Below are positions 1 through 64,000 of a stretch of DNA of 64,000 nt, piece after piece (position 1 is the stretch's first letter; the number at the start of each line of letters is the position of its first letter). The position numbers were made by a program, and so were the translations under genes. The notes under the pieces were generated by a model. That model was not told the DNA's origin. It saw only the letters and a list, made by a program, of their open reading frames with translations, and searched no databases. Source of the DNA: a phage; the sequence record PZ445487.1. One strand, given 5' to 3'.

Positions 1-2211
1 ATGGCGTATCAGAAGCGTGATATAGAATATGCCCCAATTAAAACGGGGTTCAAAATAGACGATGTGAAATTGCGTATGGACCAAACGTTCATGCGCAAAC
101 CTTCTGTGCGTGCTCCTCGAGTCGAGTTAATGCTGACAGATGAACAAGAAGACGAATTCGTTGAATGTTCTATGGATGCACACTACTTCGCCGCCAACTA
201 TTACAAGATAACCACGATCGATAAGGGCTTTATCCTTTTCGATATGCATGATTATCAGAAGCAGTTGTTCCACGACTTTCAGGACTATCGATTTAATGCG
301 GTCGTCCAGGCTCGTCAGTCCGGAAAATGTGTAAAAGGCGACACGCTTGTCACAGTTTACGATACTCTCAGCCAAGAGGAGTTGCTCCTGACTATAGGGG
401 AGCTTCACAGCCGCTTCGAGGACGTCAACCACGCTGTGCCGCTGAATACCATTGGCAACCATGACAAGTTCGTGGACAGCCGCTTCGGCAAACGTTACTT
501 TGTACAATCCGATAGTGGCTGGGTTCCGGTTATCGCAGCGCATAAGACGAAGAAATATGCGGAATTCGTTATTGTCACCGTTACCGGAAGGCGAATTAAC
601 GTGGCCGATGAACATATGTTCTTCACTCCGGACATGAAGGAGATATTTGCCAAAGACCTGAATGCTGGGTCATACATCATGACGACAGAAGGTCCAGAAG
701 AAATCCGTGAGATTTGGCAGACTGGTGAATATCACCATATGTACGATCTTCAGGTCAAATCTAGTGATCAACGTTATTACACGAATGGCTTTCTCAGTCA
801 TAACACGACCGTGGTGGCGGCGTTTCTTCTTTGGTATGCGATGTTCCATTCTGATAAGGAAATCGCAGTACTGGCAAACAAAGAGAAACAAGCGATAGAA
901 ATTCTTGACCGTATCAGAAAAGCATACCAAGACCTTCCATTCTTCCTTCAGCAGGGTTGTGAGAAGTTTGGTTCTACCCTGATAGAGTTTGAGAATGGTT
1001 CTAAGATATACGCTTATGCCACGTCTTCGGACTCCATCCGTGGTCGTTCTGTATCGCTCTTGTACGTTGACGAAGTCGCGTTTATCGAAAACGACTTTGA
1101 ATTTTGGGAATCAACTTTCCCAGCCATTGCATCTGCCGATACATCACGCTGTATTTTGACAAGTACTCCGAAAGGCCAGCGAGGGTTGTTCTATGATATT
1201 GTCACCAAAGCAGATCCGCGCCATCCACAATACAACGACTTCCACCTAACTGAAGTCCCATGGTATAAGGTTCCGGCATATACCAAAGATCCAGATTGGG
1301 AAACCAAACAACGTGCCCGTCTGGGGGATGCTCGTTTCGATCAAGAATTTGGCATTAAGTTCCGTGGTTCCGTGGGTTCATTGATTCCGGCCAAATGCTT
1401 AGATAAAATGACGTCCAAGTTGTATCGGGAACCTAATGAATTCACCAAGATTTATAAGGAATACGACCCACAACGTCTCTACTTTGGGATTGCGGACACT
1501 GGGAAGGGGGTGGAAGGAGATTATTCCGTCTTAACAATTCTGGATATAACTGAATATCCGCATGTTATAGCAGCCAAGTACAGGAATAACACGATACCTC
1601 CTATGATGTATGCATACACGATAGCTGATATGTGCACCGAATACGGGGAATGCCCTGTCCTTGTTGAAACAAACAACGACGTCGGCGGTCAGGTTATTAC
1701 AATTCTTTATCAAGAGATAGAATATCCAGAAATCATATTCACATCAACAGATAACAAAGGGACGGGGAAACGGATTGGTGGACGTAAACCGGAACCTGGT
1801 ATCAATACCAACAGAAAAGTCCGATCTATCGGTTGTGCTAACCTGAAAGCGCTCATTGAGAAAGAAATGTTGGTGATAGAAGACCAGGACACGATAGATG
1901 AACTCAGTACATTTGTGTTCAAAGGCGCTCGGTATGAAGCCGATGACGGTTGTCACGATGACTGTGTCATGCCGTTGGTCTTATATTCATGGGCGGTAAA
2001 ACAAGAATGGTTCAGTGACTTGACATCTACAAGTATTTCTCAGGACATGAGAAACCGAATGTCTTCAACTGAATCCCAGCAGGTATTCCCATTTGGCGGT
2101 TTAGTCGTTGGAGACACCCCATCCGAAACTGAGCATTTGCCTGGTTTCGGGGGTATTCAAGTTTTCAACGAAATGTCAGGGATGACCATGGATGAGTGGT
2201 TTAAGAATTGA
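1..2211 (+). CDS. 17: Terminase large subunit (T4 gp17-like), interrupted by an in-frame mini-intein
   Basis: Flanks of the insertion rejoin to a P-loop ARQSGK|TTVVAAFLL matching the T4 gp17 Walker A (SRQLGKTTVVA); Walker B-like LLYVDEVAF follows. ORF begins at window position 1, so the N-terminus may be cut by the window edge. Confidence 0.85.
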   Translation: MAYQKRDIEYAPIKTGFKIDDVKLRMDQTFMRKPSVRAPRVELMLTDEQEDEFVECSMDAHYFAANYYKITTIDKGFILFDMHDYQKQLFHDFQDYRFNAVVQARQSGKCVKGDTLVTVYDTLSQEELLLTIGELHSRFEDVNHAVPLNTIGNHDKFVDSRFGKRYFVQSDSGWVPVIAAHKTKKYAEFVIVTVTGRRINVADEHMFFTPDMKEIFAKDLNAGSYIMTTEGPEEIREIWQTGEYHHMYDLQVKSSDQRYYTNGFLSHNTTVVAAFLLWYAMFHSDKEIAVLANKEKQAIEILDRIRKAYQDLPFFLQQGCEKFGSTLIEFENGSKIYAYATSSDSIRGRSVSLLYVDEVAFIENDFEFWESTFPAIASADTSRCILTSTPKGQRGLFYDIVTKADPRHPQYNDFHLTEVPWYKVPAYTKDPDWETKQRARLGDARFDQEFGIKFRGSVGSLIPAKCLDKMTSKLYREPNEFTKIYKEYDPQRLYFGIADTGKGVEGDYSVLTILDITEYPHVIAAKYRNNTIPPMMYAYTIADMCTEYGECPVLVETNNDVGGQVITILYQEIEYPEIIFTSTDNKGTGKRIGGRKPEPGINTNRKVRSIGCANLKALIEKEMLVIEDQDTIDELSTFVFKGARYEADDGCHDDCVMPLVLYSWAVKQEWFSDLTSTSISQDMRNRMSSTESQQVFPFGGLVVGDTPSETEHLPGFGGIQVFNEMSGMTMDEWFKN
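328..804 (+). mobile_element. Mini-intein (159 aa) in the terminase Walker A P-loop
   Basis: Insert starts with Cys (CVKGDTLV), ends with SHN and is followed by Thr as +1 extein residue; about 160 aa with no room for a homing endonuclease domain. Confidence 0.7.
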
Positions 2212-2214
2212 TCA

Positions 2215-2221
2215 CTAAATA
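2215..2221 (+). promoter_or_regulatory. Late-promoter-like CTAAATA motif upstream of gene 18
   Basis: cactaaatatc about 40 nt upstream of the gp18 ATG; resembles the T4 late promoter TATAAATA with C at the first position. Confidence 0.3.
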
Positions 2222-2263
2222 TCTTTCAAATTGAGCGAAACTCTACCGAGAAGGAATGATATT

Positions 2264-4159
2264 ATGGCAACTCAAAGCTTCAGCGTTGCGCCGTCCGTTC
2301 AGTGGACTGAGCGTGATGCCACGCTTCAGACGTCCCCGTCCGTTGTTGTTCAGGGCGCGACCGTCGGCAAATTTCAATGGGGTGAAGTTGAACTTCCAGT
2401 GCTGGTGACTGGTGGTGAGACAGGTTTGGTGAAGAAATTCTTCAAACCCAACGACAGTACTGCGACCGATTTTCTCGTAATCGCGGACTTTTTGTCTTAC
2501 AGCTCTATGGCATGGGTGACCCGTGTTGTTGGTCCTCTGGCCAAGAACTCTGTTACCAAAGGTCAGACAGCGATTGCGATCAAAAACAAACTGGATTTTG
2601 AAACAGCAAGTCCTTCGGCGTCCATCACTTGGACTGGTCGTTATCCAGGTTCCCTGGGTAATGATATTGCTATCAATGTTTGTGATGCTGCTGGATTCTC
2701 AACTTGGGAATTCCGTAATAACTTTGCATACGCACCTCAGTCTGGTGAATTCCATGTAGTTGTCGTAGACAAAGTTGGTCGCATTACCGACTCTGCTGGC
2801 GCGGTCGGTCAGGTTGACCGTATCTCCGTTTCTGGTACGGCTACTGCTGCTGGCACCATCAGTGTGGCAGGTGAAGATATCGCATATCTGGATACTGATA
2901 CTCCAGCCGATTTGGCAACCAAAATCGGTACAGCACTAACTTCCCTGACAAGTGTTTATTCTTCTGTTGTCGTGAAGTCCAACACTGTCATCGTGACCCA
3001 TAAAGCTATTGGTCCCCAGACAGTTACTGCTATTGTTCCAGATGATAAGGGGCTGACTGCAACCGCCGTGATTACCACTGTTGGCGCATCTGGTTCTATT
3101 ATCGAAAAATACGAACTCATGCAGAACACACAGGGTTCCAAAAAGTCCGATGGCGCGAATGCGTACTTCAAAGATGTCATCAATGATACATCAAATTGGG
3201 TGTACACCTTCGCTACCGCTCTGGCCGCAGGTGTTGTTGAATTAGAAGGCGGCGTAGACGATTATAACATCAACCGCGTGGCAGCTATCCAAGTCTTGAA
3301 CAATGCTGAAGCATATGATGCGAAGCCAGTATTTGCGTACTGTGAAGAACTGATTGAGCAACAAGCATTGATCGACTTATCTACTGAGCGAAAAGATACG
3401 GTATCTTTCGTATCCCCGCTCCGTGATACGGTTGTTGGCAACCGTGGTCGTGAAATGGATGATGTCGTTGCTTGGCGTGAAAGCCTTGTTCGCGACTCTT
3501 CTTATTTCTTCATGGATGATAACTGGGCATATGTGTACGACAAGTACAACGACAAAATGCGTTGGATTCCGGCTTGTGGTGGCACCGCAGGTGTTTGGGC
3601 GCGAAGCATTGAAATCGCGGGTATCTACAAATCTCCGGCGTTCCACAACCGTGGTAAATACAACAACTATAATCGAATGGCGTGGTCTGCGTCTTCTGAT
3701 GAACGTGCTGTGTTGTACCGCAATCAGATCAACAGCATCGTAACCTTCTCCAATGAAGGCATCGTCCTGTATGGTGACAAAACTGGCCTGACCCGCCCGT
3801 CGGCGTTTGACCGCATCAACGTTCGTGGTCTGTTCATCATGGCTGAGCAGAACATCGCCGCAATCGCCAAATACTATCTTGGTGAGAACAATGACGCGTT
3901 TACACGTGGTCTGTTCAGCAATGCGGTTCGTCCATATATCCGCCAGCTGGCAAATATGGGCGCGATTTACGATGGTAAAGTCAAATGTGATGAAGACAAC
4001 AACACTGCTGATGTCATTGCGGCAAACCAAATGGTTGCAGGCATTTGGTTGAAGCCTGAGTACAGCATTAATTGGGTCTACTTAGATTTTGCTGCAGTTC
4101 GACCAGATATGGAGTTCAGCGAAATCGAATCCGGTGGCGGCATCGTTGCTGCTTCATAA
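2264..4159 (+). CDS. 18: Tail sheath protein (gp18-like)
   Basis: C-terminal half matches T4 gp18 as I recall it (YVYDKYNDKMRWIPA, PSAFDRINVRGLF). Start moved from track 2231 to ATG 2264, which has aaggaa 8 nt upstream. Confidence 0.9.
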   Translation: MATQSFSVAPSVQWTERDATLQTSPSVVVQGATVGKFQWGEVELPVLVTGGETGLVKKFFKPNDSTATDFLVIADFLSYSSMAWVTRVVGPLAKNSVTKGQTAIAIKNKLDFETASPSASITWTGRYPGSLGNDIAINVCDAAGFSTWEFRNNFAYAPQSGEFHVVVVDKVGRITDSAGAVGQVDRISVSGTATAAGTISVAGEDIAYLDTDTPADLATKIGTALTSLTSVYSSVVVKSNTVIVTHKAIGPQTVTAIVPDDKGLTATAVITTVGASGSIIEKYELMQNTQGSKKSDGANAYFKDVINDTSNWVYTFATALAAGVVELEGGVDDYNINRVAAIQVLNNAEAYDAKPVFAYCEELIEQQALIDLSTERKDTVSFVSPLRDTVVGNRGREMDDVVAWRESLVRDSSYFFMDDNWAYVYDKYNDKMRWIPACGGTAGVWARSIEIAGIYKSPAFHNRGKYNNYNRMAWSASSDERAVLYRNQINSIVTFSNEGIVLYGDKTGLTRPSAFDRINVRGLFIMAEQNIAAIAKYYLGENNDAFTRGLFSNAVRPYIRQLANMGAIYDGKVKCDEDNNTADVIAANQMVAGIWLKPEYSINWVYLDFAAVRPDMEFSEIESGGGIVAAS

Positions 4160-4167
4160 AAATGACC

Positions 4168-4191
4168 AACCCCGCTTCGGCGGGGTTTTCC
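4168..4191 (+). terminator. Rho-independent terminator after gene 18
   Basis: GC hairpin aaccccgc-ttcg-gcggggtt followed by a T-run. Confidence 0.6.
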
Positions 4192-4217
4192 TTTGTCTTA
4201 TTGATTTGAGTTATTGA

Positions 4218-4676
4218 ATGATATACGCATACAAAATTGAAACGATAACTAATGGAAAGGTCTACATCGGTGTGACCAATGACCCACAACGAAGATATGA
4301 TCAGCATTTTGCGAATGCTTTTCATCATGGAGTCCAAAGTGAATTGTATGATGCCATGCGTAAGTATGGAACATCTGGATTTACTTTCGTTGTAATTGCT
4401 CAGACCGATGAAGTCCATAAATGGGAATTAGAGAAGCAACTCATCGCTCAATATAATTCTTATGAGATGGGTTACAACATGAATAAAGGCGGTAATGATG
4501 GAAGTCATATGCTGGGTAAAACTGCAGCAAAATTGACATCTACAGGTGAACACATTGGTCTTGTTTCTCTCATAGACCCCCGTTGGGAATTGTGTGAAAT
4601 CGAACCCGTTTTAAGCAATGTTGACCACGGATTTGATTTTTCTTCCATGAAGATTAAAAGATTGACGACTAATTAG
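4218..4676 (+). CDS. GIY-YIG homing endonuclease-like protein (Seg-like), short form
   Basis: N-terminus IYAYKIETITNGKVYIGVTNDPQRRYDQH carries the GIY...YIG motif and conserved Arg; free-standing between gp18 and gp19. Only 152 aa, so the DNA-binding domain may be missing. Confidence 0.7.
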   Translation: MIYAYKIETITNGKVYIGVTNDPQRRYDQHFANAFHHGVQSELYDAMRKYGTSGFTFVVIAQTDEVHKWELEKQLIAQYNSYEMGYNMNKGGNDGSHMLGKTAAKLTSTGEHIGLVSLIDPRWELCEIEPVLSNVDHGFDFSSMKIKRLTTN

Positions 4677-4706
4677 AATTGTGTACTCTTATTTGGAGAT
4701 ATAAAA

Positions 4707-5240
4707 ATGGCGACAGTCAATGAGTTTCGCGCAGCCATGTCACGAGGGGGCGGCGTACAACGCCAACACCGCTGGCGTGTGACTGTAAACTTTCCTTCTT
4801 TTGTTGCTGGTTCCGACACAATTCGTGACGTGTCCTTGCTGGCTGTAACCACCAACACCCCAACAGGTCAGCTGGGTGAAATTCTGGTTCCTTGGGGTGG
4901 ACGTGAACTTCCGTTCCCAGGGGATCGTCGTTTCGAAGCGCTTCCTGTGACGTTCATTAACGTAGTGAACAACGCTCCATACAATGCTTTTGAAGTGTGG
5001 CAGCAATTCATCAACGGTAGTGAAAACAACCGCGCCAGCGCGAATCCAGATGATTATTTCCGTGATATCATCATGGAACTTCTGGACGCGAATGACAACG
5101 TGACTAAGACATGGACTTTACAGGGCGGCTGGCCTCAAAACCTCGGCCAACTGGAACTCGATATGTCGGCAATGGACTCTTACACACAGTTCACTGTCGA
5201 TTTGCGTTATTTCCAAGCCGTTTCTGACAAGTCATTGTAA
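4707..5240 (+). CDS. 19: Tail tube protein (gp19-like)
   Basis: 177 aa directly after the sheath gene; overall resemblance to T4 gp19, including the C-terminal TWTLQGGWPQNLGQLELD region. Confidence 0.8.
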   Translation: MATVNEFRAAMSRGGGVQRQHRWRVTVNFPSFVAGSDTIRDVSLLAVTTNTPTGQLGEILVPWGGRELPFPGDRRFEALPVTFINVVNNAPYNAFEVWQQFINGSENNRASANPDDYFRDIIMELLDANDNVTKTWTLQGGWPQNLGQLELDMSAMDSYTQFTVDLRYFQAVSDKSL

Positions 5241-5307
5241 TGTCCTCGGTGCTGGGGGAATGTTATTCCCCCTCACTAATTACAAGAAAACGTTGAGGAC
5301 TTAGATC

Positions 5308-6990
5308 ATGGCTGGATACGGCATGGGGTTCTTCGGTTTGTTTGGTGGCGGCGGTTTAGTCAATGCCAAAGTCGACACCGATAAGTTAGCCCAAAAACAA
5401 GATGAATTGTTGCTCACCAAGGCGACAGTTGTTGCTCTGGACGATGCTCAAGACGGTTCTATAATCCTTCAGGGCGGTGCAAACACCTACAACTATGTTG
5501 GCGTTGAGAGTGAACTTCTCAGCGTTAAAACAGTTGTGGAAGAATATCAGTCCATGGCTCAACAGCCTGAAATTCGCAAAGCTGTGGACATTATTGTCAA
5601 TGATGTTGTCACCTGTGAGGAAGATGAAACTCCAGTGACAGTAAACCTTGACAAAGTTGAAGGGATATCTGATACTGTTAAAGAATCTATCACCGAATGC
5701 TTCAAAGAAGTTATGCACTTGATGGACTTTGACAATACAGCATATCAGAAGATCCGGAAATGGTATGTTGACGGTCGACAAGCATATCATGTCATCGTTG
5801 ATCCCACGAATAAAAAAGGCGGGATCAAGAAATTGGTCATGCTGGATTCTCGTTGTATTCGTCCTGTGTACATCGTTGAAAAGGCAATGCGTGAAGGTGG
5901 TATAGAAGCGATCGAATCTGTAACGCTGAAATACTATTACAATCCGAATTATAATCGAAACCAATTCACTGGTCAATCAGGTACTTCTCAAAACTTCCAA
6001 CCTTCACAACAAGAACTCGTGTTTGATGACGAAAGCATTGTTTATATCGATAGTGGTGAAGAGCCATTGGCCAATGGTATTGTCCCAGGCCTTTTAAATC
6101 CTGCTATCCGTCCGTTGAACAACCTGGTTACGACTGAAGATGCGACTGTAATTTATGCCATCACTCGCGCCCCTGAGAAACGCGCATTCTATCTTGACGT
6201 CGGTACTCTCGGTAAGAAATCTGCTGAAGAATACATGACCATGATGATGGGTAAATTCAAAAACCGCAACGCATATGACCGCACCACTGGTAAGATAACA
6301 GGTAATGCCCATCTTATGGGTATTGCAGAGGATTATTGGTTGCCGCGCCGCGAAGGTCAGAATGCTACAGAGATTGCGACTGTTGGGGGTGGGAATCAAT
6401 TGGGCGAAATGGATCACGTGAACTATTTCCGTGAAAAACTCTATGATGCTCTAATGATCCCTAAGAGCCGCCTCCAAGAGGAAGGATCTATTAACATTGG
6501 GGGTTCTAACCTTGCGGAGATTACACAGGAAGAGCTGCGCTTCAGCAAGTTCTGTGCTGGGTTACGACGCCGTTACTCCCATTTCTTTATGGAATTCTTG
6601 CGCCGCCAGTTAATTTTGAAAGGCGTTACGGATGAAAAGGATTGGAATGAGAAGATCAAACCGTTTATAAAGTTTGAATTCACATCCGATAGTTACATTC
6701 GTGAACAACAAGAAAACGCTATCTTGAATGATCGTCTGGCTTCATTGAACACTGTTGAGCCATTTGTTGGTTCCATTTTCTCCATAGACTACGTCATGAG
6801 AAATGTATTGCGTATGTCTGATGAAGAAGTTAAAGAACAACAAACGAAGATCGCGGAAGAGAAGAAGAAAGGTCTCTATCCGAAGGTTCAAGCAGATGAA
6901 ACTGGCAATTATAGCGGTTCAGATGTTAGTCCGTTGAAGTTTAAACCTGAGACTATCCCATTCTCCGGTTCAACAGACGATAGTATTTAA
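5308..6990 (+). CDS. 20: Portal vertex protein (gp20-like)
   Basis: 560 aa; conserved blocks shared with T4 gp20 (KIRKWYVDGRQ, VIYAITRAPEKRAFYLDVG, TEDYWLPRREGQ). Confidence 0.9.
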   Translation: MAGYGMGFFGLFGGGGLVNAKVDTDKLAQKQDELLLTKATVVALDDAQDGSIILQGGANTYNYVGVESELLSVKTVVEEYQSMAQQPEIRKAVDIIVNDVVTCEEDETPVTVNLDKVEGISDTVKESITECFKEVMHLMDFDNTAYQKIRKWYVDGRQAYHVIVDPTNKKGGIKKLVMLDSRCIRPVYIVEKAMREGGIEAIESVTLKYYYNPNYNRNQFTGQSGTSQNFQPSQQELVFDDESIVYIDSGEEPLANGIVPGLLNPAIRPLNNLVTTEDATVIYAITRAPEKRAFYLDVGTLGKKSAEEYMTMMMGKFKNRNAYDRTTGKITGNAHLMGIAEDYWLPRREGQNATEIATVGGGNQLGEMDHVNYFREKLYDALMIPKSRLQEEGSINIGGSNLAEITQEELRFSKFCAGLRRRYSHFFMEFLRRQLILKGVTDEKDWNEKIKPFIKFEFTSDSYIREQQENAILNDRLASLNTVEPFVGSIFSIDYVMRNVLRMSDEEVKEQQTKIAEEKKKGLYPKVQADETGNYSGSDVSPLKFKPETIPFSGSTDDSI

Positions 6991-6997
6991 AGTTCAA

Positions 6998-7004
6998 CTA
7001 AATA
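6998..7004 (+). promoter_or_regulatory. Late-promoter-like CTAAATA motif
   Basis: aactaaatata about 28 nt upstream of the ATG at 7032. Confidence 0.3.
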
Positions 7005-7031
7005 TAGAAAATTAATTCGGAGATCAAAATC

Positions 7032-7202
7032 ATGAGCGCAATTGATATCGTTCGTGCAGTAATTGACGGTGACACTGAAACTGCTGTTGCAGAATGCAAC
7101 ATGGAACTTGATGCACGTAGTCAAGAACTATTAAACCAAGGCACAGCATATGTTCTGGATTCTATCGCAGCTGATATGAATTCAAACAACAACGGCCAGT
7201 AA
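7032..7202 (+). CDS. 67: Small prohead core protein (gp67-like), 56 aa
   Basis: ORF below the track size cut-off; SD ggaga 7 nt upstream; sits where T4 has gene 67, between portal and gp68/21. Confidence 0.45.
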   Translation: MSAIDIVRAVIDGDTETAVAECNMELDARSQELLNQGTAYVLDSIAADMNSNNNGQ

Positions 7203-7210
7203 GGAGATGC

Positions 7211-7528
7211 ATGATGGAAATCACAGAGATCGCCACGTTCGCTGATTTCCTGGCCTCTCGTATGGACGAGCAGCGAGTCATCGATAAAGTGAACGCTCGT
7301 GGTAAACGCCGCCGCCGCTTGAAATGTGCCCCTGGGTTCAAATTGTCGGCTGATGGTTCACGTTGTGAAGTTATGGACGCCAGCGAACGTCGTGTTCGCA
7401 AGATCGGCAACCGCAAAGCCCTCCGCTCTAAAAAGCGTATGGGAATGGGCTATCAACGTAAAATCGAGCGCCGCAAGAAAAAGGCTATGAAGTTCCGCAA
7501 AATGATGGGACTGAGTAAGAACAAGTAA
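7211..7528 (+). CDS. 68: Basic prohead core protein (gp68-like)
   Basis: Very Arg/Lys-rich 105 aa protein in the T4 gene 68 position; SD aaggag upstream. Confidence 0.5.
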   Translation: MMEITEIATFADFLASRMDEQRVIDKVNARGKRRRRLKCAPGFKLSADGSRCEVMDASERRVRKIGNRKALRSKKRMGMGYQRKIERRKKKAMKFRKMMGLSKNK

Positions 7529-7535
7529 GGAGTTT

Positions 7536-8204
7536 ATGATGAAACTGTTGCGTGAGATCACAGCGATAGGGAAGGATCTTCAAATCGGTGAGGCCACAAC
7601 CTCAACTGGTGGGAAGGCCATGTTCATCGAAGGTCCGTTTGTGATGTGTAACCAAGTCAACCGTAACGGGCGTAACTATGATCTGCAGAAAGTGGGTATT
7701 CCTGCTGTCGAAGCATACGACAAAGAGTATATCCAAGATCGTCGCGCAATCGGTGAAGTCACACATCCTGACTATCCTTTCCCTAATCTGGTGGAAGCTG
7801 CGCTCAAAACCGAATCCCTTCGCTGGGAAGGCACTAATGCCATCGGTCGGGCGCGAATTTTAAATACACCAAAAGGCCAAATCATACGTGCATTGGCCGA
7901 AGCAGACTTCAATCTGGCCGTGTCTACACGTGGTCTGGGTGAGACCAAGTCAGTAAACGGTTATGACGACGTTCAACCTGGCTTTATGCTCACCGCTGTT
8001 GATGCAGTCGACCGTCCTTCTGGACAAGTTTGTTATGTTAAGGCTGTGAGTGAATCTGTTGAATGGCAGCTTGATGAGGCTTCCGGTATTTGGATGCCTC
8101 GGGATGTTAAAGGAAACGTTGTTGACCAGTTGGTGAAAGCCAATATTCAAGTAGAAGACGACTTCCTGCGCCGCCTTGATGCAGCATTGAATCATCTGGG
8201 CTGA
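7536..8204 (+). CDS. 21: Prohead core protein/protease (gp21-like)
   Basis: 222 aa in the gene 21 position; similar in size to T4 gp21. Confidence 0.8.
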   Translation: MMKLLREITAIGKDLQIGEATTSTGGKAMFIEGPFVMCNQVNRNGRNYDLQKVGIPAVEAYDKEYIQDRRAIGEVTHPDYPFPNLVEAALKTESLRWEGTNAIGRARILNTPKGQIIRALAEADFNLAVSTRGLGETKSVNGYDDVQPGFMLTAVDAVDRPSGQVCYVKAVSESVEWQLDEASGIWMPRDVKGNVVDQLVKANIQVEDDFLRRLDAALNHLG

Positions 8205-8215
8205 AATTCAGCTCA

Positions 8216-8222
8216 CTAAATA
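8216..8222 (+). promoter_or_regulatory. Late-promoter-like CTAAATA motif upstream of gene 22
   Basis: cactaaatact about 30 nt upstream of the ATG at 8251. Confidence 0.3.
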
Positions 8223-8250
8223 CTGAAAAATCGTTCAGAAGGAAACTATC

Positions 8251-9090
8251 ATGAAACCTGAATTGCAAAAACTGTTTGAAGGCGTTAATGGCCTCAGCAC
8301 CGATTTCTTGGACAAAGTATCTGGTCTGCTGGAATCTAAAGTTGAAGCCGCCCGTCTGCAAGCTATTCAAGAAACTGAAGCGGCTGGTAACGTTGAGCGC
8401 CTGACTCTGGTAGAAGCCCACCAGAAAGAAGTCGCAGACCTTAAAGAAAATTTCACTCTTCAGTTGGCGGAAAAAGTTGATTCGTTCCTCAACGCGGTGG
8501 TTGAAGAATGGGCTAACAAAAATGCCCCAGCTATTGACGCTCAGATCAAAACTGAAGCTGCTGAACGCTTCCTCACTGGTTTCTCCAACGTGCTGAAAGA
8601 AGCAGGTGTGAGTTTCGCTACTGACCCAGACGGTCAGATTGCCGCCCTCACCAGTCGCCTTGCTGAAGCAGAACAACGCGCCAATATGGCTAATACAGAG
8701 TTGGCTCAGCTCAAAGAAAGCGAGACTAAACGCCAGCGCACCGACGTAATTGATCGCATTTGTGAAGGCATGGTTGACACCAAGAAAGACACTGTTGTCA
8801 ACCTGCTGGAAGGTATTGAATTCCAGACCGAGTCTGAATTTGAATCCCGTGTGCGCACCTTCCGTAACCTGGTAGAAGGCAAAGATGACTTCTCTGATAA
8901 AGTCGGCAAAGACAATGAAAAAGGCAAGCCGGATGGCGACAAGTCTGAAAAAGACATCAAAGAAGGTAAAAAACCGAAGAAAGAAGGTGAAGCCGACGAT
9001 GATGACGATGACGATGATGACAAAGACGAAGTTGGCAAAGAAGTCAACGAAGCCGTCCGTCGCCAGATCAGTGCTTTGCTGAACGGCTAA
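8251..9090 (+). CDS. 22: Prohead core scaffold protein (gp22-like)
   Basis: Alpha-helical, highly charged 279 aa protein with a poly-Asp run near the C-terminus, in the gene 22 position before the major capsid gene. Confidence 0.8.
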   Translation: MKPELQKLFEGVNGLSTDFLDKVSGLLESKVEAARLQAIQETEAAGNVERLTLVEAHQKEVADLKENFTLQLAEKVDSFLNAVVEEWANKNAPAIDAQIKTEAAERFLTGFSNVLKEAGVSFATDPDGQIAALTSRLAEAEQRANMANTELAQLKESETKRQRTDVIDRICEGMVDTKKDTVVNLLEGIEFQTESEFESRVRTFRNLVEGKDDFSDKVGKDNEKGKPDGDKSEKDIKEGKKPKKEGEADDDDDDDDDKDEVGKEVNEAVRRQISALLNG

Positions 9091-9181
9091 TTTTAGCAGC
9101 CACAGCCCTCGAAAGGGGGCTTGATTTTGAACTACTAAGTAATTTCAACTTAACTGAATATCAATGTAAGGAACGAGCATC

Positions 9182-10504
9182 ATGACTAAGAAACTTGTAA
9201 CCGAAGAAATGCGCAAACAGTGGCTGCCAGTTCTCCAAAAAGAATCTGAAGCTATTCAACCTCTGTCTGCCGAAAACGTAACCATCCGTCTGATGCAGAA
9301 CCAGGCTGAATGGAACGCAAAAAACCTGGGCGAATCTGACGCACCTGGTTCTGTGAACAGCACTGTCGGTAAATGGCAGCCAGTTCTGATCGACATGGCA
9401 AAACGTCTGGCGCCGATCAACATCGCGATGGACTTCTTCGGTGTTCAGCCGCTGTCTGGTCCTGACGGTCAGATCTTTGCACTGCGCGCTCGCCAGGGTG
9501 TTGGTGACAGTTCCAACACCGCACAGTCTCGTAAAGAACTGTTCATGCAGGAAGCCGATTCCGGCTATTCCGGTGATGGTACTGTACAGGCTGGCGACCC
9601 GTCAGGCTTTAGTCAGGCTGAGATCGAAGGTTCCGGCTCTGTCGTGACCACTATCGGTAAAGGTATGCCGTCAACCGACGCGGAACTGCTGGGTACTACC
9701 ACCAATCCGTGGGCGCGTGTTGGTATCACCGTTCAGAAAGCGACCGTTACTGCCAAGTCTCGCGGCCTGTACGCTGATTACAGCCATGAACTGCGTCAGG
9801 ATATGATGGCAATTCACGGCGAAGACGTGGATAATATCCTGTCTGACGTGATGGTAACTGAAATTCAGGCGGAAATGAACCGTGAATTCATCCGTACCAT
9901 GAACTTCAGTGCTGTTCGCTTCAAAAAATTCGGTACCAACGGTGTTGTTGATATCGCGCAGGACATCTCCGGTCGTTGGGCGCTGGAAAAATGGAAGTTC
10001 CTGACTTTCATGCTGGAAGTTGAAGCGAACGGTATCGGTGTTGACACCCGTCGTGGTAAAGGCAACCGTGTTCTGTGTTCTCCGAACGTGGCATCCGCTC
10101 TGGCGATGTCTGGCATGCTGGACTATGCTCCGGTTCTGCAGGAAAACACTAAACTGGCTGTTGACCCGACTGGCCAGACCTTCGCTGGTGTTCTGTCCAA
10201 CGGTATGCGCGTCTATGTTGACCCGTATGCTGTAGCAGAATATATCACCCTGGCATACAAAGGCGCAACTGCGCTGGATGCCGGTATCTTCTTCGCGCCG
10301 TATGTGCCGCTGGAAATGTACCGCACCCAGGGTGAAACCACCTTCGCTCCGCGTATGGCGTTCAAAACCCGTTACGGCATCTGTGCTAACCCGTTCGTAC
10401 AGATTCCGGCTAACCAAGACCCGCAGGTTTACGTGACTGCTGACGGTATTGCTCAAGACAGCAACCCGTATTTCCGCAAAGGTCTGATCAAATCTCTGTT
10501 CTAA
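9182..10504 (+). CDS. 23: Major capsid protein (gp23-like)
   Basis: Conserved gp23 blocks FGVQPLSGPDGQIFALRAR, AGIFFAPYV and MAFKTRYGICANPF; 440 aa, shorter than the T4 gp23 precursor. Confidence 0.9.
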   Translation: MTKKLVTEEMRKQWLPVLQKESEAIQPLSAENVTIRLMQNQAEWNAKNLGESDAPGSVNSTVGKWQPVLIDMAKRLAPINIAMDFFGVQPLSGPDGQIFALRARQGVGDSSNTAQSRKELFMQEADSGYSGDGTVQAGDPSGFSQAEIEGSGSVVTTIGKGMPSTDAELLGTTTNPWARVGITVQKATVTAKSRGLYADYSHELRQDMMAIHGEDVDNILSDVMVTEIQAEMNREFIRTMNFSAVRFKKFGTNGVVDIAQDISGRWALEKWKFLTFMLEVEANGIGVDTRRGKGNRVLCSPNVASALAMSGMLDYAPVLQENTKLAVDPTGQTFAGVLSNGMRVYVDPYAVAEYITLAYKGATALDAGIFFAPYVPLEMYRTQGETTFAPRMAFKTRYGICANPFVQIPANQDPQVYVTADGIAQDSNPYFRKGLIKSLF

Positions 10505-10523
10505 GCGACAGGTTTTGATAACA

Positions 10524-10547
10524 AACCCCGCTTCGGCGGGGTTTTTC
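10524..10547 (+). terminator. Rho-independent terminator after gene 23
   Basis: Hairpin aaccccgcttcggcggggtt plus T-run; the 22-nt core is identical to the terminator after gene 18. Confidence 0.6.
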
Positions 10548-10598
10548 TTTATAGGGATATGTAAGATAATAAAGCCTCATTTATCAAAGGAGGTTAAA

Positions 10599-10835
10599 AT
10601 GTCTCATCAATTATCTGGCGGTGCAGTCGATACTCTATTCGTTCTTTTCTGGTTTGGACCTCGTGAAGCTGGGGAAATACCTGCTAAATCTGGAGAAGCC
10701 GAATTGGCCTCCCTGGGGTTTTGTAAACGAGTTGATGTTAAAAACGTACCAAAAGGTCGAGATACACATCTGTGTGTACTCACCGAGGAAGGTTACAAAT
10801 ACGCATATCTGAAATATGTTTCTCAAAATACGTGA
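10599..10835 (+). CDS. Hypothetical protein (78 aa)
   Basis: ATG with SD aaaggagg upstream; the longer track ORF from 10515 would read through the gp23 terminator. Confidence 0.4.
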   Translation: MSHQLSGGAVDTLFVLFWFGPREAGEIPAKSGEAELASLGFCKRVDVKNVPKGRDTHLCVLTEEGYKYAYLKYVSQNT

Positions 10836-10922
10836 TTGTTTATCGTAACGATTTAATACGCGAATAGTTCAATAACAATTCCTGTTGTACGATATAACTT
10901 TCTTACAACAGGAGTATCAGTC

Positions 10923-11237
10923 ATGACAACCCGAAATATTACCTCTGAACAATCCGTGTCACAAATCCTCATTAATTCCCGCACCCAAAAAGAACGTCTT
11001 TTTGACATCCTCACTAATGTGATCAATATTCGTCGACAATTAGATGGTGAATTTCCCGAATCTGATTCTGAAGAAAAATCAACACACAATCCAGGTCTTG
11101 TTGGTGCTATCCTTAACATACAAGGAGAGCAGGACGATATCATCGATAGAATCAATGCTCACATGGACGTCATCCATACTAAACTGGGAACGTTTTATCA
11201 CCCAAATTGTGAAGACGAGTCTAAAGATAATTGTTAA
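10923..11237 (+). CDS. Hypothetical protein (104 aa)
   Basis: ORF with SD aggag upstream of the ATG; no recognisable motif. Confidence 0.4.
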   Translation: MTTRNITSEQSVSQILINSRTQKERLFDILTNVINIRRQLDGEFPESDSEEKSTHNPGLVGAILNIQGEQDDIIDRINAHMDVIHTKLGTFYHPNCEDESKDNC

Positions 11238-11298
11238 TGTTTTCAATAAATGGGTAATGAACCATCATTACCCAACTTTCACAATAGGAATACAACTC

Positions 11299-11493
11299 AT
11301 GGCAAAAGAAACTCTTAACAATGAAAACTCCAACTTTGCAGAATGGCATACCGAATTAGAGCGCGTTGCCCGTTCTCAACATGGTTCTGCCGCTGATGCA
11401 GATGCTTGGCGTGAAGATTATGAATCTGGAAAAACTCCACGTCAGGCTTGGGAAGACGAATGGGGGTGGGATGATGCCGACTCTAATCCGTAA
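11299..11493 (+). CDS. Hypothetical small acidic protein (64 aa)
   Basis: Internal ATG of track ORF 11044..11493 chosen to avoid overlap with 10923..11237; Trp/Asp/Glu-rich. Confidence 0.3.
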   Translation: MAKETLNNENSNFAEWHTELERVARSQHGSAADADAWREDYESGKTPRQAWEDEWGWDDADSNP

Positions 11494-11704
11494 GATATAT
11501 CTGGATAAGAACTATTTGGAATCTAAAATCGAAGTTTTCACGGCTCAAAAAATATTTGAAGACGGTGAAACGAGATATTATCTGAATCCAGACCTTTATC
11601 TCCCAGGAAGTAATTTGAATCGCGACATACCCCAAATAGATGGCACAATCATTCGTTGGGAAATAGCGACGCAAGAAGACAACTGTCACAACATAACACT
11701 TTGA
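11471..11704 (+). CDS. Hypothetical protein (77 aa)
   Basis: Internal ATG of track ORF 11366..11704, overlapping the preceding gene end. Confidence 0.3.
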   Translation: MMPTLIRKIYLDKNYLESKIEVFTAQKIFEDGETRYYLNPDLYLPGSNLNRDIPQIDGTIIRWEIATQEDNCHNITL

Positions 11705-11719
11705 AGTGAGAACTACATC

Positions 11720-12166
11720 ATGTCTAAACAAAATTATATCTTTATTAGTCCAGGACGTTCCCAGTTTTTTCGTAGCGACATCGATACACCTATCGAAGGT
11801 TTTCGCATTTTCAAATGCTATAAATTGGCCAGCGGTGACATTGATTATCAAAGTCACGACAATGACCGCCAAGACTTGGTTGATAACGGTTGGGAAGAAA
11901 TAGATTCTCCTCAATATCTGACCGTCAACCTTTATTATATGAAGGAAAGCGGTAAATATTATTCGACTGGGGAGTTGAAAATCCGAGTTTCAGAAGCCCA
12001 ATCCAATCCAGCAAAAAGTTGGTATGACACGCAAGAGTTAGTGCGTGATCTCCTGAAGAAAGGCGAACTGCCTGGCTTGGTTAAAGGTTCCCGTTTTGAT
12101 ACCTTCATGTCCTGTGAACAACACCCGTGCTATGTTCCGACTTTATTTAAAATCAGCAACATGTGA
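11720..12166 (+). CDS. Hypothetical protein (148 aa)
   Basis: ORF preceded by the recurring leader gaactacatcATG. Confidence 0.5.
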   Translation: MSKQNYIFISPGRSQFFRSDIDTPIEGFRIFKCYKLASGDIDYQSHDNDRQDLVDNGWEEIDSPQYLTVNLYYMKESGKYYSTGELKIRVSEAQSNPAKSWYDTQELVRDLLKKGELPGLVKGSRFDTFMSCEQHPCYVPTLFKISNM

Positions 12167-12177
12167 GAGATTAATAT

Positions 12178-12552
12178 ATGAGCAATTTACCACTGCTTCA
12201 AGTCGGCGATGTGTTCGTTCTCACAGAAGAAATGACCATTGAAACTCAGGTGCCTAAGCATTTCTTGTACTCTAATTGCAAGGGAGATTGGCAAACGGAC
12301 TCTGGTTATATCACCCCTGAGGGATTCTTCGGTTACATGCAAGGGCATTATGTCGTTACCAAAACAGCTCTACAAGGAGGTAGCGCTGGTCACGACCCAT
12401 ACCCAGACGGTCATCATGTTTGGGCACAGCATACCGAAAATGAACGCATCAGGATCTGTTTTTATCAGACAGGCAGCTTCAGAAACATGCACCGTAACGT
12501 TCCAGTAGTCGGAAAAGCCAAGGCGCAAACATGGACTTGGGAGAAATTATGA
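12178..12552 (+). CDS. Hypothetical protein (124 aa)
   Basis: ORF tightly packed after 11720..12166. Confidence 0.45.
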   Translation: MSNLPLLQVGDVFVLTEEMTIETQVPKHFLYSNCKGDWQTDSGYITPEGFFGYMQGHYVVTKTALQGGSAGHDPYPDGHHVWAQHTENERIRICFYQTGSFRNMHRNVPVVGKAKAQTWTWEKL

Positions 12553-12785
12553 GAATCAAAAAGATTGGAGCAAGCCCGTTGACGGGCACTATCTTCCAAG
12601 GTACATTGAATACCAAAACCAGTATGTGGGTAGGTGAGAAGACCGACGTGACTAACGACTGTGTAGCGGCTACGGCTGAACACATGCGCCACATCAAGAA
12701 AGACTACTGCTTCCCTACTAAAGACGGCAAGTTCCTGGTGCTGAGCGCTGAGGTTCACGACACTCTTCCTGATCGCTTCAAATAA
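12549..12785 (+). CDS. Hypothetical protein (78 aa)
   Basis: ATGA start/stop overlap with the preceding ORF. Confidence 0.4.
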   Translation: MRIKKIGASPLTGTIFQGTLNTKTSMWVGEKTDVTNDCVAATAEHMRHIKKDYCFPTKDGKFLVLSAEVHDTLPDRFK

Positions 12786-12805
12786 ATTTAAAATTTATTC
12801 AATAA

Positions 12806-12839
12806 ACGGGGTTTACTTCTTCAATAAACCCCGTATACT
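12806..12839 (+). promoter_or_regulatory. Hairpin overlapping a sigma70-type early promoter (PeSL-like cassette)
   Basis: Stem acggggttt/aaaccccgt; -35 gtttac (about 12811-12816), 17-nt spacer, -10 tatact (about 12834-12839); conserved leader ataagcag...gaaatgaaggaactacatcATG follows. Confidence 0.5.
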
Positions 12840-12888
12840 TCATTCCATAAGCAGCACAACACTGACTCTGAAATGAAGGAACTACATC

Positions 12889-13353
12889 ATGACAACCGTA
12901 AAAATCTCCGTCTGGGCATTCAACAATTTCACCAAATTTGACGCGTTTGTTAAAAACGCTCTGGGCATCACCAACATAGAATCTTTCACTTCTTATGACC
13001 GCGAAGATCAGGTCAAAATGCTTCGTCCTGAAATCGACCTTGACGCAATGCTGAACGCCATCAAGAATCACGATGACAATCTGGCTGAATTCGAAAACCT
13101 CCGCACCTCTATCTTCAAAAAGAATGGTGGCATCCGTAAGCTGAGCAACAAAACCATCAAATATGTCACCGAAGGGTTCTTTGTGGTGTTCGACTTCATA
13201 GAAACCAAGCCGAACGAACTTCGTAAAGATTTAGACGGCAACGTTATCACCCTGAAAATGTTTGGCGAAGCCAAGGCCGATATGATGCGTGACGGCCTGT
13301 GTGATGAGACATTCACATACGACGAATATTGCGATCAGTGCCAAGATCTGTAA
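12889..13353 (+). CDS. Hypothetical protein (154 aa)
   Basis: First gene downstream of the promoter cassette; RBS aaggaa. Confidence 0.5.
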   Translation: MTTVKISVWAFNNFTKFDAFVKNALGITNIESFTSYDREDQVKMLRPEIDLDAMLNAIKNHDDNLAEFENLRTSIFKKNGGIRKLSNKTIKYVTEGFFVVFDFIETKPNELRKDLDGNVITLKMFGEAKADMMRDGLCDETFTYDEYCDQCQDL

Positions 13354-13421
13354 TTTGTTCTAAACCATTTGAACGGGTATGTTAAAATCATACCCAACCC
13401 CTACAAATAGAGGACTATAAC

Positions 13422-13745
13422 ATGGCTTGTAAAACACCAGAAATGAAATTAGTTGTTTCGTCAACGGGACGTCGCAGTCGCAGCCGCAGTCGAAATCTCA
13501 TCACCCGTTTAGATATTCTACGTCAAAAATATCAAGGCCACAGCGTGTTCACTCGCATCCGTAACGCATTAAAGGAAGGGCGAACCGAGTTGGAGCTATA
13601 TCGTCCAAACGGTTCCACTCGTGCGTATCAGACCACCGACGGCTTGCTGGAACTGATCCGCCTCTCGGGAATGAGCATAGAACCTCGTTCATCAGGGACT
13701 CCCTTGTGCAGCCTGTATGTAATCGGCAATCTTGGGGCGCTGTGA
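13422..13745 (+). CDS. Hypothetical protein (107 aa), Arg/Ser-rich N-terminus
   Basis: ORF with RSRSRSR stretch near the N-terminus. Confidence 0.4.
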   Translation: MACKTPEMKLVVSSTGRRSRSRSRNLITRLDILRQKYQGHSVFTRIRNALKEGRTELELYRPNGSTRAYQTTDGLLELIRLSGMSIEPRSSGTPLCSLYVIGNLGAL

Positions 13746-13750
13746 GTTCT

Positions 13751-14173
13751 ATGAAGAAGTATATCGTTCTTATAACGGGTTCCCGTTCTATAACTGAGCG
13801 GGATAAAATATTTGCCAAATTAGATGAACTCTTAATCCCTCACGAGATAGAGACGTTTATTGAAGGTGAAGCAGTAGGTGTGGATCTGATATCCCGTGAT
13901 TGGTGTGAAATCAATTATGTGTATATTACACCAATGCCGATTCCTCAAAATTACCATACGTTATATGGGAAAGGTGCGGGCAATCAACGTAACAAAGATA
14001 TGCTGGACAAGGCTCTAACATTGGCGAAGCAAAAAGATCTTGAGGTCTTTGGAATTGCATTATGGGATGGTTCGTCTACTGGGACGCAAGACATGATCAA
14101 GCGCATGAAGAAAGCGGGAATAAATGTCAATATCACTCTCATGGGCAAACCCAAAACCAAACGATTGTTATAA
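13751..14173 (+). CDS. Hypothetical protein, possibly SLOG/DUF2493-like Rossmann-fold protein
   Basis: IVLITGSRS...IEGEAVGVDLISRDWCE resembles the YspA/DUF2493 pattern (V-ITGG...GAD...WA) as I recall it; weak. Confidence 0.4.
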   Translation: MKKYIVLITGSRSITERDKIFAKLDELLIPHEIETFIEGEAVGVDLISRDWCEINYVYITPMPIPQNYHTLYGKGAGNQRNKDMLDKALTLAKQKDLEVFGIALWDGSSTGTQDMIKRMKKAGINVNITLMGKPKTKRLL

Positions 14174-14203
14174 ATAAATTTGCCACCCATGAGGAGTTAT
14201 ACC

Positions 14204-14374
14204 ATGTTACAAATACTGTTGGTGCTTTGTGTCGCATTTACCATGTACTTCATGGCGCGCATCTGTTTTATTACTTTAGATGACATGAAGGGTATCCCAC
14301 GTGACCCCAAATTCATCTTTCTGAAGAAGTTTGCCAAAAAGTTCTCAGAAAACTTTATTTATCATCTACCATGA
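14204..14374 (+). CDS. Small hydrophobic protein (56 aa)
   Basis: SD gaggag upstream of ATG; one predicted transmembrane segment (LQILLVLCVAFTMYFMARICFI). Confidence 0.4.
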   Translation: MLQILLVLCVAFTMYFMARICFITLDDMKGIPRDPKFIFLKKFAKKFSENFIYHLP

Positions 14375-14379
14375 TTAAA

Positions 14380-14404
14380 TACCCCCAAAATTGGGGGTAT
14401 TTTT
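14380..14404 (+). terminator. Hairpin with T-run
   Basis: taccccc-aaaatt-gggggta followed by ttttt immediately before the ATG at 14405. Confidence 0.45.
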
Positions 14405-15133
14405 ATGAACGCACAAATCTACGATGTCCTTTCCTCTGGTAACGCATTTAGCAATCCGCTTCCGTCCCTCTCCGGTCCCTCACAGGATTTAATCACCAGT
14501 GGTAGTACCAATATACCATTGATAACTACCAACGCGACTCCGGAGATGCAGGCGGCTATGTCAGCAGGTGGACTAACACCAGAAAAACTCACAGCAGCCA
14601 CCACCATGTATAGCACCGCCAACACGGGGATAACGACACTGAACACATATGGCGACCAAAGTATCAATGACGCGTATTCTCGCATCGGTACTTCCGTGTC
14701 ATACAAATCAGGTTTGAAAAGTATATCACGAGAGCCAAACAATTGTGATTTGATCAACAAGGCTTTTGGTGTTGTTCAGGATTTAGGACGCCAATGGCTG
14801 AATGCTATGGAAGGCGCTCTCCAGACTGTGACTAACAAGATATCGGAATTGTATGACATGATTATGGAAGGTGCCTCAGAAGGGATGGCAAAACTACAGC
14901 AATTGGCTGCTGAAGTAACAGGACATATCAATGAGGCAATAACCGCCGTCAATGGAGTTATAAATGATATCACCGATGGGATAGCTGCAGAACTTGCTCA
15001 TATTGAAAGTATGATCAAAGAATGTCTAAACTTCTCTTTTGCGAATGTTCTTGGAGAATGGGCCAAAGATCTCTGTGCTGGAGGCGTTATTGATAAAATA
15101 GGGACTCCAGAATTAAAAGAGTCCCTGAAATAA
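14405..15133 (+). CDS. Hypothetical protein (242 aa)
   Basis: Ser/Thr/Asn-rich N-terminal part, helical C-terminal part; no assignable motif. Confidence 0.5.
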   Translation: MNAQIYDVLSSGNAFSNPLPSLSGPSQDLITSGSTNIPLITTNATPEMQAAMSAGGLTPEKLTAATTMYSTANTGITTLNTYGDQSINDAYSRIGTSVSYKSGLKSISREPNNCDLINKAFGVVQDLGRQWLNAMEGALQTVTNKISELYDMIMEGASEGMAKLQQLAAEVTGHINEAITAVNGVINDITDGIAAELAHIESMIKECLNFSFANVLGEWAKDLCAGGVIDKIGTPELKESLK

Positions 15134-15787
15134 TCAATGTCTAGCGGGGAGAACTCCCACTGGTTCGATACCTTCCATCACCAGGGAGTTCACCCCAACA
15201 TCACTCATCCGAATCCATACTTTACCGCCTGGTCTTATTTCATAGATGTTCATTTCATTACCTACAGCAGATCCATTAACGAAAACACCCTGAGTGGCAA
15301 TTCGGATCGGAGATTTGGTGTTATTAACTATCTGAAATGATATTGCAACGTCTCTGGTGATTTCTACGTCCCTTGCTTGAGTATTCCTTCTGAGTTTGTC
15401 AAAGAAAGAAGGGTTGAAAGTCGCTATGATGCTATTATTCTGAGAGTAATAAATACTTGCGGATAGATATGGGATCTTTCCTTCGTCACCTTTCCTCAAT
15501 AGGGGAATCGTGGTTTTCCAGTATGGTCTCAGTGACTGGTTGTTATCATCAAAACAACCAACAGCTTGAAGAGTCTGGAAGTTCTGAAAATCAGATACTA
15601 CTTGATTCAGAATATTTTTATTGCATTTATCAATGTCGGCTGAGATGTTAACAGGTATGGTTCTGATTTCAGGATCCCAGAGGTCGGTTACAGAAATGAC
15701 GGACGTGACAAAGATACGGCAACTTGTGAGTGCAAGCACCATTATCATCGTCATGATCCATTTTCTGAATCCGCGTGTCAGGAACAC
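15134..15787 (-). CDS. Putative lipoprotein encoded on the opposite strand (about 217 aa)
   Basis: Minus-strand ORF converging on 14405..15133. GTG start chosen because ggaga lies 8 nt upstream and it gives a signal peptide with RK n-region, hydrophobic core and lipobox LTSC. Confidence 0.45.
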   Translation of the reverse strand: MFLTRGFRKWIMTMIMVLALTSCRIFVTSVISVTDLWDPEIRTIPVNISADIDKCNKNILNQVVSDFQNFQTLQAVGCFDDNNQSLRPYWKTTIPLLRKGDEGKIPYLSASIYYSQNNSIIATFNPSFFDKLRRNTQARDVEITRDVAISFQIVNNTKSPIRIATQGVFVNGSAVGNEMNIYEIRPGGKVWIRMSDVGVNSLVMEGIEPVGVLPARH

Positions 15788-15817
15788 TAAAACGTTCTCC
15801 ACAGCAAAGGTGCTAAC

Positions 15818-16315
15818 ATGACAGGTGTACAATTCAAAAACGAAAATCCTAATTTCGCGGCTTCCGATAAATGGCGCTTAACTATCGGAGACCTGATATT
15901 GCTTACTCGTTCAATACATGACTTCAGTATTCCTGGAGTGTATTCTGAAGGTATCGAGGGTCCATCCCCTGGCGATGTGCTCAACTCCATACCTTCAGAA
16001 CGTCTCACGTATGACCCCATCGTATTTACGTTCGTTATCGATGAGAGTTGGTACAACTGGGAACAGATTTACAATTGGATTGCGTCTAATGCTGGATCTG
16101 ATTTAGCTGTTAGCCGCGACATCACCATCGACCTTCTTGATAACATGAATCGACCTATTGGTCTACAATTGTTGTTGGAAGAAGCCCGTCCCACAGCTTT
16201 GGATAACGTATTGGTGGATGTGGATGCTGCGGTTCCCCAACTGGTCACGACTGTTACGTTCAAATATTTGAAACTGACTCCGACTCGCGTCACCCGCGAA
16301 ATTGATAAACAATAA
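15818..16315 (+). CDS. Hypothetical protein (165 aa)
   Basis: ORF with no recognisable motif. Confidence 0.45.
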   Translation: MTGVQFKNENPNFAASDKWRLTIGDLILLTRSIHDFSIPGVYSEGIEGPSPGDVLNSIPSERLTYDPIVFTFVIDESWYNWEQIYNWIASNAGSDLAVSRDITIDLLDNMNRPIGLQLLLEEARPTALDNVLVDVDAAVPQLVTTVTFKYLKLTPTRVTREIDKQ

Positions 16316-16353
16316 GTTATAATACAGAGAGTTGAAACAGCAGGGAATAAATC

Positions 16354-16809
16354 ATGAGCGAAACAAAACTTGAAACGATGAAAACCGAAGATATAATGGC
16401 AGAATTGGAACCTCTTATTTCGGTAAATCCTGAAGACATGAACTTAGACCAAATGTCATTGAAAATTGGTCGTTCGTGGATGACTGTGCAACGCCATTAT
16501 ATTCGTGAAGGAAGATATCTGGAGTATCTAACTGGCAAATTCCGCCAAATAGATCTCTATTTACGCCGATTTTATGCAGGGGAATTGCCGCCCAACGTTT
16601 ATGTTGAACGCCCATTAAAAGTTCGACCCCTGAAATCTGATATAGATGTATGGGTAAAAGCAGATGATGATTATATCGAATTGTCTAGCATGCTTCAAGA
16701 GCAGAAAGCCAAAGTCAAGTTCATCGAAAGTTGCTTAGATCGTTTGAACAAACTCGGATATGAAGTGAAGAATGCTATTGATTGGCGAAAATATTTGGAT
16801 GGGATGTAA
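16354..16809 (+). CDS. Hypothetical protein (151 aa)
   Basis: ORF preceded by aggg...aaatcATG. Confidence 0.45.
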   Translation: MSETKLETMKTEDIMAELEPLISVNPEDMNLDQMSLKIGRSWMTVQRHYIREGRYLEYLTGKFRQIDLYLRRFYAGELPPNVYVERPLKVRPLKSDIDVWVKADDDYIELSSMLQEQKAKVKFIESCLDRLNKLGYEVKNAIDWRKYLDGM

Positions 16810-17555
16810 TGGTTTCTCTACAGGCTTTGCGCAAACTTAATGACTTTGAAAATCGTCATCATACATTTCAGCAATATTCCTTGCCGTTTAAGGAACTGAC
16901 TTGCGTAACTACCGAAAATGGTCGTCACTATGTTTCCCCCACTGGAGTCAAACTAACTTCAGTGACGACCATGTTAGGGCGTACTGGTGACCACACATGG
17001 TTAGAAGCCTGGCGGGACAAGTTGGGGCATGAAGCTGCTGATATAGAAACACATCGTTGCGCAGACCGTGGGGAAAAACTTCATTTGGCTTGTGAGTTGT
17101 ATCTCAAAAACAGACCAATGAAGGAAGTTCTGGAAGCTGCAGGGGAATACGTGTTTATGTTCAAACAGGTTTTCCCCTACCTTAACAAAATGAGCAAGAT
17201 ATATGCACAAGAGATTCCATTATATAGCGAAGTCCTGGGTCTTGCTGGTCGTGTTGACCTCATCGGGGTTTACGAAGGAATTCCAAGCATAATCGATTTC
17301 AAAACATCTAACACCCTAAAAACTCGAAGCATGATAGAAGATTATAGTATTCAATTGTGTCTATACTCAGTCATGTTTCAACAAATGTTTAATGTCAAGA
17401 TAGAGCGTTTAATCAATATTATATCCAACGAAAATGCCCTTGTTCCCACCATAATCGAATTCGATCGCAAAGACGTTATTTCTAAAATGTTTGACCGTGT
17501 CCGTCTGTATCACAAAATGGACAAAGAACAGAAAGGAATCTGGGCGGATCGCTAA
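16809..17555 (+). CDS. Putative PD-(D/E)xK family nuclease
   Basis: GRVDLIG ... IIDFKTSN fits the D...(D/E)xK core of RecB/Cas4/lambda-exonuclease-type nucleases; ATG overlaps the preceding stop. Confidence 0.45.
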   Translation: MVSLQALRKLNDFENRHHTFQQYSLPFKELTCVTTENGRHYVSPTGVKLTSVTTMLGRTGDHTWLEAWRDKLGHEAADIETHRCADRGEKLHLACELYLKNRPMKEVLEAAGEYVFMFKQVFPYLNKMSKIYAQEIPLYSEVLGLAGRVDLIGVYEGIPSIIDFKTSNTLKTRSMIEDYSIQLCLYSVMFQQMFNVKIERLINIISNENALVPTIIEFDRKDVISKMFDRVRLYHKMDKEQKGIWADR

Positions 17556-17584
17556 ATACTCCATAATATTGGGGGAAATTAGTG

Positions 17585-19084
17585 ATGTCTGAGATCCAAA
17601 TAGTCAAAGTGAACGAAGTTAGAATGCGGATCCTTGCCGAGGATTATATCCGTGAAGAACTCAACGATTACTTCAAATTTGAAGATCCTAATTTCCAACC
17701 GAATCCGTTCAGTAAATGGGACGGCGTAGTGCGGTTGTTCACAAAGAGTTCTGGGCTTATCGACATCGGCCTGTTATTTGAGGTGTTCAAATTCTGTAAG
17801 ATGAACGGTTACACCATCAAATTAGATCCGGCCTTAAAATATATTCAAGATATTCCGGATGAAGAAATTCATGCGTTCATCGATACATTGAATGCGGTGT
17901 ACCGAGACGAAAACAAACAATATCAAAAAGCGATTGTCCGCGATTATCAATTTGATTCCGTTACCACAGCAATACGCCAAAGCAGATGTGTCCTCGAAGC
18001 TGCCACGAGTGCTGGCAAATCCTTTATTTTGTACATCATGGCGCGTTACTACAGGCAACGCAGAGATGCCATCGAAAGTAATCTGAGGACGTTAATCGTT
18101 GTACCATCCATTCATTTGGTGACTCAGTTGTATGACAACTTCGAAGAATATAGCCACGGGACAGAATGGAAACCATTGATGAATGTCCAGACAATATACG
18201 AAGGGGCAACGAAAGAGATTTTCAAACCCATAGTTATTTCAACTTGGCAAGGTATCCAGAACCAACCCAAAGAGTGGTTCCATCAATTTGGAGATATCGT
18301 CGTCGACGAAGTACATACATCAAAATCAGATAAATTGTCTTACATCTTGAATAACTGTATTAACGCTGATCAACGTTTGGGAGTAACCGGAACCCTGGCG
18401 AATACAAAGGTCGCAGGGTTACAAGTCGTTGCTCACTTTGGCGCATATCATAAAATTATTACAGCGCGCGATTTAATCGATCTAGGATATGCGGCAGACA
18501 TCAATGTTAATATGATTGAAGTCATACATCCTATGGCAGACTGTATTGAAATGCACGGTGCTGAGTATCAAAAGGAAATAGAATTTCTCATTGCTAACGA
18601 ACGCCGCAATGAATTGATAGCCCGAATGGCTCTGTCTTTGAAAGGGAACGTGGCGGTCATGTTCGAACGTATCGATGCACACATGATGTTGGTTTATGAA
18701 ATGCTATCGGCAGTCAAGAAAAACGTATTCGTCATCAACGGGGAAGTCAAGACAGAAGTTCGTAAACAGATTCAGGCTGCTATGGAAGAAGGGGAAGATA
18801 TAACACTGTTGGCATCATATGGTACTATGCAACAGGGCGTATCTATCAAAAAACTCCATCATCTGATATTGGCCCATCCCAGCAAATCTTATATCCGTGT
18901 TATACAGACATTGGGGCGTTTGATGCGTCAGCATTCCTCTAAGGATGTTGCGCGAATCTGGGACCTGGTAGACAACCTGCGCTACAACGGTTCCTACAAC
19001 CATGCTCTCAGGCATTCTCATGAGAGATATAAATTTTATCTTATGGAGCGCCACCCTGTTAAAATGAAAAAAGTGGCGCTCTAA
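17585..19084 (+). CDS. uvsW: UvsW-like SF2 DNA/RNA helicase
   Basis: Walker A ATSAGKS, DEVH box IVVDEVHT, motifs TGTL and QTLGRLMR; about 500 aa, similar in length and motif order to T4 UvsW. Confidence 0.85.
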   Translation: MSEIQIVKVNEVRMRILAEDYIREELNDYFKFEDPNFQPNPFSKWDGVVRLFTKSSGLIDIGLLFEVFKFCKMNGYTIKLDPALKYIQDIPDEEIHAFIDTLNAVYRDENKQYQKAIVRDYQFDSVTTAIRQSRCVLEAATSAGKSFILYIMARYYRQRRDAIESNLRTLIVVPSIHLVTQLYDNFEEYSHGTEWKPLMNVQTIYEGATKEIFKPIVISTWQGIQNQPKEWFHQFGDIVVDEVHTSKSDKLSYILNNCINADQRLGVTGTLANTKVAGLQVVAHFGAYHKIITARDLIDLGYAADINVNMIEVIHPMADCIEMHGAEYQKEIEFLIANERRNELIARMALSLKGNVAVMFERIDAHMMLVYEMLSAVKKNVFVINGEVKTEVRKQIQAAMEEGEDITLLASYGTMQQGVSIKKLHHLILAHPSKSYIRVIQTLGRLMRQHSSKDVARIWDLVDNLRYNGSYNHALRHSHERYKFYLMERHPVKMKKVAL

Positions 19085-19089
19085 CCATT

Positions 19090-19455
19090 TCAAATATCTT
19101 GATTCACATAGGCGGGGGTTGCCTCGCCTTCTTTGTTGGAACCAAATAAACAGTCGATCGTGCCAATACATTGTTGTAGCACTTTCGGCTCAAGAATCTG
19201 AGAAAACAATTCTTCATTGGATGCCAGCAATGGAACAACTTTCACTTCCCGCGCCTGGCCTTGTTGAATAATGCCAACATATAGACCTTTGTTATTTGGG
19301 AGTAATGGTATCACCAACATCGGTGACACAATAAACCCCGATGTACAGAAAAGGCTTTGTAAATAAACGCCTTTAAATGACGGACGTTGTTCTGCTATGG
19401 AAAGAATTACTTCTTGGTCTTCCCCTACTGCGTATAAACCAACAAATTGCTTCAT
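19090..19455 (-). CDS. Hypothetical protein (121 aa), opposite strand
   Basis: Only ORF in an otherwise non-coding 700-bp stretch after uvsW; weak SD (gaga); could be spurious. Confidence 0.3.
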   Translation of the reverse strand: MKQFVGLYAVGEDQEVILSIAEQRPSFKGVYLQSLFCTSGFIVSPMLVIPLLPNNKGLYVGIIQQGQAREVKVVPLLASNEELFSQILEPKVLQQCIGTIDCLFGSNKEGEATPAYVNQDI

Positions 19456-19794
19456 ATATTATTTCTCACGTGTTAGCAAACTTGACTACATAATAATGTC
19501 ATGCTCTGTTTAGACCAAATAAAATATTTTACTTGTTGAATAAAAATCGCTTTCTTGTTGAACAATCCGTGCGTAATATACGAGTTGTGAGCTTTGCGAG
19601 CAACGAGTATTATCACGAGCGAAGCGAGTAGACTGATAAAGAAAGGTTTTATTAAAACAGAATATTATAAATGCCGTCAGGCATTTATTTATCGCGCGTA
19701 GGGCAATTTATCACTTGTTCTATAACTACAAACACGCGATACTAATTTGCGTCAAATATGACTTGAACCCCACTATATTTTGAGGATACAACTA
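19456..19794. other. Long AT-rich non-coding region with short repeats upstream of gene 45
   Basis: About 340 bp without an ORF; direct repeats cttgttgaa (x2) and cgagc(a)acgag / cgagcgaagcgag; hairpin aaatgccgtcaggcattt next to tataaat. Confidence 0.4.
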
Positions 19795-20463
19795 ATGCAA
19801 GAGATCACTCTCTCCGAACGCACTTTACAACTGCTGGCTAACTTTGAAACCATCTGCCCCTCTATCGTTCTGGCACCTGGTAAAAAGTTACGCACTGTTA
19901 ACGATTCCAGTACAGTTATCGCTATTGCCGACATTGACGAAGACTTCCCGTTCGAATTCCCGATTCTGGATCTGACCAAATTGCTGGCAATCCAGCGTCT
20001 GCCGAGTTTTAAAGGCGGTAAAATTGAAATGTCGGAAGACCACATTTTGCTGAAAGGTGAAAACTCCCAACTGCAATTCTGGCGTTCCGCTAAAGAACTG
20101 ACTGTCGTTCCGGCAGACAGCATCGATCTCCCGTCTGTAGAATTTGAAGCAACAGTCACTCCTGAAAAAATGAAAGAGCTGACTCGCGCCTGTTCTACTC
20201 TGGGCCACAAAACTGTACGCCTGGTGGCCAGCGGCGGTAAAACTCGTCTGGTGGGCACGACCACTACTATCGATAATTCCAACGATTACACTGTTGAGTT
20301 GGGTGAAACAACTCTGGGTGATTTTGCTATGCCTGTTGATGTGGTCAACCTGAAAATGATCGAAGGCAACTACGTGATCCGCGCCTGTGCCGAAATGCAA
20401 CTGGTTAACTTCCAATCCGCAGATGGCACCATCAACTATTACGTCGGCATGCAGCTGGATTAA
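19795..20463 (+). CDS. 45: Sliding clamp (gp45-like)
   Basis: 222 aa; N-terminus LSERTLQLLANFETICPS parallels T4 gp45 LSKDTTALLKNFATINSG; followed by the clamp-loader genes. Confidence 0.85.
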   Translation: MQEITLSERTLQLLANFETICPSIVLAPGKKLRTVNDSSTVIAIADIDEDFPFEFPILDLTKLLAIQRLPSFKGGKIEMSEDHILLKGENSQLQFWRSAKELTVVPADSIDLPSVEFEATVTPEKMKELTRACSTLGHKTVRLVASGGKTRLVGTTTTIDNSNDYTVELGETTLGDFAMPVDVVNLKMIEGNYVIRACAEMQLVNFQSADGTINYYVGMQLD

Positions 20464-20540
20464 TCAATAACGATTCGGCGCTTTATTATCGGTGGCGGGG
20501 TTTCCCCGCCCTTTGAAACGTTTTATCTAAAGAGGCTGCA

Positions 20541-21530
20541 ATGTCTAACATCACTATCGTCACAGATCAATACGCGTGGGAAAACAAATATCGCCCTGAC
20601 AATCTGGATGAGATCGTCCTCCCTTCAGACGTCCGTGCAAAAATCCATGGCTATGTTACATCAGGCAATGGAAACATCCCCTCAATGCTGTTCTATTCCC
20701 CTCAGCCTGGTACGGGCAAGACTACTTCTGCTCTGGCTGTTTGCAACGAAATCGGTTGTATCAAACCGTTGATGATCAATGCGTCACTGGATAACAGCAT
20801 TGATGTCATCCGTGACCGTGTTATTCAATACGCAACTGGCGTCAGTGTTTTCGGTGGCCGTAAAGTCGTTATCCTTGATGAAGTTGAGCGACTTTCTATG
20901 GCGGCACAGGAATCCCTGAAAGGCATCGTAGAGAAAGTCTCCAAAAACTGCTCCTTCATCCTGACGACTAATGCGAAACAGCGCGTTAACGAACCTCTGC
21001 GTTCCCGCTGTCGCGAAATTGATTTTATCTGGTCTGAAAAGGAAGCAGATGAAGTTAAACTTCAATTCATGCGTCGTTGCGCAACTATCCTGACAGAGGA
21101 AGGCATTCCGTATGAAGCTGGTGTAATTGCTTCCATTGTGAAATCATATTTCCCAGATAATCGCAAAATTATGGGAACTCTTCAGGATAATGCCACCACG
21201 TTTGGTAAAATCGATGAACGCGCTCTGGCACAGGTTAAAGCAGGGGAATTCCAAGCGTTGGTGGATTTCCTAAAAACCAATGATTGGGCTGGGATGAAGC
21301 AGTGGGTGACCGACAACCAAAACTACATCACTGAAGATTTTTATTCCCGTTTCTTCCATTTCTGCGTTCCCCAGAACAAGGAAAAGACTCCTTTGATTCA
21401 AAACGAGTCAATCCCTGATCTGGTATGCGTCTGTGGTCAGTCTCAGATTGAACATCGTTCCGTCGGCGACGTCTGGTTACACGGCGTTTACTTCTTGACT
21501 AACGTCATGCTCAACATCAAATGGAAGTAA
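20541..21530 (+). CDS. 44: Clamp loader large subunit (gp44-like AAA+ ATPase)
   Basis: Walker A PQPGTGKTT, Walker B VVILDEVE, SRC motif LRSRCREIDF. Confidence 0.9.
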   Translation: MSNITIVTDQYAWENKYRPDNLDEIVLPSDVRAKIHGYVTSGNGNIPSMLFYSPQPGTGKTTSALAVCNEIGCIKPLMINASLDNSIDVIRDRVIQYATGVSVFGGRKVVILDEVERLSMAAQESLKGIVEKVSKNCSFILTTNAKQRVNEPLRSRCREIDFIWSEKEADEVKLQFMRRCATILTEEGIPYEAGVIASIVKSYFPDNRKIMGTLQDNATTFGKIDERALAQVKAGEFQALVDFLKTNDWAGMKQWVTDNQNYITEDFYSRFFHFCVPQNKEKTPLIQNESIPDLVCVCGQSQIEHRSVGDVWLHGVYFLTNVMLNIKWK

Positions 21531-21534
21531 TATT

Positions 21535-21957
21535 ATGGCCGCTCCGTCACTGTTCGATTACCTCGGTGCGTTGAATAGCACCAAAGAGAATCTGTTGATG
21601 ACCGAAGACCCCGAAATCAGAAAGGCTTTTGATCCTTTCATGACTCGGCGCGGCCTTGCTCAGAGTAAAGACACGCTTGTGGTTGCCGAACAAATGAACC
21701 GCTTCCATGCCATTACTCCTTGGATGCAATGGAACCTGGCGTTTCATAGCATTCCGGCAAAACGTCGCTATGACAAGTGGTCTAAGAAGGGAGCTATGGA
21801 TCCTGATGTGAAATTGATTTCTGAGTATTATTACATCAGTCCTGAAAAGGCTTCAGAATATGTTCGATTCCTGCCGAAAGAAGTCCTGGCTGAAATCAAG
21901 GCGAAGGTCGAACGTTCCAACAGCAACGAAAAAGCCAAACCGCGCAAGGCTAAGTAA
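21535..21957 (+). CDS. 62: Clamp loader small subunit (gp62-like)
   Basis: Sits between 44 and regA; region MNRFHAITPWMQWNLAFHSIPAKRRYDKW resembles the T4 gp62 block AVPRGKRYGKW. Confidence 0.65.
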   Translation: MAAPSLFDYLGALNSTKENLLMTEDPEIRKAFDPFMTRRGLAQSKDTLVVAEQMNRFHAITPWMQWNLAFHSIPAKRRYDKWSKKGAMDPDVKLISEYYYISPEKASEYVRFLPKEVLAEIKAKVERSNSNEKAKPRKAK

Positions 21958-21986
21958 TTCAAATAATTGTTAAAGGGGTATGAGTC

Positions 21987-22451
21987 ATGGCGCGTAATAC
22001 GCTGGACATCTTAAAACTTTCAGCTGTCAACGATGAGGCCAGCATTGTTGACTGTATGGTTGAAGTTCAATTGAACCAAGACAAACCAGGGATTTTCCTG
22101 GGTATCAAGGAAACGCTGAGTCGGATAGGGGTTAACACTCGTCAAGAGCCTAACACCTTGTATCAAACGTGCCATATCCTGCATAAATTTGGCAGATATC
22201 ACATCGTGCATTTCAAGCATTTGTTCATGCTAGATGGGCACTACAACGGCTTTACGCGTGAAGATGTCCTGCGTATGAATCGGATTATACGGCTTCTGGA
22301 GCAATGGAATATGGTTAAGATCTTGCATCCGGAACAAATAACCGAAGTGGCTGACATGTCTCGGATCAAAGTTGTAAAACATGACCAAGTTTCTGAGTGG
22401 AAATTGGTTCCAAAATACACTATTCGCCCAAGTCGGGCAAAAAGCGAATAA
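21987..22451 (+). CDS. regA: Translational repressor RegA
   Basis: KETLSRIGV, LYQTCHILHKFGRYHIVHFKHLFMLDG and EWKLVPKYTI match T4 RegA blocks; has about 23 extra N-terminal residues if the SD-supported ATG at 21987 is used. Confidence 0.8.
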   Translation: MARNTLDILKLSAVNDEASIVDCMVEVQLNQDKPGIFLGIKETLSRIGVNTRQEPNTLYQTCHILHKFGRYHIVHFKHLFMLDGHYNGFTREDVLRMNRIIRLLEQWNMVKILHPEQITEVADMSRIKVVKHDQVSEWKLVPKYTIRPSRAKSE

Positions 22452-22467
22452 CTGGAGTCGCTATATT

Positions 22468-23337
22468 ATGACAACTACATTTAATAAAAACGTGAGATTG
22501 AATTTGGCTTTTGGTAATGCGGCTGGAGATATTACAGCCCCTGACTTCGGTAAAATTCGCAATCAGGCCAAACTGGTTCTGGAAGAGACCCGCGAATTAC
22601 TGGAAGCGGCTTATTTCGACCACGAGGTGAAAATTGAGTTCACTGCATCTCCGCGAGTCCTGAAAGAACCTGCTGTTGTCGACATCAAAGACATTATGCG
22701 CCAGATTCTGGACGCTCAGGGTGATATCACAACAGTCAATGACGGCGTGGCACACATTGCTGGTTTCAACGGCGATGAGTGCTTGCAGCGTGTTTATGCC
22801 TCCAACATGAGCAAATTTATTCGCTCAGAAGATGAAGTCGGTCCGGCACTGGAATATTATTATTCACGCGGTTTCCCAGATGGCCAGTTACGTGTTGAAG
22901 GTGAATTCCCTCAGGCATGCATCAAAGTGAATGAGACTGTGATGTGGAATGGCAAAGAATATCCGAAAGGAAAATTCCTGAAAAACATGGCTGTGTTCAA
23001 AGAGCCTGATTTCTCTGATATGCTGACGAATACCCCTTCCCGTCAGATCAATGACATCGTTGCCAGCATGGCAATTGAAGAAGGTCAGGTATTTGTTGAT
23101 GATTTGAACGGCGTGGCGTTGGTATCTCCAAAAACGTTGGAAATAATTCTTTCTATGGCAGTTGAAAAATCTTCTCGACCCGTAGATGTTAACGGCCAAA
23201 TTGAAAGTTATGTGCCAGCGTATATCATTAACGATACCAATATGCCTAAGCTGTGTGGGGTGTGGGGTGCTAATGTTCGTGTATACGCGTGCGCACCTGT
23301 TCAAAACACTGTGACACACCTCTCTCGCTTCGATTAA
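22468..23337 (+). CDS. Hypothetical protein (290 aa), possible MazG-like NTP pyrophosphatase fold at the N-terminus
   Basis: AKLVLEETRELLEAAY ... DIKDIMRQILDAQGDI loosely fits the all-alpha NTP-PPase EExxE...D pattern; T4 has gene 43 after regA, absent here. Confidence 0.4.
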   Translation: MTTTFNKNVRLNLAFGNAAGDITAPDFGKIRNQAKLVLEETRELLEAAYFDHEVKIEFTASPRVLKEPAVVDIKDIMRQILDAQGDITTVNDGVAHIAGFNGDECLQRVYASNMSKFIRSEDEVGPALEYYYSRGFPDGQLRVEGEFPQACIKVNETVMWNGKEYPKGKFLKNMAVFKEPDFSDMLTNTPSRQINDIVASMAIEEGQVFVDDLNGVALVSPKTLEIILSMAVEKSSRPVDVNGQIESYVPAYIINDTNMPKLCGVWGANVRVYACAPVQNTVTHLSRFD

Positions 23338-23406
23338 TATAATCCGTTATTCACTAAACAACAGAGGCTATAATGGCCTCTGTTTTTGTATTCTAGAGAG
23401 GATACC

Positions 23407-24612
23407 ATGAAAGATAAACCACATGACATCCCATATTGCGGTGTCCGTGAAACCAAAATCAAATCAGCCCATCCTATGTTAAGTTCATTCCACCGCCAGC
23501 TGGCATATGAATGGATGAGGGATCGTTATGCGATACATGTCAAGAAGGACGTGCAATGCCTTCCAGCGCCATGGACGGATAATCCGGTATTACGCCAAGT
23601 CAAGTTTTGTAACGTGCGGAGAGAGCACGATAGGCAGTCTCGAAATTTGATCAATAATATCATCCTCGATCAGGATCTCACGCTATCTGACAAAATGTTC
23701 AACTGTGTATTGTTCCGCATGTACAACATGTGGGAACCTATACAGGCTTTGGGTGGTCCATGGACGATCGAAGAATTCGGAAACATAAATCTTGAATGGT
23801 GTCGAGATGTTCTTCAGGAATTCGAATCTAAAGGTGGCAAAGTTTTCACCAATGCGTTTAATACAGGCGGTCTGAAACAATGCCTGGCTTTCCCTGAACT
23901 AGTTGTCAACCACAAGGAGCAACGCTTTGGCGGCATGAAGGTAAAAGTCCATCGGGTTGGCGGTGTTATAGATGAAATGGATTACAAGGTTGCCAAGAAG
24001 CTGGCCGAAGATAATCCTGGTGAATACAAAATAGAAGGCTGGGAACCATACATGCCGATGCGAGTCATCCGCTCTTTGAAGGCATTCGTCAACAAACACC
24101 CTCATTACTTTGATCGCCTCAGGGAATTTAGCCGTCCCGACTCTGTTTACCAGGCGATGTATGACGACATTGAGGGGCTTGGACCATTCTTGGCATACCA
24201 GATTTGGGTTGATTTTACATACATCGATGAATATCCATTCAGTGAAAACCACTTCACTATCGCTGGTCCAGGTTGCCGTGCTGGTATCGATCTGTTATTT
24301 TTGGACAAGGACGGCATGACGCATGAAGAATGCATATTCTGGGTTCGTGATCATCAAGATCAATTGTTCGCTCAGTACGGGTATAAACGTAATGAATTTT
24401 GGTCGGCAGAAGAACCGGAAGACCGTTGCATGAATGTTATGCAGTTGGAGAACATGTTCTGTGAACTTCAGAAATATACCCGCTGCGTTGAGGCGGTGAT
24501 GCGCGGGGAGAAACCTCGAGGAAAGGTGGGGTATAATGGTGGTGAAGTTAATCAGCCATTACAGAAGACTCCCGTTCGTTCTATTAATCTGTTAGAGAAG
24601 ATGAAAAAATGA
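23407..24612 (+). CDS. Hypothetical protein (401 aa), possible helix-hairpin-helix motif
   Basis: SD agagagga upstream; DIEGLGPFLAYQIWVDF ... AGPGCRAGID is reminiscent of an HhH-GPD element; no P-loop. Confidence 0.45.
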   Translation: MKDKPHDIPYCGVRETKIKSAHPMLSSFHRQLAYEWMRDRYAIHVKKDVQCLPAPWTDNPVLRQVKFCNVRREHDRQSRNLINNIILDQDLTLSDKMFNCVLFRMYNMWEPIQALGGPWTIEEFGNINLEWCRDVLQEFESKGGKVFTNAFNTGGLKQCLAFPELVVNHKEQRFGGMKVKVHRVGGVIDEMDYKVAKKLAEDNPGEYKIEGWEPYMPMRVIRSLKAFVNKHPHYFDRLREFSRPDSVYQAMYDDIEGLGPFLAYQIWVDFTYIDEYPFSENHFTIAGPGCRAGIDLLFLDKDGMTHEECIFWVRDHQDQLFAQYGYKRNEFWSAEEPEDRCMNVMQLENMFCELQKYTRCVEAVMRGEKPRGKVGYNGGEVNQPLQKTPVRSINLLEKMKK

Positions 24613-25016
24613 AACCCGTAAAACATCATCGTTCATGGAAAGTATGCCCAGCGTGTTCAAGTCGGGCGACAAAATTGTTCAACATGAATACTGGGAAATA
24701 TGAATGTCAAGTCTGTCGGCATCATTATGATGATCCAAAATGTCGATCTTTGGTCGACAAAATTTATAAATTTATCATTTTGTTGGGTAATTGCGAGCAA
24801 TATCAATATACCGTGTATGGTGATAGTTTAAGCCAGATCGATAAACATCTTTTGAAATTGATTTCGAAATACGATAAAGAAAGCAAGCGCCCTGTGCGCG
24901 TTGTGAGTACTCCAAAGGGTTATCCAAAGGGAACAAGATCAGTTACGGTTGTTGGTTACACCAGTTATGACGGGAAACGGTTCAGAAGTATTCGAGTAAA
25001 CATGATTCCCGTTTAA
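24609..25016 (+). CDS. Zinc-ribbon protein (135 aa)
   Basis: CPAC...(19)...CQVC motif near the N-terminus; ATGA overlap with the preceding gene. Confidence 0.45.
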   Translation: MKPVKHHRSWKVCPACSSRATKLFNMNTGKYECQVCRHHYDDPKCRSLVDKIYKFIILLGNCEQYQYTVYGDSLSQIDKHLLKLISKYDKESKRPVRVVSTPKGYPKGTRSVTVVGYTSYDGKRFRSIRVNMIPV

Positions 25017-25112
25017 ACTTTTCAATAAATCTTTTCAGCGTATATTGACCTCACTTTAACGACGCGCCCCGATAAGGGCGCTCACTTTGAACTGAAACAG
25101 GAAGACTATACC

Positions 25113-27131
25113 ATGGCAGAATTCAAACCCTTCGCAACGGCAGTTAATAACAACGTGCTGGCGATGTCCGCAACTGGTCTGTTCATGACCAATATCGATA
25201 AAGATGCTCTTTGGGATCTGTATCTGGCATCTTTCCCTGCTGGTACTAACCCGCTGTACCGCGAACGTACTGAACACGATTGCACCTGCTGTAAACAATT
25301 CATCCGTAACATCGGCGGTGTTGTCACCATCGATTCAGAGCTGAACGTAATTTCTATCTGGGACAACATTGATCTGGGCAATGAATATGACGTGGTGGCT
25401 GCGGCTCTTTCCGCGTATGTCAAACAACACGCAATCGTCGATGTTTATTTTAACGATTCTGCTAAAGTCGGCCTGTCTCACAATCACGAATCTGGTGAAG
25501 ATGGCAAAATCCGTACTTACAATCATTTCCATACCCAATTACTTGGTAGCTATGTTCTGCGTCCGGACGCAATCGCTTCGAAAAAAGGTGAAATCCGCCA
25601 GGCTATTGAATTGTTTGAACGCGGTCTGCGTGAAATTACTCTGGAATCAGCTGAAATCGTTCTGGAACTGATTGACCAGAATTCTCTGTATCGCGGCGCA
25701 GAACACAAAGCAGCAGTGAAGGGATTTGTTGAAACCAAAAAGGCATATGAACAAGTCCCCGAATCAGCCCGTTCTCTTTGGGCATGGCATACTGGATACC
25801 GTTCAAACAATCATGTTCCACACGGCATCCGCAACACAGTTATCGGCACTCTGCTGACAGATATCAGTGAAGGCGTGGAACTGGAAAAGGCTGTTAAATC
25901 GTTTGAATCCAAAGTTGCTCCGGCGAACTACAAACGTCCGACAGCGCTGGTTTCAAAATCCATGATCGAAAACGCTCAGAAAGAAGTTATTGCTCTGGGT
26001 TTGGAAGACTCACTGGCGCGTCGTTATGCGGTTTACGATGATCTGACAATCAACAACGTTCTGTTCGCAGATCTGGCTGCTCAGAAAGCGATGGATCCGT
26101 TTGCACAGCTGGCCGCCGAAGTGAAAACTCCGACCAAGTCCCTGGAAAAAGTTGAAGAGATCAGCGTTGATGATTTCCTGAGCAATGTTCTGCCAAAAGC
26201 GCATTCAATGGAAGTGCTTGTAGAGAATTCTCATACTAGCAACCTGATGTCCCTGGTTGCTCCGGCGAACCCAGATGCGCCTAACCTGTTCAAGTGGAAC
26301 AACGGTTTCTCCTGGTCTTACAACGGTGAAGTGACCGATTCCATTAAAGAACGTGTAAAGGCTGCTGGTGGTAAAGTTGACGGGTATCTGCGCGTTTCCT
26401 TGGCGTGGCACAACAACGACGACCTCGATCTGCATATGTTCAACAACATGGAGCACGTTTACTTCCGCGATCGCCGCTCTATGACAGGTGCCCATCTGGA
26501 TATCGATATGAACGGTATGGATGGTATTGATCCAAACCGCGCTCCGGTGGAAAATATCATCTTTACAGATGAAAGCAAGCTGCGCGATGGTGAATACCGT
26601 TTCGAAATCCACAACTACAATCAACGTGAAAAAATCGACGAAGGGTTTGAAGTCGAAGTAGAATACAAAGGCGCAACGCATCGTTTCAGCCATCCTGGCC
26701 TGAAAGATCAGGGACGTATCACCGCAGTCATCTTGACTGTTAAAGACAAACAAGTTGTTGGCATTAAGTCCGAACTGGCTAATGTTGATAAGTCTAAAGA
26801 AGTTTGGGGTATCAAGACTGCGACCTTCCAGAAAGTACAGCTGGTCCTGAACTCACCAAACCATTGGGATGGCGAGCAGACAGGCAACAAGCACGTGTTC
26901 TTCATCCTGGAAGGTTGTGCTAATCCTGAAGGTACTCGTGGTTTCTACAACGAATATCTGAAGCCGGAACTGGATAAACATCGTAAGGTTTTTGAAATGT
27001 TGGGTAGTAAAATGAAAGTCCAGCCGAATGAAAACCAACTGTCTGGTCTGGGATTCTCGACGACGCAACGCAACCACGTGTTCGTCAAAGTGTCCGGCGC
27101 GTTTAACCGTACTGTAAAAGTCATCTTCTAA
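25113..27131 (+). CDS. Large hypothetical protein (672 aa)
   Basis: Long uninterrupted ORF with good RBS context; no canonical motif recognised (no Walker A, no polymerase or ligase motifs). Confidence 0.55.
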   Translation: MAEFKPFATAVNNNVLAMSATGLFMTNIDKDALWDLYLASFPAGTNPLYRERTEHDCTCCKQFIRNIGGVVTIDSELNVISIWDNIDLGNEYDVVAAALSAYVKQHAIVDVYFNDSAKVGLSHNHESGEDGKIRTYNHFHTQLLGSYVLRPDAIASKKGEIRQAIELFERGLREITLESAEIVLELIDQNSLYRGAEHKAAVKGFVETKKAYEQVPESARSLWAWHTGYRSNNHVPHGIRNTVIGTLLTDISEGVELEKAVKSFESKVAPANYKRPTALVSKSMIENAQKEVIALGLEDSLARRYAVYDDLTINNVLFADLAAQKAMDPFAQLAAEVKTPTKSLEKVEEISVDDFLSNVLPKAHSMEVLVENSHTSNLMSLVAPANPDAPNLFKWNNGFSWSYNGEVTDSIKERVKAAGGKVDGYLRVSLAWHNNDDLDLHMFNNMEHVYFRDRRSMTGAHLDIDMNGMDGIDPNRAPVENIIFTDESKLRDGEYRFEIHNYNQREKIDEGFEVEVEYKGATHRFSHPGLKDQGRITAVILTVKDKQVVGIKSELANVDKSKEVWGIKTATFQKVQLVLNSPNHWDGEQTGNKHVFFILEGCANPEGTRGFYNEYLKPELDKHRKVFEMLGSKMKVQPNENQLSGLGFSTTQRNHVFVKVSGAFNRTVKVIF

Positions 27132-27168
27132 TTGATTTGACCACAAATTCGTAATAAGGAACAATGAA

Positions 27169-27540
27169 ATGTTTGATCAAGCAACCCGTTTAAAACTGCG
27201 TTTCAACTCTAACAAAGGTCTGCTGTCTGTTGAGCAGGTTTGGGATCTGAACCTGAATGCCCTAAACGAACTGGCGAAAGACCTCAGCCGTCAGGTGAAG
27301 GAAGCCGCCAGCGATGAAGAAGATTTCATCGGCGTGAAAAGCGCAGTCGACTCTCAGTTACAACTGCGTTTCGATATCGTGAAAGCGATCATCGGTGTTA
27401 AACTGAAAGAACGTGACGAAAGCGCAACCGCCGCCGAACGTAAAGCGAACAACCAGGTTATTCTGGAACTGATCCAGCGTAAGAAACAGCAGGAGCTTGA
27501 AGGTAAATCTCTTGAAGAACTGGAAGCGCTGTTGAAATAA
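27169..27540 (+). CDS. Hypothetical coiled-coil protein (123 aa)
   Basis: Charged helical ORF with SD aaggaa, followed by a terminator hairpin. Confidence 0.45.
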   Translation: MFDQATRLKLRFNSNKGLLSVEQVWDLNLNALNELAKDLSRQVKEAASDEEDFIGVKSAVDSQLQLRFDIVKAIIGVKLKERDESATAAERKANNQVILELIQRKKQQELEGKSLEELEALLK

Positions 27541-27562
27541 TCTGTCGGCTCCGGCCTGAGCA

Positions 27563-27588
27563 ACCCCGCCGTGTGCGGGGTTTCTTTT
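27563..27588 (+). terminator. Rho-independent terminator
   Basis: ccccgc-cgtgt-gcgggg followed by tttcttttgg. Confidence 0.5.
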
Positions 27589-27599
27589 GGAGAAATATT

Positions 27600-27836
27600 A
27601 TGAAACAAATTACTAAGACAGTACAAATCACCCAATATCAAACGGATGACGGCAGAGTGTTCGATACTCTTGGTCAGGCCGAACATTATGAGAAGATGAA
27701 GTCTGGTATTCGCAAGGTATGCCCTTCTTGTGATGGCAAAGGTCGCGACTCTCCGTCGGGCGACGGGCGTGATATGACGACTTGTCATTATTGTGGTGGT
27801 AAAGGCTGGGTAGAAAAGAAAGAGATATGGGGTTAA
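27600..27836 (+). CDS. Small zinc-finger protein with two CxxCxGKG repeats (78 aa)
   Basis: CPSCDGKG and CHYCGGKG resemble DnaJ-type zinc-finger repeats; SD ggag upstream. Confidence 0.5.
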   Translation: MKQITKTVQITQYQTDDGRVFDTLGQAEHYEKMKSGIRKVCPSCDGKGRDSPSGDGRDMTTCHYCGGKGWVEKKEIWG

Positions 27837-28246
27837 TGAAACCTGTCATCTGTGATTACTGCGGTCAACCTGCCCAATACGTCGGGGGCGATGCTGTATA
27901 CCCCCACCGCCCCGACCTCCGCAATCTGAAGTTCTGGGTATGCTCGCCATGCGACGCTCGTGTGGGTTGCCATACCCATGGGGATGGTAGACAACCTCTG
28001 GGAAGGATGGCGAATGCCGCTCTCCGTGCTGCTAAGCAGGAAGCTCATAGGTCGTTTGACCCTATCTGGAAAAGTGGGCAGAGGAGCAGGAGTGATGCTT
28101 ACAGCTGGCTGGCTCATAATCTGGGGATCAAGAAGCGCGATTGCCATATCGGCTTGTTCGATATCGATATGTGCCGTAAAGTAGTCGCTGTGTGTAATCA
28201 ACTAAAGGCACAAGATAATGTCAAAGGAAATACAAGAAGCATTTGA
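27836..28246 (+). CDS. Zinc-finger protein (136 aa)
   Basis: CDYCG...CSPCDARVGCH cysteine cluster; TAATG overlap with the preceding gene. Confidence 0.45.
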   Translation: MKPVICDYCGQPAQYVGGDAVYPHRPDLRNLKFWVCSPCDARVGCHTHGDGRQPLGRMANAALRAAKQEAHRSFDPIWKSGQRSRSDAYSWLAHNLGIKKRDCHIGLFDIDMCRKVVAVCNQLKAQDNVKGNTRSI

Positions 28247-28469
28247 AAAATTATCTCAGGTAATGACCGACTGCAACCGCCGAAATTACTGCGATGAAGC
28301 GTATACCAAATTGAAAACTGCTGTTGAAACCGAGCTGGCAGGTCTTTCCGTTTTCAAAGATATTCAGACCGAAGTGCTATATCTGTCGGATGAAGATTTA
28401 AGGCGTTGCCCCCGCAAGATTTACCAATTACTGGATCGTTTGGTGAAAGTGGGGGTGAATAATGGGTAA
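28218..28469 (+). CDS. Hypothetical protein (83 aa)
   Basis: ORF overlapping the neighbouring gene ends. Confidence 0.35.
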   Translation: MSKEIQEAFEKLSQVMTDCNRRNYCDEAYTKLKTAVETELAGLSVFKDIQTEVLYLSDEDLRRCPRKIYQLLDRLVKVGVNNG

Positions 28470-29187
28470 TCGTGAAGGGATTAAACTCACACCAGAACTT
28501 CTGAAGTCACATATTGCTGAAGTGATTTATGAAGACCGTGAAGTTGGTGGTCACCGCGTCATTACATGCCATTTCAAGATGGACAATGGGTTCGTTGTGT
28601 GGGGTAAGAATAGTTCCACATCGGTAGACCCTGCCAACTTCGATGAAGAAATAGGCAAGCAGCTGGCCTATGAAAAGACCCTTTCTCAACTGTGGGAACT
28701 GGAAGCATATCGCGCGATAGTAGAAAAGCAGATCATCGATGTGTCCGCCAAAGATGATAAGATCAACATTGATGAATATGTGTCAGAAAGGGAAGCGATA
28801 CATGAGATGGGTGGTTTTGAATTCCTTGAGGGTAAAGGACAATCCGTCGTGTTTCGTCATCCCAAGGATCCAAGTCGGGGATTTCGAGTTGAATTTGTTC
28901 GCACCGATAATGAACGTTATGACGAACGGCGTAATGGTGAAGCAAGATCTTTGGTGGAAGCGTATCTTCGCTCGTTTATGACTTCTGAAGATCTAAATTC
29001 TGAACTTGTCTTGCGTTTGGCGAAAACGTGTAATGCTGCTTCAGGGGATTATCCGTGGTGTGACCTGTCAGAAGAAAAACGCCAAGCAGCTTGTGATCGT
29101 GTTAAGAAATTCTTGTTAGATCCGAAAGCCCAACCTGGTGATTCCGTGGGGGCGCTGTATAGAGCCATCGTGGTGTCATACTTGTAA
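28462..29187 (+). CDS. Hypothetical protein (241 aa), N-terminal Gp49-like region
   Basis: LTPELLKSHIAEV...HRVITCHFKMDNGFVVWG resembles a conserved phage family I recall as Gp49-like; low certainty. Confidence 0.4.
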   Translation: MGNREGIKLTPELLKSHIAEVIYEDREVGGHRVITCHFKMDNGFVVWGKNSSTSVDPANFDEEIGKQLAYEKTLSQLWELEAYRAIVEKQIIDVSAKDDKINIDEYVSEREAIHEMGGFEFLEGKGQSVVFRHPKDPSRGFRVEFVRTDNERYDERRNGEARSLVEAYLRSFMTSEDLNSELVLRLAKTCNAASGDYPWCDLSEEKRQAACDRVKKFLLDPKAQPGDSVGALYRAIVVSYL

Positions 29188-29454
29188 TTCTTCAAAAGTC
29201 TTTCAAAATCAATAACGTCCGGCAAATTGCTGGGCGTTTCAATTAACAAGCCAAGGTATAATGGCCCAATTGTAAAGCGAGGGAAATTACTTTGCCCAAA
29301 CCATTTTTGCGTTCAGGAGTTGACTCTCTTGACTCACAGTTTAAACCCAGCGAAGTTTTAATTCAACAGATTGAAACTAATCGCGAATTCATAGAACACA
29401 TGCTGGCGAAGCCGGAAGGTGAAGCCGTCCATACCACTAAAGAAGGTAATAACG

Positions 29455-31671
29455 ATGATTGAATCATTAACATTTAAGAATGCGGTTGCGACCGTCGCGC
29501 CGTCTAACCATGTAATCGTTGTGGATATCTCCGGTTCCATGTATCGTTCACTTCCAGAAGTCCGTAAGCATCTGAAGGAGAACCTGCCTTCCCTGGTGAA
29601 ACCGGAAGATACTGTGAGCATCCTTTACTTTTCATCTCGCGGTGATTTCGGAACGGTATTTGCCGGACGTCAGATTAACAGTGCAACTGATCTCAGTGAG
29701 ATCAATAATTTAATTGACCGTTTCCTGAAGCCTTCTGGTTGTACTGGTTTTGTTGAGCCGCTGAAATTGGCTGCGGAAACTGCCATTAGCTTGAATAAAC
29801 CTGGTTATGTTAATAACCTGGCATTCATGACCGACGGATATGACAACTGCTGGCGTTCTAATGAAATCCTGGATGCCGCTGAAGTACTGCCCAAAGCGTT
29901 TGATAACATTACCTTCATCGAATACGGTTGGTATTGTAATCGCGAACTGCTGGCGCTAATGGCAGAACGTTCTGGTGCGACCCACGTATTCGCCGAAGGC
30001 CAGAATGAATATCAGACCGAATTGGAAAACGTGCTAAAAACTTCTTCACCGAAAGTGGTGGTCGATGTTCCCCTGGTTTACACCCATGCCATTTATGTTG
30101 AAAATGGCGTGGCGACTGTTTTAGCTGTGCATCCTGATGAAGAGCACCCTATTGGCCACGTCAGCATCCCTGAAAGCGTTTCTCAGCTGTGGGTTGTAAA
30201 CCCCAACATGATCGACCAGCTGGATAATCTGGCAGACATCCAAGCGGCATACGTGCTGGCATTTTACGGCGTGTATACCATGGACGCAGATTTGGTTTGG
30301 GCTGCGCTGAAGAAAACGGGTGACGTCCGCTTCATCAAACAATACAGCAACTGTTTCACCAAGCAGGATTACTCCAACATCAAAGTCGATCTGACTCAGG
30401 CTATCGTAGACGAATCTCTGCGAGGAGTTGATGGCATCGATTATAATATGGTTCCGGCTGAAGACGCCACCACCATTGTTGATGTTCTGACGTATTTGGC
30501 TGAAGCAGATGTCTCTATCGTCACCAAGCATCCGCTATTCTCTTACAAGAGCATTGGGCGCGGTACTATACAAAAAGTTGACGACACCGAAGACAAGTTG
30601 GCCGAAGAGATTGCGAATGCGACTTCTAAAGAAGAGCGTAAAGCCCTGGCGCTCAAACTGGCCGAGCACGAAGATTGGACGCCGGAATTCAATCCAGCAG
30701 ATGATAAAGGGATTGTCCCGATCAGCAATTTGGTCTATAATTCAGAACGTCCTAACATCAGTGTGCAGACAGTTCAACACGGAACGGTTATTGTGCCTGA
30801 GTTTGTACAGAAGAAATATGAACTTCCTGAAGAGCTGGGAACCTGGCGTTATCGCAATTACACCATTGTCAAGGATGGTATCATCAACCTGAAAACAATG
30901 CCTATCACTGCAGATTCTCCGATTGTTCGGGCTAAGGTGGCACAGGATTTGACTGCCATGGGTGTTCATGTGTTTGGTGGGCCGGAAGTCTTCATTGTAA
31001 ATCTGGAAAGTGTCCCAATGGTTAACCGCGCCATGACAAAGAATATCAGTGCTGCTGAATTCTTTGCAGACAATGTGCGCCGTGAAGCATTGAAGGCAAA
31101 GCAAAAAGTTCTGAAATTCTACCGTGATGAACTGGTTGGCAAAGGCAACGCTACTGGTCTGGCTTCAAAATATGGCAAAGAAGCGGCTGATTTCCTGTCA
31201 GCAAACGGCATTCGCGACTATGGATTTTCACCGAAGACTTCTTCTGTAGAATCAACCGATGTCTATATGAGTCGTGAATTGAATGTGAAAATCAAAGGCG
31301 CATCTTCACTGCCGAGCATCGCGTCTGTTATCAAAAAACAGACGGACGGTAAAAAACTGAATGTCGCTGATCAGCTGATCGCTAATGCCCTGGCCGAATA
31401 CAATGCGTTTGTTAAATCGCCGATGATCACCAGCGTACCGGAAGAGACTCAGAAAAAGCTGATCGAAAGTTGGATTGGTGATGCAGCAAAAGCAGCTATC
31501 AACGAAGTTCGATCTCTGAACAAAACGCTGTCCAAGGTAGTTTATGGGATTGTTGCAGGCCATGGTTGGTTTACCGACCTGGATTTGGAAGAATCCACTA
31601 TGGATGTGGAAGTTGATGGGGTGAAATACACTGTCACTGCCGAACTGGCTGAAAAAGAAGTCAAAATCTAA
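29455..31671 (+). CDS. von Willebrand factor A (vWA) domain protein (738 aa)
   Basis: N-terminus carries the MIDAS motif in VIVVDISGSMY (DxSxS) with downstream T and D positions typical of vWA; about 550 aa of unassigned sequence follow. SD aagaagg before ATG 29455. Confidence 0.55.
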   Translation: MIESLTFKNAVATVAPSNHVIVVDISGSMYRSLPEVRKHLKENLPSLVKPEDTVSILYFSSRGDFGTVFAGRQINSATDLSEINNLIDRFLKPSGCTGFVEPLKLAAETAISLNKPGYVNNLAFMTDGYDNCWRSNEILDAAEVLPKAFDNITFIEYGWYCNRELLALMAERSGATHVFAEGQNEYQTELENVLKTSSPKVVVDVPLVYTHAIYVENGVATVLAVHPDEEHPIGHVSIPESVSQLWVVNPNMIDQLDNLADIQAAYVLAFYGVYTMDADLVWAALKKTGDVRFIKQYSNCFTKQDYSNIKVDLTQAIVDESLRGVDGIDYNMVPAEDATTIVDVLTYLAEADVSIVTKHPLFSYKSIGRGTIQKVDDTEDKLAEEIANATSKEERKALALKLAEHEDWTPEFNPADDKGIVPISNLVYNSERPNISVQTVQHGTVIVPEFVQKKYELPEELGTWRYRNYTIVKDGIINLKTMPITADSPIVRAKVAQDLTAMGVHVFGGPEVFIVNLESVPMVNRAMTKNISAAEFFADNVRREALKAKQKVLKFYRDELVGKGNATGLASKYGKEAADFLSANGIRDYGFSPKTSSVESTDVYMSRELNVKIKGASSLPSIASVIKKQTDGKKLNVADQLIANALAEYNAFVKSPMITSVPEETQKKLIESWIGDAAKAAINEVRSLNKTLSKVVYGIVAGHGWFTDLDLEESTMDVEVDGVKYTVTAELAEKEVKI

Positions 31672-31679
31672 ATTCAACT

Positions 31680-31700
31680 GGCGGGGAAACCCGCCTTCAT
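31680..31700 (+). terminator. Rho-independent terminator after the vWA gene
   Basis: ggcgggg-aaa-cccgcc then ttcatttt. Confidence 0.5.
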
Positions 31701-31714
31701 TTTGAGATATGCTT

Positions 31715-32026
31715 ATGTCAAACAAACCAACTTATGTTGAAGTAATGCGTGTTCTGGCTCAGTACGCTTGTGACAACCTGAACATGGAAACTTGGCGCAA
31801 CGGGGATCACAAGGACAAGTTTGATAACATTGATGATAATATCGATGCTTTAGCGCCGTTACGGGTTAAGAATGATCTCGGCGGTGACGATCTTGACATG
31901 ATTGAGCTGGTCATGGAAATCGAAGAAGAGTACGATGTAGAAATTAGTGACGAGTGGGTGGGTAAACATGGAGATGATCCTACCCTCGGAGAGTTAGCTG
32001 AACTCGTCGTTGCCCTGCGCAAGTAA
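31715..32026 (+). CDS. Acyl carrier protein-like protein with Asp in place of the phosphopantetheine-attachment Ser
   Basis: DLGGDDLDMIELVMEIEEEYDVEISDE aligns to the ACP core DLGADSLD(T/M)VELVMALEEEF...I.DE, but the modified Ser is D (codon gat). Confidence 0.5.
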   Translation: MSNKPTYVEVMRVLAQYACDNLNMETWRNGDHKDKFDNIDDNIDALAPLRVKNDLGGDDLDMIELVMEIEEEYDVEISDEWVGKHGDDPTLGELAELVVALRK

Positions 32027-32032
32027 CTGAAG

Positions 32033-32059
32033 ATCCCCAACAAACGTTGGGGATTTTTA
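32033..32059 (+). terminator. Rho-independent terminator
   Basis: atccccaac-aaac-gttggggat followed by ttttt. Confidence 0.55.
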
Positions 32060-32068
32060 CTTTTAGGG

Positions 32069-32098
32069 GTTTACTTCTATAAGGCAAATGCGTATTAT
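32069..32098 (+). promoter_or_regulatory. Sigma70-type early promoter
   Basis: -35 gtttac, 18-nt spacer, -10 tattat, about 50 nt upstream of the ATG at 32150. Confidence 0.45.
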
Positions 32099-32149
32099 TC
32101 AATAACTGGCGAACGATGGGTTCACCAGGTTGAAAGGTAAGATTATATC

Positions 32150-32389
32150 ATGAAGAACAAAATGGTAGAAACTTCAGTGGAGATTGATCGTAATTGGGGC
32201 TTGCTCCGCGCTAAAGGGTTCCGTCGTGTGTATGCGACCAAAGAAGTATATGCCCAGCGCCGCGATGTTATCATCAGCAAGAAGGGAAAAGATTGGGTTG
32301 CCGAAGAAGTCGATGTCGAAACAGGCGTCGTCGGAAAGGTGAAAGCCAAGGCCGCGATCCTCTTCGCTCTTCTGAAGCACATCAGTTAA
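32150..32389 (+). CDS. Hypothetical basic protein (79 aa)
   Basis: ORF with RBS aaggtaag upstream. Confidence 0.45.
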   Translation: MKNKMVETSVEIDRNWGLLRAKGFRRVYATKEVYAQRRDVIISKKGKDWVAEEVDVETGVVGKVKAKAAILFALLKHIS

Positions 32390-32405
32390 TTCTATAACTT
32401 AGGGT

Positions 32406-32448
32406 GGGGTATGATTACCCCGCCTATTTGAAATGAAGGAAATACATC
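32406..32448 (+). promoter_or_regulatory. Conserved 5' leader: hairpin plus atttgaaatgaaggaaatacatc
   Basis: Hairpin ggggta-tgat-tacccc followed by the conserved leader; nearly identical to the element at 32962..33007. Confidence 0.45.
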
Positions 32449-32955
32449 ATGACCGATCAACAAATTCAAGATTTATTTTACCTCGTCCATGATAAGTCCC
32501 ACATCATGCGCCCTGGCACTGTTTCCCCTGCCATCCGTGGTCTGGTGCAAGAATTACGCGAACCGCAGATGACCACACTTTATCGCGGGTTGCCTAAAGA
32601 GGACGTTGCGCGTTTGGAGATGATGTTTGAACGAGGAGACATGTTTCAGACATGGGATTCTTGTCTTAGTTTCAGCGAACTGAAGCATGTGGCCAAACAA
32701 TTTTCTAAATCGTATGGAACCAAAGCTGTTGCCCGCATTTGTTATAAACATCGAAACGGACTCCCAGAGGGGCTTAATGTCTTTGGTTCTCTAGAAAAAT
32801 TTGTGAACAAAGGCGATGAATCAGAAATGGATATGCTGGACTTGGCGTCCATGGAGAAAGAATGGATATTCTGTCAGCCTCGCGTCTTCCCAGTTTCAAG
32901 AAAAATGGCAACAGATGGGACGATGGTTTTTACCGTATCACTTGTTACCCTATAA
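32449..32955 (+). CDS. Putative ADP-ribosyltransferase (ModA/ModB-like)
   Basis: R-S-ExE arrangement: LYRGLP (Arg), WDSCLSFS (Ser motif), EKEWIF (ExE) in the order and spacing of T4 ModA as I recall it; 168 aa. Confidence 0.4.
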   Translation: MTDQQIQDLFYLVHDKSHIMRPGTVSPAIRGLVQELREPQMTTLYRGLPKEDVARLEMMFERGDMFQTWDSCLSFSELKHVAKQFSKSYGTKAVARICYKHRNGLPEGLNVFGSLEKFVNKGDESEMDMLDLASMEKEWIFCQPRVFPVSRKMATDGTMVFTVSLVTL

Positions 32956-32961
32956 ACCCAC

Positions 32962-33007
32962 GGCGGGGTATCTTTGCCCCGCCCATTTGAAATGAAGGAA
33001 CTATATC
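32962..33007 (+). promoter_or_regulatory. Conserved 5' leader: hairpin plus atttgaaatgaaggaactatatc (second copy)
   Basis: Hairpin ggcgggg-tatctttg-ccccgcc plus leader; the downstream gene also begins MTDQ. Confidence 0.45.
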
Positions 33008-33286
33008 ATGACAGATCAAAGAAGTATTGCTCGTTCGGAAATCAAAGATATTATACAGAGCAAAACCAACGAAACTCATGCTCAATCCAGAATGCTATCT
33101 CGATTTGTTGAAATTAAGTTTGACATTGAAGAGAATAACAATCGGAGAGCGCTGGAGGGAATGTTGGCGATTATCTTGGGCCATGTCACCAATTCAGCAT
33201 ACGACATGGATGATTTAACTCGTTTGTTGAACGCCCAGAATAACGTTGGGAATTCTGTTCGCGAATTGCTGTTTAAGTCCGAATGA
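33008..33286 (+). CDS. Hypothetical protein (92 aa)
   Basis: Shares leader and first four codons (MTDQ) with 32449..32955; the rest is unrelated. Confidence 0.45.
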   Translation: MTDQRSIARSEIKDIIQSKTNETHAQSRMLSRFVEIKFDIEENNNRRALEGMLAIILGHVTNSAYDMDDLTRLLNAQNNVGNSVRELLFKSE

Positions 33287-33323
33287 ACTAACTAAGGGAT
33301 AATCCTATATCCCGAGGTGTGTC

Positions 33324-33773
33324 ATGTTCCTTACATCCTTTATTGACTGGATGAATATCATAAATGGCCTGAGGATTCCTGTTGGGAACCTCGGGCTTTC
33401 TCGTTCTTCTATGCCGCAAATCGATGCCGACAAACAAGAAGATTTTCACAAATATCTTGAAGACAACGGCGTGTCCATAGATGCTGCGCAAGTGCCCATC
33501 AAAATGCTTCGTCTTACCCAGAACGAAATCAATAAAATGAAGGTCTGGAAGATTATGAAGCAGATCAGAAATAAGAAGCCCATGGGTCGAGTTTGGGTGT
33601 CTTCTGACAATTACGTTGTTGACGGGTCTCACCGATTTGTCGCTGCGTTGAACATGGACGGCAAACAGCGCATGAAGGTCTACAAAGTTGATTTGCCAGC
33701 GATGGAATTTGTTAAACTCGCTAAACAGTTTCAGGGTGTGCGATACAGAACGGTCTCAGATTCGAGATACTAA
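33324..33773 (+). CDS. ParB/sulfiredoxin-like nuclease-domain protein
   Basis: YVVDGSHRFVAA matches the ParB N-terminal domain signature (x-DG-HR-xA). Confidence 0.45.
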   Translation: MFLTSFIDWMNIINGLRIPVGNLGLSRSSMPQIDADKQEDFHKYLEDNGVSIDAAQVPIKMLRLTQNEINKMKVWKIMKQIRNKKPMGRVWVSSDNYVVDGSHRFVAALNMDGKQRMKVYKVDLPAMEFVKLAKQFQGVRYRTVSDSRY

Positions 33774-33774
33774 T

Positions 33775-34050
33775 ATGGACGTCTATTCAGAACTTATCGA
33801 AATAGGAGCGAAACGTCATTTCGTAAACAAATATCTTTCGCTCATTTCTTCTTTTAGTCATTACCAAGGCGTCGGGGAGAAGCACCTATTGAAAGGTAAG
33901 ACGAGAGGGGAAGCCCTGAAACAAGTATTCGGTTCCAATGACGCAGAAATTTGGGCACAGGTTCGGCCAATTATTCTACGGTTGGATAACGGTTGGGACC
34001 CTTTAACTTGCGAAAAATGGGTTAATCGTTATGGGGTGGAATACCAGTAA
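33775..34050 (+). CDS. Hypothetical protein (91 aa)
   Basis: Internal ATG of track ORF 33688..34050 chosen to avoid overlap. Confidence 0.35.
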   Translation: MDVYSELIEIGAKRHFVNKYLSLISSFSHYQGVGEKHLLKGKTRGEALKQVFGSNDAEIWAQVRPIILRLDNGWDPLTCEKWVNRYGVEYQ

Positions 34051-34144
34051 ACCACCCGTTTCTGAATACGATAGTTTATTGAAACCCTTTACTCAACATG
34101 GTGACAGCCCTATCATTTTATCCAATGAAATAAGGAGAATCACC

Positions 34145-34834
34145 ATGAAACGTTTAATCATCGGGGTTGTGCTGGCTGGTCTGGCACTTCCTGCCACCGC
34201 CAAGCTGAATTCCACGGGTGAAAAACTGTGGTCTGATCTTTCCTACTGTGCTGGGTTCTCCCAAGCCGTCGCTATAGACAAAACTGGTTCCATAGAGAAC
34301 TTTGCTGAACTCTGGACCACAGGTAATGTCACAGATGCCGTTGTAAATGCTGGTATTGAGTTTAATCGATATAAGCAAGGCGCGTTCAACCTGAAAGGAT
34401 ATATGAACGACAAAGAATTTAACCGAGGAGGCATGGAGGCGAGCGATCTTATTATGACTGGTCGTATGGGCACACAAGGACGAATGACCGTAAGACAGTG
34501 CCGTTCTCTTCCTTCTCCAGCATTACAAAAAGGTGTGCAGGTTGGCCGACGTCAGCTGGATCTCATCAATGATGGCAACCAATGTATCCGAGTATTTGAA
34601 TACAGTGCTGATCAAGAATCAGATCGACGTTTGAAAAAGGAATGGCGGACTCGCGCCCTTGGCCTGAGAGCATGGCTGGTGGAAAATGATCATTATTATG
34701 AAGACCGTGTTCAGAATGGTTTGAAAGATCTTTCCACTAATTTGTCTGTCAATCTTGATGATCCCAGGCTTGCCCGTGAACTCAAGCAAACAAGAATTGA
34801 CTGTGATAATATGATGAAGGAGAACGAAAGATGA
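34145..34834 (+). CDS. Secreted/periplasmic hypothetical protein
   Basis: SD aaggag; N-terminal signal peptide MKRLIIGVVLAGLALPATA. Confidence 0.5.
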   Translation: MKRLIIGVVLAGLALPATAKLNSTGEKLWSDLSYCAGFSQAVAIDKTGSIENFAELWTTGNVTDAVVNAGIEFNRYKQGAFNLKGYMNDKEFNRGGMEASDLIMTGRMGTQGRMTVRQCRSLPSPALQKGVQVGRRQLDLINDGNQCIRVFEYSADQESDRRLKKEWRTRALGLRAWLVENDHYYEDRVQNGLKDLSTNLSVNLDDPRLARELKQTRIDCDNMMKENER

Positions 34835-35151
34835 GAAACATAATATTCTTGTTATTCTTTTCTATGTTGGCATCATTCCAAGTTGTGGCAACTCCGGCTA
34901 GCAAATTGAATATGTGTGCGGCCTGGTTGTCTACTTATCAACAATTTCACCCTGATGATAAAGATACATCCATCCTTTTATCAGATTATGAAGGTGAGTT
35001 GAAACGCCTTGATCTCTACAGCGTGGATCAAATAGAGAATGCTTTGGATTTGCCAATGATGGAGTCCGCTGCCGACAATAGCAAACAGACGATCAAAGAT
35101 CTGACTATGTGTCGGGAAATAGCGACTAATTTCGTTGGAAATCAAAGATAA
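34831..35151 (+). CDS. Small secreted hypothetical protein
   Basis: ATGA overlap with the preceding gene; signal peptide MRNIIFLLFFSMLASFQVVA. Confidence 0.45.
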   Translation: MRNIIFLLFFSMLASFQVVATPASKLNMCAAWLSTYQQFHPDDKDTSILLSDYEGELKRLDLYSVDQIENALDLPMMESAADNSKQTIKDLTMCREIATNFVGNQR

Positions 35152-35201
35152 TTTTCAGGTTAAAATTTAACTTCCATTGAACTGAAAGGAAATACTTCGT
35201 G

Positions 35202-35993
35202 ATGATTATTACCAAAAAGATCGCCGAATCGATCATTGAAAAGAATAAGATGTTCGCGCCCAACAAAGCAAAGGTCATTCTGATTCACGAAGACGGACGC
35301 GTCATCTTCGCTGAAAAGTTCGAGCAGGGTTGTGCTTTCTGGTTCGCAGACACTATGCGCGAAAGCAAGCTGCAGGGCATCATCTATAAACTGACTCTGG
35401 TTGCCAAGCGCAATGATCAGGGTGATTGGGTTACGGTTTGTGATTTCAGCTCCAAGGTTGATACTCGACCAAAATCTCGCCAAGAGAGAATTCTGGAAGC
35501 TCAGGAAAAACTTGTTGCTGCTCGTACTTCACCAGTCGTTAAGCCCGCAGTCATCTCCCCTTCTATTGATCTGCCGCCTGTCAGCCAAAAGGCTGTTGAG
35601 CAATATGCAGAAAAACGAAAAGAAGAACCCGTGAAGTCTCCAGTTGAGAATAAAGAAGAATCTGAATTTATTTCAATCAGGCAATTATGCCCGCAAGAAA
35701 GGCGATTTTCTTCACCAAATGATTTATTCGTGTCTTTCCGGTCTAATGGGAAGATTATATTGTGCAAAACCCTACGGGAACAATTGCAGTGGCCTAACAT
35801 CAATATGATGGTGAGTCGGAACTTCAAACGATTCGCAATCGGTGAAGGTAAAGATTATCCTGTTAATAAGAGCGGAACATATGCAAATCGTCATATGTGC
35901 GACAAATTGTCTTTCCCAAACGATTCTGGCACTATTCGTGTTCGTTTAGAATGGGATGAAAGTTTGAACATGTATGTCGGTGATATAAAATAA
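35202..35993 (+). CDS. Hypothetical protein (263 aa)
   Basis: Preceded by a leader related to the conserved one (gaaaggaaatacttc). Confidence 0.5.
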   Translation: MIITKKIAESIIEKNKMFAPNKAKVILIHEDGRVIFAEKFEQGCAFWFADTMRESKLQGIIYKLTLVAKRNDQGDWVTVCDFSSKVDTRPKSRQERILEAQEKLVAARTSPVVKPAVISPSIDLPPVSQKAVEQYAEKRKEEPVKSPVENKEESEFISIRQLCPQERRFSSPNDLFVSFRSNGKIILCKTLREQLQWPNINMMVSRNFKRFAIGEGKDYPVNKSGTYANRHMCDKLSFPNDSGTIRVRLEWDESLNMYVGDIK

Positions 35994-36050
35994 TTCAATA
36001 ACATTAGGGCGGTTATTATTAAACCGCCTTTTATTTGAGAGATCTATATT

Positions 36051-36719
36051 ATGAACAACAAGAGCCGTATTATCATCGGGGCTGACCAGGGTAATTTATA
36101 TTTTGAAAGATCTGGTGTTGTCGCCCACGCTATCCTTCCCACTGGAATTTCCGTTTATTGTGTGGAACATCCTGACCCTGCAGTTAAACGTCTTTGCTAT
36201 GTCTCCCGTGAAAATGGACTAATTGTATTGCCAGAAGGCGCGATTATGCGCGCTCGTTTTTGGCCGATCGATTTTAATTCCATGAGCAATAGGGAGATCG
36301 ACGCCCGTTTCTTCGTACATAATATGAACCGGACTCTGAAAAATGAAACTCAGAGAGTTGTTCATTTCGACAATGAAACTCATGGAGTGACGTTAGAATT
36401 CAGAACTCGTGGTGAAGCTCTTCAGGTGAAGAAATCAAGCTGGAAAACTGAAGGGACGTTCACATATGATTATGCGTTAATCGACAAATTGTGTAATCAG
36501 TTTCGCATTAGCCTGACTGCCAACGACGATTTAGGTCAGTATGTTGTATGGACAGCCCGTTCACCACATATGAACGGTATCATGATGGAGAGTGAAACTC
36601 GTAATCGCGCTGTGCTCCAACTGCTGCTGTTAGACGCGTATTCTCGCAACCCGTTGGAATATCTGTCTCGGGAACAGATTGATAACGCGCTTTCTCATTG
36701 TAACCGTCTGGAGGTGTAA
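36051..36719 (+). CDS. Hypothetical protein (222 aa)
   Basis: ORF with no recognisable motif. Confidence 0.5.
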   Translation: MNNKSRIIIGADQGNLYFERSGVVAHAILPTGISVYCVEHPDPAVKRLCYVSRENGLIVLPEGAIMRARFWPIDFNSMSNREIDARFFVHNMNRTLKNETQRVVHFDNETHGVTLEFRTRGEALQVKKSSWKTEGTFTYDYALIDKLCNQFRISLTANDDLGQYVVWTARSPHMNGIMMESETRNRAVLQLLLLDAYSRNPLEYLSREQIDNALSHCNRLEV

Positions 36720-36720
36720 T

Positions 36721-37008
36721 ATGTCCGGCGTATGGTGTGATGTATTGTTGGTAAGATTTTCAAACGGGATGGATAATCAGATCATTTCATTCTTTTATCC
36801 TGTTCCCTTTTCTTCTATGGGTCTGACTGTCAAGCGCGTTCTTGACATAGAAGAAAAACTCAACACGATGCCGTATATGGCGCGACCACACGTGCTGGGT
36901 TGTGAACTGTTAAACGAAATGATGATTGACGAGAATCTTGTTGAAACAATTATCACGCGTGAACAGATGAAAACCATACTGTCTCAGGGAGAACCCCATG
37001 TCGAATAA
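36721..37008 (+). CDS. Hypothetical protein (95 aa)
   Basis: ATG immediately after the preceding stop. Confidence 0.4.
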   Translation: MSGVWCDVLLVRFSNGMDNQIISFFYPVPFSSMGLTVKRVLDIEEKLNTMPYMARPHVLGCELLNEMMIDENLVETIITREQMKTILSQGEPHVE

Positions 37009-37318
37009 ACCGTTTGAACTTAAATTTCGCGTTTGGCATATTCCCCAGGTTCCTGGGATCGCTTTTCATGTTGAGGTTCCAACATTTGAAGAAGCGCAGC
37101 GCCTGAAGAATACTCTGGCTGATTATGATTTGTTCCAGTTCAACAACAATATCAAGCCGGATTATTGTAATGCTTCGGGCATTCAGATTTATCAACATGA
37201 TCTGACTGAAGAAGATCTAAATGATATGGGACTGGATGATCGTTGGGTTGATATCGAAGATATTGACGAACTCAACGATTATTTTGATCATCTGCGTAGC
37301 ACAGGGTGGGAAATATGA
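36998..37318 (+). CDS. Hypothetical acidic protein (106 aa)
   Basis: ORF overlapping neighbouring gene ends; Asp/Glu-rich C-terminus. Confidence 0.45.
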   Translation: MSNKPFELKFRVWHIPQVPGIAFHVEVPTFEEAQRLKNTLADYDLFQFNNNIKPDYCNASGIQIYQHDLTEEDLNDMGLDDRWVDIEDIDELNDYFDHLRSTGWEI

Positions 37319-37524
37319 TCGGGTTAATCCGTTATCTGTTCATATTCGTAATAACAACATTCATTTTATTTTTCTTTTTCAAATACTTGAAAGAGACTAA
37401 AATCTACCGGAGTAAACGTTGGCGCAAACGGGTGAGGGTAACTTTCCTACTGCTGATTTCTTCGGTTACAATAACTGCACTCACATTGGGTGCTTATATT
37501 TACATTTTTGAAGGAGTACATTGA
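37315..37524 (+). CDS. Small membrane protein (69 aa, two predicted TM segments)
   Basis: Hydrophobic stretches LIRYLFIFVITTFILFFFF and FLLLISSVTITALTLGAYIYIF; overlaps the downstream SPFH gene start. Confidence 0.4.
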   Translation: MIGLIRYLFIFVITTFILFFFFKYLKETKIYRSKRWRKRVRVTFLLLISSVTITALTLGAYIYIFEGVH

Positions 37525-38315
37525 TGTTCAAGAAACTGGTATTTGGCGCAATTATGGTCCTAGCGGCAAGCCTTCTTTCAGGCTGCGGCGGTGTTATCGA
37601 TGAAGGAAACGTCGGTGTTCGAACCCAATGGGGTGAAGTGGACATGAACCCTGTAACCGCAGGTATCTACACCAGTTTCGTTTCAAGTGTAGATGTCTAT
37701 ACGACTAAAGAAGCCGTCGTGAGTCTGACGAAAATGACGCCAAAGGCCAAAGACAACCTGACCTTGGAAGATCTGGATGTGGACGTTTATTACACACCGA
37801 ACGTCGCGAAGGTTCCTTGGTTCCATACCAAATTTGCAGGTCAGAGCGCTGAACTCGGTGACGGCACGATAGCGGTGGGATTCAACCTGGTTAAAACCGC
37901 CGCAGCATCCTCAACGATGGACGCCGTTTCTTCTTTGGATTCTATGACAATTCACACCCAACGGGCTGAGTTAGAAAAGATGATCAAGGAACGCACCCAG
38001 CAGCAATTAGAAACAGCTGCACCTGGCATGTTCACAATCACACGCGTGTTGGTCAAAAAGGCGCTGACAGATCCTTCGATTGAGCAATCTATCCGTGATA
38101 ATGTCATGGCCGACAAACGTTTGGATACAGCAAGAAAGAACGTTGAAATTCGCGACCAAGAAGCCAAGGCGAATCAGAAACTGACGACATCTCTGACACC
38201 TGAATATTTACAACACGAATATAACATGGTGTTGCAATCTTGCGCCAACAGCGGGAAATGTACTCTGATTGTTGATGGTTCAGGCTCAAGTAAAATGCTA
38301 AACGTCGGCAAATAA
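37521..38315 (+). CDS. Lipoprotein with SPFH/band-7-like domain
   Basis: Lipoprotein signal MMFKKLVFGAIMVLAASLLSGC; then IDEGNVGVRTQWGEV, resembling the start of SPFH domains; helical C-terminus. Confidence 0.5.
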   Translation: MMFKKLVFGAIMVLAASLLSGCGGVIDEGNVGVRTQWGEVDMNPVTAGIYTSFVSSVDVYTTKEAVVSLTKMTPKAKDNLTLEDLDVDVYYTPNVAKVPWFHTKFAGQSAELGDGTIAVGFNLVKTAAASSTMDAVSSLDSMTIHTQRAELEKMIKERTQQQLETAAPGMFTITRVLVKKALTDPSIEQSIRDNVMADKRLDTARKNVEIRDQEAKANQKLTTSLTPEYLQHEYNMVLQSCANSGKCTLIVDGSGSSKMLNVGK

Positions 38316-38398
38316 ACGCTTTATTCAATAATATTTGTTAGGTAAGCTGTAGTCCTCTTGTAGTGAAACATTGTAAACAACTAACTGGAGTAATCCGA

Positions 38399-38677
38399 AT
38401 GAACCGTACTGATTTTATTGCTCACATCGCCCAGACTCAGGGTATGACCAAAGGCGAAGCTGAGAAAATCGTTGCATCTTTTATCAATGGCGTGAAAACT
38501 GCAGTCGCGGCTGGCCAATCTGTCCAATTCGTAGGCTTCGGCGCGTTCGAAGTTAAACATCAGGAAGCGCGCACTGGCCGCAACCCGCTGAACGGACAAC
38601 AGATCCAGATCGAAGCGAAAAATGTAGTTAAATTCAAAGTCGGTGAAGGTCTGAAAGCTGCTGCCAACGGCCAGTAA
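38399..38677 (+). CDS. HU/IHF-family DNA-binding protein
   Basis: MNRTDFIAHIA...GEAEKIV..F...QFVGFGAFEVKHQEARTGRNPLNGQQIQIEAKNVVKFKVGEGLK matches the HU consensus including the RNP arm; SD ggag. Confidence 0.8.
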   Translation: MNRTDFIAHIAQTQGMTKGEAEKIVASFINGVKTAVAAGQSVQFVGFGAFEVKHQEARTGRNPLNGQQIQIEAKNVVKFKVGEGLKAAANGQ

Positions 38678-38737
38678 TCACACCAGGCGTCGGCCCAGCG
38701 CATGTCTGCAGTGCAGCGGCGCAAGGCTAAAAGGAGA

Positions 38738-38765
38738 AGCCGAGGTTAATGCCTCGGCTTTTTCG
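38738..38765 (+). terminator. Rho-independent terminator after the HU gene
   Basis: agccgagg-ttaat-gcctcggct followed by ttttt. Confidence 0.6.
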
Positions 38766-38812
38766 TTGTTGGGATTCGGGTAAACTATAACAGAATCCAA
38801 AGGAGGAACAAC

Positions 38813-40534
38813 GTGACAGCATTTAATCAACACCGAAAGGCGATTGACGCCATAGGCCGTAAGGTTCCTGTGGAAGAAATACAACGCCTTACCAAAGATG
38901 AATTCCCATATGACAAAGCGAACCCAGGCCAGATGGAATGCATCGTCGAAGCCATAGATGCGCTTATCAACAAAAAGGTTAAACATGTCATCATTGAAGC
39001 TCCGACAGGTGTCGGTAAATCTTTGATTGGCACTACCATTCATAAAGTGATTCGCCATCTAGTTTTACAGGCTGATCCTTATGGGCAATTTCGCACTTCT
39101 ATCAGCACCCCGACCAAAGGTCTGCAAGATCAGTATGCTGCTGAAAAGGCGGTGGCGATAGACATCCTAAAAGGCAAGAAGAACTATCGTTGCCACGTAC
39201 ATCCAGATGTGTATTACAATGCTGTCCAATGCCGTATAGCATGCCGTGACGGGCATTGTAGCAAACGCCGCTGTCCTTATGTACAGGCGCGTAATTTGTG
39301 GACGGATATTTCATCATTGCGTTGTACTAATGCTGCCATGATGATCGAAATGTGTACAACCATCTGCATGAAGCCCGAAAACCGTTCCGATATGCTGATC
39401 CTTGACGAGTGCCATAAAATGCCCTCTACGCTCCTAGAGCACACGATCATGGAATACAATACAAAGGCCGTGGAGGGGCTGCGTTCTATCCCTGAGGGCA
39501 AGGAGATCGTCTCTACCATTGGTGATATCGTAGAACGCACCAAGGACTATGTCCTGGGCAAGTTATATTCTTTGTCTGGTGAACTGCATTCAATGTTTGA
39601 AGCCCTCCATCTCAAAGTAGAAAATTTGTTGGAAGTTCTTGAAGAATTGGTCGAAGATGATCGCTTGAGTGAAAGCCAAGTGATGAAACTCGCCGACATT
39701 ATAGATGTCTTGCATAACTTGAGTGATTATTGCGGTATTATGTCACAAACCCAAGCAAGTACATTTATTGTGCAAGATAAGGGGGAAGATTTTATCCGGT
39801 TTAAACCTGTTATGCCTTCTGATGTAAGCGAATTCGGGTTATTCCGAAAAGCCGATTATCACGTTCATATGTCAGCAACGATCTGTGGTATAGATTCATA
39901 TGCTCGTTCATTGGGTATTCGACAGGGGGATTATCATTCCATTCAGATCGGCAACCCTATCCCGATTGAAAACAGAAAAGTCAACTATATGCCCATAGTG
40001 AAGATGACTAACAATATGGGTGACTATGAAATGAAAAGGTTGACGGAATATATTGATGAAATAATCGCGTTCCACCCAGGTCAGTCCGGCATTATCCATA
40101 CAGTGAGTTATGATCGCGCCTTGGCAATACAAAAATTCAGCAAATATCAGAATTTTATCCATGTTCCGCGTACCCGAAAGGCGTTGATGGATATTATGGA
40201 AAATGCTTTTAGAACAAAGTCCCCATGCGTCATTGCCAGTCCGGCTATGGAAGAAGGTTATGATTTCAAAGGGGATTACAGCCGTTTCCAAATACTGATC
40301 AAAGTCCCTTATGATTATCTGGGCGATCCACTGATAGCACATATCAATTCAGTGGATCCGTCGGCATACTTCCGCAATGCAGTACTGCGCATTGTTCAAA
40401 TGTGTGGACGTTCGGTCAGGGGTGTTGATGACTGGGCTGCGACATACATCATTGATTCATCCTTTGAATCTCTTATGATGCGCAACCCAGAATTCTTCCC
40501 AACCTGGTTCACCGATGCAGTGTTTGAGGTTTAA
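38813..40534 (+). CDS. DinG/XPD-family (Rad3-like) FeS helicase
   Basis: GTG start with SD aaggagga; Walker A EAPTGVGKS, DECH box ILDECHK, four Cys between helicase motifs (CHVHPD...C...CRDGHC...RRCPY), motif VI GRSVRG. Confidence 0.7.
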   Translation: MTAFNQHRKAIDAIGRKVPVEEIQRLTKDEFPYDKANPGQMECIVEAIDALINKKVKHVIIEAPTGVGKSLIGTTIHKVIRHLVLQADPYGQFRTSISTPTKGLQDQYAAEKAVAIDILKGKKNYRCHVHPDVYYNAVQCRIACRDGHCSKRRCPYVQARNLWTDISSLRCTNAAMMIEMCTTICMKPENRSDMLILDECHKMPSTLLEHTIMEYNTKAVEGLRSIPEGKEIVSTIGDIVERTKDYVLGKLYSLSGELHSMFEALHLKVENLLEVLEELVEDDRLSESQVMKLADIIDVLHNLSDYCGIMSQTQASTFIVQDKGEDFIRFKPVMPSDVSEFGLFRKADYHVHMSATICGIDSYARSLGIRQGDYHSIQIGNPIPIENRKVNYMPIVKMTNNMGDYEMKRLTEYIDEIIAFHPGQSGIIHTVSYDRALAIQKFSKYQNFIHVPRTRKALMDIMENAFRTKSPCVIASPAMEEGYDFKGDYSRFQILIKVPYDYLGDPLIAHINSVDPSAYFRNAVLRIVQMCGRSVRGVDDWAATYIIDSSFESLMMRNPEFFPTWFTDAVFEV

Positions 40535-41298
40535 TAACCCGCAATAAACGATAAATGGCACTTGATATTTGGTTCAAGTGTCGTTATCGTGATAATCATA
40601 TTGTCCACATCTTGGCTGAAAGATATATTTGCGATCGGTTTGGTTTGAACATGATTATACAGGCTATAAATCAGATCTTCACCACGATAACCGATTTTGC
40701 CATCAGTGTCCTGCCAATGACCGAGGGTAGACTCTCGAGCGTGTACTCGGAATTCGACCATATGAAACAATGCTTTTGGGATGGTCTTCAGTATGCTGGT
40801 CCCAACAACCGGAATATCAATAGAAGAGTCGTTGGAGTTTCCTTCATAAACAGATTCCCAACCAAATATTGGATCACCTCCTGCCACAGGAGTTCTTTTC
40901 CAGTATTGGAATTCTGGGTTGCCCGAAGCGTTCTTTTGTAGGAGGATTACTTCACCGCCTTCAAAATTGGAAGTGTCTATATCGTCCCTTGCTAATAAAT
41001 CTGCCGGAGAACCAATAAATTTCCAAGTTTCGCGATCTAAAATAGACTTATAATAATCGGTGAATACGTTGCTGTCGTTAGCTGCATTGATTGCGTCTTT
41101 AAGACCTTCACCTGTGACCATCTCATTAAGTTTTAGCCACATGTTTTTGACAGCTGACGCAGCTGCGACTTGACCTTCAGTCCCACCCGCCGTGTAGTCA
41201 TAAATGATGTCCAGCTTTTGTATGGAATCATTTATAGACAAGAGCAAACGCTCAATTTCTGGGGCGGTCAGACTGAAACGATATGCGCGTTCTGACAT
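40531..41298 (-). CDS. Hypothetical protein (255 aa), opposite strand
   Basis: Minus-strand ORF converging on the helicase gene; SD gagga 7 nt upstream of its ATG. Confidence 0.5.
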   Translation of the reverse strand: MSERAYRFSLTAPEIERLLLSINDSIQKLDIIYDYTAGGTEGQVAAASAVKNMWLKLNEMVTGEGLKDAINAANDSNVFTDYYKSILDRETWKFIGSPADLLARDDIDTSNFEGGEVILLQKNASGNPEFQYWKRTPVAGGDPIFGWESVYEGNSNDSSIDIPVVGTSILKTIPKALFHMVEFRVHARESTLGHWQDTDGKIGYRGEDLIYSLYNHVQTKPIANISFSQDVDNMIITITTLEPNIKCHLSFIAGY

Positions 41299-41340
41299 GA
41301 TTCGTTCCTCATCGATAAAACCAGTTTGGGATACTTATAC

Positions 41341-41868
41341 ATGATTGAAATATACACTGACGGGGCATCGTCCCCTCAGAAGACACGAGCCGCTGGTTGG
41401 GCATTTGCCATCAGTCCAATCACTGGAGAGCAATGGAAAGTGTTTTATGGGTATTTACCCCCGCCGTCAACGAACAATATAGCTGAGTTACTCGGGGTTA
41501 TAAACGCAATGAAGATCCTATGGAAATTCTCTAATTGCGGTGAACGCTGCATTCCCCCAGCCCGCATTATATCCGACAGCCAATATGTTATCAATAGCGT
41601 TTTGGAGTGGCGTCGTAAATGGGAATATGAAGGAATGCCGCCTAAGAACACAGAACTTCTGCTCGAGTTGTTCGATTATTATGACAAAGTTTGTTCAATT
41701 TGTGAACTTGAATTAAAATGGGTGAAAGGTCATGCAGGAACGATGGGCAACGAAATTGCGGATCAGTGGAGCGTTAGAGCCAAAGAAGATAGTTCAATGG
41801 TTCTTGAAAATAACCGTTTCTCGGTCAAGAAAGTCGTTGGTTCTTTCAATGAATTCATTGGTATTTGA
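41341..41868 (+). CDS. Ribonuclease HI
   Basis: IEIYTDGAS...TNNIAEL...SDSQYVINSV...WVKGHAGTMGNEIAD follows the E. coli RNase HI catalytic blocks (D, E, D, H, D). Confidence 0.8.
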   Translation: MIEIYTDGASSPQKTRAAGWAFAISPITGEQWKVFYGYLPPPSTNNIAELLGVINAMKILWKFSNCGERCIPPARIISDSQYVINSVLEWRRKWEYEGMPPKNTELLLELFDYYDKVCSICELELKWVKGHAGTMGNEIADQWSVRAKEDSSMVLENNRFSVKKVVGSFNEFIGI

Positions 41869-41879
41869 GGATTATCACG

Positions 41880-42671
41880 ATGGGTATGAATTTTGTAGAC
41901 AGGGGTGATAACGTCACCAAATATTTCACAGACGAAGATAATGACCGTGTTGTTGGAATATTGAGAGATTGGATTCCGGCTCGCAAAAAGGCTTTGGCCG
42001 AAGGAACACCCCTACCAAGAATCCCCAATTATGTGGCCATGAATGTTCAGATGATTATTAAGAACATGAGTATGCGCTACAACTATCGTGATTATCCATA
42101 CCGCGAAGACATGGTCAGTGAGGCCGTTGTCAACATCCTTCGTTACCTCCATACATTTGACGTCAGTCATATCGGCAAGAAAGGAAAAATCAATTTCTTC
42201 TCTTGGGTAACGATGTGCGCCGATCGTTCATTCGCCAAGAAACTCACCAGTGAAGAAGAACACAATTATATCAAGTTGCGTTCATTTGAAGAAGCAGGTG
42301 GTTTCGCTGCATTATCAGATGACCCAGACTTCCAGCAACAGACATTCGTAGACAGCACTGGTATAACAATGGACTTCCGTGAGCGTATCGGAAATTTTGA
42401 AACTAAGAAAGAAGCACAGCGCGAAAAGGAACGCCAAAAGCAAATCGCCATCAAAGAAGAGGAAAAGAATAAGAAAATTCCTCGCGGTATACTTCAATGT
42501 CTCACAAAGAGTGAAAATACCATTACCGCCGACGCCGAAGATAATTCAGACTATGACTTCGGCTCTACTCAATTCAATCTGGAAGACGAAATATGTTCTA
42601 TGGAACCAGATTGGGAAGAAGCAAAGAAACGAGCATTAGAACGGGAGCAACAAAATAATGGCGATTGCTAA
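41880..42671 (+). CDS. 55: Late-transcription sigma factor (gp55-like), extended
   Basis: Region VAMNVQMIIKNMSMRYNYRDY...NILRYLHTFD...FFSWVTMCADRSF parallels T4 gp55 (LAIMLIAEGLSKRFNFSGY...KGLHNFD...YITQACFNAFVQRI); gene order 55-47-46 as in T4. Confidence 0.5.
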   Translation: MGMNFVDRGDNVTKYFTDEDNDRVVGILRDWIPARKKALAEGTPLPRIPNYVAMNVQMIIKNMSMRYNYRDYPYREDMVSEAVVNILRYLHTFDVSHIGKKGKINFFSWVTMCADRSFAKKLTSEEEHNYIKLRSFEEAGGFAALSDDPDFQQQTFVDSTGITMDFRERIGNFETKKEAQREKERQKQIAIKEEEKNKKIPRGILQCLTKSENTITADAEDNSDYDFGSTQFNLEDEICSMEPDWEEAKKRALEREQQNNGDC

Positions 42672-43773
42672 AATAGGCGATTTACATATCGGGAGCCGTA
42701 ATGGTTCCCGTTACGTTCGAGAATTCATAAAGAATTATCTCATCAATTATTTTATTCCAGAATTGGTTGACGCCGATATTAAAGAAGTGTGGCAATTTGG
42801 TGATACGTTTGATGTTCGCAAATTCATGTATGGTCGCGATAAAGATTGGTTGAAAGATGAATTGACGCCAGCGCTGCGCAAAGCAGGTATTAAATGGAAT
42901 GGCATCGTCGGCAACCATGATATCACGTTAGAAGAGTCCAATCGTATTAACTGGCCTTCTTATCTTAATGAATTGGCACCGGATGTTTATCATTATTACA
43001 GCGAACCAACTGAAGTAATGATTGAAGGTGTCAAGACCCTCCTACTGCCGTGGATTAACAAAGAGAACTATGATGCGTCCATTAAAGCGATACAAGATAC
43101 AGACGCCAAGTACTGTTTTGCGCATCTGGAGTTGGCAGGGTTCAAAATGTACCAGTCCTCTGTATGTGATAAAGGTCAGATCGACGTGGCGCTCCTTTCG
43201 AAATTCGAGCGCGTGGATACCGGACATTTCCATACCCGTTCGATGGAAGGTAACATTCAGTATATTGGGACTCCTTATCACCTTACCTGGGAAGACCACA
43301 AAGACGGGACGAACCGAGGATTCTATGTAGACGACATGAATGGCGGGGAATTGTTTATCCCCAACAACGAACAACAAACGTTGTTCCGGTTCGTGGAATA
43401 CGACTACACCCAAATGTCTTCTGATACTGAAGGTAATTGGATCGACCCCGATTGGTTAAACAATGTTTTGGGTATTGAAGGGCAAATCGTTAAGGTGATT
43501 GTACAGAACCGTGACAATGCCAAGCATTATGAAAAGTTCTGTGACGCATTGAAGCGCTGTAAATGCATCGATTACAACTTCATCGATCGGACGATTACTG
43601 TTGCTTCCGAGAAGGTAGAAGTCACTGAAGAGATGGTGGCTACTGATGCGGTGGAAGTCTTGAAGAAAGATATCCGCGCCGCCAATAATATCCAGCGCCC
43701 TGAAAATGTTTGCAAATTAGCAGAACAATTCTATAATGCTGCCCAACAACGCCTGAACACATTGGATGCATAA
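42658..43773 (+). CDS. 47: Recombination nuclease subunit gp47 (Mre11/SbcD-like)
   Basis: Metallophosphatase motifs GDLHIG, GDTFD, GNHD, HLE; directly upstream of the Rad50-like gene. Confidence 0.85.
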   Translation: MAIAKIGDLHIGSRNGSRYVREFIKNYLINYFIPELVDADIKEVWQFGDTFDVRKFMYGRDKDWLKDELTPALRKAGIKWNGIVGNHDITLEESNRINWPSYLNELAPDVYHYYSEPTEVMIEGVKTLLLPWINKENYDASIKAIQDTDAKYCFAHLELAGFKMYQSSVCDKGQIDVALLSKFERVDTGHFHTRSMEGNIQYIGTPYHLTWEDHKDGTNRGFYVDDMNGGELFIPNNEQQTLFRFVEYDYTQMSSDTEGNWIDPDWLNNVLGIEGQIVKVIVQNRDNAKHYEKFCDALKRCKCIDYNFIDRTITVASEKVEVTEEMVATDAVEVLKKDIRAANNIQRPENVCKLAEQFYNAAQQRLNTLDA

Positions 43774-43775
43774 TA

Positions 43776-46109
43776 ATGAACAATGTAGACCTATTATCAA
43801 AATTTGGTTCGCTGTTGAAAGAAGCGGACACTCCTGTTTCTGTTGAAGTACCATTTGAAATTCGTGGGGAAATTACCCACAAACTGACTTTCCATCGCGG
43901 TCGCGCTAAAAACTTCCGTTCTATCGGTAATGAATTCATGGAAATTGATTACCAACGCAATTCGGCAACCTTGGTTACATCCGATGACAATGGCGCTGGT
44001 AAATCCACCATGCTTGTCTGGCTGCTGTTCTTCGTTCTGTATAATGACACATATAGCAAGAAAGAAAAGAAAGCCGGATTAGTCAATTCCCAAAACAAAA
44101 AGGAATGCGTGGGTGAAGTTGAGTTCTCCACTCGAGGAAGTGAATGGAAAGTCCGTCGTGGTATCAAACCTGATTTCGTAGAAGTCTATCAGATGGTAGA
44201 CGGTGAGTGGAAGCAGGTCGTGAATGATGCGGCCAAAGCCGACATGAACAAATATATTGTGAACCTGATTGGCGTAGACCAGAAGATGTTTGAGAACTCC
44301 CTGGTTCTAGGCAAAGAGAAGTTCATCCCATTCACGGAAATGTACACTGCCGACCGTCGCGCTATGGTAGAGACAATCTGGGATTTGGGGTTCTTCAGTC
44401 TGATGAATGAAGATGTAAAAGCATCTATCAAGACAGTAACGAATGAACTCACGACGGTCACCAATGATTACGCCTTTCATGATGTAAATTTAAAAGGCCA
44501 GCAAGCGCAGTTGGAACAGATCAATAATTCCAATGCGATGATCCAGCAACAATCTGCGGATATCCTTGTCCAAGAGAAGGAACGTCTGAATAGCCTGAAT
44601 TCAGATATCAACGCAGTGCAGGAACAACTGACAGAGTCCCGTGCTCAAGACTCTAAATTGGAATCAGAATTATCAGAAGTCCGTAATCGCCTGAACGCTG
44701 AAATGAAGGTGGATATCGATTCCATCAATGACGAGTATTTTGCCAAAATTCAAGCGGTTCAGGATGAGGCTGATACCAAGGCTGAAGACTATGAGCGTAT
44801 CGAGGTGTCTGATGGCGAACGTTCATTACAAGAAATTCGGGAGAGAATGGCGGTAGTCGCGGAACGTAAAAATGATCTGGTTAGCCAACGGAATGCTAAC
44901 CTGGATGAACTGAACAAAGCATTAGCGCGGCGTCAGCAGGGTGAGAACTTCCGTATCAAATTCGTAACAGAAATGGAAGGACATGAATCTGCCATCAAAC
45001 GTTTCCACGATATGGGCACTTGCCCTACGTGTACGCAATTAGTGTCGGACGATACCAAATCACGCATTGAAAGTCAATATTATCCACAAATCAGTGAACT
45101 GACTGACAAGATTCTTCAGGTTGATACAGCCCTAGAAGAAGTGAATTCCCTGATTGAGAATTACAATGTCAGAGATTCAGAATTATCTTCTCAGATTTCG
45201 GTTATTGACAAAGAACTGGATGCTTTGCGCAATGAAATTCGAGAAGCGGAATCGGCGATCGCTACATTAAAACGCGACATCCAAGGTTTCTACGAAGTTG
45301 CGGCGGTTGAGAAAACATCTTTACAGCGGGAACAACAGTCCAAAATTAACGACGTCCTCAAGGCCGTAGACACCCGTTACGAAGATATCACGACGTCAAT
45401 CCGTCAAGCCCGTGAGCAGCTCTCTAAGAGTATCAACGACACGGCTGATAAACTCACCAGCCTGAAATCACTCCGTGCCCCTCTGGAGGCATCCATTGCT
45501 GATTTAGAGCGTAAATTGGCGGTTAAGCCGACACCAACTGACGCCCTGGAAGAAGAGATCGCTCGCATCACGGCATTAATGGAAGATCTGAATGCGCGGC
45601 GCGTAGAGTTGGATGAGAAATTGCAAGACCTGAACCATCTTCTGTTCTTCCTAAAAGATGATCAGACCAAGGCTCGAATTATCAGTCTGTATTTGCCTTT
45701 CCTCAATAGTAAAATAAACGAGTATCTTGAAGCACTCAATATGTTCTTGGATATTGCTGTTGATGATACATTTGAAATCACCATGAGCGCTGCTGGTCGT
45801 AAAGGGCAAAGCATATTCTCCCTGTCTACAGGACAACGCAGCCGACTCAATCTGGCTGTGACATTAGCCCTACGGGACGTCGCTAACCTGAAGGCGTCTG
45901 TACAATGTAACCTCTTCGTGTTGGATGAGATACTCGAAAACATGAGTGAGCGAGGGGTTCAAGAATCCATCGAGATGCTGAAACATAAATTTGGTGGGAA
46001 CAATCTGTTTGTCATCAGTCAGCGTGAGCAGGAGTTCCAAGAATATTTCCAACATAACATTCGTTATGGTCTGCGTAATGGCATGACCGAAGTGATTAAG
46101 AAGGATTGA
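43776..46109 (+). CDS. 46: Recombination ATPase subunit gp46 (Rad50/SbcC-like)
   Basis: Walker A DDNGAGKST, long coiled-coil with CPTC zinc hook, signature LSTGQRSRLNLA, Walker B LFVLDE. Confidence 0.85.
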   Translation: MNNVDLLSKFGSLLKEADTPVSVEVPFEIRGEITHKLTFHRGRAKNFRSIGNEFMEIDYQRNSATLVTSDDNGAGKSTMLVWLLFFVLYNDTYSKKEKKAGLVNSQNKKECVGEVEFSTRGSEWKVRRGIKPDFVEVYQMVDGEWKQVVNDAAKADMNKYIVNLIGVDQKMFENSLVLGKEKFIPFTEMYTADRRAMVETIWDLGFFSLMNEDVKASIKTVTNELTTVTNDYAFHDVNLKGQQAQLEQINNSNAMIQQQSADILVQEKERLNSLNSDINAVQEQLTESRAQDSKLESELSEVRNRLNAEMKVDIDSINDEYFAKIQAVQDEADTKAEDYERIEVSDGERSLQEIRERMAVVAERKNDLVSQRNANLDELNKALARRQQGENFRIKFVTEMEGHESAIKRFHDMGTCPTCTQLVSDDTKSRIESQYYPQISELTDKILQVDTALEEVNSLIENYNVRDSELSSQISVIDKELDALRNEIREAESAIATLKRDIQGFYEVAAVEKTSLQREQQSKINDVLKAVDTRYEDITTSIRQAREQLSKSINDTADKLTSLKSLRAPLEASIADLERKLAVKPTPTDALEEEIARITALMEDLNARRVELDEKLQDLNHLLFFLKDDQTKARIISLYLPFLNSKINEYLEALNMFLDIAVDDTFEITMSAAGRKGQSIFSLSTGQRSRLNLAVTLALRDVANLKASVQCNLFVLDEILENMSERGVQESIEMLKHKFGGNNLFVISQREQEFQEYFQHNIRYGLRNGMTEVIKKD

Positions 46110-46420
46110 TCATGGGTAGCCTGATTCGTGTATCAAAGAAATCCAAGGGCGCTGAAAAGCGCCTGTACAAAGCCGTTCGCCTGATGATCCTCTACAAGTA
46201 CAAAGCGGAGAATCAATGCTGGCGCAAGAAGACGCGTGTCCGCTACCAAGTCGCCCAGTACCAGATGAAGCTGCGCGTTATCCGTTTGGCGATGAAGATC
46301 GCAGGGAATTACAAGTATTGGACATGTGAGGCTGTGGGCAGTCGCAAGGCAATTGACCTTGTCGAAGACCGGAATCTGTCCTTCCTGATCAATCTATCTA
46401 ATTATGAGGACATGACATGA
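46106..46420 (+). CDS. Hypothetical basic protein (104 aa)
   Basis: ATGA overlap with gene 46 stop; Lys/Arg-rich. Confidence 0.4.
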   Translation: MIMGSLIRVSKKSKGAEKRLYKAVRLMILYKYKAENQCWRKKTRVRYQVAQYQMKLRVIRLAMKIAGNYKYWTCEAVGSRKAIDLVEDRNLSFLINLSNYEDMT

Positions 46421-46539
46421 TGGTTAGTGCTGGTGTAAACCACGCCCCTGCCACGGGGATGTTTACGTCAAAGTGATCGGTCGTATTAAACTATTCCGTA
46501 AGTTGGGTAAATCTTTTACTGAATATTTGAGACAAACAT

Positions 46540-46824
46540 ATGTCAGAAGAGAAAGATGAAATTCAGATTGCTTGTGATATCGCTGTCGAGTTATGGAATC
46601 AGCGAAACAAACATTATCAGGTGACGTTGACCCCAAAGCGTTATCTAGAGCAAGGTGGCTTAATAGTCGTTGATGCCGTGTTAGGTTTCAACAAATATAC
46701 TGACATGCAAATCTTGGACGGGGATTTCACTATTGCTTCCAATACAGCTTGGGATGATCCTATGGAATTTGTCTACGGTTGGTTGGAATGCATCGAGGAA
46801 TCATACCATCTGATCTACGAATAA
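46540..46824 (+). CDS. Hypothetical protein (94 aa)
   Basis: ORF followed by a hairpin terminator. Confidence 0.45.
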   Translation: MSEEKDEIQIACDIAVELWNQRNKHYQVTLTPKRYLEQGGLIVVDAVLGFNKYTDMQILDGDFTIASNTAWDDPMEFVYGWLECIEESYHLIYE

Positions 46825-46830
46825 GGTGAA

Positions 46831-46862
46831 GGGCACTAAATATCAAGTGCCCTTTATCTTTT
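46831..46862 (+). terminator. Terminator hairpin with CTAAATA in its loop
   Basis: gggcact-aaatatca-agtgccc followed by tttatctttt; the loop carries the late-promoter-like ctaaata. Confidence 0.5.
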
Positions 46863-46920
46863 AACCCTGTCAGGAGGCTCAATCGAGCTGCAAGTCGACA
46901 AACACATAAGGAACGCCATC

Positions 46921-47538
46921 ATGACGATGACAACGTTGAAGGCCATGGCCTTGTCCGTGACCTTTACCATTGCCAGCGGGAGTGTGCACGCTTCCCAAAG
47001 TACCACCCAATGTGATTACGAATTTTCTGATCAACAACTTTCAACCATGGCCACAGCCTATCACATAGGCAAACAACAAGACCTTGGTTTCACCCTCGCC
47101 GCGATATCATGGAGGGAAAGCCGCGCCGGAGAAGATGTTGTATCCATGCGGAATAACCTGAAATCGGCTAACATGGGGGCATTTCAAAATCGCGTCCAAA
47201 CCGTCGGGAAACGGGAGGGATGCAAAACACAGAAGTGTTACGCCAATGTCGCGATCAAATTACTGGTCAATCAAGAATATGCTGCCAATGCTGCCCTTGA
47301 TGAAATGAATTTCTGGCTAGAATATCACAACCAAAACATTCGCAAATCCCTTTCCTCTTACAATGCTGGGTTCAATCGTAACCAGAAATCCAATTCTTAT
47401 GCAGCCGACGTCGTGAAGAAGGCTAAATATCTTCAACGATGTGTGTCTTTCAAAAGCATGGCAATAAACCCAAAGGTCGACCCAGGAGTGATCGCCATGA
47501 ATAAGCGCACGATTGAGAAACTCAAGAGGACCAGATAA
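46921..47538 (+). CDS. Secreted lytic transglycosylase-like protein
   Basis: Signal peptide MTMTTLKAMALSVTFTIASGSVHA; AISWRESR (candidate catalytic Glu-Ser) and SYNAGFNR (YNxG motif) as in SLT-domain enzymes. Confidence 0.45.
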   Translation: MTMTTLKAMALSVTFTIASGSVHASQSTTQCDYEFSDQQLSTMATAYHIGKQQDLGFTLAAISWRESRAGEDVVSMRNNLKSANMGAFQNRVQTVGKREGCKTQKCYANVAIKLLVNQEYAANAALDEMNFWLEYHNQNIRKSLSSYNAGFNRNQKSNSYAADVVKKAKYLQRCVSFKSMAINPKVDPGVIAMNKRTIEKLKRTR

Positions 47539-48176
47539 TGAATATCACTCCATCTCAGACCGGATATGAACACATAATGGTGTTTCTGGCTATTCAGGGC
47601 GCGAAGGAAGGGATCATTACTTCAGAATATTCCGGTACAATGCGCCTTGCGGATTATGTCGCGCCGGAAGCATTCATCAAGAAATGCATCGACGCTTGGT
47701 GCCTTTATGCACTCGGCACGTATCCATCCCCTCCTGCTGGTGAGTTATTGTTTACCATACCGACTCCGGCAACTGGTGACACAGACGCGATATTCGCCGA
47801 TATGCTGTCAAAGGGTTATCTGACATATGACAGTGCTCACAGCGTGTATGATTTTTCTGCGCTGAATCGTATCTTCGGATTCACCATAACTTCTGAAGCG
47901 AATATTCCTGATTATGGAATACTAGCATGGGGCGTCGACGGTTTGGGGGCAACATATGCATCTTCGGATGTCGGTCCTGTGTTGATAGACCCAGGGGTGA
48001 CGATGGAGCAATACATGTCACAATTCCCTCAGCATAATGTTACCGGAAGCGACATCATTATTGTCTATCCTGGTTCTAATGCGCTACCCCGTTTGGTCAC
48101 GGGTTGGCAGTCACAGTTGAAGGACATTGTCTCTGGAATCAGGTTCCATATTCCTGTTGTCAATCCAACACCTTAA
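47538..48176 (+). CDS. Hypothetical protein (212 aa)
   Basis: ATG overlaps the preceding stop; no motif. Confidence 0.45.
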   Translation: MNITPSQTGYEHIMVFLAIQGAKEGIITSEYSGTMRLADYVAPEAFIKKCIDAWCLYALGTYPSPPAGELLFTIPTPATGDTDAIFADMLSKGYLTYDSAHSVYDFSALNRIFGFTITSEANIPDYGILAWGVDGLGATYASSDVGPVLIDPGVTMEQYMSQFPQHNVTGSDIIIVYPGSNALPRLVTGWQSQLKDIVSGIRFHIPVVNPTP

Positions 48177-48189
48177 AATATTCAATAAA

Positions 48190-48232
48190 AGGGGCAAAAG
48201 CCCCTTTACTTCTTCAATAACCCACGTATAAT
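48190..48232 (+). promoter_or_regulatory. Hairpin overlapping a sigma70-type early promoter (PeSL-like cassette)
   Basis: Hairpin aggggc-aaaa-gcccct; -35 ctttac, 17-nt spacer, -10 tataat; conserved leader ataagcag...aggaactacattATG follows. Confidence 0.5.
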
Positions 48233-48280
48233 TCTAAACATAAGCAGTACGACACCAACTTGAAAAGCAGGAACTACATT

Positions 48281-48556
48281 ATGAAAATCATCCTCGACGC
48301 ATATATCCGTTACGGCAGCAAATGGTTGATGGCCAAAGTTTACGACGGTGAAGAATTAGTCCACGCCCAAACCGCCCCTTCTGAACAATTGCGTGAAATT
48401 ATGAAACGCGATTTTCCTACTGCTGAAATGATTGAACCTGCCAACCAAACCGAAGTTGACAAAGAATGGGAACGCGAATGGAGTCCGGCGGCGTTGGCAC
48501 AATTTGATAAGAATTACAACAATCGCCAAAACGCGTCTCGCCCGTTTCGTCGTTAA
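48281..48556 (+). CDS. Hypothetical protein (91 aa)
   Basis: ATG after the conserved leader; the track ORF begins at an upstream TTG (48260). Confidence 0.45.
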   Translation: MKIILDAYIRYGSKWLMAKVYDGEELVHAQTAPSEQLREIMKRDFPTAEMIEPANQTEVDKEWEREWSPAALAQFDKNYNNRQNASRPFRR

Positions 48557-48621
48557 GAAGCACCCCTTTCTTTTCGCTAATTAAGGGAAACCGCACCGAT
48601 TTTATAATCAGGAGAATTACA

Positions 48622-51009
48622 ATGGCCATCCCATCTTTCTTGAACTTTCTTGAAGAGTCTAAACAATTAGACGAAGCGTTTAACTCATCCCCGTATGAAT
48701 TGACATTCGGCAAGAAGAACGCTGGTGACATTTTCTTCACATTTGTTGATGAAGACGAAAAAGAATTCCGTATTCAATTCTATACCCCACAAGGTCTAGG
48801 CAAGAATGTTCGCCAAGTCTTTATCGGTCAGAAGCGTGGTTCCACATATCCCGATGCCATCGGTCGTTTCAAGAATCCGATGCGTGTTATCGCATCCATG
48901 ATTGAAGCAACAAAGCAATTCATGGCGACGCCTTTGGGGAAAACCATTGACGGCTTTGCAATTAACTTCTCCAAGAAAGCATTGGAGCGTGGTGTTACCC
49001 TCCTGCCGAAGATTATCCGTCAGTCCGGCCTGAAGCAAAAGCTCAATGTCATGGACCTGACGTATACCCCTATCCCTGATCGTGCATTCGTATGGGTTGT
49101 GCGTAAAGGCAAGGATCCTGCTCAGGTATTCGATGGTCCGAAAATGAAAGGCGTGACTTGGGACGACCCAGACAAAGTCGGTGACGTTCCTGACCAGGCT
49201 GCTCGTGACGCCGCACTACAAGGTGACATGGATGATTTGAGCCAATCCATAAATGCCGATTCTCGCTGGATTCTGACCAAAGCTGATCATACTCAGCCTA
49301 TGCTGGTCTGGTCTGGTAAAGAACGTGGGCGGACTATTACCGCCAATATCGCACCTCACGCGAATGAACCTGGTGTGTATGCTGGTAGTATCATGAACGA
49401 GAAACGGATCCGCGCTCAATCCCCAGACGCTATTGTACGCCAACTGGGATTACCGCAGATCCCTGTGAATATTCTGAATGATTTCACCAAGCAGTCGTCC
49501 ATCTTCTGGAAAGAGATGACGGGGGATTCTGGAAAAATAGACATGCAGACTTTGCCAAAAACAGGATCTGTGGATGACTTACGAAATCAGGGTTATATTG
49601 CTCGCCTTCTGGGGATTGTAGACACATATGCTCCACAACAGGTCGGTATGTATGCAGGTGAGAAACTAACACGAATCGGCGCGGGCAAATATCGTACTTC
49701 GGGTGGTCTGGACATTCAGGTTTATTTCTGGGGAATTGTCAACGGAAAACTTTCTGTAGAAGTGGTTTCTGATTTATCTGGCAATGAACAGCTGATGCTG
49801 GAAGGCGACGTGAAAAACGCTGCTTTTGAAATCGTCAGTGCGATATCCCGTGCTGCTGATTCTCAGTTCAACGGTGAAGTGGAATGTCGTGTTGTTCCGA
49901 TCAACGGTGCCCCATACCCGATTCAAAAGGTTTCCCGTTCTCAGGGTTATTCTTATGTCGATTGTATTTCGTTTACTTTGAAGATCGCCGATGCATTGTT
50001 AAATCGATTTACTCTGGGTAAGGCAGTCAAACTCGATCTGATAAAAGAGTTCCCTCGAACGACGTTTATTGTTCGTTATGACTGGCGCAGCAAAGATACT
50101 CTGATGGTCCAGTCTTCTGATGGGAAGACTATCTTCGGCGAAATCAACACAAATTCCAGTGATAACGCTGTCATCACTGCGAACCTGAAAGCCCCAAGCA
50201 ATGCGAAGATATTTGGTGAAACCGTTCATGGGTTCTCTGTGGCTTGGGACTTCCAGTTCCCTGCGGGTAGCCAGCTGCAAGCCGCACGGTTCGTTACGAA
50301 CGTGACTTACGACTTCGATCGTAATAAGGCCAACATCACGACCATGCTGACAGAAAATGGCCGAAATGTAGTCAATAGCAGCGGATATGACATTCAGTTA
50401 TCTGTCAAGTCTGTGCAAGATGCATTGAATGAGACTTCACAACGCCTGAAAGACGCTGCGGCTCAATTGAGCCATCTTGGTTCATCAAACTATAACCCGA
50501 ACAAGCTGTTCCTGAATGATATCACCGTCAGTAAGTTTGGTGCAATTATGTTCCAAGACAAAGATCTGGCACAGTCCAAAAACCGCACGGCAGTCATTGA
50601 TGCTTTGGCTCGGGCGAAAGATCAGGTCGCTGGTGGTAAGAATGCAGGCGATCTGGCCACCTATGCCGGATCCATTCGTGATAGCGCTCCTAATGGACGA
50701 GATCTGGATTGGCAGGTATACACAGCCAGTAATGGTACAGTTCTGAATGTTGCCTGGGATATCACTTTCCGTCGCAATACGACCGAAGGAGCATATCGTG
50801 AATTCAAGGATCAGATCAACCGTGCCAACCAATACCTGCAAACGGTATACAACGACGCGAAATCTAAAGGCTATAATCCTACCGAGCCAAATCTCATGAC
50901 TCTTGAACGCGCTCGCCAATCCGACGAATGGGCTATGAGTAATGGTGATAGTGCATACAGTGAATATGAACAATCGCTGGGTGGTAATCTTCAGATTAGT
51001 CTGAAATAA
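48622..51009 (+). CDS. Large hypothetical protein (795 aa)
   Basis: Long ORF with RBS aggaga; contains the motif SPDAIVRQLGLPQIPVNIL also found at the C-terminus of the next gene product. Confidence 0.55.
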   Translation: MAIPSFLNFLEESKQLDEAFNSSPYELTFGKKNAGDIFFTFVDEDEKEFRIQFYTPQGLGKNVRQVFIGQKRGSTYPDAIGRFKNPMRVIASMIEATKQFMATPLGKTIDGFAINFSKKALERGVTLLPKIIRQSGLKQKLNVMDLTYTPIPDRAFVWVVRKGKDPAQVFDGPKMKGVTWDDPDKVGDVPDQAARDAALQGDMDDLSQSINADSRWILTKADHTQPMLVWSGKERGRTITANIAPHANEPGVYAGSIMNEKRIRAQSPDAIVRQLGLPQIPVNILNDFTKQSSIFWKEMTGDSGKIDMQTLPKTGSVDDLRNQGYIARLLGIVDTYAPQQVGMYAGEKLTRIGAGKYRTSGGLDIQVYFWGIVNGKLSVEVVSDLSGNEQLMLEGDVKNAAFEIVSAISRAADSQFNGEVECRVVPINGAPYPIQKVSRSQGYSYVDCISFTLKIADALLNRFTLGKAVKLDLIKEFPRTTFIVRYDWRSKDTLMVQSSDGKTIFGEINTNSSDNAVITANLKAPSNAKIFGETVHGFSVAWDFQFPAGSQLQAARFVTNVTYDFDRNKANITTMLTENGRNVVNSSGYDIQLSVKSVQDALNETSQRLKDAAAQLSHLGSSNYNPNKLFLNDITVSKFGAIMFQDKDLAQSKNRTAVIDALARAKDQVAGGKNAGDLATYAGSIRDSAPNGRDLDWQVYTASNGTVLNVAWDITFRRNTTEGAYREFKDQINRANQYLQTVYNDAKSKGYNPTEPNLMTLERARQSDEWAMSNGDSAYSEYEQSLGGNLQISLK

Positions 51010-51013
51010 GTCA

Positions 51014-51035
51014 TAGCCCCTTCGGGGGCTAAATA
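51014..51035 (+). promoter_or_regulatory. Hairpin followed by late-promoter-like CTAAATA
   Basis: tagcccc-ttcg-ggggcta then ctaaata about 25 nt upstream of the ATG at 51061. Confidence 0.35.
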
Positions 51036-51060
51036 CATCAAAATCCTTAGGAGATCCACG

Positions 51061-51606
51061 ATGAAACCGTTTATCGAATATTTTAAAGAACAAGCTCAAC
51101 AACCGCAAACTCATGGCGGCATACAAGGCAAAAGTGTAACCATCACCAAACAGGCCGACGGAACCCAATGGTGTACTGGTGCCACCGTGACCCAGATCAC
51201 TCCAGATAATCAGGCCGACATCTATAATCTGGAATTGACTAATGGCAACACCATCAAAGTGAAGCTAACTCCAAACCAGACCCACGGCATTACCCAAGGC
51301 CAAGAAGTTGTTGCCGTCCATGATGGTTTTGAATTTTTCTTCGGCAAGTCAGCTGACAAAGGTCAGGTTACTGAAGCGGAAGGCTGGCGTTTCGTCGGTG
51401 ACCGTGGCGCTCATATTCTGATGTATGACGCAAAAGTTGGCGGTGCCTCCACTATCCTTCGCAGTCCAACAGATCGAACCAAATTTGTTGGTGGTCTCAT
51501 CAACGGTAGAAAAATTTTGGGTAATTCCCCAGAAGAACTGGCGGCAAAATTAGGTCTTCCAAAAATTCCTGATAATTTATTAAAATCGTTTTTTGGTAAA
51601 AAGTGA
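51061..51606 (+). CDS. Hypothetical protein (181 aa)
   Basis: RBS aggaga; C-terminus SPEELAAKLGLPKIPDNLLKSFF shares a motif with the preceding large protein. Confidence 0.5.
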   Translation: MKPFIEYFKEQAQQPQTHGGIQGKSVTITKQADGTQWCTGATVTQITPDNQADIYNLELTNGNTIKVKLTPNQTHGITQGQEVVAVHDGFEFFFGKSADKGQVTEAEGWRFVGDRGAHILMYDAKVGGASTILRSPTDRTKFVGGLINGRKILGNSPEELAAKLGLPKIPDNLLKSFFGKK

Positions 51607-51619
51607 TTATAAAATACAA

Positions 51620-51646
51620 TCCCCCTAAATACAGGGGGATTTTCTT
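51620..51646 (+). terminator. Terminator hairpin with CTAAATA in its loop
   Basis: tccccct-aaatac-aggggga followed by ttttcttttt. Confidence 0.5.
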
Positions 51647-51662
51647 TTTAGGGGTAAATATC

Positions 51663-52016
51663 ATGGTCAATGCGAGTATATTCATCAACCGTGGACTGCT
51701 TGCTATAGCCCACTCCCATGCCCTCCACTTCGTTACAACGTCCTATGCCAAGCACAAGGCACTCGGGGAGTTCTACGGGGAACTGGAGGACTTGCTGGAT
51801 ACCTTCACAGAGGCATATATCGGCGCGGGTGGTGTATATGTCCCAGGGTTTGAGAATATTAAACTGTACAACCCAGATCCTATATCGTATGTCAACAGTG
51901 TCGTTATCGACGTAAACGGAATTTATGGTCAATGCGACAGCCATCTTCAAAATACGCTTGATGAAATCAAAACTTTGTGCTATCAAACGATTTACAAACT
52001 GAAGCAATTGTCCTAA
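51663..52016 (+). CDS. Hypothetical protein (117 aa)
   Basis: Internal ATG of track ORF 51603..52016, chosen because the upstream part overlaps the terminator hairpin. Confidence 0.4.
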   Translation: MVNASIFINRGLLAIAHSHALHFVTTSYAKHKALGEFYGELEDLLDTFTEAYIGAGGVYVPGFENIKLYNPDPISYVNSVVIDVNGIYGQCDSHLQNTLDEIKTLCYQTIYKLKQLS

Positions 52017-52079
52017 CTCAATAGGATCATCGTCAGGTTATAATTTTGCCCATTCGTCATCAATAGGATACAGATAACA

Positions 52080-52697
52080 ATGGGCAAAATCTTTATACCT
52101 TCTCACTCAGAAGGTTGTCAAATCGCTGCAAAATTTCTACACAAACAAATGAATTGTGGTGCTGTGTTCGTAGAACCAAATTCATTCGATAATCGTGAAT
52201 CCCCTGACGCCATCGGGTTCAGACCTGGGGGTTGTTCTATATTAATGGAAGTTAAAGTCTCCCGCGCCGACTTCCTGACAGACAAAAAGAAACCTCATCG
52301 CATGAATCCTTCCATAGGCATGGGAGCATATCGTTTCTATGTTTGCCCAGCAGATGTTATTAAAATTGAAGACCTCCCTCCCAAATGGGGTTTGTTGTAC
52401 TTCACCCCTAGAAAATCTTTGAAGCCCGTTCACGTTCCGAATATGCAATATTCCTCTTTGTCTTCACCGGAACATTATGCATCATATTTGTCTAAATCTT
52501 TGGGCAAAAGAAGTCCTACAGATATCCCTCCTTATCTATTAGGGTACAAACAGATGCTGGAAGAATTTGCCCACTTTGATCGCAATCAGGTTGCGGAACA
52601 AAATATTCTGTATGGGGCTTGGCGACAGCTTTGCATAGCTCAAAGTCGCGGGGTGGATTATAATGTGACAGAAGTGTTCCAGAGGCCAAATATCTAA
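52080..52697 (+). CDS. Hypothetical protein, possible PD-(D/E)xK nuclease fold
   Basis: DAIGFRPGGCSILMEVKVS fits a D...(I/L)xEVK core; otherwise unassigned. Confidence 0.4.
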   Translation: MGKIFIPSHSEGCQIAAKFLHKQMNCGAVFVEPNSFDNRESPDAIGFRPGGCSILMEVKVSRADFLTDKKKPHRMNPSIGMGAYRFYVCPADVIKIEDLPPKWGLLYFTPRKSLKPVHVPNMQYSSLSSPEHYASYLSKSLGKRSPTDIPPYLLGYKQMLEEFAHFDRNQVAEQNILYGAWRQLCIAQSRGVDYNVTEVFQRPNI

Positions 52698-53761
52698 TGA
52701 AATTCTTGGACGAACAATACATCAATTTTCTCGCCCCCCGACTTGATAAATTCAGTTGGGAACGTGTTGGCGCTGTCGCCAAATTTCGTTGCCCATTATG
52801 TGGGGATTCTAAGAAGAGTGCCAACAAGCGTCGTGGTCACTTCTTTTATGATCGTGATGACGATGTGTTTCGTTTCAAGTGCCACAACTGTAATGAAATG
52901 AGCGGTTGGGCGTTTGAATTCTGGTTGAAGAAGTTTGACGAGCGTCTGTATAATGAATACAACCTTGAAAAATTCAGAATCATGGGGGATACCAGTTCCC
53001 GCCCGTTACAAAAACTCAAACCACTACAGCGCCTGACCCAGACAGCACGTATCGGTTCTCAGGTCGCCAAACGGGATGAAGAGCACCTTGGGAATATGAT
53101 ACGCCTTGATCTTCTTGACCGTGATCATATCGCCCGTCGTTATGTTGAAGGCAGGGGAATGCCGGAGAGCACGTTATCTTTGTTGTATTACAGCAGGAAT
53201 TTTCGTCAAGATCTTCTGAGTTTCGAAACGGATGTTGAGAAGCAGAAGAAGATACCCGAAGATGAGCGGCTGGTAATCCCATTCTGGACCCAAGACGGGC
53301 GCATGAAGATAGTTCAGGGGCGCGCATTCGGCGATAACCTTCCTGATGGGGTATTACGGTATGCCACTGTCAAGCCTAAGAACGAAGATACTAAGATCTA
53401 CGGGGAAGAGCGCATCATTTGGAACAAAACAAAGTTGGTAGTAGAAGGTCCAATTGATAGCTTGTTTCTACCCAATTGTCTTGCGACTGCCGATGCCGAC
53501 TTATTAAGTGCTAAGGGAGACATCTATATCCCCGATAACCAATACAGGAACAAACAAGTTTGTGACGGTATACAGAAGATGATAGACAGCGGAGTCAAAG
53601 TCGTTCTGTTTCCACCGGAAATACCGTGGAAGGATATCAATGATATGGTTCGCCCCGACAAGGGAAATATCCCGATACGGGATCTGCTTCAGATCATAGC
53701 CAAGAACGTATATCAGGGACTGTCGGCGTCCTTACGATTTTCTGACTTGAGGAAGATATGA
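52697..53761 (+). CDS. 61: DNA primase (gp61-like)
   Basis: Zinc ribbon FRCPLCGDSKKS...KCHNCN; blocks PESTLSLLYY, ERLVIPFW, KIYGEERI and VVEGPIDSLFLPN parallel T4 gp61; C-terminal ...QGLSASLRFSDLRKI resembles the T4 end. Confidence 0.85.
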   Translation: MKFLDEQYINFLAPRLDKFSWERVGAVAKFRCPLCGDSKKSANKRRGHFFYDRDDDVFRFKCHNCNEMSGWAFEFWLKKFDERLYNEYNLEKFRIMGDTSSRPLQKLKPLQRLTQTARIGSQVAKRDEEHLGNMIRLDLLDRDHIARRYVEGRGMPESTLSLLYYSRNFRQDLLSFETDVEKQKKIPEDERLVIPFWTQDGRMKIVQGRAFGDNLPDGVLRYATVKPKNEDTKIYGEERIIWNKTKLVVEGPIDSLFLPNCLATADADLLSAKGDIYIPDNQYRNKQVCDGIQKMIDSGVKVVLFPPEIPWKDINDMVRPDKGNIPIRDLLQIIAKNVYQGLSASLRFSDLRKI

Positions 53762-53967
53762 TGGATTTGAAAGAACTGAATAGTATGGACGATGAAGAGA
53801 TTCTTCGCGGGTATATGCAAGCCCGTGAAGGATATGTCCTATCTGGTTTAGAATCTAAGAGTTTCATCCATGGTTGGAGGAACGGAATGGTGGACTTCGG
53901 CGGTTGTCCTATCACTGAAGAACAAATGAATTTGGCTCGCCAGTATTTGAAAAAGAAGCCGACCTAA
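53758..53967 (+). CDS. Hypothetical protein (69 aa)
   Basis: ATGA overlap with primase stop. Confidence 0.4.
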   Translation: MMDLKELNSMDDEEILRGYMQAREGYVLSGLESKSFIHGWRNGMVDFGGCPITEEQMNLARQYLKKKPT

Positions 53968-53995
53968 AACTTTTTAACTCAAAAACCTTCTCTCT

Positions 53996-54020
53996 AGGCC
54001 TCATTCTACGAGGCCTTTTA
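53996..54020 (+). terminator. Rho-independent terminator
   Basis: aggcctc-attctac-gaggcct followed by tttt. Confidence 0.5.
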
Positions 54021-54059
54021 AAATACTTCAAAAATAATTTAAAAATTTATTGAAAAAGA

Positions 54060-54089
54060 CTTTACTCTTAAATAATCATGCACTATTAT
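54060..54089 (+). promoter_or_regulatory. Sigma70-type early promoter
   Basis: -35 ctttac, 18-nt spacer, -10 tattat; a hairpin (ggcgg...ccgcc, about 54101-54121) and the leader ...ggaattacatcATG follow. Confidence 0.45.
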
Positions 54090-54166
54090 AGTTCACATAG
54101 GGCGGTACACAACACCCCGCCGAATGAAAAGTGAAACGACCCAACTACATTATGAGGAATTACATC

Positions 54167-54655
54167 ATGGCTACTACCAAAACTCTGATCACCAACGGCA
54201 CCATCTCTTTTGAACTGAACACCGAAGTTGCAAAAGTTGAAATGTTCCGCATCGCTCAGGCAGCTGGCTTCACTGGTGGCAAAACTTCCTTCATGAATCT
54301 GCTGAACGGCAAAGTGAAAGCGACCAACGGCTTCACCCTGGTAGAGCAGGTTGTCGTAGACAAAGCCGTGGTTGCCAAGACTGCTGACAAGGTTGGCATG
54401 CTGAAAGACCTGGGCCATGACATCCACGTTGTCGAAGCGAACACCGAAACTTACGGCACCATCGTAGTCGGTAAAGGTCGCATTCAGCTGAACCCGCTGA
54501 ACAACGGAACCTTCTCCGTGATGGTATTCCCGAAAAAGGGTTATGACAACAGCGATATCGTGAAAGCCGCTGGCGGTGAAGCGAAATCCCAGTATGTCAA
54601 AATGGGTAAACTGAGCGCCGACGCAGTAGAAACTCTGGTGAACAAACTGGCTTAA
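54167..54655 (+). CDS. Hypothetical protein (162 aa), probably highly expressed
   Basis: Framed by a promoter, the conserved leader and a strong terminator; Gly/Val/Lys/Thr-rich; no motif recognised. Confidence 0.5.
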   Translation: MATTKTLITNGTISFELNTEVAKVEMFRIAQAAGFTGGKTSFMNLLNGKVKATNGFTLVEQVVVDKAVVAKTADKVGMLKDLGHDIHVVEANTETYGTIVVGKGRIQLNPLNNGTFSVMVFPKKGYDNSDIVKAAGGEAKSQYVKMGKLSADAVETLVNKLA

Positions 54656-54659
54656 CCGC

Positions 54660-54685
54660 AAGGGGGAAACCTCCCCCTTTCAAAG
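54660..54685 (+). terminator. Rho-independent terminator
   Basis: ggggg-aaac-ctccccc followed by tttcaaagtttt. Confidence 0.55.
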
Positions 54686-54705
54686 TTTTGGTAGGAGAAT
54701 GAGAC

Positions 54706-54894
54706 ATGAGTAGAGCAATTATCCAAGCCTCTCCTGGCGCTCTATGGGTTGCCGACCGAATTCCCAACGCGCACTTTCCTCAGTTCCAAGAGGAACTGGA
54801 ACAAGCGATGTTGAAAATATTTGAAAAATATGGGTATGATTCCGAAGTTAGGACTTCCTTCAAAGAAATCATGCCTATCGTCGTAGTCAGATAA
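54706..54894 (+). CDS. Hypothetical protein (62 aa)
   Basis: Small ORF with SD ggagaatgag upstream of the endolysin gene. Confidence 0.35.
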   Translation: MSRAIIQASPGALWVADRIPNAHFPQFQEELEQAMLKIFEKYGYDSEVRTSFKEIMPIVVVR

Positions 54895-54963
54895 TCGACA
54901 CTAAATCCTCAAGTTCGACTTTCACTTTAAATACCTTCGCATACATTGCGGAGGTATTTTCTT

Positions 54964-55758
54964 ATGGCCATTCTAAAACTTGGCAACCGAGGTTCTGAAG
55001 TCAAAGCACTTCAACAAAGCCTCAACAAAATCGGTTTCTCTCTTACAGCCGATGGCATATTTGGTAAGGCAACAGAGAATGCCGTCAAATCCGTTCAGGC
55101 AGGTGCTGGATTGGTTATTGATGGTATTGCTGGGCCAAAGACCTTCTATGCTATCCGCAACGCTGGAGACGCTCACCAGGAACATCTGACCGAAGCGGAC
55201 TTGGTTGACGCAGCACGTGAACTTGGTGTTGAGCTGGCCAGTATGAAAGCGGTGAACCAGGTAGAATCCCGTGGTACGGGTTTTACCAAAACTGGCAAGA
55301 TCAAAACTCTGTTTGAGCGCCACATCATGTACAAAAAGGTGACGGCCAAATTCGGGCAAGCAAGAGCCAATGCTCTGTACCAACTCTACCCAACATTGGT
55401 TAACCCCAATTCTGGCGGGTATATCGGCGGAGACGCGGAGTTGGAACGCCTTCAGGGTGCAATCGCCCTTGACGAGGACTGCGCTTACGAGAGTGCTTCC
55501 TACGGCCTATTCCAGATCATGGGGTTCAACTGCCAAATCTGTGGCTATTCAAATGCCAAAGAGATGTTCACTGATTTCCTGACTGGTGAACGCGCTCATC
55601 TTCTGGCATTTGTCAAGTTCATCAAGGCTGATGCCAATATGTGGAAAGCCCTGAAGAACAAGAATTGGGCCGAGTTTGCTCGTCGGTACAATGGTCCGGC
55701 ATATGCGAAAAACCAGTATGATACTAAACTGGCGGCAGCATACAAGAGTTTCTGTTAA
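54964..55758 (+). CDS. Endolysin: peptidoglycan-binding domain plus N-acetylmuramidase-like domain
   Basis: N-terminal PG_binding_1-type repeat (LKLGNRGSEVKALQQSLNKIGF...DGIFGKATENAVKSVQ...IDGIAGPKTF); C-terminal FARRYNGPAYAKNQYDTKLAAAY typical of phage muramidases. SD gcggagg. Confidence 0.8.
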   Translation: MAILKLGNRGSEVKALQQSLNKIGFSLTADGIFGKATENAVKSVQAGAGLVIDGIAGPKTFYAIRNAGDAHQEHLTEADLVDAARELGVELASMKAVNQVESRGTGFTKTGKIKTLFERHIMYKKVTAKFGQARANALYQLYPTLVNPNSGGYIGGDAELERLQGAIALDEDCAYESASYGLFQIMGFNCQICGYSNAKEMFTDFLTGERAHLLAFVKFIKADANMWKALKNKNWAEFARRYNGPAYAKNQYDTKLAAAYKSFC

Positions 55759-55764
55759 TTCTCA

Positions 55765-55790
55765 AGGCCGGAAACGGCCTTTTTCTTTAT
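55765..55790 (+). terminator. Rho-independent terminator after endolysin
   Basis: aggccg-gaaa-cggcct followed by ttttcttt. Confidence 0.55.
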
Positions 55791-55865
55791 CTGATATACA
55801 GGTATGCTGGGCGTGTCGCTTAATTAAAGGTGTCGACAACCCCTGTAGATATAGGAAGGTTCAAC

Positions 55866-56705
55866 ATGCAATCTGCGTCTAAAGTTGTATCCATGAAGCC
55901 AGCGAAGACAAAATCTGCTCGTAAGAAAGACACCATCCAGAAGGAAGAAGACTGGATGAAGTTTTCCAAAGGCGATTTCAAAATTGCTCCGTTCAATGGC
56001 CTCTCAGAAAATCAGAACCTCGCATATCAATCCGCACTCAATGAACATCTCACTATCGCTATCGGTCCGGCAGGTACAGGCAAATCCTATTGTGGTGCAT
56101 CTGCTGCAGCAAAACATCTGATTGACAAAACCATCAACAAGATTATCATCACGCGTTCTCCCCTTCCAACTGGCACCACAGCAGGGTTCCGGCCTGGTGA
56201 TACATATGAAAAGTTGATGCCTTATTTGATGCCGCTCATACAGACATTCAAAAAGGTTCTCAAAACAGATACGGGTTCCGACGGTTTCTTCAACTATCTG
56301 TGGGAGAAACGCATCATAGAAATTCAAGACCTTGAAACTGTAAAAGGGATGACTTTCGATGATTGTTTCCTGATTATCGAAGAGGCGCAGGAATGCGATA
56401 TGGAGCAGCTGAAGAACTTACTGACCCGTGCTTCAGATTCTTCGTACATCTTCGTGAATGGAGATATCAAACAGTCTAACAAGCGATTGCGTGATAGTGC
56501 GTTACAGACGTATGTGGATTCCTTTAAAGACTTCAACAATAAGCTGGAAACAGGTTCCTTGCAAATTGACGGTGTAGAAATCGGAGATGAATATCCAGAG
56601 TGGGTTCAACCATTCAGCATCATCGAATTCGATAAGTCTGATCGTAATGGTCGCGGCAACTTCACCCGCCTGATGTTAGAAATTAACGACCTGTACAACA
56701 TTTAA
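55866..56705 (+). CDS. phoH: PhoH-like P-loop ATPase
   Basis: Walker A GPAGTGKS and overall PhoH organisation (IITRSPLP, IIEEAQE, FVNGDIKQSN). Confidence 0.85.
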   Translation: MQSASKVVSMKPAKTKSARKKDTIQKEEDWMKFSKGDFKIAPFNGLSENQNLAYQSALNEHLTIAIGPAGTGKSYCGASAAAKHLIDKTINKIIITRSPLPTGTTAGFRPGDTYEKLMPYLMPLIQTFKKVLKTDTGSDGFFNYLWEKRIIEIQDLETVKGMTFDDCFLIIEEAQECDMEQLKNLLTRASDSSYIFVNGDIKQSNKRLRDSALQTYVDSFKDFNNKLETGSLQIDGVEIGDEYPEWVQPFSIIEFDKSDRNGRGNFTRLMLEINDLYNI

Positions 56706-56789
56706 ATACCACACGAACTTCCCCGTCGCCTTCAATCCATGGAGGCGACGTATAATAACAGCCTGCATAAACACAAACCGAGGATCGCT

Positions 56790-59066
56790 ATGATTAACAT
56801 CATAAAGCGGGACGGATCTTCTGTCCCCTTTGACATTGAAAAACTCCATACCGTTATTGAACGAGCATGTGACGGCCTTGAAGGAGTATCGGTGTCTGAG
56901 GTGGAAGCCGCATCGAAGATTCAATTCACCGATAACATGAAAACCGAACGCATTCAGGATATCATTATCCAAGCTGCGGCCACCTTAATTTCTGTTGATA
57001 AACCCAACTATCAATATGTTGCTGCCCGCCTGAAGTCGTATGACCTGCGCAAGGTTGTCTATGGTCAGTACAAGCCACCTCATTTGCTGGATATTTTTGC
57101 AAAGAACACCAAGCTGGGTGTTTATGACCGCGAATTCCTCGAACTTTACTCTAAAGAAGAATTCGAAGAACTTAACACAGTCATCAACCACAAACGCGAC
57201 AAGAATTTCACTTGGGCAGCAATGGGCCAGCTGACTCAAAAATATCTTTTGCGTGATCGTTCTTCTGACAGCAAAGTGTATTATGAAACCCCTCAAGTCA
57301 TGTACATGGCAATCGCTATGGCATTATTCTCAGCGTGGGATAAAGAAAGCAGACTGACAATGGTGAAGAAGTTCTATGAATACGCCAGTACAGGCAAATT
57401 CAGTCTTCCAACACCTATTATGTCCGGCGTCCGCACCCCGACCCGACAGTTCAGCTCTTGTGTATTGATCAAAACTGGTGATACATTGGACTCAATTAAT
57501 GCCACTGCGAAAAGCATCGTGGATTATGTTTCCAAACGTGCTGGCATCGGATTCGATGTTGGGGCAATTCGTGGCATCGGTAGCCCTATCCGTAAAGGGG
57601 AAATGGTCCATACAGGTCTGGTTCCATTCATCAAGTATTTGACTGGTGCCCTGAAGTCTTGCTCTCAAGGCGGTATCCGTGGTGGATCGGCAACATGCTA
57701 TGTTCCCATCTGGCATTATCAATTTGATGATGTCGTTGTTCTCAAAAACAACCGTGGATTGGAAGAGAACCGTGAACGCCGTATCGACTATGGGATTCAG
57801 ATTAACCGCGTCATGTTCGAGCGCCTGGTGAACAAACAGCCTCTATACCTGTTTGATCCAAAAGACAACCGCGAAATGTATGAAGCATTTTTCGCAGACG
57901 TCAATAAATTCCGCGAAATGTACGACAATATGATCAAGGCCGCCGACGCCGGATTATGTCGTTCCAAAAAGCTGCAAGCTGAAGAAGTGTTCCAAATGCT
58001 ACTAGACCAGCGTTCTGACACTGGACGGATCTACATCGCATTCGTTGATCACATGAACGAGTATAGTCCGTTCAATTTGGACACGATTTATAGCTCTAAT
58101 CTGTGTTTAGAAATCGCGCTTCCGACTCGTGAGTTCCAACAGTATGATGATGAAGATGGTCGCATTGCCCTGTGTACACTCGCATCATTTAACCTGACGG
58201 CATTTGAAGATCCAACAGAAATGGAAGATGTTGCTTTCGTTCTGGTTTCAGCTTTGGATATGTTGTTGGAATATCAGGACTACCCAGCTCGCCAAGCCCG
58301 TTTGGCCGTAGAAGAATATCGTCCTCTGGGTATCGGTATCGTCAACGTCGCACATTTCCTGGCCAAGAATTTCACGGGTTATGGATCGCCTATCGGATTA
58401 GAACTTCTAGACAAGTGGATGGCGCATCTTCATTTCTACTTGGTCAAAGCGTCCAACCGTCTGGCCATGCGTTTCGGATCTTGTAAGAAGTCAACTATCC
58501 ATGATTCCGGATTTGTAACAGCCGACCTTCAGCCTCTCCCGCTGGACATCCTACCCAATGGCAAAAAGCCTGTTGGGCAAGCCTATGGTCTTGACTGGGA
58601 AGGTCTTAAGCAGAACCTATCCGAGTATGGGATCCGTAACGCCACGTTGTTAGCCGTAGCACCAACTGAAAGCTCCTCTCAGGTGCTGAACGCAACGAAC
58701 GGTATAGAGCCACCAAAAGGTCTCATCAGCATCAAAGGCAGCAAGGACGGCGTCTATAAACAGATCGTTCCGGATGTAGAAACCCTTGGTCCTCTATATG
58801 ACCTGAAATGGAATCTGGATTGTATTGAATACCTGAAGACGGCTGCGGTCATACAACGTTGGGTAGATCAATCTATCAGCACCAACACATGGTATGACCC
58901 AGAGAAATATCCAGAAGGCAAGATCCCGCGCTCTCTTATGATGCAGGATATTCTGTCTTTCTACATGTGGGGTGGTAAAACTCTGTATTACAACACCAAC
59001 AAAGACTCCAAGGAAGATGAAGAGTTGAAACAAGTTGAAGAAATTTGTGATACCTGTGTTGTTTGA
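56790..59066 (+). CDS. nrdA: Ribonucleotide reductase class Ia alpha subunit (NrdA)
   Basis: Extensive blocks shared with NrdA (PTPIMSGVRTPTRQFSSCVLI, SCSQGGIRGGSAT, NLCLEIALP, PTESSSQ, C-terminal Cys pair). Start set to the SD-supported ATG aligning with the T4 N-terminus. Confidence 0.9.
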   Translation: MINIIKRDGSSVPFDIEKLHTVIERACDGLEGVSVSEVEAASKIQFTDNMKTERIQDIIIQAAATLISVDKPNYQYVAARLKSYDLRKVVYGQYKPPHLLDIFAKNTKLGVYDREFLELYSKEEFEELNTVINHKRDKNFTWAAMGQLTQKYLLRDRSSDSKVYYETPQVMYMAIAMALFSAWDKESRLTMVKKFYEYASTGKFSLPTPIMSGVRTPTRQFSSCVLIKTGDTLDSINATAKSIVDYVSKRAGIGFDVGAIRGIGSPIRKGEMVHTGLVPFIKYLTGALKSCSQGGIRGGSATCYVPIWHYQFDDVVVLKNNRGLEENRERRIDYGIQINRVMFERLVNKQPLYLFDPKDNREMYEAFFADVNKFREMYDNMIKAADAGLCRSKKLQAEEVFQMLLDQRSDTGRIYIAFVDHMNEYSPFNLDTIYSSNLCLEIALPTREFQQYDDEDGRIALCTLASFNLTAFEDPTEMEDVAFVLVSALDMLLEYQDYPARQARLAVEEYRPLGIGIVNVAHFLAKNFTGYGSPIGLELLDKWMAHLHFYLVKASNRLAMRFGSCKKSTIHDSGFVTADLQPLPLDILPNGKKPVGQAYGLDWEGLKQNLSEYGIRNATLLAVAPTESSSQVLNATNGIEPPKGLISIKGSKDGVYKQIVPDVETLGPLYDLKWNLDCIEYLKTAAVIQRWVDQSISTNTWYDPEKYPEGKIPRSLMMQDILSFYMWGGKTLYYNTNKDSKEDEELKQVEEICDTCVV

Positions 59067-59097
59067 TTAGGTCTATACAACACAAACGTTTAATATC

Positions 59098-59117
59098 AGG
59101 GGTGATTCGTCACCCCT
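59098..59117 (+). other. Hairpin in the nrdA-nrdB intergenic region
   Basis: aggggtga-ttcg-tcacccct with only a weak T-run; possible attenuator or RNA-processing site. Confidence 0.35.
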
Positions 59118-59136
59118 TATTCATCAGGAAAGAAAC

Positions 59137-60240
59137 ATGAACGAACAAAAGCAATTCTCAGTATTCGATCCATCTTCAAATAATACAGGACTGCCATTCT
59201 TTGGCGACCCTGTAAGTATCCAGCGTTATGACAAAGTGGCTTGGCCTTTTGTTCAAAAATGGTATGAAAAAGGCCTCAGCCAATTCTGGCGTCCGGAAGA
59301 AGTGGATGTCACCAAAGACAAAGCAGACTTTGCCACTCTATCCGCTGCGGAACAACACATCTACTTCAGCAACCTGAAACGACAGACCATGCTGGATTCT
59401 ATCCAGGGTGCTGCTCCGTTCGAAGCGTTTGGCCCATGGGCATCAACACCAGAAGCGCAATTTGCTATTCTGGAGTGGACGCGCCAAGAAGCCATCCACT
59501 CACTATCTTACACGCATATCCTTCGTAACACAGTGAATGATCCTGGTATCGTTTTTGACCATGTTCTGGACGTTCAGGAGATCGTCGATTGCGCCGGACA
59601 GATCAGCGTATACTACGACGACATGGTGCGTTACAGCGGGATGCGTATGGCTGGACGCGCGTTCACCCGTGAAGACATCATGAACGCCAAGCGTGCATTC
59701 TGGCGTGCTCTGTTTGCCGCCAACTCCCTCGAAGGCGTCCGTTTCTATGTTTCATTTGCGTGTTCTTGGGCATTCATGCAATTCCTCAACAAAATGGAAG
59801 GCAACGCTAAAATCATCCGTCAGATTGCTCGTGATGAGCAAGATCACCTCATCCTGACCCAGACTTTCCTGAACCGTCTGCCACTGATGGACCCTGATTT
59901 TGCCATTATTAGAGAAGAACTGCGCGGCGAAATGACCCAGATGTATGTCGACGTTGTCAACCAAGAAAAAGAATGGGCGAATTATCTGTTCAAAGACGGC
60001 TCAATGCTGGGACTGAATGCAAATATCCTTCATCAAATGGTGGACTGGTTGGCAACACACCGTATGGGAGCTATTGGCCACCCATATCCAGGACAAGCCC
60101 GTAAAGACAATCCGGTGCCATGGATAAATGAGTGGCTAGATAATAAAACAATGCAATATGCATTACAGGAAGCGGAAGCTCCTGATTATCTGACTGGTGT
60201 CCTTACTGGATCAGTCTCCGACGGTCTGAAATTTGCCTAA
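59137..60240 (+). CDS. nrdB: Ribonucleotide reductase class Ia beta subunit (NrdB)
   Basis: Di-iron/tyrosyl-radical protein hallmarks (RPEEVDV, EAIHSLSYTHI, EGVRFYVSFA, RDEQDH); uninterrupted ORF, no intron. Confidence 0.9.
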   Translation: MNEQKQFSVFDPSSNNTGLPFFGDPVSIQRYDKVAWPFVQKWYEKGLSQFWRPEEVDVTKDKADFATLSAAEQHIYFSNLKRQTMLDSIQGAAPFEAFGPWASTPEAQFAILEWTRQEAIHSLSYTHILRNTVNDPGIVFDHVLDVQEIVDCAGQISVYYDDMVRYSGMRMAGRAFTREDIMNAKRAFWRALFAANSLEGVRFYVSFACSWAFMQFLNKMEGNAKIIRQIARDEQDHLILTQTFLNRLPLMDPDFAIIREELRGEMTQMYVDVVNQEKEWANYLFKDGSMLGLNANILHQMVDWLATHRMGAIGHPYPGQARKDNPVPWINEWLDNKTMQYALQEAEAPDYLTGVLTGSVSDGLKFA

Positions 60241-60249
60241 AGGTGAGAA

Positions 60250-60474
60250 ATGATTACGATTTATTCCAAACAAGGTTGTGCGCAATGTTTACAAGCTGAA
60301 AACATCTGTCGCATTCGCGGTATTGAACACCAAATTCTGAAGCTAGACAAAGACTACAAGCTGGAAGAATTACAGAAAATCACTGGTAAGCAACGCATGT
60401 CTATGCCCGTGATTGTTCTGGCTGACCAAACCGTGACCGACGTTACTGGACTCGCCGCAAGTTTGAAACGCTGA
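60250..60474 (+). CDS. Glutaredoxin/NrdH-like redoxin
   Basis: 74 aa with CAQC active site in a thioredoxin-fold context, directly after nrdB (the position of nrdC in T4). Confidence 0.75.
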   Translation: MITIYSKQGCAQCLQAENICRIRGIEHQILKLDKDYKLEELQKITGKQRMSMPVIVLADQTVTDVTGLAASLKR

Positions 60475-60482
60475 TCTTTCAA

Positions 60483-60529
60483 AGCCCCTCATTGAGGGGC
60501 TTTACTTTTGAAACCTTTCCGCCTATACT
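60483..60529 (+). promoter_or_regulatory. Hairpin overlapping a sigma70-type early promoter (PeSL-like cassette)
   Basis: Hairpin agcccctc-att-gaggggct; -35 ctttac, 18-nt spacer, -10 tatact; leader ...aatagcaggaactatatcATG follows. Confidence 0.5.
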
Positions 60530-60580
60530 TCCCAGTAATTCATTGGCAAACGCCACAAATTGAATAGCAGGAACTATATC

Positions 60581-60814
60581 ATGACCAACTCTGAAATATA
60601 TCATGCTTCTATGCATTATCACGACCTACGCGCCCGTCCAGGACACGCCAAACAAAAAGCATTCTGGGTGGCAGAACTCAGATTACGCCGTGCTGTCGTT
60701 AACCACCAAATAATCATGAATCGGAAAAACGACAAATCACCGTTGTTGGCAGATTCTTATCTTGAACTCCGCACAGCCTATGAACAAGCCAAACAGCACG
60801 TAATAGGAGCATAA
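60581..60814 (+). CDS. Hypothetical protein (77 aa)
   Basis: ATG after the conserved leader; the track ORF begins at an upstream TTG (60560). Confidence 0.45.
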   Translation: MTNSEIYHASMHYHDLRARPGHAKQKAFWVAELRLRRAVVNHQIIMNRKNDKSPLLADSYLELRTAYEQAKQHVIGA

Positions 60815-60815
60815 T

Positions 60816-61277
60816 ATGTCCAACAAATTACTCACCAACCCCCGCCACAACTTTGGTTATATCCAATTACCAGAAGTGATAGACACGTTGTTTGCTGAAG
60901 ACAAGGAAGAAGTTTGTTGGGCACCAGCGACTCTTATTGAACGCGAAATTTTCAAATCTGAAGTAGACGTGATGTTCCGCATCGGTTCATCCGGAGACCT
61001 CCATTATTTGGGGAAAGTGACCGAGTTAAAGACCTGCCATGCTCAAAGATTTTTGCGCATTGACACCACTCAATGTGAAGACTTTTCATTCAGCATTCTG
61101 CGTGAATATGTTCAGGTCAACCGTCCTGTGTATCAACACCGTCCTTATTTGACGTCGATGCATATAGACAATTATATTTCTGACATTCATTTACGTGCAT
61201 CAACTATCCATGAAGAAGATTCTGGTGTCGCGGTTGATACAGTACTCAATATGATCGTCATTACTTTGGTGCCGTGA
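60816..61277 (+). CDS. Hypothetical protein (153 aa)
   Basis: ORF 1 nt after the preceding stop. Confidence 0.45.
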   Translation: MSNKLLTNPRHNFGYIQLPEVIDTLFAEDKEEVCWAPATLIEREIFKSEVDVMFRIGSSGDLHYLGKVTELKTCHAQRFLRIDTTQCEDFSFSILREYVQVNRPVYQHRPYLTSMHIDNYISDIHLRASTIHEEDSGVAVDTVLNMIVITLVP

Positions 61278-61278
61278 T

Positions 61279-61617
61279 ATGTACAAATTCCCGATATTAG
61301 AAACAGTGTACTCTGTTCACAAAAAGGAAGGTCCATTATTTGAAAATTTGGATATTCTGTTAAAGGAAAATGTCCGTATCCCTCTGGTTCTAAAGGGAAA
61401 GCAAATAGGATATAGCCATGACTGCCAAATAATGCGTTCTGAAGGCACCGACGTCTTACGCATCCGTCTGACATTTGTGTTGACAGGTAATCTGGACGGT
61501 ATGGTGGTTAATCTGAAACCAACCACCATAGTCCACAGAACGGGTGGGAAAATATTATATCGTTTATTAACTCATTTTGAGTTGGTGACAAAATGCTCTG
61601 CCACGGACGTTCTTTAA
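61279..61617 (+). CDS. Hypothetical protein (112 aa)
   Basis: ORF immediately after the preceding gene. Confidence 0.4.
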   Translation: MYKFPILETVYSVHKKEGPLFENLDILLKENVRIPLVLKGKQIGYSHDCQIMRSEGTDVLRIRLTFVLTGNLDGMVVNLKPTTIVHRTGGKILYRLLTHFELVTKCSATDVL

Positions 61618-61998
61618 TCAATTTGTCCGTTTCAACCATATGGTGTCTGTTATCGGCTCTGGGTTGTTGACCACATAGAACGTGATGGTTACGCCCAGAG
61701 AATGATAATCGTCCGACAATGATACATCAACAGATTGCAATTCAGCTCTTGGCTCAAAAAGAGCAATGGCATCTTCAACTTTGTTCTTCACGTCGACCTG
61801 TATCGTGGGATTTGTATTTTCTCCCAGCATGGTATACAACCCCGCCCCAATACTCGGATACGTCGGCCAATCACCTACCGTCGCCATCACTATATTACGC
61901 ACAGATTGTAGTACAGCATAAATGCCTGTTTTCTTAGTGACATCTTTGGTGACCGGATGCATGCCAAACTTCAGGTCAATGTCCTTGTACTCTTTCAT
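61618..61998 (-). CDS. 25: Baseplate wedge protein gp25-like
   Basis: Minus strand; MKEYKDIDLKFG...VRNIVMATVGDWP...LFEPRAEL...VTITFYVVNNPEPI parallels T4 gp25; SD aagggg before the chosen ATG. Confidence 0.7.
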   Translation of the reverse strand: MKEYKDIDLKFGMHPVTKDVTKKTGIYAVLQSVRNIVMATVGDWPTYPSIGAGLYTMLGENTNPTIQVDVKNKVEDAIALFEPRAELQSVDVSLSDDYHSLGVTITFYVVNNPEPITDTIWLKRTN

Positions 61999-62062
61999 GT
62001 TAAACCCCTTTGGATATTGCCTCTCCAGCACGAGAGGGCATTATCTGCCCTCACCAGTGTAA

Positions 62063-63688
62063 TCATGCGCCTTTACCACCAAAATTGCCGCCGTTATCCT
62101 CTAACTCCGGTTTTATATCAATTGGACCTGGGCCTGTAGTTGTTACAGGAGTTGCCCCCGCACGTGAGGCGGCGCGGCCAGCGCCTTCAGCATATTTGAT
62201 GTTGCCTTCAATAGTCTGTGCAACCGATAATTTATCACAAATTATTTCAGTTGCCAGTATCTTAGGAACCTTCAAAGTGTTAGACACTTCAAACATTTCA
62301 CAGATGAGACGCAACACGTTCTGTGCCTGTATCTCAGCCAATTGGGAAAATTTCATCAACGCTGTTCCAGCGACCACATTGGAATAGTTAGAAGAGTGTA
62401 AGTGGTAAACTTCTCCTTTCTTGCGCTGTACTTCAGTCCCACCAATTGTCAGGTTATGATCACCCCCCACATAATAACGTTTGTCGAACATCGTCAGGTC
62501 ATAATGATCTTTGACTGATTTATTAACAACATCACCGTCAGGAAGCATTTGCTTGTAAGACCCAGAAGAGTGCATCCAATGCAAACGTTCCCCGCCTGGA
62601 GTGTCATCGACCTCCATAATATGCCCAGCTCGAGAAGCCATAACATTGTTGTATGGATAACGAGACCCTCCAGCCGAAGGAACCGATACCTCTCCTGTGT
62701 TGTCAATATCCTGAACACGACCAGAAGGAGGCGGTGTTTCTTGGACTTTCGGGGTACGATCTGGAATAGGTTCAGACCATTTACCGTTTTGTTGTGCCGG
62801 AGCTGCTGAAGCTGTAGTTGCTGGACCTGGCCAACGATAACCCAACACGGATGAGCGGCTAAAACGGCTCACCTTCACAGAATCGGATTGGTTTCCCCCG
62901 ATACACCAAACGTAGTTGGCGTCAAATTTCTGAACGAATGCAACGTGACCGAATGTCGGGTTGTTCCCGCGCCGGAACACTACAACAGCGCCGTAACGTG
63001 GTTCTGACAGAGGAGACCCCCATTGTAAATATGAACGAGCCAAAGCAGAACGTGTTGATGTATATCCGGCCTGTATCAGAACCCATCCGACAAACGACGC
63101 ACACCAACTAACTTCATCTTCTGACGCCCCCAGGGAAGTTGTCTTATGATATTCCAATATCCTTGGGTTGTTATTGAACTTACCAGAATATTCTTTGACA
63201 CCCAATTCCCCACGAGCCACGGTCATCCACTTCTCAGGATCATATCCGTCTACTGGTGGTTGTGGATCCGGTTGCGGTTCATCCTCAATCTTAACAGGAA
63301 CATTCTCGACGGCATTATACTTCTGCCTTTCTATAGATTGAACGACCTGACCCAGCGCCAATGGGTTTGTATCTGACCCATCTGTTGGTGTTGCTGCTGG
63401 CCATACCCATGCAATACGGATGTTCTGATATGCTTCATCCAAAGCAAACCCCATGACGTCAGAGCCGACAGTGATACCCGTCGGAGACCAGCCTAAACCT
63501 GCCGAGGAGGCGTTAGATGCTGGCATAAGCATTTTACCCCAAGGCAATAATTCTGTAGGCAGGAGAGTGGTATCCTCCGTGTGTACCCCATAGATGCGTA
63601 CTGCGACGCGCCCGTTTTGATCGGGATCATTCACGTCTTCAACGCGCCCGTAAAACCAACGCAAGTTGTCTAACATATTGAAACCCAT
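62063..63688 (-). CDS. 5: Baseplate hub/tail-associated cell-puncturing protein gp5-like, with CHAP-type domain
   Basis: Minus strand; N-terminus LRWFYGRVEDVNDPDQNGRVAVRIYGVHTEDTTLLPTELLPWG parallels T4 gp5; central SWCASFVGWV and GHVAFV give Cys/His of a CHAP fold; C-terminal VGGDHNLTIGGTEV beta-helix-like repeat. Confidence 0.8.
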   Translation of the reverse strand: MGFNMLDNLRWFYGRVEDVNDPDQNGRVAVRIYGVHTEDTTLLPTELLPWGKMLMPASNASSAGLGWSPTGITVGSDVMGFALDEAYQNIRIAWVWPAATPTDGSDTNPLALGQVVQSIERQKYNAVENVPVKIEDEPQPDPQPPVDGYDPEKWMTVARGELGVKEYSGKFNNNPRILEYHKTTSLGASEDEVSWCASFVGWVLIQAGYTSTRSALARSYLQWGSPLSEPRYGAVVVFRRGNNPTFGHVAFVQKFDANYVWCIGGNQSDSVKVSRFSRSSVLGYRWPGPATTASAAPAQQNGKWSEPIPDRTPKVQETPPPSGRVQDIDNTGEVSVPSAGGSRYPYNNVMASRAGHIMEVDDTPGGERLHWMHSSGSYKQMLPDGDVVNKSVKDHYDLTMFDKRYYVGGDHNLTIGGTEVQRKKGEVYHLHSSNYSNVVAGTALMKFSQLAEIQAQNVLRLICEMFEVSNTLKVPKILATEIICDKLSVAQTIEGNIKYAEGAGRAASRAGATPVTTTGPGPIDIKPELEDNGGNFGGKGA

Positions 63689-63709
63689 TAGTCAATTAGA
63701 ATCATGTGA

Positions 63710-63717
63710 TATTTATG
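63710..63717 (-). promoter_or_regulatory. Late-promoter-like CATAAATA upstream of gene 5
   Basis: Minus-strand cataaata (7 of 8 match to TATAAATA) about 22 nt upstream of the gp5 ATG. Confidence 0.3.
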
Positions 63718-64000
63718 GCGGGGATTTGAAATCTGTCGAATAATATATTATAGGAAGCTCTGCTTCCGTTCAACCTTTATTCTTTTCGTTCCTACTCGCT
63801 GAAGCTCGTAACACCGCCTTGACAGGCAGTCCCATTCCAATGCCATGGAGGCATAAAGGCGAGGAAAATACTGTACACCTCAGAACATGCGTAGAAAAGG
63901 ATTATTTTTGCTTCAAAACAAATTCAAACCCCAATTACACAACACTTACTTCAGCAACAACGGTGTTATAGCAATTTAAGGTTAAACGTTCCTGTCTTAA

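What the first reader, a model, noticed from the sequence alone, without database searches (positions are those of the whole stretch)
33324..33773. ParB-like nuclease-domain protein among early accessory genes
The motif YVVDGSHR marks a ParB/sulfiredoxin-type domain. Stand-alone ParB-like domains in phages act as nucleases or CTP-dependent switches and are sometimes linked to anti-defence.
Basis: partly seen in the sequence, partly recalled or inferred. Interest (0 to 1): 0.4.

Follow-up and report, generated by a model that had tools for sequence, protein, structure and literature searches.

The report
Virion-associated solo ParB/sulfiredoxin-fold phage protein
This small gene of E. coli phage CBA120 encodes a stand-alone, highly divergent ParB/sulfiredoxin-fold nucleotide-binding protein that published proteomes find in the virus particle and that belongs to a large uncharacterised phage family often fused to anti-defence and nucleotide-processing enzymes; its activity is still unknown.

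Summary
The ORF (window 33324-33773, +, 149 aa) and its YVVDGSHR motif are real. It is orf137/gp108 of Escherichia phage CBA120, annotated as hypothetical.

Other evidence still places it in the ParB/Srx superfamily:
- an AlphaFold model whose 42 best PDB matches are all ParB/Srx structures;
- profile alignments that put G101-S102-H103-R104 on sulfiredoxin GCHR and ParB GERR;
- weak ParB-like PHROG matches.

It has no HTH or dimerisation domain, so it is not a partition clamp.

It is not an early accessory gene. It is syntenic across Ackermannviridae. Its orthologues were detected in purified virions (LIMEstone1: 5 peptides, 36% coverage; Sajous1: 11 spectra).

The family is large (4,873 cluster representatives), has no Pfam model and is distinct from ParB_N, ParBc_2 and DdrB-ParB. 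About half of its best members are multi-domain proteins carrying Acb1, ADP-ribosyltransferases, Zeta kinases, RelA/SpoT, nucleotidyltransferases or head-morphogenesis modules.

Best reading: a virion-carried NTP-binding/hydrolysing effector domain in solo form. The function is inferred, not shown. Interest is moderate.

The parts
33324..33773 (+). CDS of CBA120 orf137/gp108: 149 aa, 17.3 kDa, pI 9.9, a stand-alone ParB/Srx-fold protein
   Evidence: ORF list. RefSeq annotation. Mass and pI. AlphaFold model with pLDDT 82.7 and pTM 0.76. Foldseek PDB.
33314..33319 (+). Shine-Dalgarno-like GAGGTG, 4 nt upstream of the ATG
   Evidence: Read directly from the sequence.
33296..33313 (+). Small inverted repeat GGGATA-ATCCTA-TATCCC between the orf138 stop and the RBS. 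Significance unknown.
   Evidence: Read directly from the sequence. Not tested for conservation.
33324..33368 (+). N-terminal amphipathic helix (residues 1-15), specific to the Ackermannviridae-type solo proteins. Speculative virion-targeting or partner-binding segment.
   Evidence: Model secondary structure H2-15, with lower pLDDT of 68-75. D8 is nearly invariant in A1. In the deep search most matches start at profile positions 14-23. The role is inferred only.
33369..33497 (+). Family-specific N-terminal extension (residues 16-58: loop, helix 35-47, strand 52-58). It is absent from the PDB structures' aligned region.
   Evidence: Model. Foldseek PDB alignments cover only about 90 columns. 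ParBc_2 profile matches in relatives start after this segment.
33402..33419 (+). Signature motif R27-x-x-M30-P31-Q32. R27, P31 and Q32 are invariant family-wide.
   Evidence: Alignments A2 and A3. The same motif is present in the Ralstonia QkW1 giant protein and in Pseudomonas Itty13.
33486..33728 (+). ParB/Srx core fold (about residues 55-135)
   Evidence: Foldseek PDB hits: pNOB8 ParB-N, Noc, Srx, ParB-CDP, SbnI, SerK, PadC, Atu1540. hhalign to Srx covers residues 62-129 and to Spo0J residues 55-110.
33507..33536 (+). Box-I-like strand/turn L-R-L-T-Q66-N-E68-I-N-K. Q66 is invariant family-wide.
   Evidence: A1, A2 and A3. It aligns to the Srx 'IRPLPSVLD' and Spo0J 'LRPNPYQPR' region.
33612..33635 (+). 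YVVDGSHR (family consensus DGHHR), the Box-II / phosphate-binding-loop equivalent
   Evidence: D100, G101 and H103 are invariant and R104 is at least 90% conserved. S102-H103-R104 align to Srx C99-H100-R101. G101-S102-H103-R104 align to Spo0J G77-E78-R79-R80. The DGHHRW motif matches SerK and 1vk1.
33775..34050 (+). Neighbour, not part of the protein: a 91-aa internally deleted remnant of a free-standing homing endonuclease abutting the gp108 stop
   Evidence: BLASTP to the intact 290-aa HEG of Klebsiella phage K5lambda5: residues 1-37 match HEG 14-50 and residues 37-91 match HEG 236-290. phrog_655 at 2e-5.

Best explanation
gp108 is a stand-alone, very divergent member of the ParB/sulfiredoxin superfamily. 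It consists of the nucleotide-binding core plus a family-specific N-terminal extension. It has no HTH DNA-binding domain and no dimerisation domain, so it is not a partition or sliding-clamp ParB.

It is a conserved, syntenic Ackermannviridae gene. Its product is made late enough to be incorporated into virions at modest copy number.

The most likely mechanism is as follows. The Q66/E68 turn and the D-G-S-H-R loop form a nucleotide-triphosphate pocket, as in Srx, SerK, ParB and ToxB. The protein binds and probably hydrolyses an NTP, or transfers its phosphate. It acts as a small effector at or near the start of infection, the solo counterpart of the same domain embedded in large multi-enzyme ('polyvalent') phage proteins. 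Its probable targets are nucleotide-based host processes or defences rather than DNA segregation.

Shown here: ORF, conservation, fold, conserved phosphate-loop equivalence and domain fusions. Taken from published proteomics: virion association. Inferred: NTP binding or turnover, delivery into the cell, and a counter-defence or takeover role.
For: Fold:
- The AlphaFold model is good (pLDDT 82.7, pTM 0.76).
- The top 42 Foldseek PDB matches are all ParB/Srx proteins: pNOB8 ParB-N at 7.8e-4, then Noc, Srx, CDP/CTPgS-bound ParB, SbnI, SerK, PadC and Atu1540.
- BFVD matches are dominated by phage 'ParB/Sulfiredoxin' proteins.

Active-site equivalence:
- hhalign of the 69-sequence profile to verified Srx and Spo0J sequences aligns GSHR to GCHR (E=3.7e-4) and to GERR (E=2.7e-3).
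- Invariant residues are R27, P31, Q32, Q66, D100, G101 and H103.

Not a clamp: the protein is 149 aa and consists only of the N-terminal extension plus the core.

Conservation and synteny:
- 409 phage records carry it.
- It keeps the same position relative to helicase, RNase H and gp55 in Kuttervirus, Limestonevirus, Taipeivirus and Vibrio Ackermannviridae.

Virion association:
- LIMEstone1 ORF102 is an 'unknown structural protein' of 17.31 kDa, with 5 unique peptides and 35.6% coverage. That paper states that all its unknown structural proteins have structural counterparts in ViI (PMC3296691).
- The Limestonevirus orthologue has a calculated mass of 17.30 kDa and is annotated 'unknown structural protein' in JA15.
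- Sajous1 gp192 (98.7% identical) gave 11 spectra from CsCl-purified virions (PMC10892097).

Effector-domain context:
- The family has 4,873 representatives, and 82 of the best 150 are longer than 200 aa.
- Fusion partners are Zeta_toxin/AAA_33 kinases, CTP_transf_like, PolyA_pol, RelA_SpoT, ADPrib_exo_Tox, ART-PolyVal, DUF3990, Acb1, GNAT and HINT.
- Some large members also match head-morphogenesis and head-protease-like PHROGs.
- Acb1 fusions make up 8 of the top 120 hits.
- A 3,168-aa giant protein in Ralstonia phage QkW1 carries the domain.
- This is the domain repertoire of polyvalent, virion-delivered proteins (PMC5512222).

Precedents for small non-segregation ParB folds: short single-domain phage ParB folds and binding of ATP, GTP or CTP (PMC12704722), and the ToxB ATPase toxin, which lacks DNA binding.
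Against: - No curated ParB profile matches gp108: Pfam gives 0 hits, and NCBIfam and PADLOC give none.
- Foldseek E-values are modest and cover only about 90 residues.
- No biochemical data exist for any family member. NTP binding is inferred from motif equivalence.
- In the Ackermannviridae clade the first His of DGHHR is Ser, which could alter or abolish catalysis.
- Virion detection could partly reflect co-purification of an abundant basic DNA-binding protein. The Sajous1 virion sample also contained RegB, Ssb and other non-structural proteins.
- Ejection into the host has not been shown.
- Solo and fused homologues in other large phages sit beside replication genes, not structural genes. 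That fits an intracellular DNA or nucleotide-metabolism role equally well.
- T4 Acb1 itself is not known to me to be a virion protein (my own knowledge).
Confidence: 0.5

Rival explanations
1. ParB-type nuclease: gp108 is a metal-dependent, largely sequence-non-specific DNA nicking or degrading enzyme. It would degrade host DNA or process phage DNA, possibly gated by NTP.
For: ParB/Srx fold. The nearest Pfam family reached by relatives is ParBc_2, 'putative ParB-like nuclease' (13 of 69 members, best E 1.1e-4). The protein is basic, pI 9.9. DNase and nickase activities are reported for Osa, ParB-methylase and GmrS (reviewed in PMC5512222). The gene lies near replication and recombination genes.
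Against: The 'nuclease' label of ParBc_2 is only a prediction. No second nuclease motif is present. The fusion partners are overwhelmingly nucleotide- or NAD-using enzymes, not DNA-processing modules. Iyer et al. themselves favoured NTP sensing or degradation over DNase for the polyvalent-protein ParB domains.
Confidence: 0.15
2. Non-catalytic DNA-associated virion protein: a basic internal protein that binds the packaged genome or its ends, for condensation, protection or ejection. Its ParB-like fold would serve only as a DNA- or protein-binding scaffold.
For: pI 9.9. Virion detection in two independent proteomes. The best PDB match is the pNOB8 ParB N-domain, reported to bind DNA non-specifically (my own knowledge). 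In Vibrio phage YC the gene is two genes from the gp2 DNA-end protector.
Against: Strict invariance of polar pocket residues (R27, Q32, Q66, D100, H103, R104) across 27-48% identical members argues for a ligand or catalytic site rather than a generic DNA-coating role. The same domain is fused to enzymes in proteins with no obvious capsid link.
Confidence: 0.12
3. Regulatory or activator subunit: gp108 is a nucleotide-sensing partner that switches on another phage enzyme. The model is ParB176, which activates a phage thymine dioxygenase. A possible partner would be an enzyme of the thymidine-hypermodification or replication machinery.
For: A ParB-fold activator of a phage DNA-modifying enzyme exists (PMC13229309). 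Solo copies occur in Kuttervirus and in Delftia phage PhiW-14. Both are thymidine-hypermodifying phages (my own knowledge). In fusions the domain sits beside diverse enzymes, as a regulatory module might.
Against: No conserved neighbouring partner gene was found: the upstream genes vary (an ADP-ribosylase-like gene versus DenV). The family is far wider than the hypermodifying phages. ParB176 needs a C-terminal dimerisation domain that gp108 lacks.
Confidence: 0.1
4. Canonical CTP-dependent ParB-like DNA clamp or partition protein.
For: Structural similarity to CTP/CDP-bound ParB and Noc N-domains. A GxxR-type loop is present.
Against: There is no HTH, no C-terminal dimerisation domain and no ParA neighbour. 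PF02195 and TIGR-type ParB models do not match. CBA120 is a virulent phage with no plasmid state (my own knowledge).
Confidence: 0.03

Closest known systems
ParBc_2 (Pfam PF08857; Atu1540, PDB 2hwj), 'putative ParB-like nuclease'
   Same: It is the nearest curated sequence family. 13 of 69 solo relatives and several large relatives reach it at E 1e-4 to 1e-2. One relative has it precomputed (P0191). Atu1540 is among the Foldseek hits with 22% identity. Both share the L-x-P/T-T-Q ... DGHHR pattern.
   Different: gp108 itself does not match, and relatives stay below the gathering score of 23.6 bits. gp108's family has an extra N-terminal extension with the invariant R-x-x-M-P-Q motif, which lies outside the ParBc_2 match. 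ParBc_2 has no known function either.
DdrB-like ParB domain of phage P1 DdrB and phage polyvalent proteins (PF18763; Iyer et al. 2017, PMC5512222)
   Same: Both are ParB/Srx-fold domains that occur solo or inside giant multi-enzyme phage proteins. Both are linked to ART, kinase, RelA/SpoT, 2H and MuF-type modules. Both have virion incorporation documented for the prototype. Both lack ParA and other DNase partners.
   Different: There is no sequence-family membership. PF18763 matches 1 of 20 members at E=0.073. hhalign against P1 DdrB gives E=0.42 and aligns only the core strand (SGNGR against DGSHR). DdrB-ParB usually lies among late structural genes, whereas gp108 lies beside replication and lysis genes.
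Sulfiredoxin, SerK and SbnI: ATP/ADP-dependent phosphotransferases of the ParB/Srx fold
   Same: They share a single compact nucleotide-binding domain that acts without DNA. The loop is (D/G)G-x-H-R: S102 aligns to Srx Cys99 and H103/R104 to H100/R101. The family consensus DGHHRW is identical to the SerK/1vk1 motif.
   Different: Sequence similarity is confined to the core motif (E 0.6-1.4 against PDB sequences). gp108 lacks Srx's catalytic Cys and SerK's C-terminal domain. Substrate and chemistry are unknown.
ToxB, the ParB-fold ATPase toxin of contact-dependent inhibition systems (bioRxiv 10.64898/2026.05.05.722872)
   Same: It is a delivered effector made of a ParB fold that lacks DNA binding and works through nucleotide binding and hydrolysis. 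This is the closest functional analogy to the proposed role.
   Different: It has a different delivery route (CdiA, not a virion) and a cognate immunity protein. Sequence relatedness was not tested because I had no ToxB sequence.
Canonical ParB/Noc/KorB CTPase clamps (PF02195, TIGR00180)
   Same: The N-domain fold and the Box II phosphate loop position are shared.
   Different: gp108 has no HTH, no dimerisation domain, no ParA or parS context, and no profile match.

Membership tests
ParB/Srx superfamily (fold level) | alpha/beta ParB/Srx core fold | tested here: met
   The AlphaFold model has pLDDT 82.7. The top 42 Foldseek PDB hits are all ParB/Srx proteins, with probability 0.8-1.0 and TM about 0.45 over about 90 residues. 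BFVD hits agree.
ParB/Srx superfamily (fold level) | Conserved G-x-x-R / (D)G-x-H-R phosphate-binding loop at the strand-to-helix turn | tested here: met
   D100, G101 and H103 are invariant and R104 is at least 90% conserved. The loop aligns to Srx GCHR and Spo0J GERR.
ParB/Srx superfamily (fold level) | Binds a nucleotide (ATP, CTP or GTP) | not testable with these tools
   Needs purified protein. Inferred only from motif equivalence.
Pfam ParB_N / ParBc (PF02195) | Profile match above the gathering score (26.3 bits) | tested here: not met
   There were 0 Pfam hits for gp108 at E<=10, and none among 20 and 69 relatives. Only a second, separate domain in P0183 approaches it at 22.3 bits.
Canonical ParB CTPase clamp (ParABS, Noc, KorB) | HTH DNA-binding domain plus C-terminal dimerisation domain | tested here: not met
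   The 149-aa protein comprises only the N-terminal extension and the core. No HTH or dimerisation profile matches.
Canonical ParB CTPase clamp (ParABS, Noc, KorB) | Adjacent ParA ATPase / parS-type site | tested here: not met
   No ParA is annotated within +/-9 kb. The neighbours have no ParA-like Pfam or PHROG hits. parS-like repeats were not searched.
ParBc_2 (PF08857) | Profile match above the gathering score (23.6 bits) | tested here: not met
   gp108 has no hit. 13 of 69 relatives reach E<=0.01 but stay below the cut-off, with a best of 22.6 bits. It is the nearest curated family, not a membership.
DdrB-like ParB (PF18763) | Sequence or profile similarity to the P1 DdrB ParB domain | tested here: not met
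   PF18763 matches 1 of 20 members at E=0.073. hhalign of A2 against P1 DdrB gives E=0.42 and probability 0.14%. BLASTP gives nothing.
DdrB-like ParB (PF18763) | [quoted passage not shown] | not tested
   No DdrB-ParB alignment or structure was available for comparison.
Polyvalent-protein effector domains (Iyer et al. 2017) | The domain recurs in large multi-domain phage proteins together with ART, kinase, RelA/SpoT, NTase, 2H, GNAT and MuF-type modules | tested here: met
   82 of the 150 best representatives are longer than 200 aa. Pfam partners are listed. Head-morphogenesis and head-protease-like PHROGs appear. A giant QkW1 protein carries the domain.
Polyvalent-protein effector domains (Iyer et al. 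2017) | Packaged in the virion and delivered with the DNA | tested here: inconclusive
   Packaging is supported by two published proteomes of orthologues. Delivery into the host has not been shown anywhere and is not testable here.
ParB-type nucleases | Metal-dependent DNase or nickase activity | not testable with these tools
   Requires a biochemical assay.
Known anti-phage defence components with ParB-like domains (DndB, GmrS/DUF262, etc.) | Match to a PADLOC-DB model | tested here: not met
   There were no hits for gp108 or for 6 of 7 diverse relatives. One noise-level hit had E=0.0083.

The most novel reading that the evidence does not exclude
gp108 is the solo form of a previously undescribed, Pfam-less ParB/Srx family (at least 4,800 clusters at 50% identity). 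Phages would package this enzyme in the capsid and co-inject it. It would bind or turn over a nucleotide, or transfer phosphate, in order to neutralise nucleotide-based immunity (CBASS-, Pycsar- or Thoeris-like signalling, or NTP/NAD depletion) or RNA-end damage. That would explain its recurrent fusion to Acb1, ADP-ribosyltransferases, Zeta/Pnk-like kinases, CCA-adding-type nucleotidyltransferases and RelA/SpoT domains.
Probability: 0.25. Interest if true: 0.7.

Novelty: new variant of a known kind. Interest (0 to 1): 0.4.

Why it matters
Recent work has shown that the ParB fold is a general NTP-binding module used well beyond chromosome segregation. That survey was anchored on PF02195, which does not detect this family.

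gp108 represents a very large phage-borne branch with these features:
- its own conserved N-terminal sub-domain;
- documented virion association in Ackermannviridae;
- repeated physical fusion to a proven anti-CBASS enzyme family and to other nucleotide- or NAD-using effectors.

Kuttervirus and Limestonevirus phages are used for biocontrol and therapy, which makes this a tractable 17-kDa candidate for a new injected counter-defence or host-takeover activity. If instead it proves to be a mere DNA-binding passenger, the finding is ordinary.

Tried and rejected
- Pfam, NCBIfam and PADLOC scans of gp108 gave no usable hits.
- PDB sequence searches with the single sequence and with two profiles gave only chance-level hits. 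The vWF A1 hits came from a 'DGSH' coincidence. The SerK hits came from DGHHRW at E about 1.
- DdrB-ParB membership was rejected after hhalign and BLASTP against P1 DdrB.
- The T4-type late promoter TATAAATA occurs once in 64 kb, which is at or below chance. The sigma70-like promoter count equals the shuffled expectation. The temporal class could therefore not be assigned.
- Literature searches found no Kuttervirus transcriptome.
- The Sajous1 supplements hold no peptide-level data, so N-terminal processing could not be checked.
- The PhiPD10.3/PhiPD23.1 and PhiD3 proteome papers give their protein identities only in figures, so they could not be used.
- An all-82-sequence container alignment failed. 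It was repeated with 72 sequences.
- A link to the T-dioxygenase/ParB activator system was considered and set aside, because that ParB needs a C-terminal dimerisation domain that gp108 lacks.
- The Itty13 antisense match was examined and left as a probable annotation or assembly problem.

Full report
**Observation.** The window is 100% identical to Escherichia phage CBA120 (Ackermannviridae, Kuttervirus), reverse-complemented. The flagged ORF is exact: ATG at 33324 and TAA at 33771-33773, 149 aa, preceded by GAGGTG. It is orf137 / CBA120_gp108 / YP_004957811.1, annotated 'hypothetical protein'. YVVDGSHR is residues 97-104. tblastn finds the protein in 409 phage records, 384 of them at 80% coverage or more. 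It is therefore a real, conserved gene.

**Is it ParB-like?** By curated sequence profiles, no.
- Pfam returns nothing even at E<=10.
- NCBIfam and PADLOC return nothing.
- PDB sequence searches give only chance-level hits.
- PHROGs places it firmly in phrog_2859, of unknown function (3e-45). ParB-like PHROGs reach only E 0.0015-0.016.

By structure and profile-profile comparison, yes.
- An AlphaFold2 model built on 20 homologues has pLDDT 82.7 and pTM 0.76.
- Its 42 best Foldseek PDB matches are all ParB/Srx-superfamily proteins: pNOB8 ParB-N, Noc, sulfiredoxin, CDP/CTPgS-bound ParB, SbnI, SerK, PadC and Atu1540.
- hhalign of a 69-sequence family profile then aligned gp108 residues 62-129 to Srx (E=3.7e-4). 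This places S102-H103-R104 on Cys99-His100-Arg101.
- It aligned residues 55-110 to Spo0J (E=2.7e-3). This places G101-S102-H103-R104 on the Box II loop G77-E78-R79-R80.
- UniRef already names close homologues 'ParB/Sulfiredoxin domain-containing protein'. [quoted passage not shown]

**Anatomy.** The model reads as follows:
- helix 2-15;
- a conserved loop and helix 35-47, then strand 52-58, which together form a family-specific N-terminal extension;
- the Srx-like core from about residue 55 to 135.

Across 69 solo relatives that share only 27-48% identity with gp108, the invariant residues are R27, P31, Q32, Q66, D100, G101 and H103. M30, S93, D95, R104 and A107 are at least 90% conserved, and the consensus core motif is DGHHR. 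A set of 72 multi-domain members gives the same result. The Ackermannviridae clade has Ser in place of the first His. There is no HTH or dimerisation domain, so a ParABS/Noc-type clamp is excluded. The protein is basic, with pI 9.9.

**Family.** An exhaustive profile search found 4,873 cluster representatives at E<=1e-3 and 2,266 at E<=1e-10. Of the best 150, 82 are longer than 200 aa, up to 2,359 aa.

The nearest curated family is ParBc_2 (PF08857), reached sub-threshold by 13 of 69 solo relatives and by several large ones. PF02195 and the DdrB-ParB model do not match. A direct hhalign against phage P1 DdrB aligns only the core strand (SGNGR against DGSHR), at E=0.42. The family is therefore distinct and lacks a Pfam model.

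Fusion partners found:
- Zeta_toxin/AAA_33 kinases (5 of 72);
- CTP_transf_like (4);
- PolyA_pol (2) and RelA_SpoT (2);
- ADPrib_exo_Tox, ART-PolyVal, DUF3990, Acb1, GNAT and HINT.

Example architectures are CTP_transf-ParBlike-PolyA_pol, ParBlike-RelA_SpoT and ParBlike-ParB_N-Zeta kinase. Some large members also match head-morphogenesis and head-protease-like PHROGs and carry a second ParB-like domain.

In the annotated collection, 8 of the top 120 hits are Acb1 + ParB-like fusions of about 300 aa. A class of about 337 aa carries a cytidylyltransferase-like domain. Ralstonia phage QkW1 carries the domain about 1,090 residues into a 3,168-aa protein. This repertoire matches the 'polyvalent proteins' of Iyer et al. 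2017. Those authors argued that the ParB-superfamily domains in such proteins more likely sense or degrade NTPs than act as plain DNases.

**Context and timing.**
- The gene is syntenic across Ackermannviridae. In Vibrio phages it lies immediately, or two genes, upstream of the helicase-RNase H-gp55 module. In CBA120 the same module follows after an insertion of spanin, superinfection-exclusion and lipoprotein genes.
- Terminator-like hairpins at 31680-31695 and 36006-36030 bracket a co-directional block from the acyl-carrier protein gene to orf131. This block includes gp108 and the spanins.
- Promoter consensus scans were uninformative.
- I found no transcriptome data.

**Virion association (from the literature).**
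- LIMEstone1 ORF102 is an 'unknown structural protein' of 17.31 kDa, with 5 unique peptides and 35.6% coverage. This is well above the single-peptide contaminants the authors flagged.
- The same paper states that all 12 unknown structural proteins have structural counterparts in ViI.
- The Limestonevirus orthologue has a calculated mass of 17.30 kDa and is annotated 'unknown structural protein' in JA15.
- The 98.7%-identical Sajous1 gp192 gave 11 spectra from CsCl-purified virions, similar to the baseplate hub (13) and the prohead protease (13).
- Caveat: that sample also contained RegB, Ssb and other non-structural proteins.

**Counter-indication.** The Acb1- and CTP_transf-fused homologues sit on 127-405 kb phage-like contigs directly after DNA polymerase-RecA-DnaB genes. 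A purely intracellular nucleotide or DNA-metabolism role therefore cannot be excluded.

**Mechanism.** The best-supported reading is a stand-alone ParB/Srx nucleotide-binding domain. Its Q66/E68 turn and DGSHR loop would hold an NTP, as in Srx, SerK, ParB and the ToxB ATPase toxin. It would bind and probably hydrolyse the NTP, or transfer a phosphate. It would be carried in the virion and act at the onset of infection, as the solo counterpart of the effector domain seen in polyvalent proteins.
- Shown here: fold, motif equivalence, conservation and fusions.
- From the literature: virion presence.
- Inferred: NTP turnover, injection and a counter-defence role.

Rival readings are a ParB-type nuclease (0.15), a non-catalytic DNA-associated internal protein (0.12), an activator subunit like ParB176 (0.10) and a canonical CTP clamp (0.03).

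**Novelty and verdict.** What this analysis adds:
- the protein belongs to none of the curated ParB families;
- it has a conserved extra sub-domain with an R-x-x-M-P-Q signature;
- it is a core, virion-associated Ackermannviridae protein;
- its family is a large hub of phage multi-enzyme effectors with recurrent Acb1 fusions.

I rate it a new variant of a known kind, of moderate interest (0.4). It is testable with simple biochemistry and a knockout.

Noticed in passing
window 33775-34050 (+): A 91-aa ORF starts 2 nt after the gp108 stop. It is an internally deleted remnant of a 290-aa free-standing homing endonuclease that is intact at the same site in Klebsiella phage vB_Ko_K5lambda5 (L010 2913-3785), where it overlaps the 3' end of the gp108 orthologue. 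Residues 1-37 match HEG 14-50 and residues 37-91 match HEG 236-290, so the catalytic middle is deleted. RefSeq annotates only a 53-aa orf136 (33889-34050).
   Followed up: yes
window 32449-32955 (+), orf140: This 168-aa protein is named 'RNA polymerase ADP-ribosylase' in RefSeq. It matches only the C-terminal part of phrog_832 (E=1.1e-15) and no Pfam family. In Sajous1 and Dickeya JA15 a DenV-like pyrimidine-dimer glycosylase gene occupies this slot instead, so it is a variable position two genes upstream of gp108. ADP-ribosyltransferases are among the domains fused to the gp108-type domain elsewhere.
   Followed up: partly
window 29419-31671 (+), orf143: This protein of about 740 aa has an N-terminal vWA domain (PF00092, E=3.4e-7). 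Its LIMEstone1 orthologue (ORF108, 81 kDa) was also detected in virions with 6 peptides. It may be another non-canonical virion component in the same gene block, followed by a phage acyl-carrier protein gene (31709-32026).
   Followed up: partly
L006 (Pseudomonas phage Itty13, NC_070969.1) about 5941-6390, + strand of the locus: A clear gp108-family signature (RAEMPQI...LKPTQAE...VSSDGHVLDGHHQW) lies in a short reading frame antisense to the annotated 978-aa gene PQC19_gp03. The translation of that gene is low-complexity and has no similarity to the homologous giant protein of Ralstonia phage QkW1. This is probably a wrong-strand annotation, a frameshifted assembly, or both, in that record.
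   Followed up: partly
window 33296-33313 (+): A small inverted repeat GGGATA-ATCCTA-TATCCC lies between the orf138 stop and the gp108 ribosome-binding site. It was not checked for conservation or recurrence elsewhere in the genome.
   Followed up: no
P0206, P0211, P0137, P0225, P0226, P0228, P0236, P0241 (L011 8001-8912 for P0225): There is a recurrent two-domain protein of about 300 aa, with an N-terminal Acb1 (anti-CBASS 2H phosphodiesterase, PF23474) and a C-terminal gp108-type ParB/Srx domain. It is encoded on large (up to 405 kb) phage-like contigs next to a 2OG-Fe(II) oxygenase gene and the DNA pol-RecA-DnaB module. I am not aware that this architecture has been described.
   Followed up: partly
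window 31680-31695 and 36006-36030: Two GC-rich terminator-like hairpins, the first bidirectional, delimit a co-directional block of about 4.3 kb: ACP, orf141, orf140, orf138, gp108, the HEG remnant, i-spanin-like orf135, the Rz-like spanin and orf131. The block mixes lysis genes with gp108.
   Followed up: no

What the first reader, a model, noticed from the sequence alone, without database searches (positions are those of the whole stretch)
34145..35151. Two consecutive secreted proteins of unknown function
Both ORFs carry N-terminal signal peptides and overlap by ATGA. Phage periplasmic proteins are typically involved in exclusion of superinfecting phage or in lysis regulation.
Basis: partly seen in the sequence, partly recalled or inferred. 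Interest (0 to 1): 0.35.

Follow-up and report, generated by a model that had tools for sequence, protein, structure and literature searches.

The report
Conserved periplasmic protein pair, mislabelled spanin
Two overlapping genes of E. coli O157 phage CBA120 encode a conserved pair of exported, disulfide-containing periplasmic proteins that databases call a "spanin", a label the sequences do not support, so their role in the infected cell's envelope remains open.

Summary
The window is Escherichia phage CBA120 (Kuttervirus, Ackermannviridae), reverse strand. orf135 (34145-34834, 229 aa) and orf133 (34831-35151, 106 aa) overlap by ATGA, each has a strong ribosome-binding site, and each starts with a textbook Sec/SPase-I signal peptide.

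The pair is a core module of Ackermannviridae: 278 phage records, plus relatives at about 30% identity in which the two genes still abut or overlap. It has no Pfam, NCBIfam or PDB relative. A confident AF2 model of orf133 (pLDDT 89.7, five helices after the signal) matches nothing solved.

Databases label the pair "Rz-like spanin" or "i-/o-spanin". That label traces to one student annotation of phage Marshall, whose orf133 orthologue has a lipobox. CBA120 and 34 of 41 cluster representatives have none. orf135 has a 12-residue h-region followed by AxA rather than a membrane anchor, and no coiled coil. The same paper that lists Marshall's spanin lists CBA120 as spanin-less.

I read the pair as a soluble periplasmic two-protein complex made before late transcription. 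Its most likely role is a response to secondary infection: superinfection exclusion or the lysis inhibition reported for CBA120. The function is inferred, not shown. Interest is moderate.

The parts
34132..34137 (+). Ribosome-binding site AAGGAG of ORF1, 7 nt before the ATG
   Evidence: Read directly from the sequence. The same -25..-1 stretch occurs in phages Mansal and rabagast.
34145..34834 (+). ORF1 = CBA120 orf135/gp106, 229 aa; mature periplasmic protein about 210 aa (24 kDa, pI 7.8) with 4 invariant Cys (C35, C119, C147, C220)
   Evidence: phrog_4260, unknown function. No Pfam, NCBIfam or PDB hit. Only 10 hits among 1.84 billion representative proteins.
34145..34201 (+). ORF1 signal peptide (residues 1-19, MKRLIIGVVLAGLALPATA); predicted SPase-I cleavage A19|K20
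   Evidence: Rule-based: 12-residue h-region, Pro at -4, Ala at -3 and -1. The (P/S)A-x-A|(K/G) c-region is kept in all 23 close representatives, and an SPase-I-type site also in the distant relatives.
34817..34822 (+). Ribosome-binding site AAGGAG of ORF2, inside the 3' end of ORF1
   Evidence: Read directly from the sequence.
34831..34834 (+). ATGA start/stop overlap (translational coupling)
   Evidence: A 4-nt overlap recurs in L008 and in Serratia phage 3M, and a 1-nt overlap in L007.
34831..35151 (+). ORF2 = CBA120 orf133/gp105, 106 aa; mature periplasmic protein about 86 aa (9.8 kDa, pI 4.5), five helices, 2 invariant Cys (C29, C94)
   Evidence: AF2 pLDDT 89.7. No PDB fold match; the only BFVD match is its orthologue in Erwinia phage phiEa2809. 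phrog_3843, labelled 'Rz-like spanin'.
34831..34890 (+). ORF2 signal peptide (residues 1-20, MRNIIFLLFFSMLASFQVVA); predicted SPase-I cleavage A20|T21; no lipobox
   Evidence: 34 of 41 representatives have a plain A-x-A type site. 7 have a lipobox-like motif (6 L-[IV]-[AV]-G-C, 1 ISSC).

Best explanation
orf135 and orf133 are a translationally coupled two-gene module. Both products are exported by Sec, lose a cleavable signal peptide, and fold in the periplasm as soluble, disulfide-stabilised proteins of 24 kDa (near-neutral) and 9.8 kDa (acidic, helical). They most likely act together as a complex.

The module sits in the replication/early gene block, with no late-promoter motif nearby, so the proteins are probably in the periplasm well before lysis. 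The role I consider most likely is a periplasmic response to secondary infection, analogous to T4 Spackle/Imm or the T4 RI antiholin but not homologous to them. The pair would either block a superinfecting phage's envelope penetration or feed the lysis-inhibition signal that CBA120 is reported to show.

Shown:
- gene structure
- signal-peptide features
- conservation as a pair
- invariant Cys
- absence of spanin-defining features in CBA120
- an orphan fold for ORF2

Inferred:
- signal-peptide cleavage
- complex formation
- expression timing
- the function itself

Confidence is about 0.8 for 'soluble periplasmic pair, not a canonical spanin' and about 0.35 for the exclusion/lysis-timing role. 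The figure given below is for the latter.
For: - **Topology.** Sec/SPase-I-type N-termini are kept in every orthologue while the sequence drifts. All Cys are invariant. The upstream alternative start is not conserved.
- **Pairing.** ORF1- and ORF2-homologues are adjacent or overlapping in 278 phage records and in relatives at ~30% identity. Both are core genes of Vi01-like phages and do not appear among the virion proteins in the Table 6 excerpts I read (PMC10892097).
- **Timing.** The motif CTAAATA marks late genes (ACTAAATA in 8 of 31 late-gene upstream regions against 0.11 expected). About 17 of its 25 genomic copies lie 25-50 nt before a start codon. None lies between window positions 17.6 and 46.8 kb. 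That interval holds clamp, clamp loader, helicases and the gp46/47 homologues as well as this pair.
- **Biology.** Kutter et al. 2011 report T4-like lysis inhibition of CBA120 at high MOI, with no holin or antiholin identified, and note that the T4 antiholin is periplasmic (PMC3184105). CBA120 has a gp5-type tail lysozyme, which is the target class of T4 Spackle (T4 knowledge from memory).
Against: - There is no sequence or fold similarity to RI, holin T, Spackle or Imm.
- Core-gene status and high conservation (ORF1 75-93% identical across the 22 cluster representatives) are unusual for exclusion genes, which tend to be variable.
- No partner (a holin with a periplasmic domain) has been identified.
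- Expression timing is inferred only from the absence of a motif that I derived here myself.
- The AF2 model of ORF1 is poor (pLDDT 43.5), so its fold is unknown.
Confidence: 0.35

Rival explanations
1. The pair is the phage's outer-membrane disruption system, a spanin, as GenBank and RefSeq label it. orf135 would stay anchored in the inner membrane by an uncleaved N-terminus. orf133 would reach the outer membrane through a lipid anchor in some clades and by protein binding in others. The complex would then destroy the outer membrane after peptidoglycan is degraded.
For: - The gene architecture (long gene, then a short gene with a 4-nt overlap) matches 'separated/overlapped' spanins (Kongari 2018).
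- 7 of 41 ORF2 representatives, including phage Marshall, carry a lipobox with Val at +2 in the Marshall-type sequences (an outer-membrane sorting rule, from memory).
- No other plausible spanin exists in the 157-kb genome, and the family is listed as spanin-less. A core envelope pair could therefore fill the gap.
- Periplasmic Cys are typical of spanins (Kongari 2018 abstract).
Against: - CBA120 and 34 of 41 representatives have no lipobox. The lipobox variants keep the SPase-I site VNA|AP right behind the Cys, and P0005 and P0010 differ there only by S/C.
- All distant relatives lack a lipobox.
- ORF1 has a 12-residue h-region plus AxA, and only three residues (MKR) before it.
- ORF2 is a compact five-helix domain with 3 Pro.
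- Serratia phage 3M has only a 126-aa ORF1.
- The endolysin is 20 kb away.
Confidence: 0.12
2. The pair is a periplasmic host-takeover or maintenance factor unrelated to secondary infection. It might inhibit or sequester a conserved host periplasmic enzyme (a lytic transglycosylase or other peptidoglycan hydrolase, a protease, a nuclease). Alternatively it might be an assembly partner for the phage's own envelope proteins, the 2-TMD protein orf127A and the SPFH lipoprotein orf126.
For: - Very strong purifying selection on the mature parts, and core status across genera, suggest a conserved target.
- In relative L007 the pair directly precedes the orf127A-like and SPFH genes, giving a four-gene envelope cluster.
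- Some clades anchor ORF2 as a lipoprotein and others leave it soluble. This recalls soluble/lipoprotein inhibitor pairs such as PliC/MliC (from memory, not tested).
Against: There is no similarity to any known inhibitor family or fold. The linkage to the SPFH genes is interrupted by four other genes in CBA120. There is no positive evidence for any specific target.
Confidence: 0.3
3. orf135 is a T4-T-like holin (a single TMD with a large periplasmic domain) and orf133 is its RI-like periplasmic antiholin.
For: The sizes and gross topology resemble T4 T (218 aa) and RI (97 aa) (T4 values from memory). No holin is known for CBA120, and lysis inhibition has been reported.
Against: ORF1 has no cytoplasmic N-terminal domain (only MKR), its 12-residue h-region is too short for a stable TMD, and it has a conserved AxA site. 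There is no Pfam holin-T hit. ORF2 has no fold match to RI. The position lacks a late promoter, which is odd for a holin.
Confidence: 0.05

Closest known systems
Two-component spanins (lambda Rz/Rz1; T4 PseT.3/PseT.2), the label these genes carry in RefSeq, PHROGs and several GenBank records
   Same: A longer gene followed by a short overlapping gene. Both products are targeted to the envelope. Periplasmic Cys are present. In one Kuttervirus clade (Marshall/Maynard type) the short protein is a predicted outer-membrane lipoprotein.
   Different: There is no lipobox in CBA120 or in most orthologues. The long protein has a cleavable-type signal rather than a TMD, with no coiled coil, and is about twice the usual length. 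The short protein is a compact helical domain, not Pro-rich or disordered. There is no sequence homology and no linkage to the endolysin. Kongari et al. 2018 list CBA120 itself as spanin-less.
T4 RI antiholin (with holin T): the periplasmic lysis-inhibition sensor
   Same: A small protein (about 100 aa) with an N-terminal export signal and a helical periplasmic domain. The phage shows lysis inhibition at high MOI. The protein acts in the periplasm.
   Different: There is no sequence or fold similarity. No T-type holin partner has been found. Here there are two exported proteins encoded as a coupled pair.
T4 Spackle (gp61.3) and Imm: superinfection exclusion
   Same: Small proteins exported or membrane-targeted to the envelope of the infected cell, in a phage whose tail carries a gp5-type lysozyme.
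   Different: There is no homology or fold match. CBA120's gp5 lysozyme is of a different type from T4's (Kutter 2011). The two-protein arrangement differs, and this module is much more strongly conserved.
Periplasmic versus lipoprotein lysozyme inhibitors (PliC/MliC, Ivy); resemblance recalled from memory only
   Same: One small periplasmic domain that exists either as a soluble protein or as a lipoprotein in different lineages.
   Different: There is no Pfam hit and no PDB fold match. ORF2 is all-helical. This is a lead, not a tested relationship.

Membership tests
o-spanin (Rz1-like outer-membrane lipoprotein) | N-terminal SPase-II signal with a lipobox, [LVI][ASTVI][GAS]-C (or AWAC), giving a lipidated Cys | tested here: not met
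   CBA120 ORF2 reads MRNIIFLLFFSMLASFQVVA|TPASKLNMC. The only early Cys is preceded by K-L-N-M. 34 of 41 cluster representatives and all distant relatives lack a lipobox; 7 have one.
o-spanin (Rz1-like outer-membrane lipoprotein) | Short mature periplasmic segment, Pro-rich, with little predicted secondary structure | tested here: not met
   The AF2 model has pLDDT 89.7 and five helices covering most of residues 25-104. The mature protein has 3 Pro in 86 residues. The SpaninDB table gives 56% helix for the Marshall orthologue.
o-spanin / i-spanin gene pair | o-spanin gene embedded in, overlapping, or immediately downstream of the i-spanin gene | tested here: met
   ATGA overlap at 34831-34834. 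On its own this is common in phage operons.
i-spanin (Rz-like type II inner-membrane protein) | N-terminal uncleaved transmembrane domain (about 20 hydrophobic residues) | tested here: not met
   The h-region LIIGVVLAGLAL is 12 residues, followed by P-A-T-A|K. A (P/S)A-x-A c-region is kept in all 23 close representatives, and the distant relatives P0068, P0069 and P0075 have equally short h-regions with small-x-small sites. A lambda-type Rz from the same supplement has a 20-residue uncharged, non-polar run. This is rule-based; actual cleavage needs an experiment.
i-spanin (Rz-like type II inner-membrane protein) | Periplasmic domain dominated by coiled-coil helices, usually 100-130 aa | tested here: not met
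   The mature domain is 210 aa. SpaninDB lists 0 coiled coils and 35% helix for the Marshall orthologue, with the comment 'too long?'. The heptad scan is weaker than for Rz and the windows are interrupted by Gly/Pro. Only residues 140-229 are modelled as helices, at pLDDT around 70.
Spanins (any) | Sequence homology to a characterised spanin family | tested here: not met
   There are no Pfam or NCBIfam hits at E<=0.1-1. The only 'spanin' hit is phrog_3843, a 106-position profile that ORF2 matches end to end. GenBank records cite 'i-spanin [Salmonella phage Marshall]' and 'lipoprotein [phage Maynard]' as their sources.
Spanins (any) | Required for outer-membrane disruption; complements lambda Rz/Rz1 defects | not testable with these tools
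   No experimental report was found in the paper library.
T4 RI-type antiholin | Homology or fold similarity to RI | tested here: not met
   There is no Pfam hit. Foldseek of the confident ORF2 model against the PDB gives a best E-value of 2.4 and TM below 0.27.
T4 RI-type antiholin | Exported small periplasmic domain in a phage that shows lysis inhibition | tested here: met
   Signal peptide plus an 86-aa helical domain. Lysis inhibition of CBA120 is reported by Kutter et al. 2011. This is a functional analogy only.
T4 RI-type antiholin | Binds the periplasmic domain of the phage holin | not testable with these tools
   No holin has been identified in CBA120.
T4 Spackle-type superinfection exclusion | Fold or sequence similarity to Spackle | tested here: not met
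   No PDB sequence hit and no Foldseek hit.
T4 Spackle-type superinfection exclusion | Inhibits the tail-associated lysozyme of incoming phage | not testable with these tools
   CBA120 encodes a gp5-like hub/lysozyme, orf092. The interaction was not modelled.

The most novel reading that the evidence does not exclude
The orf135/orf133 module is the missing envelope-lysis component of the 'spanin-less, holin-less' Ackermannviridae. It would be either a new, non-membrane-anchored way of breaching the outer membrane or the periplasmic sensor/antiholin behind their T4-like lysis inhibition. In either case it is built from an orphan fold unrelated to Rz/Rz1, RI or Spackle.
Probability: 0.22. Interest if true: 0.75.

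Novelty: new variant of a known kind. Interest (0 to 1): 0.4.

Why it matters
Ackermannviridae (Vi01/CBA120-like phages) are widely used for biocontrol and detection of Salmonella and E. coli O157. Their lysis pathway is still unresolved. The 2011 genome paper found no holin or antiholin. The 2018 spanin census lists them as spanin-less.

This gene pair is nevertheless labelled 'Rz-like spanin' or 'i-/o-spanin' in many of the sampled RefSeq and GenBank records. The label appears to rest on one lineage-specific lipobox. Showing that matters for two reasons:
- It stops an unsupported function from propagating further.
- It leaves a core, exported protein pair with an orphan fold as one of the few concrete candidates for the family's unexplained envelope biology: lysis inhibition, superinfection exclusion, or outer-membrane breach.

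The candidate is easy to test genetically.

Tried and rejected
1. **Profile and sequence searches.** Pfam, NCBIfam and PDB-sequence searches of both proteins and their alignments found nothing.
2. **Exhaustive HMM search.** A search of 1.84 billion representative proteins with the ORF1 profile gave only 10 hits, all from the same narrow family.
3. **AF2 of ORF1.** The 23-sequence alignment gave pLDDT 43.5. Its Foldseek hits (E>3) are meaningless and I ignored them.
4. **ORF2 against known T4 proteins.** I tested whether ORF2 resembles T4 Spackle or RI using Foldseek against the PDB. There was no match. BFVD returned only an orthologue.
5. **ORF1 and ORF2 as paralogues.** hhalign gave 12.6% probability over 21 columns around the first Cys. 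This is not supported, although both proteins share a first-Cys/last-Cys layout.
6. **Another spanin elsewhere in CBA120.** The lipobox-bearing ORFs are orf126 (SPFH), orf238, orf170 and a 60-aa unannotated ORF at record 30806-30988. None has an adjacent type II membrane partner or a C-terminal TMD.
7. **Longer ORF1 from ATG 34031**, which would give a cytoplasmic N-domain. I rejected it because the extension is closed by stops or lacks starts in relatives.
8. **Promoters.** The sigma-70 scan was not above background (24 found against 18.8 +/- 4.6). T4's TATAAATA occurs once in 64 kb.
9. **Literature.** Searches for experiments on these genes found only annotation tables.
Full report
**Identity of the window and of the two ORFs**

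A megablast of window 33000-37000 is 100% identical to Escherichia phage CBA120 (JN593240 / NC_016570; Kuttervirus, Ackermannviridae) on the reverse strand. Window position w corresponds to record position 110302 - w.

The finding's two ORFs are the annotated CDSs:
- orf135/gp106, window 34145-34834, 229 aa, 'hypothetical protein'.
- orf133/gp105, window 34831-35151, 106 aa, 'Rz-like spanin' in RefSeq.

Each has an AAGGAG ribosome-binding site 7-8 nt upstream. The ORF2 ATG and the ORF1 TGA share ATGA at 34831-34834.

A longer ORF1 reading from ATG 34031 exists in CBA120. It is closed by a stop in phage Mansal and has no counterpart in more distant relatives, so 34145 is the real start.

**Are they secreted?**

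ORF1 begins MKR-LIIGVVLAGLAL-PATA|KLN. ORF2 begins MRN-IIFLLFFSMLASF-QVVA|TPAS. Both have a basic n-region, a 12-13-residue hydrophobic core and small residues at -3 and -1, which is the classical Sec/SPase-I pattern.

I could not run SignalP, so comparison carries the argument.
- All 23 ORF1 cluster representatives keep (P/S)A-x-A|(K/G).
- The three distant ORF1 relatives found in an exhaustive search of 1.84 billion representative proteins have unrelated but equally canonical signal peptides: P0068, P0069 and P0075, at 31-34% identity.
- In the ORF2 family the signal region has drifted to 30% mean pairwise identity while the mature part stays at 70%. Every member still looks like a signal peptide ending just before a conserved Pro-containing mature N-terminus, typically (A/T/V/E)P(P/A)(S/N)xLN.
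- The four Cys of mature ORF1 and the two of ORF2 are invariant, including in the distant relatives.
- Serratia phage 3M carries a short ORF1 of 126 aa that retains only the first and last Cys. This suggests disulfides C35-C220 and C119-C147 (inference).
- A crude scan of the whole genome finds only about seven annotated genes with a Sec-type N-terminus.

**Distribution and linkage**

tblastn finds ORF2 in 278 phage records with Salmonella, Klebsiella, Escherichia, Dickeya, Serratia, Shigella, Enterobacter and a few other host names; every record I opened is Ackermannviridae. The sampled records are about 150-160 kb, the size of Vi01-like genomes.

A published CoreGenes analysis lists both genes in the 114-gene core of Vi01-like phages. 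Neither appears among the CsCl-purified virion proteins in the Table 6 excerpts I read (PMC10892097).

The ORF1 homologue is again immediately followed by an ORF2 homologue in three divergent genomes:
- L007, a metagenomic contig of 156 kb: 1-nt overlap.
- L008, a metagenomic contig: 4-nt overlap.
- Serratia phage 3M: 4-nt overlap.

In all three, both proteins have SPase-I-type signals and no lipobox. The two genes are therefore a conserved, translationally coupled unit, which argues that the proteins work together.

**What the proteins look like**

Neither protein hits Pfam, NCBIfam or any PDB sequence. PHROGs places them in phrog_4260 (unknown function) and phrog_3843 ('Rz-like spanin').

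AF2 on a 41-sequence alignment gives a confident ORF2 model:
- pLDDT 89.7 and pTM 0.76.
- After the signal helix, five helices cover residues 25-104.
- Foldseek finds nothing in the PDB: best E-value 2.4, TM below 0.27.
- In BFVD it finds only the orthologue from Erwinia phage phiEa2809 (E 2e-5, TM 0.8, 30% identity).

The ORF2 fold is an orphan. In particular it does not match T4 RI, holin T or Spackle, whose solved structures I recall being in the PDB.

AF2 on ORF1 failed (pLDDT 43.5). Only residues 140-229 are modelled, as helices at pLDDT around 70, and I drew no conclusion from its Foldseek output.

Mature ORF1 is 24 kDa with pI 7.8. Mature ORF2 is 9.8 kDa with pI 4.5.

**The spanin label**

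Several records call the pair i-spanin/o-spanin or 'Rz-like spanin': Mansal, pSC20, rabagast and RefSeq.

The trail leads to Kongari et al. 2018 (PMC6139136).
- Their SpaninDB lists the orthologous pair of Salmonella phage Marshall as a 'separated' spanin.
[quoted passage not shown] 464 submission, taking his word!'. Both proteins are singletons, with 0 predicted coiled coils, 35% helix for the 'i-spanin' and 56% helix for the 'o-spanin'.
- Table 10 of the same paper lists vB_EcoM_CBA120, Phax-I, Vi01, SFP10, SJ2, SJ3, Maynard and phiSboM-AG3 as spanin-less.
- GenBank notes in phage rabagast cite 'i-spanin [Salmonella phage Marshall]' and 'lipoprotein [Salmonella phage Maynard]' as their sources.
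- Mansal's 'o-spanin' is 100% identical to CBA120 ORF2.

The difference between the lineages is concrete.
- Marshall's ORF2 starts MKCKILLLMVLIAG|CVNAAPPSKLN, which contains a canonical lipobox. CBA120's does not.
- Among the 41 cluster representatives only 7 have a lipobox-like motif.
- In six of them the ancestral SPase-I site (V/G)NA|(A/T)P sits directly behind the Cys; the seventh (P0032) has ISSC followed by VVGTSDA|AV.
- P0005 (AGSVNATP) and P0010 (AGCVNATP) differ there by a single S/C.
- All distant relatives lack a lipobox. The lipid anchor is therefore a lineage-specific acquisition, not a property of the family.

Together with the signal-peptide-like rather than TMD-like N-terminus of ORF1, its globular non-coiled-coil nature, the 126-aa ORF1 of phage 3M and the compact helical ORF2, the defining features of both spanin subunits were tested and not met for CBA120. 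Only the gene arrangement fits.

I found no alternative canonical spanin elsewhere in the genome. CBA120 remains spanin-less by current criteria.

**Context and timing**

The pair lies in a same-strand block running from the sliding clamp to gp46/47. The block includes an acyl carrier protein, an Alt-like fragment, a ParB-N-like protein, a homing-endonuclease remnant, the 2-TMD protein orf127A, the SPFH lipoprotein orf126, an HU-like protein and a helicase. The endolysin (window 54964-55758) is 20 kb away.

Terminator-like hairpins at 31680-31695 and 36006-36030 bracket a possible transcription unit. Sigma-70-like sites are not above background, and T4's TATAAATA occurs only once in the window.

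I then looked for k-mers enriched upstream of structural genes.
- ACTAAATA occurs in 8 of 31 late-gene upstream regions against 0.11 expected; CTAAATA occurs in 10 of 31.
- Of the 25 genomic copies of CTAAATA, about 17 lie 25-50 nt before a start codon.
- All 8 copies in the window are on the coding strand.

This is probably the gp55-type late promoter, which Kutter et al. 2011 said had not been identified. No copy lies between window positions 17.6 and 46.8 kb. The pair therefore appears to be transcribed with the pre-late genes. That is an inference from a motif I derived here.

**Mechanism**

What is shown is a coupled pair of Sec-exported, Cys-conserving proteins that are not canonical spanins. 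What they do is inferred.

Kutter et al. 2011 reported the following:
- No holin or antiholin had been identified for CBA120.
- The T4 antiholin RI is a labile periplasmic protein.

In T4 the periplasmic players of secondary-infection responses (Sp, Imm, RI) are made early (from memory). On this basis I favour a periplasmic complex that deals with secondary infection, either exclusion or lysis-inhibition signalling. I put this at about 0.35.

The rivals are:
- A host-envelope takeover or inhibitor role, or a partner role for the neighbouring SPFH/2-TMD proteins (about 0.3). These four genes are contiguous in L007.
- A non-canonical spanin (about 0.12).
- A T-like holin plus antiholin (about 0.05).

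The strongest arguments against my preferred reading are the lack of any fold similarity to the T4 proteins and the unusually strong conservation and core status of the module.

**Novelty and verdict**

The genes themselves are known and annotated. What is new here is threefold:
- The widely propagated spanin label is not supported.
- ORF2 has an orphan fold.
- The pair is a conserved soluble periplasmic module, and so a tractable candidate for the unexplained lysis and lysis-inhibition biology of Ackermannviridae.

I rate it as a new variant of a known kind (phage-encoded periplasmic accessory proteins), with interest 0.4. The most novel reading not excluded is a new lysis or lysis-inhibition component, at probability about 0.22.

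Noticed in passing
window 2215, 6998, 8216, 17552, 46836, 47423, 51029, 51625 (all + strand): The motif (A)CTAAATA(C/T) is strongly enriched 25-50 nt upstream of CBA120 structural-gene starts: ACTAAATA in 8 of 31 late-gene upstream regions against 0.11 expected, and 25 copies of CTAAATA genome-wide. It is probably the gp55-dependent late promoter of Ackermannviridae, which the 2011 genome paper said was unidentified. No copy lies between window positions 17.6 and 46.8 kb.
   Followed up: partly
window 37315-37524 and 37524-38315: orf127A is a 69-aa protein with 2 TMDs and a very basic loop. It is directly followed by orf126, an SPFH/Band-7 lipoprotein (lipobox LLSG|C, Pfam PF01145, E 1e-12). 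In the metagenomic relative L007 these two genes follow the ORF1/ORF2 homologues without a gap, giving a four-gene envelope cluster. The function of a phage periplasmic SPFH lipoprotein is unknown.
   Followed up: partly
window 33775-34050: A 91-aa ORF matches only the C-terminal end of a homing-endonuclease family (phrog_655, E 2e-7). RefSeq annotates only a short piece of it (orf136). Related phages such as GG32 carry an annotated homing endonuclease at this site, and their alignments break into two pieces here. It looks like a decayed mobile endonuclease just upstream of ORF1.
   Followed up: no
window 32449-32955: orf140 (168 aa) matches only positions 1270-1425 of a 1480-position 'RNA polymerase ADP-ribosylase' PHROG (E 1e-15). 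It is a stand-alone fragment or domain of an Alt-like protein, and the RefSeq product name may overstate it.
   Followed up: no
window 33324-33773: orf137 (149 aa) matches the middle of a 740-position PHROG of unknown function and, weakly, ParB-N-like nuclease/partition families. Phage rabagast annotates its orthologue as 'putative structural protein'.
   Followed up: no
L010 3124-3806 (Serratia phage vB_SmaA_3M): The ORF1 counterpart is only 126 aa. It has the N-terminal domain plus the last-Cys motif and lacks the segment carrying C119/C147 and the helical C-terminal region. It still overlaps an ORF2 homologue by 4 nt. This defines the minimal module and suggests the Cys pairing.
   Followed up: partly
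L008 2739-3077 and 5782-6189: In this distant relative a third secreted protein (112 aa, signal MEMKLSNIFLAVVLMSPLSTFA|AKG) follows the pair. A lipoprotein (lipobox LYG|C, Pfam Phage_VG64) sits a few genes downstream, before the HU-like gene. This is another cluster of envelope-targeted proteins at the same genomic position.
   Followed up: no
window 36006-36030 and 31680-31695: Two strong terminator-like hairpins lie on the + strand: 9 bp with 5 GC pairs followed by TTATTT, and 6 GC pairs followed by a T-rich tail. They bracket the block from the acyl carrier protein gene to orf131, which contains the pair.
   Followed up: no
literature: PMC6139136, Table 10 versus supplementary SpaninDB: The spanin census is internally inconsistent for this phage family. 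Marshall is scored as having a two-component spanin (this gene pair). Its close relatives Maynard, Vi01, SFP10, SJ2/SJ3, PhaxI, CBA120 and AG3 are listed as spanin-less. Maynard groups with the lipobox-bearing Marshall-type sequences in tblastn identity, and other records cite its orthologue as a 'lipoprotein'.
   Followed up: yes

Follow-up and report, generated by a model that had tools for sequence, protein, structure and literature searches.

A gene for a small two-helix membrane protein accompanies the SPFH lipoprotein gene of Escherichia phage CBA120 and recurs at this position in divergent phages

Many large phages and giant viruses carry SPFH/Band-7 genes, and, to our knowledge, every solved SPFH protein oligomerises into a ring or cage. 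Among virulent phages, the small two-transmembrane (two-TM) proteins or lipoproteins T4 Imm and Sp, T5 Llp, and Cor are early-expressed envelope proteins. In the SPFH-NfeD operons (QmcA-YbbJ, YqiJ-YqiK, YuaF-FloT, and PH1510-PH1511), an SPFH gene is coupled to a neighbouring gene that encodes a small membrane protein, and the Bacillus subtilis SPFH protein YdjI, which has no TM helix of its own, is recruited by the membrane proteins YdjG and YdjH (PMC8581546). The assignment "SPFH domain/Band 7" was given in 2011 to the PhiSH19 counterpart of orf126, the phage gene analysed here (PMC3220722). The SPFH/lipoprotein annotation of orf126 is not new, having been published for Vi01-like phages since that year. 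What is new, as judged from sequence comparison, is a conserved upstream gene for a two-TM partner, seen in numerous large phages but with only 1 of 80 bacterial homologues. We know of no report on phage SPFH/Band-7 proteins that describes such a partner.

The window (the whole analysed stretch of 64,000 nucleotides, sequence record PZ445487.1) originates from Escherichia phage CBA120 (Kuttervirus). The two open reading frames of interest are the RefSeq coding sequences orf127A and orf126 of this phage (NC_016570), and the features of the locus are as follows.

36051-37318, plus strand: orf130, orf129 (DUF7425), and orf127 (gp17-like), the co-oriented and tightly packed genes forming the context of the pair
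37315-37318, plus strand: ATGA start/stop overlap between orf127 (36998-37318) and orf127A, read from the sequence
37315-37524, plus strand: orf127A, defined by its ORF and translation, RefSeq CDS, PHROG 11680, hydropathy and charge, and positional conservation
37510-37526, plus strand: putative coupling signal read from the sequence, comprising the strong Shine-Dalgarno motif GAAGGAG (37510-37516) and the TGATG stop/start (37522-37526)
37524-38315, plus strand: orf126, a 263-aa SPFH/Band-7 lipoprotein according to Pfam, PHROG 200, AlphaFold2, and Foldseek
37524-37586, plus strand: predicted lipoprotein signal peptide (residues 1-20) and lipobox L-S-G-C, with the Cys21 codon at 37584-37586, read from the sequence
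37593-38150, plus strand: Band_7/SPFH domain, residues 24-209 (Pfam envelope; AlphaFold2 core 22-182)
38073-38249, plus strand: predicted coiled-coil-type helices 184-223 and 226-242 (AlphaFold2 secondary structure and full-length Foldseek)
38241-38261, plus strand: conserved Cys pair C240/C246 (CAxxxxC), a candidate periplasmic disulfide, from the Cys positions

The preliminary description of this locus had placed here a gene for a 69-aa two-TM protein overlapping a downstream lipoprotein gene. Its coordinates are right, and the small gene is borne out by hydropathy and by the RefSeq annotation. The overlap is 1 base, the A common to the orf127A stop codon TGA (37522-37524) and the orf126 start codon ATG (37524-37526), and these signals indicate that the two genes are translationally coupled. 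The product of orf127, located 5' of orf127A, is similar to P22 gp17 (PF17420 GP17, E=9e-50). Since a terminator-like hairpin (36006-36030) and promoter-like sites (35964-35994) precede the tightly packed, co-oriented genes from orf130 onward, the orf127A/orf126 pair probably lies at the distal end of the orf130-orf127 transcription unit. The neighbouring genes have early/replication functions (gp17-like, HU, helicase, RNA ligase, RNase T, and rIIB); no usable literature on the timing of CBA120 transcription was found.

The N-terminus of the orf126 product, MFKKLVFGAIMVLAASLLSG|C21, comprises a basic n-region, a hydrophobic core, and a canonical L-S-G-C lipobox (pattern used: [LVI][ASTVI][GAS]C), and the mature product has 242 aa. 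A lipobox Cys occurs at the same junction in 65 of the 79 unique family members, and a C-x5-7-C motif in 49 of the 79. The protein matched Pfam Band_7 (PF01145) over residues 24-209 with E=1.2e-12 and 48.7 bits (cut-off 23.6), as well as PHROG 200 "lipoprotein" with E=1e-57. In the AlphaFold2 monomer model (pLDDT 85.2), the SPFH alpha/beta core (22-182) is followed by a 40-residue helix (184-223), a second helix (226-242), and C-terminal strands. The model thus presents a complete SPFH architecture of core, coiled-coil helices, and C-terminal strands. In solved SPFH cages, the equivalents of these helices build the wall and cap. The lipobox and the SPFH identity proposed in the preliminary description stand, with a signal peptide ending LSG|C21 and a Band_7 profile match above the cut-off that is supported by the fold. 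Its restriction to an "SPFH-like N-terminal core" does not, as the AlphaFold2 model and Foldseek point to the full architecture from residue 22 to the C-terminus.

Foldseek searches with orf126 gave full-length alignments to prohibitin, erlin, HflK/C, stomatin, and QmcA, all with probability 1.0. PDB sequence searches gave no match with either the single sequence or a 31-sequence profile, so the structural relatives of orf126 were reached by fold search alone. Only noise-level matches were obtained in NCBIfam, with no HflK/HflC at E<=1 and no QmcA model. The top Foldseek matches include the HflK/C-FtsH structures 9cz2, 7vhq, and 7wi3, and orf126 might accordingly mimic HflK/C, its periplasmic cage capturing or shielding FtsH or another membrane protease and thereby stabilising phage membrane proteins or rewiring envelope quality control. 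The predicted periplasmic orientation is that of HflK/C, SPFH proteins are recurrently tied to membrane AAA proteases (PMC12624060), and some source databases label orf126 homologues "regulator of protease activity HflC." However, structure-based identity to HflK/C in the Foldseek alignments is just 12%-19%, the family-level and PDB sequence searches were empty as described above, and the CBA120 locus has one SPFH gene instead of a heterodimeric pair. Moreover, prohibitin and erlin match orf126 equally well or better, and the fold therefore does not single out FtsH binding. Such mimicry appears unlikely.

The 69-aa orf127A product contains two TM helices predicted from hydropathy (TM1, ~4-21; TM2, ~42-59, possibly to ~65). 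The loop between them (22-41) carries 10 K/R with a net charge of +9, and the C-terminal tail ends FEGVH, features that characterize the protein as a hairpin of two helices joined by a strongly basic loop. It matched PHROG 11680 with E=2e-46. Sequence search revealed just three close relatives, and tblastn matches were limited to Kuttervirus; wider conservation could therefore be shown only through position and architecture. Neither orf127A nor orf126 matched the PADLOC-DB defence-system models at E<=1.

Outside Kuttervirus, an ORF of 53-69 aa encoding two TM helices was located directly upstream of the SPFH gene, ending -4 to +28 nt from its start, in 23 of 27 divergent non-redundant loci. 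For the remaining ORFs in these loci that reach 150 aa or more, the same arrangement was seen in 8 of 171 cases (Fisher p ~2e-19, a value overstated because the compared loci are related to each other). The pairing does not, on these counts, reflect chance juxtaposition, although in compact phage genomes adjacency can persist without direct interaction of the products. In locus L033, the two-TM partner was found one gene further upstream, and Acinetobacter T4-like and N4-like phages have a different small membrane protein at the partner position. The partners have almost no common sequence, with just 8%-28% identity to orf127A. Among 27 partners, the loop is net positive in all, K/R is present near the N-terminus in 26, and an acidic residue lies within the last 7 residues in 23; the tail after TM2 has a net charge of -1 to +1. 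Close members of the orf126 family among phage records were confined to Kuttervirus and Erwinia Nezavisimistyvirus phages, and weaker matches (<60% identity) came from Acinetobacter, Synechococcus, and Burkholderia phages. The module is present in phages of enterobacteria and Erwinia, in Burkholderia-associated contigs, and in soil and water metagenomes.

The size and two-TM layout of the partner are pinholin-like, and the pair could belong to the lysis machinery, with orf127A as a class II holin/pinholin or antiholin and orf126 as a spanin-like or lysis-regulating protein. One of 25 partners weakly matched a holin family (E=0.03), and the product of orf133, 2 kb upstream, is labelled "Rz-like spanin" by PHROG, but orf133 has a cleavable-type signal peptide and not an Rz-type anchor. 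The early/replication neighbours (gp17-like, HU, and helicase) include no endolysin, the partner has a basic loop and no charged cytoplasmic C-tail, and the mature orf126 product is a globular SPFH protein, compared with the ~60-aa proline-rich o-spanins. Furthermore, there are viable isolates with deletions of both genes. In phage GG32, an in-frame deletion has left a fusion in which codon 17 from the small gene is followed directly by the final 66 codons from the SPFH gene. The partial-match pattern of GG32 also occurs in SeHz-1 and STP55, and SenALZ1 has an orf131-orf126 fusion; from these sequence patterns, the pair is apparently deleted in all three. These natural deletions indicate that the orf127A/orf126 pair is dispensable. 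The lysis-cassette reading was rejected as very improbable on the grounds of context, architecture, and natural deletions, and both the lysis-timing role suggested in the preliminary description and a holin variant of this idea lose weight in view of the early genes nearby and the viable deletion variants.

Among 80 bacterial chromosomal homologues, a two-TM partner was found beside one, and this single case is phage-like. No conserved neighbour of the bacterial homologues was detected, since no family, NfeD included, occurred in more than 12 of the 80 loci. The absence of a conserved neighbour in bacterial members of the orf126 subfamily suggests that the pairing arose in phages. Of the bacterial relatives, 44 are TM-anchored, the anchor occupying the junction that holds the Cys in orf126; the helix ends exactly where the predicted lipidated Cys sits in orf126. 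The idea that the partner replaces a missing TM helix is weakened by 27 bacterial lipoprotein-type homologues that have no small partner at all. Standing in for the helix therefore does not fully explain the partner.

The preliminary description held that the pair mirrors bacterial stomatin/NfeD pairs. The parallel is correct as regards gene order, a small membrane protein gene followed by the SPFH gene, and the two genes stay linked across wide evolutionary distances; the parallel does not extend to NfeD homology. If orf127A/orf126 were truly homologous to the bacterial NfeD-SPFH pair (NfeD being the stomatin operon partner), the shared gene order would be expected, and the QmcA-YbbJ complex (8z5g) is indeed among the Foldseek matches of orf126. 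However, none of the 25 partners matched NfeD (PF01957) even at E<=10. The partners, 53-69 aa in length, consist of two TM helices only, and the 2-10 residues that follow make an OB-fold impossible. The lack of a conserved neighbour in the bacterial subfamily also speaks against common origin. Homology to the NfeD pair is thus effectively refuted and has only a minimal probability.

The membrane to which orf126 is sorted determines whether the two products could meet. The lipobox Cys is followed by two glycines (C-G-G), the +2 residue thus being Gly, and position +2 is occupied by G/F/Y/D in 54 of the 65 lipobox-bearing family members. In the work of Seydel et al. from 1999, Gly, Phe, Trp, Tyr, and Pro at +2 reportedly kept a reporter in the inner membrane. 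According to the canonical E. coli "+2 rule," it is Asp at this position that leads to inner-membrane retention (PMC9595528), and the rule consequently predicts outer-membrane sorting for orf126, which in this case could not touch the inner-membrane hairpin orf127A. The +2 Gly was nevertheless dropped as a sorting signal: the same Gly is conserved in the TM-anchored relatives and is therefore a structural residue carrying no evidence of a sorting function.

Known phage exclusion factors, such as T5 Llp and Cor, are often early-expressed lipoproteins. As an outer-membrane lipoprotein exported by the Lol route that the canonical rule predicts, orf126 could act in Cor/Llp-style superinfection exclusion or receptor masking, or as a scaffold of the outer membrane or vesicles, while orf127A would have a separate or transient role (chaperone, sorting). 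An SPFH protein of a Pasteurella prophage, which need not belong to the orf126 family, has been recovered from outer-membrane vesicles (PMC9872710), and vesicle contamination would fit the detection of Sajous1 gp200 by mass spectrometry (3 peptides) at a low level in phage preparations. On the contrary, the 44 TM-anchored close bacterial relatives, with their anchor at the same junction, must be inner-membrane proteins, and if the two products ended up in different membranes, so tight and old a linkage of orf126 with an inner-membrane hairpin would be difficult to account for. Receptor-specific exclusion factors are usually narrow, whereas this module spans diverse hosts and metagenomes. We consider this outer-membrane role improbable, and orf126 probably resides in the inner membrane.

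We are inclined, by a small measure, to regard orf127A and orf126 as a phage-specific accessory two-gene envelope module, and it is reasonably likely that its structural core is an SPFH ring with a hairpin partner, accessory in nature. The orf127A product would span the inner membrane twice, leaving the loop on the cytoplasmic side and the two short ends on the periplasmic side. ATP synthase subunit c has the same hairpin topology. The orf126 product would be exported, acquire a lipid at Cys21, and form a disulfide between C240 and C246; the conserved lipobox, the Cys pair, and the matching position of the TM anchor in relatives all favour export to the periplasm. Like solved SPFH proteins, it would form a ring or cage, located on the periplasmic side of the membrane, and the CC1-length regression of PMC12624060 applied to its 40-residue CC1 helix gives roughly 17 subunits. 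The hairpin could be a membrane-embedded partner or cargo of this ring and may hold the lipoprotein at the inner membrane. The most likely function of the module would be to condition or protect the inner membrane of the infected cell by controlling the exposure of the enclosed membrane patch.

As for the biological role, generic membrane integrity or prevention of premature permeabilisation can be proposed tentatively. A part in HflK/C-like regulation of FtsH or in other quality control is doubtful, as is, to the same degree, any other function, and superinfection exclusion at the DNA-entry step is unlikely. A mechanism tailored to one receptor is less likely, given how widely the hosts of phages with this module differ. 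More speculatively, large virulent phages may carry a dedicated two-component "periplasmic cage" system, in which a minimal hairpin was added to a stand-alone bacterial SPFH protein to wall off patches of the inner membrane. If true, this cage would be a previously unrecognised host-independent block on incoming DNA or defence effectors, or an FtsH cage, and orf127A-type hairpins would make up a class of SPFH partner that is new and distinct from NfeD. A partner that is conserved, specific to phages, and co-translated provides an experimental handle on viral SPFH function, with natural deletion variants available, and the pair, a 242-aa lipoprotein with a 69-aa hairpin, is a very small system for the study of SPFH rings and their clients. 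If the module protects the membrane or excludes phages, it bears on Kuttervirus biocontrol of Salmonella and E. coli O157.

Comparison with known systems showed that orf126 has the complete SPFH architecture of HflK/HflC and matches their fold strongly; in HflK/HflC, the anchor immediately precedes SPFH1 and the bulk of the protein lies in the periplasm, as predicted for orf126. On the other hand, HflK/HflC have an N-terminal TM helix and form a K/C heterodimer, while orf126 has a lipid anchor and is encoded by a single gene. The HflK/HflC coiled coil is much longer than the 40-aa CC1 helix of orf126, which, unlike HflK/HflC, has its own tiny hairpin partner and no match to their families. The SPFH-NfeD operons are similar in combining an SPFH ring with a dedicated membrane partner, and QmcA-YbbJ is a fold match, but the orf127A-type partner lacks the OB-fold and any detectable homology to NfeD (0/25). 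In the B. subtilis YdjG/YdjH-YdjI system (SamGHI), small membrane proteins of the same operon localise the SPFH protein, which is tied to protection from membrane stress (PMC8581546). YdjI is cytoplasmic and works with PspA, whereas orf126 is predicted to be exported and lipidated, and homology of the partners is not expected. Within phages, orf126 belongs to the known and widespread SPFH/Band-7 group that includes PHROG 200, ORFs of 44RR, Aeh1, and RB43 (T4-like phages), RaK2-like jumbo phages, and the N4-like GIB1. T4 Imm/Sp, T5 Llp, and Cor have no sequence or fold relationship to orf127A/orf126; they are small and host- or receptor-specific, while orf126 is a large scaffold conserved across hosts.

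Positions 36000–39000 were 100% identical to the reverse strand of phage CBA120 (Kuttervirus, Ackermannviridae; NC_016570/JN593240), and about 170 Kuttervirus records contained the region at 95%–100% identity. Two entries named for unrelated hosts, OR844945.1 ("Enterococcus phage Efm 3-10", 7.9 kb) and MN871475.1 ("Pseudomonas phage Pa-sanjiao"), contain Kuttervirus sequence with 98%–100% identity to the region of the pair and are probably mislabelled or contaminated. RefSeq lists the small gene of the pair, orf127A, as "hypothetical protein" and orf126 as "lipoprotein". The pair and its surroundings comprise the following features.

Features of the orf127A–orf126 region
34145–34834: orf135, cleavable-type signal peptide at its start
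34831–35151: orf133, cleavable-type signal peptide at its start; PHROG label "Rz-like spanin"
35964–35994: promoter-like sites before the run orf130–orf126
36006–36030: terminator-like hairpin before the same run
36998–37318: orf127, P22 gp17 homologue (PF17420, E = 9e-50), ATGA-coupled to the hairpin gene
37315–37524, + strand: orf127A (hairpin gene), 69 aa, hydrophobic segments at about 4–21 and 42–59
37524–38315, + strand: orf126 (SPFH lipoprotein gene), 263 aa, N-terminus MFKKLVFGAIMVLAASLLSG followed by C

The small two-TM gene that the preliminary description placed upstream of the lipoprotein gene was thus recovered, with two hydrophobic segments, and the overlap it described amounts to one base shared by the orf127A stop and the orf126 start (TGATG). 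A Shine-Dalgarno sequence, GAAGGAG, lies 7 nt upstream of the orf126 start region, and the orf127A start in turn overlaps orf127. The loop between the two hydrophobic segments contains 10 K/R residues and has a net charge of +9.

The orf126 product starts with a textbook lipoprotein signal peptide ending in the lipobox L-S-G-C, as had been claimed, and its SPFH identity was confirmed by the Pfam Band_7 profile (E = 1.2e-12, 48.7 bits; gathering cut-off, 23.6). The lack of profile support that the preliminary description had named as counting against its claim was therefore not observed. An AlphaFold2 model built from 31 homologues (mean pLDDT 85) comprised an alpha/beta core (residues 22–182), a 40-residue helix (184–223), a second helix (226–242), and short C-terminal strands. 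Foldseek matched the model over its full length, with probability 1.0, to PDB structures of the human prohibitin complex, erlin1/2, HflK/C-FtsH, stomatin, QmcA-YbbJ, flotillin, and major vault protein. The similarity is therefore not restricted to an N-terminal core, as first described, and the modelled architecture together with these matches argues for a complete cage-type SPFH protein. Sequence searches of the PDB with single or profile queries returned no match, and NCBIfam gave no HflK, HflC, or QmcA-type match, which places the protein in a divergent SPFH clade. When 1.84 billion representative proteins were searched with a profile, 126 clusters matched at E ≤ 1e-30, and the number rose to 498 at E ≤ 1e-10. 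Across the aligned family, the predicted lipidated Cys immediately precedes the first strand (C-G-G-V-I-D-E-G-N-V-G-V), leaving no tether; more distant relatives possess an N-terminal TM helix ending at the point where lipoprotein-type members have this Cys. In 49 of 79 family members, many of them lipoprotein-type, two Cys residues form a C-terminal CAxxxxC pair (C240 and C246 in orf126), which would fit an oxidising periplasmic location.

The SPFH annotation itself is not new. The 263-aa homologue of phage PhiSH19 was listed as "SPFH domain/Band 7 family" already in 2011 (PMC3220722), and several GenBank records name the orf126 homologue "SPFH domain band 7 family protein". SPFH ORFs were recorded in the T4-like phages 44RR, Aeh1, and RB43 in 2006 (PMC1524935) and in RaK2-like jumbo phages (PMC7760394), and SPFH folds occur in many phages and giant viruses (BFVD). 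According to a 2026 description of an N4-like phage that has such a gene, why a phage genome should contain it "remains unclear" (PMC13239085). The gene orf126 is known from phages and annotated there but uncharacterised, and the informative part of the locus is the pairing.

As a sequence query, orf127A retrieved close relatives only. Erwinia phage Bue1 (vB_EamM-Bue1, NC_048702) encodes an SPFH protein 53% identical to orf126, and upstream of this "lipoprotein" gene RefSeq shows a gap of about 650 nt without annotated genes. An unannotated 64-aa two-TM ORF (locus L003, 2804–2998) ends there on the A of the SPFH ATG, as in CBA120. Further contigs with this gene order were a soil phage contig of 174 kb, a Burkholderia gladioli contig of phage-like character, and several more from metagenomic phages. 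We gathered 29 IMG/VR loci and scored all loci with one script, defining a partner as a 53–69-aa ORF with two predicted TM helices ending at −4 to +28 nt of the SPFH start. Partners were present in 23 of 27 non-redundant loci outside Kuttervirus; when the remaining ORFs of these loci with a length of 150 aa or more served as controls, the figure was 8 of 171 (Fisher p ~2e-19, overstated because the loci are related). In one apparent exception, L033, the hairpin gene lies one gene further upstream; the others are Acinetobacter phage Ab15 and two TM-anchored forms. Acinetobacter phages AbTZA1 (T4-like) and XC38 (N4-like) encode a different, 87–90-aa membrane protein at the position of the partner.

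Despite 8%–28% identity to orf127A (75% and 67% for the two closest, P0060 and P0061), the partners keep one architecture. Twenty-six of the 27 have K/R close to the N-terminus, all 27 have a loop of net positive charge between TM1 and TM2, and the tail comprises 2–10 residues, with an acidic residue among the last seven in 23 of 27 (e.g., FEGVH, LESR, VDHIF, LERL). By the positive-inside rule, the loop would be cytoplasmic and both termini periplasmic, the same topology as in ATP synthase subunit c.

Bacterial relatives were scanned with one genome per species. The 80 chromosomal homologues (34%–43% identity to orf126), mostly from Beta- and Gammaproteobacteria, included 44 TM-anchored, 27 lipobox, and 9 unclear forms. 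A small two-TM gene adjoined only one of them, in Massilia, where it resembles the phage type, and no gene family neighboured more than 12 of the 80 loci. These counts indicate that bacterial SPFH homologues are stand-alone, periplasm-facing proteins to which phages added the hairpin partner. Metagenomic TM-anchored homologues have housekeeping genes as neighbours. The proposed equivalence to bacterial NfeD-type pairs did not hold: none of 25 partners matched NfeD (PF01957) at E ≤ 10, and the partners have no room for an OB-fold. As the bacterial relatives also lack the partner, common descent with NfeD-SPFH operons is ruled out. Phage-type pairs occur in two bacterial assemblies, in a 111-kb contig of Burkholderia gladioli (L007, GCA_048654765.1) among phage-like genes (RNA ligase, RNase T) and in a 113-kb contig of Massilia sp. 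TN1-12 (L044); both are likely phage, prophage, or phage-plasmid sequences and not chromosome.

In CBA120 the pair closes a tightly packed co-oriented run of orf130, orf129 (DUF7425), and orf127, and is followed by HU-like and helicase genes; in other phages, genes for RNA ligase, RNase T, or rIIB lie next to it. The surroundings are early or replication territory, and a lysis cassette was rejected as the setting. PADLOC returned no defence-system relationship for the pair. The signal peptides of orf135 and orf133 predict that exported proteins are also encoded upstream; the spanin label of orf133 looks doubtful since an Rz-type membrane anchor is missing. P22 gene 17 serves phage escape from a prophage exclusion system and is not known to exclude other phages, so the label "superinfection exclusion" on the gp17-like gene may be misleading. 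In Bue1, unlike CBA120, this gene is found downstream of the SPFH gene, two genes away. GG32 has an extra LysM-type gene (102 aa, no signal peptide; L126:2145–2453), absent from CBA120, between the gp17-like and hairpin genes; judged by position, it is probably what is labelled "LysM", "endolysin", or "peptidoglycan binding" in Matapan, ECML-4, SeSz-1, SP1, and AR2819. In a T4-like metagenomic contig (L009:1862–2827), an rIIB-family gene lies immediately upstream of the pair. The rII proteins are membrane-associated and protect against prophage-induced early lysis. In a metagenomic phage, the SPFH gene is adjoined by a gene (L008:2334–2549) for a small protein bearing the pilin-like motif for prokaryotic N-terminal methylation; by ORF numbering, this is also the case in Aeromonas phage 44RR (ORF097c/098c; PMC1524935). 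Such a protein may be a second recurrent neighbour.

Natural deletions show that the pair is dispensable. In Salmonella phage GG32 (KX245012; L126:2450–2701), an in-frame deletion joins codon 17 of the hairpin gene to the last 66 SPFH codons; SeHz-1 (MN871502) and STP55 (OM688977) have the same partial match (residues 198–263), the junction being read in GG32 only. In Salmonella phage SenALZ1, compared with window positions 35202–38315, a 209-aa protein (P0049) fuses the orf131 N-terminus (MIITKKIAE...) to the SPFH C-terminus, which implies that a deletion removed most of the SPFH gene and, upstream of it, orf130, orf129, and the gp17-like and hairpin genes. Thus, the whole block from orf130 to the SPFH gene appears dispensable. 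Because phages of unrelated hosts share the module and can do without it in the laboratory, we favour generic envelope conditioning and regard a receptor-specific exclusion factor as less probable; superinfection exclusion acting at the step of DNA entry is a possible role. Envelope conditioning could consist in maintaining membrane integrity or preventing premature permeabilisation, or in regulating access to a patch of the membrane, perhaps with FtsH involved.

We take the gene coupling, lipoprotein signal, full SPFH fold, hairpin partner, phage-specific linkage, and accessory status as established. The orf126 lipoprotein would be exported, acylated, and assembled into a ring of about 17 subunits, as calculated for a 40-residue CC1 (first coiled-coil helix) with the published linear fit of subunit number to CC1 length (y = 0.1782x + 10.22; PMC12624060). 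The hairpin would be a membrane-embedded partner or cargo of this ring in the inner membrane. The main uncertainty about the lipoprotein is its membrane of residence: its C-G-G has no Asp at +2, the canonical retention signal (PMC9595528), and the inner membrane is rather probable because of the TM-anchored relatives and the inner-membrane partner. A precedent for an SPFH protein with small membrane partners is Bacillus subtilis YdjI, which depends on YdjG/H, small membrane proteins encoded in its operon (PMC8581546). Overall, the preliminary description was confirmed in what it observed and supported in part in how it read the pair. A hairpin partner of this kind, conserved, specific to phages, and not of the NfeD type, appears not to have been reported so far, which would make the pair a new variation on the theme of SPFH plus membrane partner.
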